Below, piece by piece: positions 1-32,000 of a DNA stretch of 32,000 nucleotides. The notes under the pieces were generated by a model. It had not been told where the DNA came from, ran no database searches, and was given only the letters and a program-made list of their open reading frames with translations. Position numbers and translations under genes: made by a program. The first letter of the stretch is position 1. Each line of letters opens with the position of its first letter. The DNA comes from Fastidiosibacter lacustris (lineage in GTDB: Bacteria; Pseudomonadota; Gammaproteobacteria; Francisellales; Francisellaceae): NCBI RefSeq assembly GCF_003428155.1, contig NZ_QLIR01000004.1, positions 30,001-62,000 of the forward strand, given 5' to 3'.

Positions 1-2
1 AA

Positions 3-536
3 TCAGATCAAGTTGTGCGCGGTGCTTCTGTGTTACCAAACGGTACTGGTAAGGTTGTGCGTGTTGCGGTATTTACTCAAGGTGATAACGTAACAAAAGC
101 AACTGAAGTAGGTGCTGATGTTGTTGGCATGGATGATTTGGCAGCTGAAGTTAAAAAAGGCAATATAGATTTTGACGTTGTAATCGCTACCCCTGATGCG
201 ATGCGTGTTGTTGGTCAGTTGGGTCAAATCTTGGGACCTAAGGGTTTAATGCCTAACCCTAAGGTTGGCACTGTAACAACTGATGTAGCGCAAGCGGTTA
301 AAGATGCAAAAGCAGGTCAGGTACGTTACCGCGTTGATAAAGCTGGTATTATTCACACCACCATTGGTAAGGCTGACTTTGCACCACAAGCGTTACAGCA
401 AAACTTAGAAACGCTTTTAACTGACTTGAAAAAGCTAAAGCCAGCAAATGCAAAAGGCGTGTACATCAAAAAAGTGACAGTTTCTAGTACAATGGGTCCT
501 GGTCTTATGCTTGACATGAGCACAATTGAGGTTTAA
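3..536 (+). CDS. rplA: 50S ribosomal protein L1, 5'-truncated by the window edge
   Basis: The frame is open from the window edge (nt 3: [17 protein letters not shown]...), so the GTG at 15 in the ORF track is internal. Classic L1 blocks are present: [71 protein letters not shown]. Sits in the conserved order rplA-rplJ-rplL-rpoB-rpoC. Confidence 0.95.
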
Positions 537-643
537 GATAAGCAGCCTTTTTCTCATCAGGCAGAATGTATGCGTGTGCAGAAGCTTTGCTTGAATATTA
601 AGTTTCTTTGGGTCAACTGCTTAATATCTATTGAGTTAGTGAT

Positions 644-705
644 GTCAAAGACCGTAGGTGTAACTGAAAGGTTGCTTAATTTCCTACGCAGACGGTGAAT
701 GTGAC
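644..705 (+). promoter_or_regulatory. Structured rplJ 5' leader (candidate L10/L12 autoregulatory leader)
   Basis: Nested stems are readable in the 241-nt rplA-rplJ spacer. GTCA(644-647) pairs with TGAC(702-705). CGTAGG(653-658) pairs with CCTACG(683-688), enclosing GTAAC(660-664)/GTTGC(671-675). The position matches the L10 leader known upstream of rplJ in gammaproteobacteria. No covariance model was run. Confidence 0.35.
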
Positions 706-777
706 CTAAAAGAGAAATTTTTATTTGGTTTCAAACATCGTATTAAATAACGTAGACAAAAACAAGAGGATTAGCTA

Positions 778-1296
778 ATGGCGCTAAAGCTTGAAGATAA
801 GAAAGCGATTGTGGCAGAAGTTGCTGAACAAGCATCCTTGGCATTGTCTGCAGCGGTGGCTGATTACCGTGGTTTGACTGTGAATCAAATGAGTGATTTA
901 CGTAAGCAAGCTCGTGAATCAGGTGTTTATTTAAAAGTTGTTCGCAATAATTTAGCAAGAATCGCGATCAAAGGAACTGAGTTTGAGTGCATGAGCAATG
1001 CACTTGTGGGTCCTTTGGTTTTGGCTTTCTCGAAAGAAGAGCCAGGTGCGGCTGCTAAATTATTCAAAAATTTTATGAAGAACAATAAAACTTTTGAAGT
1101 GAAGAACTTAGCAATGGGTGGCGAATTATTCGGCGCCAACAAGTTGGAAGAAATGTCTAAGCTTCCAAGTCGCAACGATGCACTTGCATTGTTGTGCAAT
1201 GTATTGCAAGCACCTGTTACCAAGTTTGTGCGTACGCTTAATGAAATTCCAGCGCAAGCTGTTCGCGTATTTGCTGCTGTTGGTGATGCAAAATAA
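778..1296 (+). CDS. rplJ: 50S ribosomal protein L10
   Basis: 172 aa. GAGGA (766-770) lies 7 nt upstream of ATG 778. L10-type N-terminus MALKLEDKKAIVAEV...ADYRGLTVNQMSDLRK. Conserved position between rplA and rplL. Confidence 0.97.
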   Translation: MALKLEDKKAIVAEVAEQASLALSAAVADYRGLTVNQMSDLRKQARESGVYLKVVRNNLARIAIKGTEFECMSNALVGPLVLAFSKEEPGAAAKLFKNFMKNNKTFEVKNLAMGGELFGANKLEEMSKLPSRNDALALLCNVLQAPVTKFVRTLNEIPAQAVRVFAAVGDAK

Positions 1297-1340
1297 CCAC
1301 TTTTCGTTTTTGAAATAAATTATTTAATAGGAGTTATATA

Positions 1341-1715
1341 ATGGCTATTACTAAAGAAGACATTCTAAATGCAGTTGCTGAAATGAGCGTTATGGATGTT
1401 TGTGAGTTAGTTAAAATGATGGAAGAGAAATTTGGTGTTTCTGCTCAAGCTGCTATTGCAGTTGCAGCTCCAGTTGCAGGCGAAGCTGCTGCTGTTGAAG
1501 AGAAAACTGAGTTTGACGTTGTTTTAGTTGATGCAGGTGCTAATAAAGTTGGTGCGATTAAAGCAGTTCGCGCAGCAACTGGTTTAGGCTTGAAAGAAGC
1601 AAAAGACGCAGTTGAAGGCGTTCCTTTTACAATCAAAGAAGGTGCTTCTAAGGCAGATGCTGAAGCACTTAAAAAGCAGCTTGAAGAAGCTGGTGCTAAG
1701 GTTGAGCTTAAGTAA
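1341..1715 (+). CDS. rplL: 50S ribosomal protein L7/L12
   Basis: 124 aa. AGGAG (1329-1333) lies 7 nt upstream. It has the N-terminal dimerisation helix ([33 protein letters not shown]) and an Ala/Glu-rich hinge. The C-terminal domain reads [25 protein letters not shown]...[21 protein letters not shown]. Confidence 0.97.
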
Positions 1716-1744
1716 TTTTTCGATTACATTAAGTTAAAGCAAAA

Positions 1745-1777
1745 GGCTAACAGGTATATTTTACTTGTTGGCCTTTT
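1745..1777 (+). terminator. Hairpin plus T-tract in the rplL-rpoB spacer (candidate partial terminator/attenuator)
   Basis: The stem GGCTAACAGG (1745-1754) / CTTGTTGGCC (1764-1773) has 10 bp including two G-U pairs. It has a 9-nt loop and is followed by TTTT (1774-1777). E. coli has a leaky attenuator at the equivalent position. Confidence 0.5.
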
Positions 1778-1893
1778 CTGCTATGTGATAAATATGATTT
1801 GTGGCTGAATCTGTGGTCGCAGATAAATAAAGTTTTTTCAAACTTTTGGCATGGTTTAGTGGTTAAAATGAATGTGATCAGAGGAAGTGCCTG

Positions 1894-4800
1894 ATGCCGT
1901 ACTCATACGCTGAGAAGAAAAGAATCCGTAAAGAATTTGGGAATCTTCCTAATATTCTAGATGTTCCATATTTGCTTGCCATTCAAGTAAATTCATACAA
2001 AGAATTTTTACAACAAGAAGTTAAGCCGCAAGTGCGTAAAAATATTGGCTTAGAAGCAGCGTTTAAATCTGTTTTTCCGATTGCTAGCGCTTCTGGCTAT
2101 TCCGAACTTCATTATGTAAGCTACCGTTTAGGTGAATCTACATTTGATGAAAATGAGTGTAGCATTCGAGGGGTAACTTATGCTGCACCCTTGCGTGTAA
2201 AATTACGATTGGTTGTTTACGATAAAGATGCACCGGTAGATAGTAAGGCGGTGAAAGATGTTCGTGAACAGGAAGTTTACATGGGTGAAATTCCGCTTAT
2301 GACGGAAAATGGGACCTTTATCATCAATGGTACTGAGCGTGTTGTGGTGTCTCAGTTGCACCGCTCACCAGGGGTATTTTTTGATCACGATAAAGGCAAG
2401 ACCCATTCCTCAGGTAAGATATTGCATTCAGCACGTGTTATTCCATATCGTGGTTCATGGCTAGACTTTGAGTTTGACCCAAAAGACTTGCTTTATGTGC
2501 GTATAGATAGACGTCGTAAGTTACCAGCAACAGTTTTGTTAAAGGCTTTGGGTTATACTAACGAAGCATTATTAAAGATTTTTTATGAGCCAGTTGACTT
2601 TGAAGTCCAGGATGGTGTGTTAATGATGACGTTTGACCCTAATTCATTAAAAGGCACAACGGCATCGTTTGATATTTTAGACCAAGACAATAAGGTGCTC
2701 GTTTCTGAAGGCAAGCGCATCACAGCGCGTCATACTAAGGTCATGAAAGAGCAAGGGCTTGACCGAATGGAAGTCCCTGTTTCTTACGTAATTGGCAAAG
2801 TATTATATGGTCGTATTGTAGATGAAACTTCAGGTGAGTTGTTGGCTGAAGCAAACGAAGAAATTACTCCGGTATTGTTAGACAAATTGTCTGATCGTGG
2901 TGTTAATAAATTCCAAACGCTCAACACCAATGATTTAGATCGTGGGGCTTATATTGCCGATACATTGCGTAGTGATATTTGTCGCAATCGTGATGAAGCG
3001 CTTGTTGAAATTTACCGTATGATGCGCCCAGGTGAACCCCCAACAAAAGAATCTGCTGAAAACTTATTTCAAGGTTTATTCTTTTCTGAAGAGCGTTATG
3101 ATTTATCAGCAGTTGGTCGGATGAAATTTAACAATCGTTTGGGACGTAAATCCGACAAAGGTGAAGGGATATTAAGCAAAGAAGATATTATCGACGTTGT
3201 AAAAACCTTGATTGATATTCGAGATGGTCGTGGTGAAGTTGATGATATCGACCACCTAGGTAATCGTCGTATTCGTGCGGTAGGTGAGATGACTGAAAAT
3301 CAATTTAGGGTAGGCTTGGTGCGTGTTGAGCGTTCCGTGCGTGAGCGTTTATCTTTAGTTGATCGTGAGAGTGCAATGCCACAAGATCTGGTCAATGCTA
3401 AACCAATTACCGCCGCGATTAAAGAATTCTTTGGTTCGGGTGCGTTATCACAATTTATGGATCAAGATAACCCGCTATCAGAAGTTACGCATAAACGTCG
3501 TATATCTGCATTGGGCCCTGGTGGTTTATCAAGAGATCGCGCTGGTTTTGAAGTGCGTGACGTACACACTACACATTATGGTCGTTTGTGTCCAATTGAA
3601 ACGCCAGAAGGTCCAAACATTGGTTTGATTAATTCTTTAGCGTGTTATGCGCGTACCAACCATTATGGTTTCTTAGAAGCCCCATATCGTAAAGTAATGG
3701 ATGGTGTTGCAACGGATGAAATTGAATACTTGTCTGCAATTGATGAAGGCAATTATGTGATTGCGCAAGCATCTGCTTCAATGGATGACAAAGGCCGTTT
3801 AACAGATGAGCTTATTCAATGTCGCTCAAAAGGTGAGGCAATTTTTACAACAGCAGATCAAGTACAATATATGGATGTATCTGCCAAACAAATGGTATCC
3901 GTGGCGGCAGCGCTTATCCCATTTTTAGAACACGATGATGCTAACCGTGCACTCATGGGATCAAACATGCAACGCCAAGCTGTACCTACATTAAAAGCTG
4001 AAAAGCCACTCGTTGGTACTGGAATGGAGCGTATCGTTGCAAGTGATTCAGGTACTTGTATTGTTGCTAAACGCTCAGGTGTTGTTGATTCAGTAGATGG
4101 TGGTCGTATCGTTGTTTGTGTGAACAATGATGAAATTGGTGAAAGTGATTCTGTCGTTGATATTTATAATTTGACCAAATTCCGTCGTTCTAATAAAAAT
4201 ACGTGTATTAACCAGCGCCCAATTGTAGAACCTGGTGATGTAATCAGAAAAGGTGATATCTTAGCAGATGGTTCTTCAACGGATATGGGCGAATTAGCAC
4301 TAGGTCAAAACCTACTCGTTGCATTTATGCCTTGGAATGGTTTTAACTTTGAAGATTCTATTCTTTTATCTGAGCGTGTTGTAGAGGATGATCGTTATAC
4401 TTCTATTCATATCGAAGAGTTAACTTGTATTGCACGTGACACTAAGCTTGGGGCAGAAGAAATTACAGCCGATATTCCAAATGTAAGTGAGTATGCACTT
4501 AATAAACTTGATGCCTCAGGTATTATTCATATTGGTGCAAACGTTGTTCCAGGGGATATTTTGGTTGCTAAAATTACACCCAAAGCAGAGCAACAGTTAA
4601 CTCCTGAAGAGAAGTTATTACGCGCTATTTTTGGTGAGAAGGCTTCTGATGTTAAAGATAGTTCATTGAGAATGCCAACTGGCATGTACGGTACGATTAT
4701 TAATGTGCAAGTCTTCACTCGTGATGGTGTCGAAAAAGATGCACGTTCAGTTGAAATTGAAAAAGAGGAACTGGTACGCATTCGTAAAGACTTGCGTGAC

Positions 4801-5985
4801 GAATATCGTATTGTTGAAGGTGCTGTACGCTCTTATCTATTTGAACAGTTAAGTGGTAAAAAAGCATTAGCTGGTCCAAATAACTTAAGGCGTGGTCAAG
4901 AAATCACAAAAGAATATTTGAAAACCATTGAGTTTATGCAATGGTTAGATCTTCGTGTTGAAGATGAAGCGACAACCGAAGCTATCGCTCGTTGTAAAGC
5001 GCAAATTGAACAGGCTCGCAAAGATTTTGAGGTAAAGTTTGAAGTTAAGCGGAAAAAGCTAACTCAAGGAGATGATCTATCGCCTGGAGTACTTAAAATT
5101 GTTAAGGTGTTTGTTGCCGTTAAACGTCGTATTCAGCCAGGTGACAAGATGGCAGGGCGTCATGGTAACAAAGGTGTAGTATCTCGTATTCTACCTATTG
5201 AAGATATGCCATACCTTGCAGATGGCACGCCAATGGATATCGTTCTAAATCCGTTAGGTGTTCCTTCTCGTATGAATATTGGTCAGGTGCTGGAAACACA
5301 TATGGGGTTAGCTGCACGTTCTCTAGGACACAAAATAAGTGATGCGTTAGAAGCTAGCCAAAAAGTACAAGATATCCGCAAAGTTTTAGAGGAAGTCTAC
5401 AACACCATTGGTCATAAAAAAGTGGATTTCAAGCAATTAGATGATGATCAAATCGTTGAGATGGCATATAACTTAAAAGCAGGTGTACCTATTGCAACGC
5501 CTGTGTTTGATGGTGCAAAAGAGAAAGACATCAAAGATCTTTTAAAACTTTGCGATATCAACGAAAGCGGTCAGATGCAGCTATTTGACGGTCGTACTGG
5601 TTTGGCATTTGATCGACCTGTAACCGTGGGATACATGTACATGCTGAAACTAGATCACTTAGTAGACGATAAGATGCACGCACGTTCGACAGGTTCGTAT
5701 AGTCTGGTAACACAACAGCCGCTAGGTGGTAAAGCCCAGTTTGGTGGTCAGCGTTTTGGTGAGATGGAGGTGTGGGCGCTACAAGCGTATGGTGCAGCAT
5801 ATACATTGCGTGAAATGTTAACCGTGAAGTCAGATGATGTGAATGGTCGTACCAAGATGTATAAGAACATCGTTGATGGTAATTTCAGGATGGATGCAAG
5901 TATTCCAGAATCGTTTAACGTACTAATGAAAGAAGTACGTGCATTAGCTATCGATATTGATCTTGAGTCTGACTTGAATAATTAA
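1894..5985 (+). CDS. rpoB: DNA-directed RNA polymerase subunit beta
   Basis: 1363 aa. N-terminus [16 protein letters not shown]. Rifampicin-cluster region [34 protein letters not shown]. Also NMQRQAVP and the C-terminal [32 protein letters not shown]. Confidence 0.99.
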
Positions 5986-6072
5986 TCTTATTGAGTCGCA
6001 ATTCATTAAATCGTTGCAGAAAGCATCTCTGTAACATGTAATCAAACTTTGCAAAGAATAGGAGTAGAAGCC

Positions 6073-9000
6073 TTGAAAAACTTACTAGGCGGTATGAAAC
6101 AGCAAGGTAAAGATTTAGAGTTTGACCGTATTCGAGTCGCTCTTGCTTCCCCTGAAATGATCCATTCATGGTCATATGGTGAAGTGAAAAAGCCAGAAAC
6201 AATTAATTATCGTACTTTTAAGCCAGAAAGAGATGGTTTATTTTGTGCTAAAATTTTTGGTCCAATTAAGGATTATGAATGTTTGTGTGGCAAATATAAG
6301 CGTTTAAAGCATCGCGGGATTATCTGTGAAAAGTGTGGCGTTGAAGTAACGCAAGCGCGTGTACGACGTGACAGAATGGGGCATATTGACCTTGCTTGTC
6401 CAGTGGCACACATATGGTATTTGAAGTCATTACCATCTCGTATAGGGTTACTGTTGGATATGACCTTGCGTGATATTGAGCGCATTTTATATTTTGAAGC
6501 CTATGCCGTAACAGATCCTGGGATGACACCATTTGAAAAAGGTCAGCTGCTAAATGAAGAAACGTATTTGGATGCCTTAGAAGAGTACGGTGATGAATTT
6601 GAAGCACAAATGGGTGCCGAAGCGATTCAAAAACTATTGATGGATACAGACTTAAATCATGAGATTGAAGTGATTCGAGAAGAGATTCCAACAACAAACT
6701 CAGAAACCAAGCTTAAGAAACTCACTAAGCGTTTAAAATTATTAGAATCATTCCGTGATTCGGGTAATAAGCCTGAGTGGATGATTATGACGGTTTTACC
6801 AGTATTACCCCCTGATTTACGTCCATTGGTGCCACTTGATGGTGGACGTTTTGCAACCTCAGACTTAAACGACTTATATCGTCGTGTCATTAACCGTAAC
6901 AATCGTTTAAAACGTTTATTAGAGTTAAGTGCACCTGATATTATCGTTAGAAACGAAAAACGTATGTTACAAGAAGCGGTGGACGCGCTATTAGATAATG
7001 GGCGCAGAGGGCGCGCAGTTACCGGTTCAAATAAGCGTGCGCTTAAATCACTTGCTGATATGATTAAAGGTAAGCAAGGCCGTTTCCGTCAAAACCTTCT
7101 TGGTAAACGTGTAGACTACTCTGGTCGCTCTGTGATTACAGTGGGACCAACTTTGCGGTTGCACCAATGTGGTTTGCCAAAGAAAATGGCATTAGAATTA
7201 TTTAAGCCATTTATTTATTCTAAACTTGAACACTATGGTCATGCGTCAACAATTAAAGCAGCCAAAAAAATGGTTGAGCGGGAAGAAGCTTTAGTTTGGG
7301 ATATTTTGGAAGAAGTGATTCGTGAGCATCCGGTGCTTCTAAACCGTGCGCCAACTTTGCATAGATTAGGTATTCAAGCATTTGAACCGACACTGATCGA
7401 GGGTAAAGCAATTCAGTTACATCCATTAGTGTGTACGGCATTTAATGCAGACTTTGACGGGGATCAAATGGCAGTTCACGTGCCATTAACGTTAGAAGCT
7501 CAGCTTGAAGCGCGTGTGCTGATGATGTCAACCAATAACATTTTGTCTCCTGCTAGTGGTACGCCTGTGATTGCACCAACACAAGATATTGTGCTTGGTC
7601 TTTATTACATCACACGTGAGCGGGTAAATGCCAAAGGTGAAGGTAAATTATTTGCTGATCTATTGCACGTTCAGCGTGCATATGATGCGGCAGTGGTTGA
7701 TGTGCATGCTAAAATAAAGGTGCGTTTGAATCATAAAGTATTGCTTGAATCTGGCAAATATATCGATGAAAAGGGTGTCGTGGAAACAACCGTAGGACGT
7801 GCACTATTATCCAGTATTTTACCAGAAGGTTTGCCATTTTCGTTGATTAATCAATCTTTAACTAAGAAGGTAATTGCCAAAATTATTGATCAGTGTTATC
7901 GTCGTTTAGGCACAAAGGCAACAGTTATTTTTGCTGACCAGCTAATGTATGCTGGTTATAAGTACTCAACGAAATCAGGCATTTCGATTGGGATCGATGA
8001 TATGATCATTCCTGATGCCAAAGAAATGATCCTCACTGAAGCAGAAAGTCAAGTCAAAGAAATTTCTGAGCAGTATGCCAGTGGTTTAGTGACTGCGGGT
8101 GAGCGTTATAATAAGGTTATCGATATTTGGTCGCGTGCTAATGAAAAAGTTGCTAAGTCGATGATGGAAGTGATCGCAAAAGAAAAAGTCCAGGATAAAG
8201 TAGGAAATGAAGTTGAACAAGAGTCTTTCAACTCTGTATATATGATGGCAGATTCAGGTGCAAGGGGCTCTGCAGCTCAAATTAGACAGCTTGCAGGGAT
8301 GCGTGGGCTCATGGCAAAACCAGATGGTTCCATTATTGAAACGCCAATTACTGCAAACTTCCGTGAAGGTTTGTCAGTATTGCAATACTTTACTTCAACC
8401 CACGGTGCGCGTAAAGGGCTTGCCGATACAGCATTAAAAACAGCAAACTCAGGGTACTTGACACGTCGTTTGGTTGATGTCGCTCAAGATTTGGTTATCG
8501 TTGAAGAAGATTGTGGTACAAACAAGGGTCTGACAGTATCAGCGCTGATTGAAGGAGGAGACGTTGTTGTTCCATTGGGGGAACGTTTATTAGGTCGAGT
8601 CAATGCAGAGGATATTTATAACCCAGGTGAAGATGAAGTCTTGGTTGAAGCTGGCACCTTGCTTGATGAAAAAACTGTAGAATTGATTGAGCAACATGGC
8701 GTCGATCAAGTCGTTATTCGCTCATCTATTACTTGTGAAACTCGTCGTGGTTTATGTGCTAAATGCTATGGTAGAGATTTGGCAAGAGGTCACTTGGTCA
8801 ATATGGGTGAATCTGTTGGTGTTGTAGCGGCACAATCCATCGGTGAACCAGGAACGCAGTTGACGATGCGTACCTTCCATATTGGAGGTGCGGCATCTCA
8901 AGATACGGCTGAAAATAATGTTCAGATCAAGAATGGTGGCAGAATCAAGTTCAACAACATTAAAACAGTTAAGAATCGTGAAGGTAACCATGTGGTGGTG

Positions 9001-10362
9001 TCACGCTCAGGTGAAATCGGTATTATCGATAAGTTTGGTCGTGAGCGCGAAAAATATAAAGTGCCATACGGTGCAGTGTTACCAGTCAATGATGACACTC
9101 AAGTAAAAGCTGGTGCTATCGTTGCAACCTGGGATCCACATACCCATCCCGTTGTTGCCGAGGTTGCAGGTCATATCAATTTCGTTGACTTTATTGATGG
9201 TGTGACCATGAAGCATCAAGCGGATGAAATGACTGGTTTGTCTAGTATTGTTATTACATCTGATTCACAGAAGAGTGGTAATAGAGATATAAGACCACTT
9301 GTACGCTTGATCAATGAGGTTGGTGAGGAGCTATGCTTTCCTAATACCAATATTCCTGCAAGTTATTTTATGCCGATTGGTGCGATTTTAAATATTGAAA
9401 ATGGCACGCAAATTGAAGTGGGTGATGTTATTGCACGTATTCCACAAGAAGGCTCAAAAAACAAGGATATTACCGGAGGTCTTCCACGCGTAGCTGACTT
9501 GTTTGAAGCTCGCCGTCCAAAAGATGCCGCTATTTTGGCAGAAGTTTCTGGAGTGGTGAGTTTTGGTAAAGAAACAAAAGGCAAGCGTCGCTTGATTATT
9601 TTGCCTGAAGAAGGTGAGCCAATTGAGATTATGATTCCTAAATGGCGTCATATTAACGTATTTGAAGGTGAGCATGTTTCACAAGGGGAAATTATCTGTG
9701 ATGGTCCGTTTGATCCGCATGAAATCCTACGCTTGAAAGGTGTACATGCGCTTGCTGAATATATTATCAATGAAATTCAAGAAGTTTATCGCTTACAAGG
9801 TGTGGGCATTAATGATAAGCATATTGAAACCGTTACCCGTCAAATGTTGCGTAAGGTAAACATCCTCGCCTCAGGAGATAGTAAATTTGTTGATGGTGAA
9901 CCGGTTGAGCTTGTGCAAGTACTGGAAGAAAATGATAAGCTTCTTGCAGAAGGCAAGCTTGTAGCAGTTTATGAGCCTATTTTATTAGGCATCACGAAAG
10001 CTTCATTGTCAACGGAGTCATTCTTATCAGCAGCATCTTTCCAAGAAACAACACGTGTCTTAACAGAAGCTTCGGTGAGTGGTCAGCAAGACTATTTACG
10101 TGGCTTAAAAGAAAATGTTCTCATCGGTCGTTTGATTCCATCTGGAACAGGACTTGCTTATCACCAAGAGCGTAAGCGTAAGCACATCGAAGAAATGGAA
10201 ACATTGGAATCAGGACCATCTATGGATGAGTTGGAAATGGCACTAAGTGCTGCGTTAAATGCAGATAACGAGGAAAACAGCGTTGACTTGGAGGATCTGT
10301 TTGTCATAAGTGACGATGATTTTAATGTAGCCGAGTCAGAAGATGATGAAGATGATGAATAA
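6073..10362 (+). CDS. rpoC: DNA-directed RNA polymerase subunit beta'
   Basis: Zinc-binding [23 protein letters not shown] and catalytic [14 protein letters not shown] are present. The start is moved from the track's 6049 to TTG 6073. AGGAG (6060-6064) lies 8 nt upstream of that [31 protein letters not shown] aligns residue for residue with the E. coli N-terminus as I recall it ([28 protein letters not shown]). ATG 6094 is an alternative start. Confidence 0.97.
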
Positions 10363-10393
10363 GTGGGTACATTAAAATAACTGTGTAAATTTT

Positions 10394-10431
10394 TTCGTAG
10401 GTTATAATGGGTACAATGTATAATCTACGAA
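10394..10431. repeat. Inverted repeat (13-nt arms, 12/13 complementary, 12-nt loop) 32 nt after the rpoC stop
   Basis: TTCGTAGGTTATA (10394-10406), loop ATGGGTACAATG, TATAATCTACGAA (10419-10431). A T5 run precedes it and no T-tract follows, so it is not a canonical intrinsic terminator on the + strand. Confidence 0.4.
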
Positions 10432-10777
10432 TGAAAGATGAAACAGGAACAACAAACTGAAGTACTAGGATAAGGACTTGATTTTACTATCAAATCAAAT
10501 GCTGATTTATCAAACTTGTTTAAATCTGCTTTTCTATTAAAGCAATTAACAAAAGGATTAGTTTAACCTGCTTTACAGGCTGAAATAAAAGATTATCTAA
10601 TCTGAATTAAATGCTTACATTTTAATATGGGATAGATAATAGTAAAGAAAGGACAAATAGGGATGTGGAAAAAATTATTTTTGGACAACGTTAGCGTTTT
10701 TAAGTAGCCCCTAAAAAGGGAGAGCCGCGGTAATGTAGCTCTCTTATCCAACTAACATTTAATTTCAAGGAGAAAAA

Positions 10778-10855
10778 ATGAATACGATTACTCATTTTGT
10801 AACGAGCATAAGTATTTTTAATCAGTCACAACCTATTGAAATTCACAAGGAGTAG
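10778..10855 (+). CDS. Possible 25-codon upstream ORF / leader peptide preceding the esterase gene
   Basis: AAGGAG (10767-10772) lies 5 nt upstream of ATG 10778. The ORF translates to MNTITHFVTSISIFNQSQPIEIHKE*. Its last codons AAG GAG TAG (10847-10855) also supply the AAGGAG Shine-Dalgarno 9 nt before the esterase ATG (10862). There is no homology support. Confidence 0.2.
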   Translation: MNTITHFVTSISIFNQSQPIEIHKE

Positions 10856-10861
10856 TGTCCC

Positions 10862-12499
10862 ATGATTCGTAAGTTCTTATTCAACTGTCTTTTGGTCCTG
10901 ACTGGCATCATAGTCCTGCTGGGAGGTATTTTCTCACTATATGCTCATAATACTGACGAGGTTGACGCTGATCCTGCCTTGGTTTTGACCAATAAGGGTG
11001 CTGTACGGGGCGTCATCCGCAATGGTGTGCGGGAGTTTAAGGGTATCCCCTATGCCAGACCTCCAGTTGGTGATTTGCGTTGGGCTATGCCGCAACCTGC
11101 AGAGGCGTGGAGTGGCGTACTGGATGTCTCTCAATATAAGAGCATCTGTCCGCAGGTTGAGCGCTATGGCATCCCCGAATCCAGTGAGAATGAGGATTGC
11201 TTATATATCAATGTCACAGCGCCTTACAAGGAAGCATCGGATCTGTCCCGTAAGCGCCCAGTAATCGTCTGGCTGCATGGCGGGGCGTTTGTGGGCGGAT
11301 CAAGTACCCTCTATCCGCTGGATTATATGTCTAAGAGCGGTGACGTGGTCATGGTTTCGATGAACTACCGGATCGGCGTGTTCGGATTTATGGCTCATCC
11401 CTCCTTAGAGGCGGATCACAACGGCGGTTACGGTCTAGAGGATCAGCGCGCTGCGCTGCGCTGGGTGAAGGCGAATATCGCTGCCTTCGGAGGAGACCCT
11501 GATAACGTGACAATCGCCGGCGAATCGGCCGGCGGTGCTGGCGTCTGTATGCACATCCTAGCGCCAGATGAAACCTCCGGCTTATTCCACAAGGCTATTA
11601 TTGAGAGTGCCGGCTGCGCTACCCCACTGCCGAGTGTCGAGGACGCCAACAAGATTGGTCTGCAGGTAGCCCAACAGGTTGGCTGTACGGATGAGGCAAC
11701 AGCACTGTCTTGTTTGCGCAACAAGCCGGTCAAGGATCTTCTCAACGGGGCGGTGAAAGTTTCGGGCTCGAATATCCTTACTTATATGCCGATCATCGGT
11801 ACCAAAACGAACCCGCTACCAGGGGCGGAGGCATTCCCTGCAGGCAAGTTCGTCAAGGTGCCTGTGATGTATGGTGGCACGCGTGATGAGTTGCGTCTGT
11901 ACGTTGCCTATGCCATGCAGGCTGGGCAAAGCATTACGGCAGATAACTACGCCGAACTATTGAAACAGACCTATGGCGACAAAACCGACGCTATTGTGAA
12001 ACAGTATCCGGCAAGCAATTATTCCTCGGTTGCTTCTGCGCTGGGCACTGTTTGGTCAGATTTCCGCCCGGATGTTGGTATCAATCACTGTATCTACCTG
12101 GAAAGTGCTAAGTTGATGCGCAAGTTCGTACCAGTTTATCAGTTCGTGTTTGCCGATCGCACCGCACCGCCGGTAACAACCAATCCCGGTTTCGAGATGG
12201 GCGCGGTCCACTCTTCCGAACTGATCTATCAATTCCCTCATTACGATAACACTCGTATGCTTGCAGGTCCCAATCTCTCACCCACCTCGCAAAAGCTCTC
12301 TGAACAGATGGTAGCCTACTTCACGAGCTTTGCCAGAACTGGTAAACCAAGCGCACAGGACGCACCGGTCTGGGGTATTTTTGATCGAGAAGACAGGGTC
12401 ATGAACTTCGAACCGGGCAAGCTTGGTTATTTCAATTCAGGTGTTTCGCACCACTGTGAGTTTTGGAAGACTCAGTATCCGTCTATCCTAACCCAGTGA
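10862..12499 (+). CDS. Type-B carboxylesterase/lipase (PnbA/cholinesterase family) with N-terminal membrane anchor or signal peptide
   Basis: 545 aa. The nucleophile elbow fits the type-B Ser signature: FGGDPDNVTIAGESAGG. Oxyanion-hole region WLHGGAFVGGS. EDCLYINVTAP nearly matches the second type-B signature. The catalytic His context is GAVHSSELIYQF. The N-terminus is hydrophobic (FLFNCLLVLTGIIVLLGGIFSLY). The gene is much more GC-rich than everything around it. Confidence 0.9.
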   Translation: MIRKFLFNCLLVLTGIIVLLGGIFSLYAHNTDEVDADPALVLTNKGAVRGVIRNGVREFKGIPYARPPVGDLRWAMPQPAEAWSGVLDVSQYKSICPQVERYGIPESSENEDCLYINVTAPYKEASDLSRKRPVIVWLHGGAFVGGSSTLYPLDYMSKSGDVVMVSMNYRIGVFGFMAHPSLEADHNGGYGLEDQRAALRWVKANIAAFGGDPDNVTIAGESAGGAGVCMHILAPDETSGLFHKAIIESAGCATPLPSVEDANKIGLQVAQQVGCTDEATALSCLRNKPVKDLLNGAVKVSGSNILTYMPIIGTKTNPLPGAEAFPAGKFVKVPVMYGGTRDELRLYVAYAMQAGQSITADNYAELLKQTYGDKTDAIVKQYPASNYSSVASALGTVWSDFRPDVGINHCIYLESAKLMRKFVPVYQFVFADRTAPPVTTNPGFEMGAVHSSELIYQFPHYDNTRMLAGPNLSPTSQKLSEQMVAYFTSFARTGKPSAQDAPVWGIFDREDRVMNFEPGKLGYFNSGVSHHCEFWKTQYPSILTQ

Positions 12500-12760
12500 T
12501 ATTCTGTACGGGGTGGAATTGGAGGCATCGTCTGTCTGTACGCATAAGGATGAGCGATTTATCAGGTTTTAAAGAATTGGAAAACTCCTAATGAACAAAT
12601 CAATTACGAGTTTTTTTGGATTTGAATTTGCTTTATCCTCATTTCTAGCCATGCTCAACAAAATAATATGTTATGACAGAAAAGTAGTGATTAGATTTTG
12701 CTTAATGACAACATATAGCTCAAAATAAGCATACTTTAAACGAAAAAAATAAGTGATTTT

Positions 12761-13438
12761 ATGCTTGTAACAAATGAAGATATAGCTATGAAAAAGCATA
12801 AGGACTTGTATTCAAGACGTGAAGAATTATTGAACACGTTAACTCATGCGATTGGAGCAGGATTTAGTATCATTGCACTTATTTTGATGATCTTGCGTGC
12901 AGCAGATACGGGGTACATGGTCAATGTCATAGCAGTTACTATTTTTGGCTTAACGCTTATTTCAATGTATGCTGCATCAAGCTTATATCATGGTATTACT
13001 CATCCAAAATGGAAAAAAGTGTTACGAAAAGTTGATCATTTAAATATTTATTTACTTATTGCTGGTACTTATACTCCTATTGCACTTATCGCTTTATCAG
13101 GCGTTAATAGTTGGTTGATTCTTGCTATTTTATGGGGATCTGTGATTGCTGGTTTTATTTATAAAATATTATTTTTTGGTGATGGTTGGTTATCTACTGC
13201 GTTATATGTCATTATGGGCTGGACGGCACTAGGATTTATTGTGCAGATTGTAGAAGCATTACCAGGCGGTTGTCTCATGTGGATTGTGCTAGGAGGGGCG
13301 TTATATACCAGTGGCGTTGTCTTTTATATGCTGGATGAAAAAATTGAGTTTTGTCACTTCTTGTGGCATTTATTCGTTTTTGCTGGCAGTCTAGCCCATT
13401 TTTTTGCAATCTATTTATACGTTGCTAGGATGGACTAG
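12761..13438 (+). CDS. Hemolysin III / PAQR-family integral membrane protein
   Basis: 225 aa with about seven hydrophobic helices. Family motifs: LNTLTHAIG, SSLYHG, DHLNIYLLIAGTYTP, and C-terminal HFLWHLFV. The true start may be ATG 12788 (MKKHKDLY...). Confidence 0.85.
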   Translation: MLVTNEDIAMKKHKDLYSRREELLNTLTHAIGAGFSIIALILMILRAADTGYMVNVIAVTIFGLTLISMYAASSLYHGITHPKWKKVLRKVDHLNIYLLIAGTYTPIALIALSGVNSWLILAILWGSVIAGFIYKILFFGDGWLSTALYVIMGWTALGFIVQIVEALPGGCLMWIVLGGALYTSGVVFYMLDEKIEFCHFLWHLFVFAGSLAHFFAIYLYVARMD

Positions 13439-13470
13439 AAATCGGAAATAAAGTACTTTTATCTGCGTAA

Positions 13471-14208
13471 GTGATATCAAAAATGAACAACATTAATCTA
13501 AAAAACAATATGAAAAAACAGGATAACAAGCATAATATCAGTGCGATGATTTTAGCAGCAGGGCGTGGGCGTAGAATGCAATCACTTACGGATCATACCC
13601 CTAAGCCCTTAATAGAAGTAAATGGCAAGGCATTGATTGAGCATCAAATAGAAAATTTGGCTGATACGGGTATAAGCCGTATCATTATCAACGTTGCGTA
13701 TCTTTCTGAACTGATTGTTAAGCGCATTGGCTTTGGTGAGCGTTGGGGTATTACAATTCGGTATTTGTATGAACCACTGGGTGCTTATGATACAGGTGGT
13801 GGGATTATACGGGCATTACCTTGGTTAAGCGATCCTTTTATCGTTGTAAATGCAGATATAATAAGCAATTACAACTTTCATTCAATAGTGGAACATAGTA
13901 AATTGATGAGTGAATTAGCACATTTAGTGCTTGTGCCTAATCCAGTGCATAATCTAAAAGGAGATTTTTGTTTAACAAGCGACAAGAAAATTATAGTGAT
14001 TAATGATAATTGCCAAAGTTACACTTATACGGGTATTAGTGTGTATAAAAAAGCATTATTTAAAGGTATCCCTGTCGGTTCTAAAATTTCTTTACCACGG
14101 ATTTGGCAATCTTTTATTAAACAAAAGCTAATTAGTGGGGAATTATTTCATGCGAATTGGTGTGACGTAGGAACTCCTGAGCGTTGGCAAGAAATCAACC
14201 GTGCCTAG
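13471..14208 (+). CDS. murU: Sugar-1-phosphate nucleotidyltransferase, MurU-like (N-acetylmuramate alpha-1-phosphate uridylyltransferase family)
   Basis: It has the NTP-transferase loop MILAAGRGRRMQSLTDHTPKPLIEV. It is collinear with Pseudomonas MurU as I recall it: AHLVLVPNP.H..GDF, YTGISVYKKALF, SGELFHANWCDVGTPERW. The start is uncertain (GTG 13471, ATG 13483 or ATG 13510). Confidence 0.65.
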   Translation: MISKMNNINLKNNMKKQDNKHNISAMILAAGRGRRMQSLTDHTPKPLIEVNGKALIEHQIENLADTGISRIIINVAYLSELIVKRIGFGERWGITIRYLYEPLGAYDTGGGIIRALPWLSDPFIVVNADIISNYNFHSIVEHSKLMSELAHLVLVPNPVHNLKGDFCLTSDKKIIVINDNCQSYTYTGISVYKKALFKGIPVGSKISLPRIWQSFIKQKLISGELFHANWCDVGTPERWQEINRA

Positions 14209-15704
14209 ATCTTGGTGCTTGTAAAGATTGTGTTTTTCAAGCCGATAAAAAGGGTGATAACAATAAACAATAAGCTCAGGAATAAAATTGGCAAAAGACC
14301 ATATTTCATCCAGGGGGTATTGCCTTGTATGGCTTCGATATTACCCTTTAATACTGCTTGCTTGTTTCTTGGTAAGCTTACAATAGTTTGACCTTTTGGG
14401 TTAATGATTGAAGTGACACCATTGTTGGTTGCTTGAATAACAAAGCGACCTGTTTCAATAGCGCGCATTTGTGAAATCTCTTCATGTTGCCAAGGTGCCA
14501 GCGAATCACCAAACCAAGCGTCATCACTGATAACGGTGATTAAGTCAGCATTTTGTAATTGTGCACGTACTTCAGAGGGATAAGCGATTTCATAACAGAT
14601 AAACAAAGCAATGCTGACGCCATTCATATTTAATAGCGGTTGTACTTTAGCACCTTTAGTAAAACTAGACATAGGAATGTTGAAATAAGCCATAAATGGC
14701 TCAAGAAAATAAGAAAAAGGATAATATTCTCCAAAGGGAACCAAATGACGTTTATGGTAGTAACCAGAACCTAAACCATAAACAAATGCTGAGTTAAAGT
14801 ATTGATCTTTGTGATTAAGTGCCACGGTTCCAACTAAGATTGCACTTTCTTGATTTTTTCCTAAATCATTAATTTGTGCTAAAAAAGGCTCAATAAAAGG
14901 TTTGAAGGTTGGAATAGCGTTTTCTGGCCAAAAGACTAAGTCTGCAGGGTTGTTACGAGTTATTTTGTAGTAATGATCGATAATTGTTTGTAACATGCTT
15001 GGATCCCATTTTTGATCCTGAATATAATTGCCTTGAATAATGGTGACAGTTTTATCAATGCCATCACTATGTGTCCATTTTATTTGCCTGAAACCCAAGG
15101 CACTAATAAAGCACAGCGTAATAAGCAACAACATGCTGATAACGGTTTTAAAATGACGTAGATTTAACAAAATTTCTGTTAAACAAAGTGACATAAAACA
15201 TACAATAAATCCTACTAAGAAGACACTTCCAACTGGTGCAAAAGCTGAAAAAATGGTATGGGTTTGTGAGTAGCCTAATAAGACCCAAGGGAAGCCAGTA
15301 AATAAGTAGGTACGTAACAACTCAAGTAGAAACCAGCAAACTGGGAGAATCAACAGGCGATAACTCAAGTGTTTATTATTTAGTTTGCCAAAACAATAGC
15401 CAAAAATAAGGAAAAAAGTGCTTAAAAATAGAATAAATATCGTCGTTAAGCTGATACTCAAGAAAATCGATTGACTAAAGGCATAAATGCTCACATAGAC
15501 CCAAGATATACTGGTACTAAAAAATCCCACACCATAGCAGTAACCTAACCATAACTGTTTTTTTATTGTTTTCTCTTGAGCAATGAGATAAAAAAAACCT
15601 ACGAGTGAGACGAATGCAAGGCTGGCAATTCCAATAGGTGAAAAGGATAAGGTTAGAATTGCGCCACACAAAAGAGCTGAGAAATTAATCAGAAATAAGC
15701 GCAT
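14205..15704 (-). CDS. lnt: Apolipoprotein N-acyltransferase
   Basis: 499 aa with a multi-TM N-terminal half and a CN-hydrolase domain. The Glu/Lys/Cys triad contexts are VFWPENAIP, HKRHLVPFGEYYP and ALFICYEIAYP. Conserved position downstream of corC. Confidence 0.93.
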   Translation of the reverse strand: MRLFLINFSALLCGAILTLSFSPIGIASLAFVSLVGFFYLIAQEKTIKKQLWLGYCYGVGFFSTSISWVYVSIYAFSQSIFLSISLTTIFILFLSTFFLIFGYCFGKLNNKHLSYRLLILPVCWFLLELLRTYLFTGFPWVLLGYSQTHTIFSAFAPVGSVFLVGFIVCFMSLCLTEILLNLRHFKTVISMLLLITLCFISALGFRQIKWTHSDGIDKTVTIIQGNYIQDQKWDPSMLQTIIDHYYKITRNNPADLVFWPENAIPTFKPFIEPFLAQINDLGKNQESAILVGTVALNHKDQYFNSAFVYGLGSGYYHKRHLVPFGEYYPFSYFLEPFMAYFNIPMSSFTKGAKVQPLLNMNGVSIALFICYEIAYPSEVRAQLQNADLITVISDDAWFGDSLAPWQHEEISQMRAIETGRFVIQATNNGVTSIINPKGQTIVSLPRNKQAVLKGNIEAIQGNTPWMKYGLLPILFLSLLFIVITLFIGLKNTIFTSTKI

Positions 15705-15709
15705 GTGAA

Positions 15710-16561
15710 TTAAGCATTGTTTTTGCGTATAACATGCAAGGTACGTACACGACGTTTATCAGCAGCAGTAACACGGAAGGTAAAATCACCAAATACGATT
15801 TCTTCGCCAACATCAGGTAAATGCTCAAGTTGATTGATTACTAAACCACCGATTGTGTCAACTTCATTATCATCAATCGCACAGTCAAAATAATCATTGA
15901 AATCTTCGATTTCAGTAAGTGCATCAACACTAAATTCATTATCATTAATTCGCGTGATTTGTGTATTTTCTTCATCAAATTCATCTTCAATGTTGCCAAC
16001 GATTTCTTCAAGAATATCCTCAATAGTGACTAGCCCCGAAATAACGCCATATTCATCAACAACGATTGCAAGGTGATTATGGCTTGATTTAAACTCTCGC
16101 AATAGTGAATCCAATTTTTTGCTTTCAGGTACAAAGATAGCAGGGCGCAGTGCTGATTTTAATTGCTCAAGGCTTAAGTCTGTGTATTGAACGACAATTT
16201 TTAATAAATCTTTTGTATGTAGGATCCCCAAGACATCTTCACGATTTTCCGAAAAAAGTGGTAAGCGTGTGTGGCTTGAATTAATGACAGTTTGGATAAT
16301 TTCTTTACTTGTCATCCCCGCATGAATTGTTGCCATTTGCGTGCGTGGAATCATAATATTACCCACTGAAGAGGAAGCAACATTTAAAACCCCTTTAATC
16401 ATATCGCGTGAATCTGTATCAATCGTACCTTTTTTAACAGCAAGATTAACAAGACCAAGAAAATCGGAAGGGCTATGTGGCATTAAGATAGTAGCAGCAA
16501 TTTTTTCTAACCAGGTTTGCCCCTGTCCTAAGTTTTCATTCTTTGTCTGTTTTTCGTCCAT
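15710..16561 (-). CDS. corC: Mg2+/Co2+ efflux-associated protein CorC (CBS pair plus CorC_HlyC domain)
   Basis: 283 aa. The CBS pair includes IMIPRTQM..., LPLFSENREDVLGILHTKDLL and LAIVVDEYGVISGLVTIEDILEEIVG. A C-terminal transporter-associated domain follows. Conserved ybeY-corC-lnt order. Confidence 0.9.
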   Translation of the reverse strand: MDEKQTKNENLGQGQTWLEKIAATILMPHSPSDFLGLVNLAVKKGTIDTDSRDMIKGVLNVASSSVGNIMIPRTQMATIHAGMTSKEIIQTVINSSHTRLPLFSENREDVLGILHTKDLLKIVVQYTDLSLEQLKSALRPAIFVPESKKLDSLLREFKSSHNHLAIVVDEYGVISGLVTIEDILEEIVGNIEDEFDEENTQITRINDNEFSVDALTEIEDFNDYFDCAIDDNEVDTIGGLVINQLEHLPDVGEEIVFGDFTFRVTAADKRRVRTLHVIRKNNA

Positions 16562-16567
16562 TGTCCA

Positions 16568-17035
16568 TTATTTCTCAACATAAGGATTATCAATACCAAG
16601 CTGTGCTAACAAAGAAATTTCAAGGTTCTCCATTTTGTCAGCATCGGCCTTTTCAATGTGGTCATAGCCGAGTAAATGCAGTATGCCATGTATTAATATA
16701 TGACACCAGTGATGATCGAGCAATTTACTCTGCTGTGTTGCTTCACTTTCTAAAACAATAGGGCAAATAATTAAATCCCCTAGAAAACTCTCCATATCTG
16801 CCTCTTGTGGTAAGCCTGGTGGCTGTTCAAAAGGAAAAGATAAGATATTCGTAGGCTTATCTTTATGGCGATAGGTACGATTGAAATACTGCATATCGTC
16901 CGTATTGACAATCTGTATGCTGATCATAGCTTGTTTAATATCAAGTGTATTAAGTACAACTTTGCACCAAACAGATAGTGTTCTTTCATCTGGGACGTTT
17001 AAACTATCAGGGTTATTAATATCCAGTATCAGCAT
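16568..17035 (-). CDS. ybeY: Endoribonuclease YbeY (rRNA maturation factor)
   Basis: Zinc motif HGILHLLGYDH. The track ORF extends to 17131 and would overlap ybeZ by 92 nt. ATG 17035 lies 4 nt after the ybeZ stop (TAG, 17042-17040). That start gives a typical 155-aa YbeY beginning MLILDINNPD. Confidence 0.9.
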   Translation of the reverse strand: MLILDINNPDSLNVPDERTLSVWCKVVLNTLDIKQAMISIQIVNTDDMQYFNRTYRHKDKPTNILSFPFEQPPGLPQEADMESFLGDLIICPIVLESEATQQSKLLDHHWCHILIHGILHLLGYDHIEKADADKMENLEISLLAQLGIDNPYVEK

Positions 17036-17039
17036 TGTT

Positions 17040-18020
17040 CTAGTAATCTTGGCTATGGCTTTGCTCATAGAAATCATATGCAGCAACAACCCGTTGCACA
17101 ATTGGGTGACGCACAACGTCCGCAGTTTCAAAGAAGGTCATACTAATCCCTTCAACTCCTGCTAAGACTTCAATTGCATGACGAAGCCCTGTAGTAATCC
17201 CCTTGGGCAAGTCTACTTGCGTGATGTCGCCTGTGACGATTGCAGTTGAGTTAAATCCAATGCGTGTTAGGAACATTTTCATTTGTTCTTTGGTCGTGTT
17301 TTGGCTTTCATCTAAAATGATGAATGAATCATTGATTGTGCGCCCACGCATGTAGGCTAAAGGTGCAATTTCAATAACTTGTTTTTCGATTAATTTGGTT
17401 ACCCGCTCAACACCCATCAAATCATATAAAGCATCATACATAGGACGCAAATAAGGGTCTACTTTTTGTGCCAAATCGCCTGGTAGAAACCCAAGCTTTT
17501 CCCCAGCTTCAACTGCAGGGCGAACAAGTACCAAGCGCTTAACTAGTCCTTTTTCAAAAGCAGCAACAGCACAAGCCATTGCAAGGTAGGTTTTACCGGT
17601 TCCAGCCGGTCCTATGCCAAAATTAATATCATTTTCATGAATACGCTTTAAATAACGTTCTTGATTTATTGTGCGAGGATTGATCGGACGTGGACCAATC
17701 ATAACAATAAACTCAGGAATAAATTTTTCTTTTTTGTCGTTTGGATTGCTCTTTGACATTTCATTTAATGCAATATTAAGTTCTTTGTTATTAAGTTCAA
17801 AATTTAGATCGTTAACCAGCTTTTGATATATCTCTTCTAAAAATGCTTTAGCGTCTTTAACGGCTGTTTTGGGTCCGACGATGCGAAAATTATTGCCTCG
17901 TTGGATAATTTCAACTGCTAAGTATTTTTCAATTAAATGTAAATTTTCATTTAGATTGCCACAAAGCTTTACCAGCATTTGGGCGCTATCTGGCTCAAGT
18001 TCGAATTGTATGGTTCTCAT
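17040..18020 (-). CDS. ybeZ: PhoH-like ATPase
   Basis: 326 aa. Walker A GPAGTGKTYLA and Walker B context FIILDESQNTT. Conserved position between miaB and ybeY. Confidence 0.92.
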   Translation of the reverse strand: MRTIQFELEPDSAQMLVKLCGNLNENLHLIEKYLAVEIIQRGNNFRIVGPKTAVKDAKAFLEEIYQKLVNDLNFELNNKELNIALNEMSKSNPNDKKEKFIPEFIVMIGPRPINPRTINQERYLKRIHENDINFGIGPAGTGKTYLAMACAVAAFEKGLVKRLVLVRPAVEAGEKLGFLPGDLAQKVDPYLRPMYDALYDLMGVERVTKLIEKQVIEIAPLAYMRGRTINDSFIILDESQNTTKEQMKMFLTRIGFNSTAIVTGDITQVDLPKGITTGLRHAIEVLAGVEGISMTFFETADVVRHPIVQRVVAAYDFYEQSHSQDY

Positions 18021-18024
18021 GAAG

Positions 18025-19389
18025 TTAAATTATCTCTCCGCGTAGTGAGTGTGGCAGGGCTTCAACGATTTTAACATCAATTAATTGTCCAATTAAACTA
18101 GAATCACCAGCAAAGTTAACGATACGATTATTCTCTGTGCGCCCGGCAAGGATGTGTCGATCTTTCTTAGATATCCCTTCAACTAAAATGCGCTGAGTTG
18201 CCCCAACCATTTGACGGCTGATAATCATTGCATTGTGATTTAATTGATCTTGTAAACGCTTTAGACGTCCTTTTTTAATTTCCAGTGGAGTATCGTCTAA
18301 CAAGTTAGCAGCGGGTGTGCCAGGGCGTTTGCTATAAATAAAGCTAAATGACTGATCAAAGTGAACATCTTTAACCAAATCCATTAATTTTTCAAAATCT
18401 TCTTCAGTTTCACCAGGAAAGCCAACAATAAAATCAGATGAAATCGTGATATCTGGACGCACTTTTCTAAGCTTACGGATTTTTTGTTTAAACTCTAGAA
18501 TCGTATGATTACGTTTCATAGCGGCTAAGATACGATCAGAACCATGCTGAACTGGCAGATGTAAATGGTTGGCAAGTTGTGGTACTTCAGCATAAGCATT
18601 GATGAGATTATCCGAAAATTCAACAGGATGAGAAGTTGTGAAACGAATGCGTTCAACACCATCAATATCGGCAATAAAATGAATAAGAAGTGCAAGATCT
18701 GCGGTGTCACCCGAGGACATTTTACCAAGGTAATGATTCACATTTTGACCTAAAAGTGTAATTTCTTTAACCCCTTGTTCGGCAAGAATGGCGCATTCAG
18801 CTAATACATCTTCAAACGGGCGGTTTACCTCAGGACCACGTGTATAAGGTACAACACAATATGAACAGTACTTGTCACAGCCTTCCATTATTGAAACAAA
18901 GGCCTTAGCACCTTCTGCTCTAGGTGCAGGAAGGTGATCAAACTTTTCAATTTCAGGAAAGGAAATATCAACTTGTGCAGTTTGCGTGATTTGTTTTTGT
19001 TTAATGAGCTCAGGCAAACGGTGAATGGTTTGTGGCCCAAAAACAATATCAACAAATGGTGCCCGCTTAATAATATTTTCACCTTCTTGTGAAGCAACAC
19101 AGCCGCCTACGCCAATCACAAGGTTAGGATTTTTGTTTTTCAGGTATTTCCAGCGACCTAGTTCGTGAAAAACCTTTTCCTGTGCTTTTTCGCGAATTGA
19201 ACAAGTGTTGATCAAGATAATATCTGCTTTACTGTAATCATCTGTTTTTGTTGTATTAAAGTGTTCACTTAGTACTTCATTCATGCGTGATGAATCATAT
19301 TCATTCATCTGGCAACCCAGTGTTTTAATAAAAACTTTTTTATTCTGCTTTATTTCAAGTGCAGGTGTTTCAATCACAGTTGCTGTCAT
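18025..19389 (-). CDS. miaB: tRNA-i6A37 methylthiotransferase
   Basis: 454 aa. The MTTase N-domain cysteines are in [16 protein letters not shown] and GGCVAS. Radical-SAM motif [13 protein letters not shown]-terminal TRAM domain is present. Confidence 0.95.
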
Positions 19390-19628
19390 AGTTATTACCT
19401 AAGGTTTATTGAATTTCTTTTTTTTTGCGTATGTATCTTTATCTTTTCAATGGTAAGTAAGCATATGGAGATAACCTACGTCATACCATCTATTAAGAAT
19501 AAAGAATACCAAGGCTAAAAACTGGCATTAGGGTAACGGGTTTTACAAAAAAATGCTAGTAAAATGTACAGCCATTCATAGGCTGTGTGCAATGCAATAA
19601 GTTAGTGAAAAATATTTTTTCTTAGTGC

Positions 19629-19657
19629 TTGACAAGGGTATCAAAGACCAATAGAAT
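19629..19657 (+). promoter_or_regulatory. Near-consensus sigma70 promoter for tRNA-Glu
   Basis: TTGACA (19629-19634), a 17-nt spacer, then TAGAAT (19652-19657). A GC-rich discriminator GCGCTCC follows, typical of stable-RNA promoters. It ends 47 nt upstream of the tRNA 5' end. Confidence 0.6.
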
Positions 19658-19704
19658 GCGCTCCAGTTTTGAGATGAAATTCAAAAAACAGTAAAATTTT
19701 CCTT

Positions 19705-19780
19705 GTCCCCATCGTCTAGAGGCCTAGGACATCGCCCTTTCACGGCGGTAACAGGGGTTCGAATCCCCTTGGGGACGCCA
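19705..19780 (+). tRNA. tRNA-Glu (anticodon UUC), CCA encoded
   Basis: 76 nt. Acceptor stem GTCCCCA/TGGGGAC, D-arm GTCT-AGAGGCCTAGG-ACAT. The anticodon stem-loop CGCCC-TTTCACG-GGCG carries TTC. T-arm AGGGG-TTCGAAT-CCCCT, 3' GCCA. Nearly identical to E. coli tRNA-Glu as I recall it, with a compensatory acceptor-pair change. Confidence 0.97.
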
Positions 19781-19912
19781 AATTTACTCTCGACCAATCA
19801 CTTCAAATTATCCTTTCTCTTGTTAAGAGAGAAGTTCACAGAGTCTAGGTGGAAAAATTGGTTTTGAAAGTATAGTTGGGCATGGCACAAAGTTTTGGGT
19901 AATATTACCGTT

Positions 19913-32000: not shown

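Follow-up and report, generated by a model that had tools for sequence, protein, structure and literature searches.

Why should Fastidiosibacter lacustris, a member of the Francisellaceae with a published genome G+C of 36.3-36.6% (PMC9837558), carry a single GC-rich esterase gene between rpoB/rpoC and an HlyIII (TrhA) gene, where did this gene come from, and what might it do? It lies in the 32,000-nt stretch of contig NZ_QLIR01000004.1 analyzed here (the window), and its product is an exact match to WP_116963564.1, a RefSeq protein of this species that is recorded on two contigs. The gene ORF has 52.5% GC against 36.5% elsewhere in the window; 543 other segments of its length average 36.4% (sd 3.9, maximum 42.8), which gives z = 4.2. 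The 500-nt segments of 11001-12500 have GC of 0.50-0.55, those of rpoBC 0.35-0.43 and those downstream of the gene 0.27-0.41, with an abrupt step at both ends of the gene. A preliminary description had called the gene compositionally foreign and its codons GC3-rich, counting 35 G+C in the 60 nt of line 11461-11520. We obtained the same count (rpoB lines average 24.4/60), and both points were borne out: GC3 is 0.568, the 21 other ORFs of the window having 0.21-0.38, and the codon-usage distance of 0.588 compares with 0.19-0.28 for ORFs of about its length or longer. In its atypical GC and codon usage relative to the host, the gene has the composition of a horizontally transferred one.

The protein matches Pfam COesterase (PF00135) over its full length (residues 39-535 on profile positions 3-515 of 515; E 9.4e-109; 365.1 bits, cut-off 27), in agreement with the three type-B signatures that had been claimed for it, all of which were located (FGGDPDNVTIAGESAGG at residues 209-225, WLHGGAF at 137-143, EDCLYINV at 111-118). 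Ser222, Glu343 and His450 are each invariant among 50 homologs, as are eight cysteines (96, 113, 229, 252, 275, 284, 410 and 532) and, in the oxyanion-hole motif, W137, G140, G141 and F143, with H139 and A142 nearly so. To judge from these alignments, the catalytic triad is intact. An AlphaFold2 model (pLDDT 90.5, pTM 0.89) used as a Foldseek query gave probability 1.00 and TM 0.78-0.86 to CES2, AChE and a bacterial esterase, pointing to a cholinesterase-like alpha/beta-hydrolase fold. Profile, triad with HGG(A) oxyanion hole, and modeled fold all assign the protein to the type-B carboxylesterase/lipase family, and esterase activity is predicted. NCBIfam holds no equivalog model for the esterase clade, and its only matches, to hormone-sensitive lipases, are sub-threshold. 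The features of the locus are collected in Table 1.

Table 1. Features in and around the esterase gene, with positions in the window
Feature	Position	Strand	Evidence
Two stable hairpins at and beyond the rpoC stop codon	10319..10432	+	MFE -31.3 kcal/mol, z -4.45, 0/200 shuffles as good; inverted repeat I3
Shine-Dalgarno-containing block CACAAGGAGTAGTG	10844..10857	+	Left-most detectable homology to donor-like relatives
Type-B carboxylesterase CDS	10862..12499	+	ATG start, 545 aa plus stop; ORF list; exact match WP_116963564.1
Putative N-terminal Sec-type signal peptide, residues 1-28, MIRKFLFNCLLVLTGIIVLLGGIFSLYA	10862..10945	+	Alignment of 16 homologs
WLHGGAF oxyanion-hole motif, residues 137-143	11270..11290	+	Aligned to WIHGGAF of pNB esterase
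Predicted catalytic nucleophile Ser222, in GESAG (11519-11533)	11525..11527	+	Aligned to GESAGG of Bacillus subtilis pNB esterase 1C7I/1QE3
Predicted catalytic acid Glu343, in GGTRDE	11888..11890	+	Aligned to TTRDE of pNB esterase
Predicted catalytic His450, in GAVHSSEL	12209..12211	+	Aligned to AFHTLEL of pNB esterase
Tail 3' of the stop codon, 47% GC	12500..12565	+	GC 0.47 vs 0.27 in 12566-12760
Native upstream spacer of trhA, right bound of the insertion	12680..12747	+	78% identity over 68 nt to MAG spacer
Native pair trhA (HlyIII/PAQR) and MurU-like nucleotidyltransferase	12761..14208	+	Pfam, NCBIfam

Which known enzymes does it resemble? Among solved structures the best sequence match is B. 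subtilis PnbA (1QE3, 1C7I, 1C7J; E 4e-69, residues 40-512), likewise a bacterial PF00135 type-B enzyme, with which the GESAG serine, TRDE glutamate, histidine and HGGAF oxyanion hole align. PnbA is cytoplasmic and is not known to have a signal peptide or the conserved disulfide set, whereas the window protein is about 50 residues longer, with a predicted Sec leader and eight cysteines that are invariant; the two are distant paralogs, not orthologs. The best Foldseek matches are mouse CES2 and human AChE (e.g. PDB 9G73, 8AXC, 5HF8, 4EY4; E ~1e-41, TM 0.78-0.80, 28-31% identity), which share fold and triad. Cysteine pairs 96-113, 275-284 and 410-532 presumably match the AChE disulfides in position, and the Cys229/Cys252 pair, also invariant, is extra relative to CES2 and AChE. 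The choline-binding Trp84/86 of AChE is in the omega loop between the cysteines of the first disulfide. In the window protein the corresponding Cys96-Cys113 loop, CPQVERYGIPESSENEDC, is short (18 residues including both cysteines) and free of Trp; the protein therefore lacks the Trp with which cholinesterases bind choline, and identification as a cholinesterase was rejected. Secreted bacterial family members that act on xenobiotic or polymer esters, namely fumonisin B1 esterase (8S6D) and the polyurethane-degrading esterase of Thermaerobacter marianensis (8WDM/8YMA), also match (E 1e-58 to 1e-59, TM 0.79-0.86), but at only ~32% identity and with no common gene context.

The protein had been described as membrane-anchored. 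An export signal does appear to be present. All aligned homologs have a hydrophobic N-terminal leader, most with an (L)-x-A|A-type site; in the window protein R3 and K4 precede a stretch of 20 residues without charge, after which comes L-Y-A, aligned with LHA, LYA or LRA of the family, and in the 16-homolog alignment the putative cleavage site LYA|HN lines up with LHA|A and LYA|A. A permanent anchor is another matter, since the N-terminus aligns with the cleavable-type Sec signal peptide of the family. Anchoring is nevertheless possible: in 98 of 101 homologs the h-region is less hydrophobic than here (leader hydropathy KD19 2.49, family median 1.76), so an uncleaved signal anchor may be present. 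In the AlphaFold2 model residues 2-21 of the leader form a helix of low confidence, and residues 21-30 are disordered. The invariant cysteine pairs, at what we take to be the disulfide positions of cholinesterases, argue for an oxidizing compartment. The enzyme is thus predicted to cross the inner membrane.

The homolog search covered 5.8 billion proteins, and 7954 of 8000 scored candidates had E <= 0.001. The best homolog is 85% identical, and no near-identical donor copy was found. Identity is 58-85% for the best 120, whose organism names, where the source gives one (most entries have none), are all of bacteria or bacterial metagenome bins. Neither Fastidiosibacteraceae nor Francisellaceae is named among these best 120 of 7954, most of them nameless, and from the names in this list the gene is probably missing from sister genera. 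In a neighbor-joining tree the window sequence is sister to P0001 (95/100 bootstraps), then joins P0002 (100/100) and then Desulfonatronum zhilinae P0004 (87/100). The sequences closest to it are from metagenome contigs. Contig GC for P0001, P0002 and P0004 is 66.7, 63.0 and 59.2%, with gene GC3 of 0.89, 0.81 and 0.77, respectively, and the clade consists of Desulfobacterota-like and high-GC proteobacterial genomes (bootstraps 87-100%). One member, L097, which is only 66% identical to the window gene, lies in a context of 48% GC and has a GC3 of 0.52. The gene phylogeny appears incongruent, and the gene was most likely obtained horizontally from another bacterium, the donor clade being found in genomes of 59-67% GC with Desulfonatronum as nearest named member.

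The family had also been taken to be largely eukaryote-associated, a view that the bacterial names throughout the best 120 (most of them nameless) and the nesting in a bacterial clade do not bear out. The gene lies among thousands of bacterial sequences and is therefore not eukaryote-derived; such an origin is ruled out by the bacterial nesting at 87-100% bootstraps, eukaryotic enzymes being 28-31% identical. A tblastn search of a plasmid collection gave a best match of 43% identity and so points to no plasmid vector, and a scan of viral contigs found no relative. The neighbors of clade members vary by locus (TldD, HxlR, IalB, Prs, MurI, MFS, SDR), and no conserved operon partner was found in the gene contexts of the homologs apart from an SDR gene that lies upstream in L084 as well as in L105.

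How much DNA came with the gene? The 14-nt block CACAAGGAGTAGTG is identical, with the same 4-nt spacing before ATG, in the closest homolog (L084, on a 67% GC contig), and L105/L106 have the variant GTAAGGAGTCGTG. Identity of this block in the closest homolog indicates that the Shine-Dalgarno sequence was imported with the gene, and the translation signals are not host-like, as their AT-richness had been read to mean. At the other end, the tail has weak similarity to the sequence after the stop codon in L105/L084 (CTGTACGGGG against CTGT-GGGG) and probably marks where the imported DNA stops on the 3' side. A 25-codon ORF (10779-10856) with a strong Shine-Dalgarno sequence was considered as a leader peptide, for which there was no support: its last codons are the imported block.

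The ORF list, Pfam neighbors and GC profile agree with the proposal of a single-gene insertion between rpoC and housekeeping genes. On the left, the hairpins at the end of rpoC are probably the rpoBC terminator as judged by folding, and if so the esterase gene would not simply be co-transcribed with rpoBC. A promoter scan of the 499-nt spacer upstream of the gene gave no site on the + strand, a terminator scan gave terminator-like matches inside the coding sequence at chance frequency, folding of 12497-12630 and 10680-10760 was no better than for shuffles, and Rfam on 10300-12850 gave one sub-threshold snoRNA chance match only. On the right, the trhA spacer has its counterpart in GCA_027621155.1, a related MAG, where it directly precedes trhA (L087/L088 2693-2758). 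Comparison of the rpoC-hlyIII interval with relatives, suggested earlier as a check, revealed that the arrangement there differs. In Caedibacter taeniospiralis and a related MAG, trhA and the murU-like gene adjoin mlaEFD, not rpoC, and in one relative the genes after rpoC are tsaD and amidohydrolase genes (P0244, the sole usable context from a protein search with the RpoC C-terminus, which gave mostly metagenomic fragments). The matches listed in a scan of genome contigs with the RpoC C-terminus were distant gammaproteobacteria at 63-71% identity, too remote to inform synteny, and an exact 68-nt scan of genome contigs gave no match. The esterase gene appears, from these comparisons, to sit at a lineage-specific synteny breakpoint.

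As noticed before, the site has no visible scar. The tRNA gene nearest the esterase is tRNA-Glu at 19705, 7 kb away; the ORF list and Pfam give no integrase, transposase or IS between rpoC and trhA; and flanking repeats are limited to chance-level matches of 10-14 nt, the best of which (13/14) is, on our rough estimate, about what chance would give. The insertion is like a classical genomic island in its deviant composition, restriction to one lineage and absence from the corresponding place in relatives, but it is a single gene of ~1.7 kb without integrase, IS, adjacent tRNA or direct repeats above chance, and neither that class nor an integrative mobile element (no integrase or transposase) was accepted.

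Could the gene have been joined to Fastidiosibacter DNA only in the computer, as an assembly chimera or through a contaminant contig? The abrupt GC step at each end of one gene is what such a join would leave, and a chimeric assembly had been raised as a possibility. The window is, however, 99.75% identical and collinear over 20.7 kb with contig JAMBMW010000006.1 of 'Candidatus Nebulobacter yamunensis', with identical junctions, and the two assemblies are independent, one from a pure-culture isolate and the other from a ciliate metagenome bin, JAMBMW (PMC9837558). The esterase gene has four SNPs between the strains, all at third codon positions (2.4 per kb), and its neighbors have 0-4 per kb, most 1.5-4. 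The same junctions in an independent assembly and a SNP density like that of the flanks mean that the gene is not an assembly chimera; its codons, moreover, have drifted toward host usage, and an artefact of this kind can be dismissed for practical purposes. This sibling strain also substantiates the suggestion of a possibly host-associated bacterium: the species is F. lacustris, and the near-identical 'Ca. Nebulobacter yamunensis' is an obligate endosymbiont of the ciliate Euplotes. A term search of the published comparison of the two genomes found neither the esterase nor horizontal transfer mentioned (PMC9837558).

When did the gene arrive? The nearest known relative, P0001, has 85% protein and 79% DNA identity with dS 1.24, and dN/dS between the two is 0.05 in the mature part and 0.38 in the signal-peptide region. 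Substitutions were polarized by parsimony with P0002 and P0004 as outgroups, multiple hits being ignored. On this basis 84 third-position changes in the window lineage are GC>AT and 2 are AT>GC, the first-position counts being 19 and 0; in the P0001 lineage the corresponding third-position counts are 6 and 10, and ancestral GC3 is estimated at 0.86. The 84:2 bias looks like amelioration, which implies that the transfer is old, not recent. The gene also predates the split of the two sequenced strains. These results, with dS of ~1.24 to the nearest relative, do not support the earlier view that the gene was recently acquired. That view could be rescued if the donor already had ~52% GC, the intermediate composition then being the donor's own and not the outcome of amelioration in the host. 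Family members of intermediate GC do exist (L097, GC3 0.52 with 48% GC flanks), the gene is still far from host composition, and no ortholog was seen in sister genera by the names in the best-120 list. Nonetheless, the three nearest relatives have GC3 of 0.77-0.89 and L097 is only 66% identical, the best match among 5.8 billion proteins is at 85% with no near-identical donor copy, the gene is older than the strain split with the SNP density of flanking core genes, and the AT shift is strongest in the signal-peptide region (GC 0.44), where constraint is weak, as in-host drift predicts. We consider a recent arrival unlikely. The shift could still lie partly or wholly in an intermediate-GC donor before transfer, so that residence in Fastidiosibacter would be bounded only by the strain split; amelioration within the host is what we infer.

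Is the gene foreign at all? A native, vertically inherited gene might keep high GC by selection, for instance on codon usage or amino-acid content, and be lost in related genera, and both the strong purifying selection (dN/dS 0.05) and the flanks free of mobility scars would suit it. Its nesting in the Desulfobacterota-like and high-GC proteobacterial clade (87-100% bootstraps) would not; nor would the 84:2 bias at silent sites, by which GC is being lost, not maintained, the GC3 of only 0.21-0.32 in the highly expressed native genes rplL, rpoB and rpoC, or a non-coding Shine-Dalgarno block held in common with a 67% GC contig. A vertical origin is highly improbable and has been largely refuted already.

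We therefore favor, with a probability of about 0.82 for the joint claim, a functional, Sec-exported type-B carboxylesterase, predicted as such, whose gene came by an old transfer from another bacterium, has been ameliorating since, and was inserted without a scar. An import of ~1.7 kb would have comprised the gene's own Shine-Dalgarno block, the coding sequence and perhaps ~65 nt of 3' tail. It would have integrated by recombination, either illegitimate or associated with a rearrangement, at a site flanked by the rpoBC terminator and the native promoter of trhA, leaving no mobile-element scar. Strong purifying selection has acted on it since the split from the nearest known relative, while AT-biased mutation would have taken its silent sites about halfway from GC3 ~0.86 toward the host's ~0.29. 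Once across the inner membrane, the enzyme would either be free in the periplasm or stay attached through a signal peptide that is unusually hydrophobic and remains uncleaved, and it would hydrolyze a carboxylic ester.

The gene itself is already annotated and is an ordinary, horizontally acquired one; a bacterial rather than eukaryotic source and a long-ago date make this ordinary gene transfer. Its significance beyond the F. lacustris genome is small, and current understanding is unchallenged. It is, all the same, a well-bounded textbook case of single-gene transfer from high-GC bacteria into a relative of Francisella with 36% GC, with its own ribosome-binding site kept, and amelioration seems to have been caught about halfway at dN/dS 0.05, which could make it a calibration example for amelioration models. 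The esterase is, besides, a candidate accessory function in a species that spans free-living and obligately endosymbiotic lifestyles. A bolder reading, which we regard as quite a long shot, is that the imported enzyme was repurposed for life within protists, its leader being an uncleaved anchor that tethers it to the envelope, where it acts on host esters or lipids and aids life in the ciliate. The leader differs from that of the closest homolog by D22>G, R24>F and P25>S, AT-driven changes that may, under such repurposing, turn it into an uncleaved signal anchor; the esterase would then be among the few accessory functions that let Fastidiosibacter or 'Ca. Nebulobacter' live in ciliates. Between the free-living strain and the obligate endosymbiont the esterase protein does not differ.

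The gene between rpoC and trhA, which encodes a type-B carboxylesterase, stands apart from its surroundings in base composition. The spacers have a G+C of 0.27-0.35, the ORF 0.50-0.64, and the value drops again past about 12565. The ORF as a whole has 52.5% G+C, against 36.4 +/- 3.9% (maximum 42.8%) in 543 other windows of equal length (z 4.2); its GC3 (G+C at third codon positions) of 0.568 lies above the 0.21-0.38 spanned by the 21 other ORFs of the window, and in codon usage its distance from the rest, 0.588, is roughly double what any similarly long ORF shows. The ramp at the 5' end is gradual because no other part of the gene has as little G+C (0.44) or is under as weak a constraint (dN/dS 0.38 vs 0.05) as the leader segment (region of residues 1-39). 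The preliminary description had called the gene GC-rich and foreign, which these figures bear out; we obtained the same count of 35/60 G+C in line 11461-11520, and the three motifs it quoted are present at residues 209-225, 137-143 (WLHGGAF) and 111-118 (EDCLYINV).

Features of the window by position
Feature	Position or length	Strand	Remark
rplJ, rplL	with rpoB/rpoC		from ORF list and Pfam/NCBIfam
rpoB	1894-5985
rpoC	6049-10362
Two hairpins	10319-10432	+	astride and past rpoC stop
Spacer rpoC to esterase	499 nt
Short ORF	10779-10856	+	25 codons
Shine-Dalgarno block	10844-10857
Esterase	10862-12499	+	545 aa
Spacer esterase to trhA	261 nt
Conserved trhA spacer	12680-12747
trhA (HlyIII/PAQR)	12761-13438
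MurU-like nucleotidyltransferase	13471-14208
lnt, corC, ybeY, phoH, miaB	beyond MurU-like gene	opposite
ybeY as mechanically called	16568-17131	-	TTG start, 187 aa
phoH	17040-18020	-
AT-rich stretch	20000-29000
ORF	22341-22679		no Pfam match
ORF	22947-24152		no Pfam match
Pentapeptide-repeat protein	24241-27432	+	1063 aa
Type IVb pilus genes	29155-31393	+
Bundlin/PilS-like prepilin	29155-29688	+	N-methylation motif
ORF between prepilin and TcpQ-like gene	29869-30705		no Pfam match
TcpQ-like protein	30629-31393	+

The Pfam COesterase model covers the protein end to end (E 9.4e-109), while NCBIfam has no specific model matching it. Its best solved relative is the Bacillus subtilis p-nitrobenzyl esterase (E 4e-69), whose GESAGG, TRDE and H-x-x-E-L motifs align with S222, E343 and H450, and whose HGGAF oxyanion hole aligns with residues 139-143. 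These triad and oxyanion-hole residues are invariant among 50 aligned homologues, as are eight cysteines (96, 113, 229, 252, 275, 284, 410 and 532). An AlphaFold2 model made from the same alignment (pLDDT 90.5, pTM 0.89) can be superposed, with TM scores of 0.78-0.86, on mouse CES2, on AChE of human and Torpedo, and on a bacterial polyurethane esterase. A cholinesterase identity was rejected, the C96-C113 loop being short and without Trp. Does gene context hint at a substrate? Within the clade it does not; the neighbours (TldD, HxlR, IalB, Prs, MurI, an HD-domain protein) differ between loci. In contig L084, which encodes the closest homologue (P0001), an MFS transporter lies 55 nt downstream, and L084 (1-111) and L105 (2304-3092), another contig with a close homologue, have in common an upstream short-chain dehydrogenase (SDR) gene ending ...GENIYVDSGYFITGMGRCD; none of this SDR or MFS context was transferred to Fastidiosibacter.

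Residues 1-39 lie N-terminal of the catalytic domain, and a hydrophobic leader of signal-peptide type is found there in 16/16 aligned homologues, where most have a basic residue after Met, then some 15 uncharged residues, then a P-L-H-A|A-type site. In the window protein R3/K4 are retained and the aligned site reads L-Y-A|H. The hydrophobic run spans 20 residues, with a 19-residue hydropathy of 2.49 that exceeds 98 of 101 homologues (homologue median 1.76); relative to the closest homologue, D22 is replaced by G, R24 by F and P25 by S. Since R3/K4 and the hydrophobic leader align with the family signal peptides, export via Sec, with the leader either cleaved or kept as an anchor, is well supported at the sequence level (export as such had been proposed), and the eight conserved cysteines point the same way. 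We picture an enzyme that would be exported by Sec, fold in the periplasm with disulfide stabilisation, and hydrolyse a carboxylic ester with its Ser-Glu-His triad.

A homology search scored 8000 candidates, of which 7954 passed E <= 0.001. Every organism name given by the source among the best 120 is bacterial, the majority of the 120 carrying no name. Named homologues include those of Desulfonatronum zhilinae (P0004; 77% identity in the search, 73% over the full-length alignment), Bradyrhizobium, Methylocystis and Rhodopseudomonas (70%), Syntrophorhabdaceae (69%), Microvirga (68%) and Thiomicrospira (66%). The query's own record is absent from this set because a '90% identity' protein cluster joins WP_116963564.1 with P0001, though their BLASTP/MAFFT identity is only 84-85%. 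In a neighbour-joining tree of 50 sequences the esterase is sister to P0001 (85% identity; 95/100 bootstraps), followed outward by P0002 (100/100) and Desulfonatronum (87/100). The genes for P0001, P0002 and P0004 (GC3 0.89, 0.81 and 0.77) come from contigs with 66.7, 63.0 and 59.2% GC, and 5/6 further metagenomic relatives sit on 63-65% GC contigs. The donor was thus bacterial, and its genome most likely GC-rich; given the names, the nesting within a bacterial clade (87-100/100) and the high-GC contigs, the family is not, as the earlier view had it, 'largely eukaryote-associated' in any relevant sense.

The translation signals had been taken as host-like. Blastn of the region against L084, however, gave 79% identity over 1656 nt, from 18 nt 5' of the ATG to the stop codon; the first 14 nt of the match, CACAAGGAGTAGTG, are identical in both, including the AAGGAG Shine-Dalgarno and its spacing. 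In L105/L106 the corresponding block reads GTAAGGAGTCGTG. The signal is thus the donor's and came with the gene. No similarity to L084 was left 5' of 10844 by blastn, and the stop codon is followed by 66 nt of 47% GC, weakly resembling the relatives' 3' flank, and then by a 27% GC spacer. Because homology starts at the Shine-Dalgarno block and the GC-richer tail ends 66 nt past the stop, the import would measure about 1.66-1.72 kb. The short ORF (Table), MNTITHFVTSISIFNQSQPIEIHKE, is probably a chance ORF; it has a strong AAGGAG 7 nt upstream, its stop codon falls within the esterase's Shine-Dalgarno block, and the two strains differ by a 1-nt indel at 10773, just 5' of it.

Could the gene be an assembly artefact, or a recent arrival? 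The esterase and TrhA match exactly WP_116963564.1 and WP_116963565.1 of Fastidiosibacter lacustris, and the exact esterase is on record for two contigs. The same gene order occurs on contig JAMBMW010000006.1 of GCA_024208055.1, at 99.75% identity across 20.7 kb, so that the window presumably comes from the type strain. That assembly belongs to 'Candidatus Nebulobacter yamunensis', which lives as an obligate endosymbiont in the ciliate Euplotes aediculatus and whose genome was assembled out of the host metagenome; F. lacustris SYSU HZH-2 (QLIR) is cultivable, and the two share an ANI of 99.38%, with G+C of 36.57% and 36.33% (Giannotti et al. 2022, PMC9837558). Two independent assemblies thus show the same junctions near 10.8 and 12.5 kb, which are therefore real and not chimeric, and the gene was already there before the free-living strain and the endosymbiotic one split. 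The esterase has four SNPs between them, all at third codon positions (2.4 per kb; 0-4 in neighbour genes, most 1.5-4, and 6-11 in spacers). Selection has maintained the function under both lifestyles.

Recency fares no better. Against P0001, dS is 1.24 and dN/dS 0.068 (0.053 in the mature part). When P0002 and P0004 serve as outgroups, third positions in the window lineage show 84 GC>AT vs 2 AT>GC changes and first positions 19 vs 0; for the P0001 lineage the third-position counts are 6 vs 10. More distant outgroups gave 50 vs 0, and majority-rule parsimony 142 vs 5 with an ancestral GC3 of 0.86. From 0.86 to 0.568 now, with the host near 0.29, the gene has come about halfway to equilibrium composition; amino-acid composition has shifted as well (FYMINK 0.253 vs 0.218). 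Third-position changes on the window lineage amount to about 0.3 per site, against 4 of 546 between strains, so that by our own arithmetic the shift corresponds to roughly 40 times the strain divergence. Part of it may predate entry into Fastidiosibacter and have taken place in an intermediate host that has not been sampled. Of the preliminary reading, then, foreignness and export stand, while eukaryotic affinity, host-like signals and recency do not: what remains is a bacterial esterase gained by horizontal transfer, ordinary and annotated before, neither surprising nor new in kind, and a nice example of amelioration within an interesting organism.

Domain, tRNA and repeat searches agreed with the first reading, as the gene is flanked neither by a tRNA, an integrase or an IS nor by any significant repeat; no close copy was found on plasmids (best 43% identity) or viral contigs. 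The site is a synteny breakpoint. In Caedibacter taeniospiralis, and likewise in a MAG with an 80%-identical TrhA, the trhA and murU-like pair is divergent beside mlaEFD; the trhA neighbours in Fangia and in a Tara contig are different again, and in a relative with a 76%-identical RpoC C-terminus tsaD and amidohydrolase genes come after rpoC. The rpoC-hlyIII interval exists only in this species, so that relatives offer no counterpart for the comparison suggested in the preliminary description. The conserved spacer just 5' of trhA, probably its promoter or 5' UTR, matches MAG GCA_027621155.1 (L087/L088 2693-2758) at 78% over 68 nt, which bounds the insertion on the right; upstream of it lies mlaE in the MAG and the esterase in the window. 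To the left, the two stable hairpins (MFE -31.3 kcal/mol, z -4.45; 0/200 shuffles as stable) are probably the rpoBC terminator.

Elsewhere in the window, the true ybeY start is probably downstream of the TTG call, since YbeY is annotated with 169 aa in JAMBMW and the called ORF overlaps phoH by 92 nt. Across the AT-rich stretch GC is 27-35% in most windows of 500 nt, with two higher ones at 0.38 and 0.41; it stays mostly under the genome mean of 36.3% and well under the rpoBC region (about 41%). The stretch is possibly a second accessory region, AT-rich in this case, and is assigned a histidine kinase/response regulator pair and the three ORFs without a Pfam match (22341-22679, 22947-24152 and 29869-30705). 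The pentapeptide-repeat protein (PF00805, PF13599, PF13576), mostly made of these repeats and unusually long for its class, lies within a stretch of 31-41% GC.
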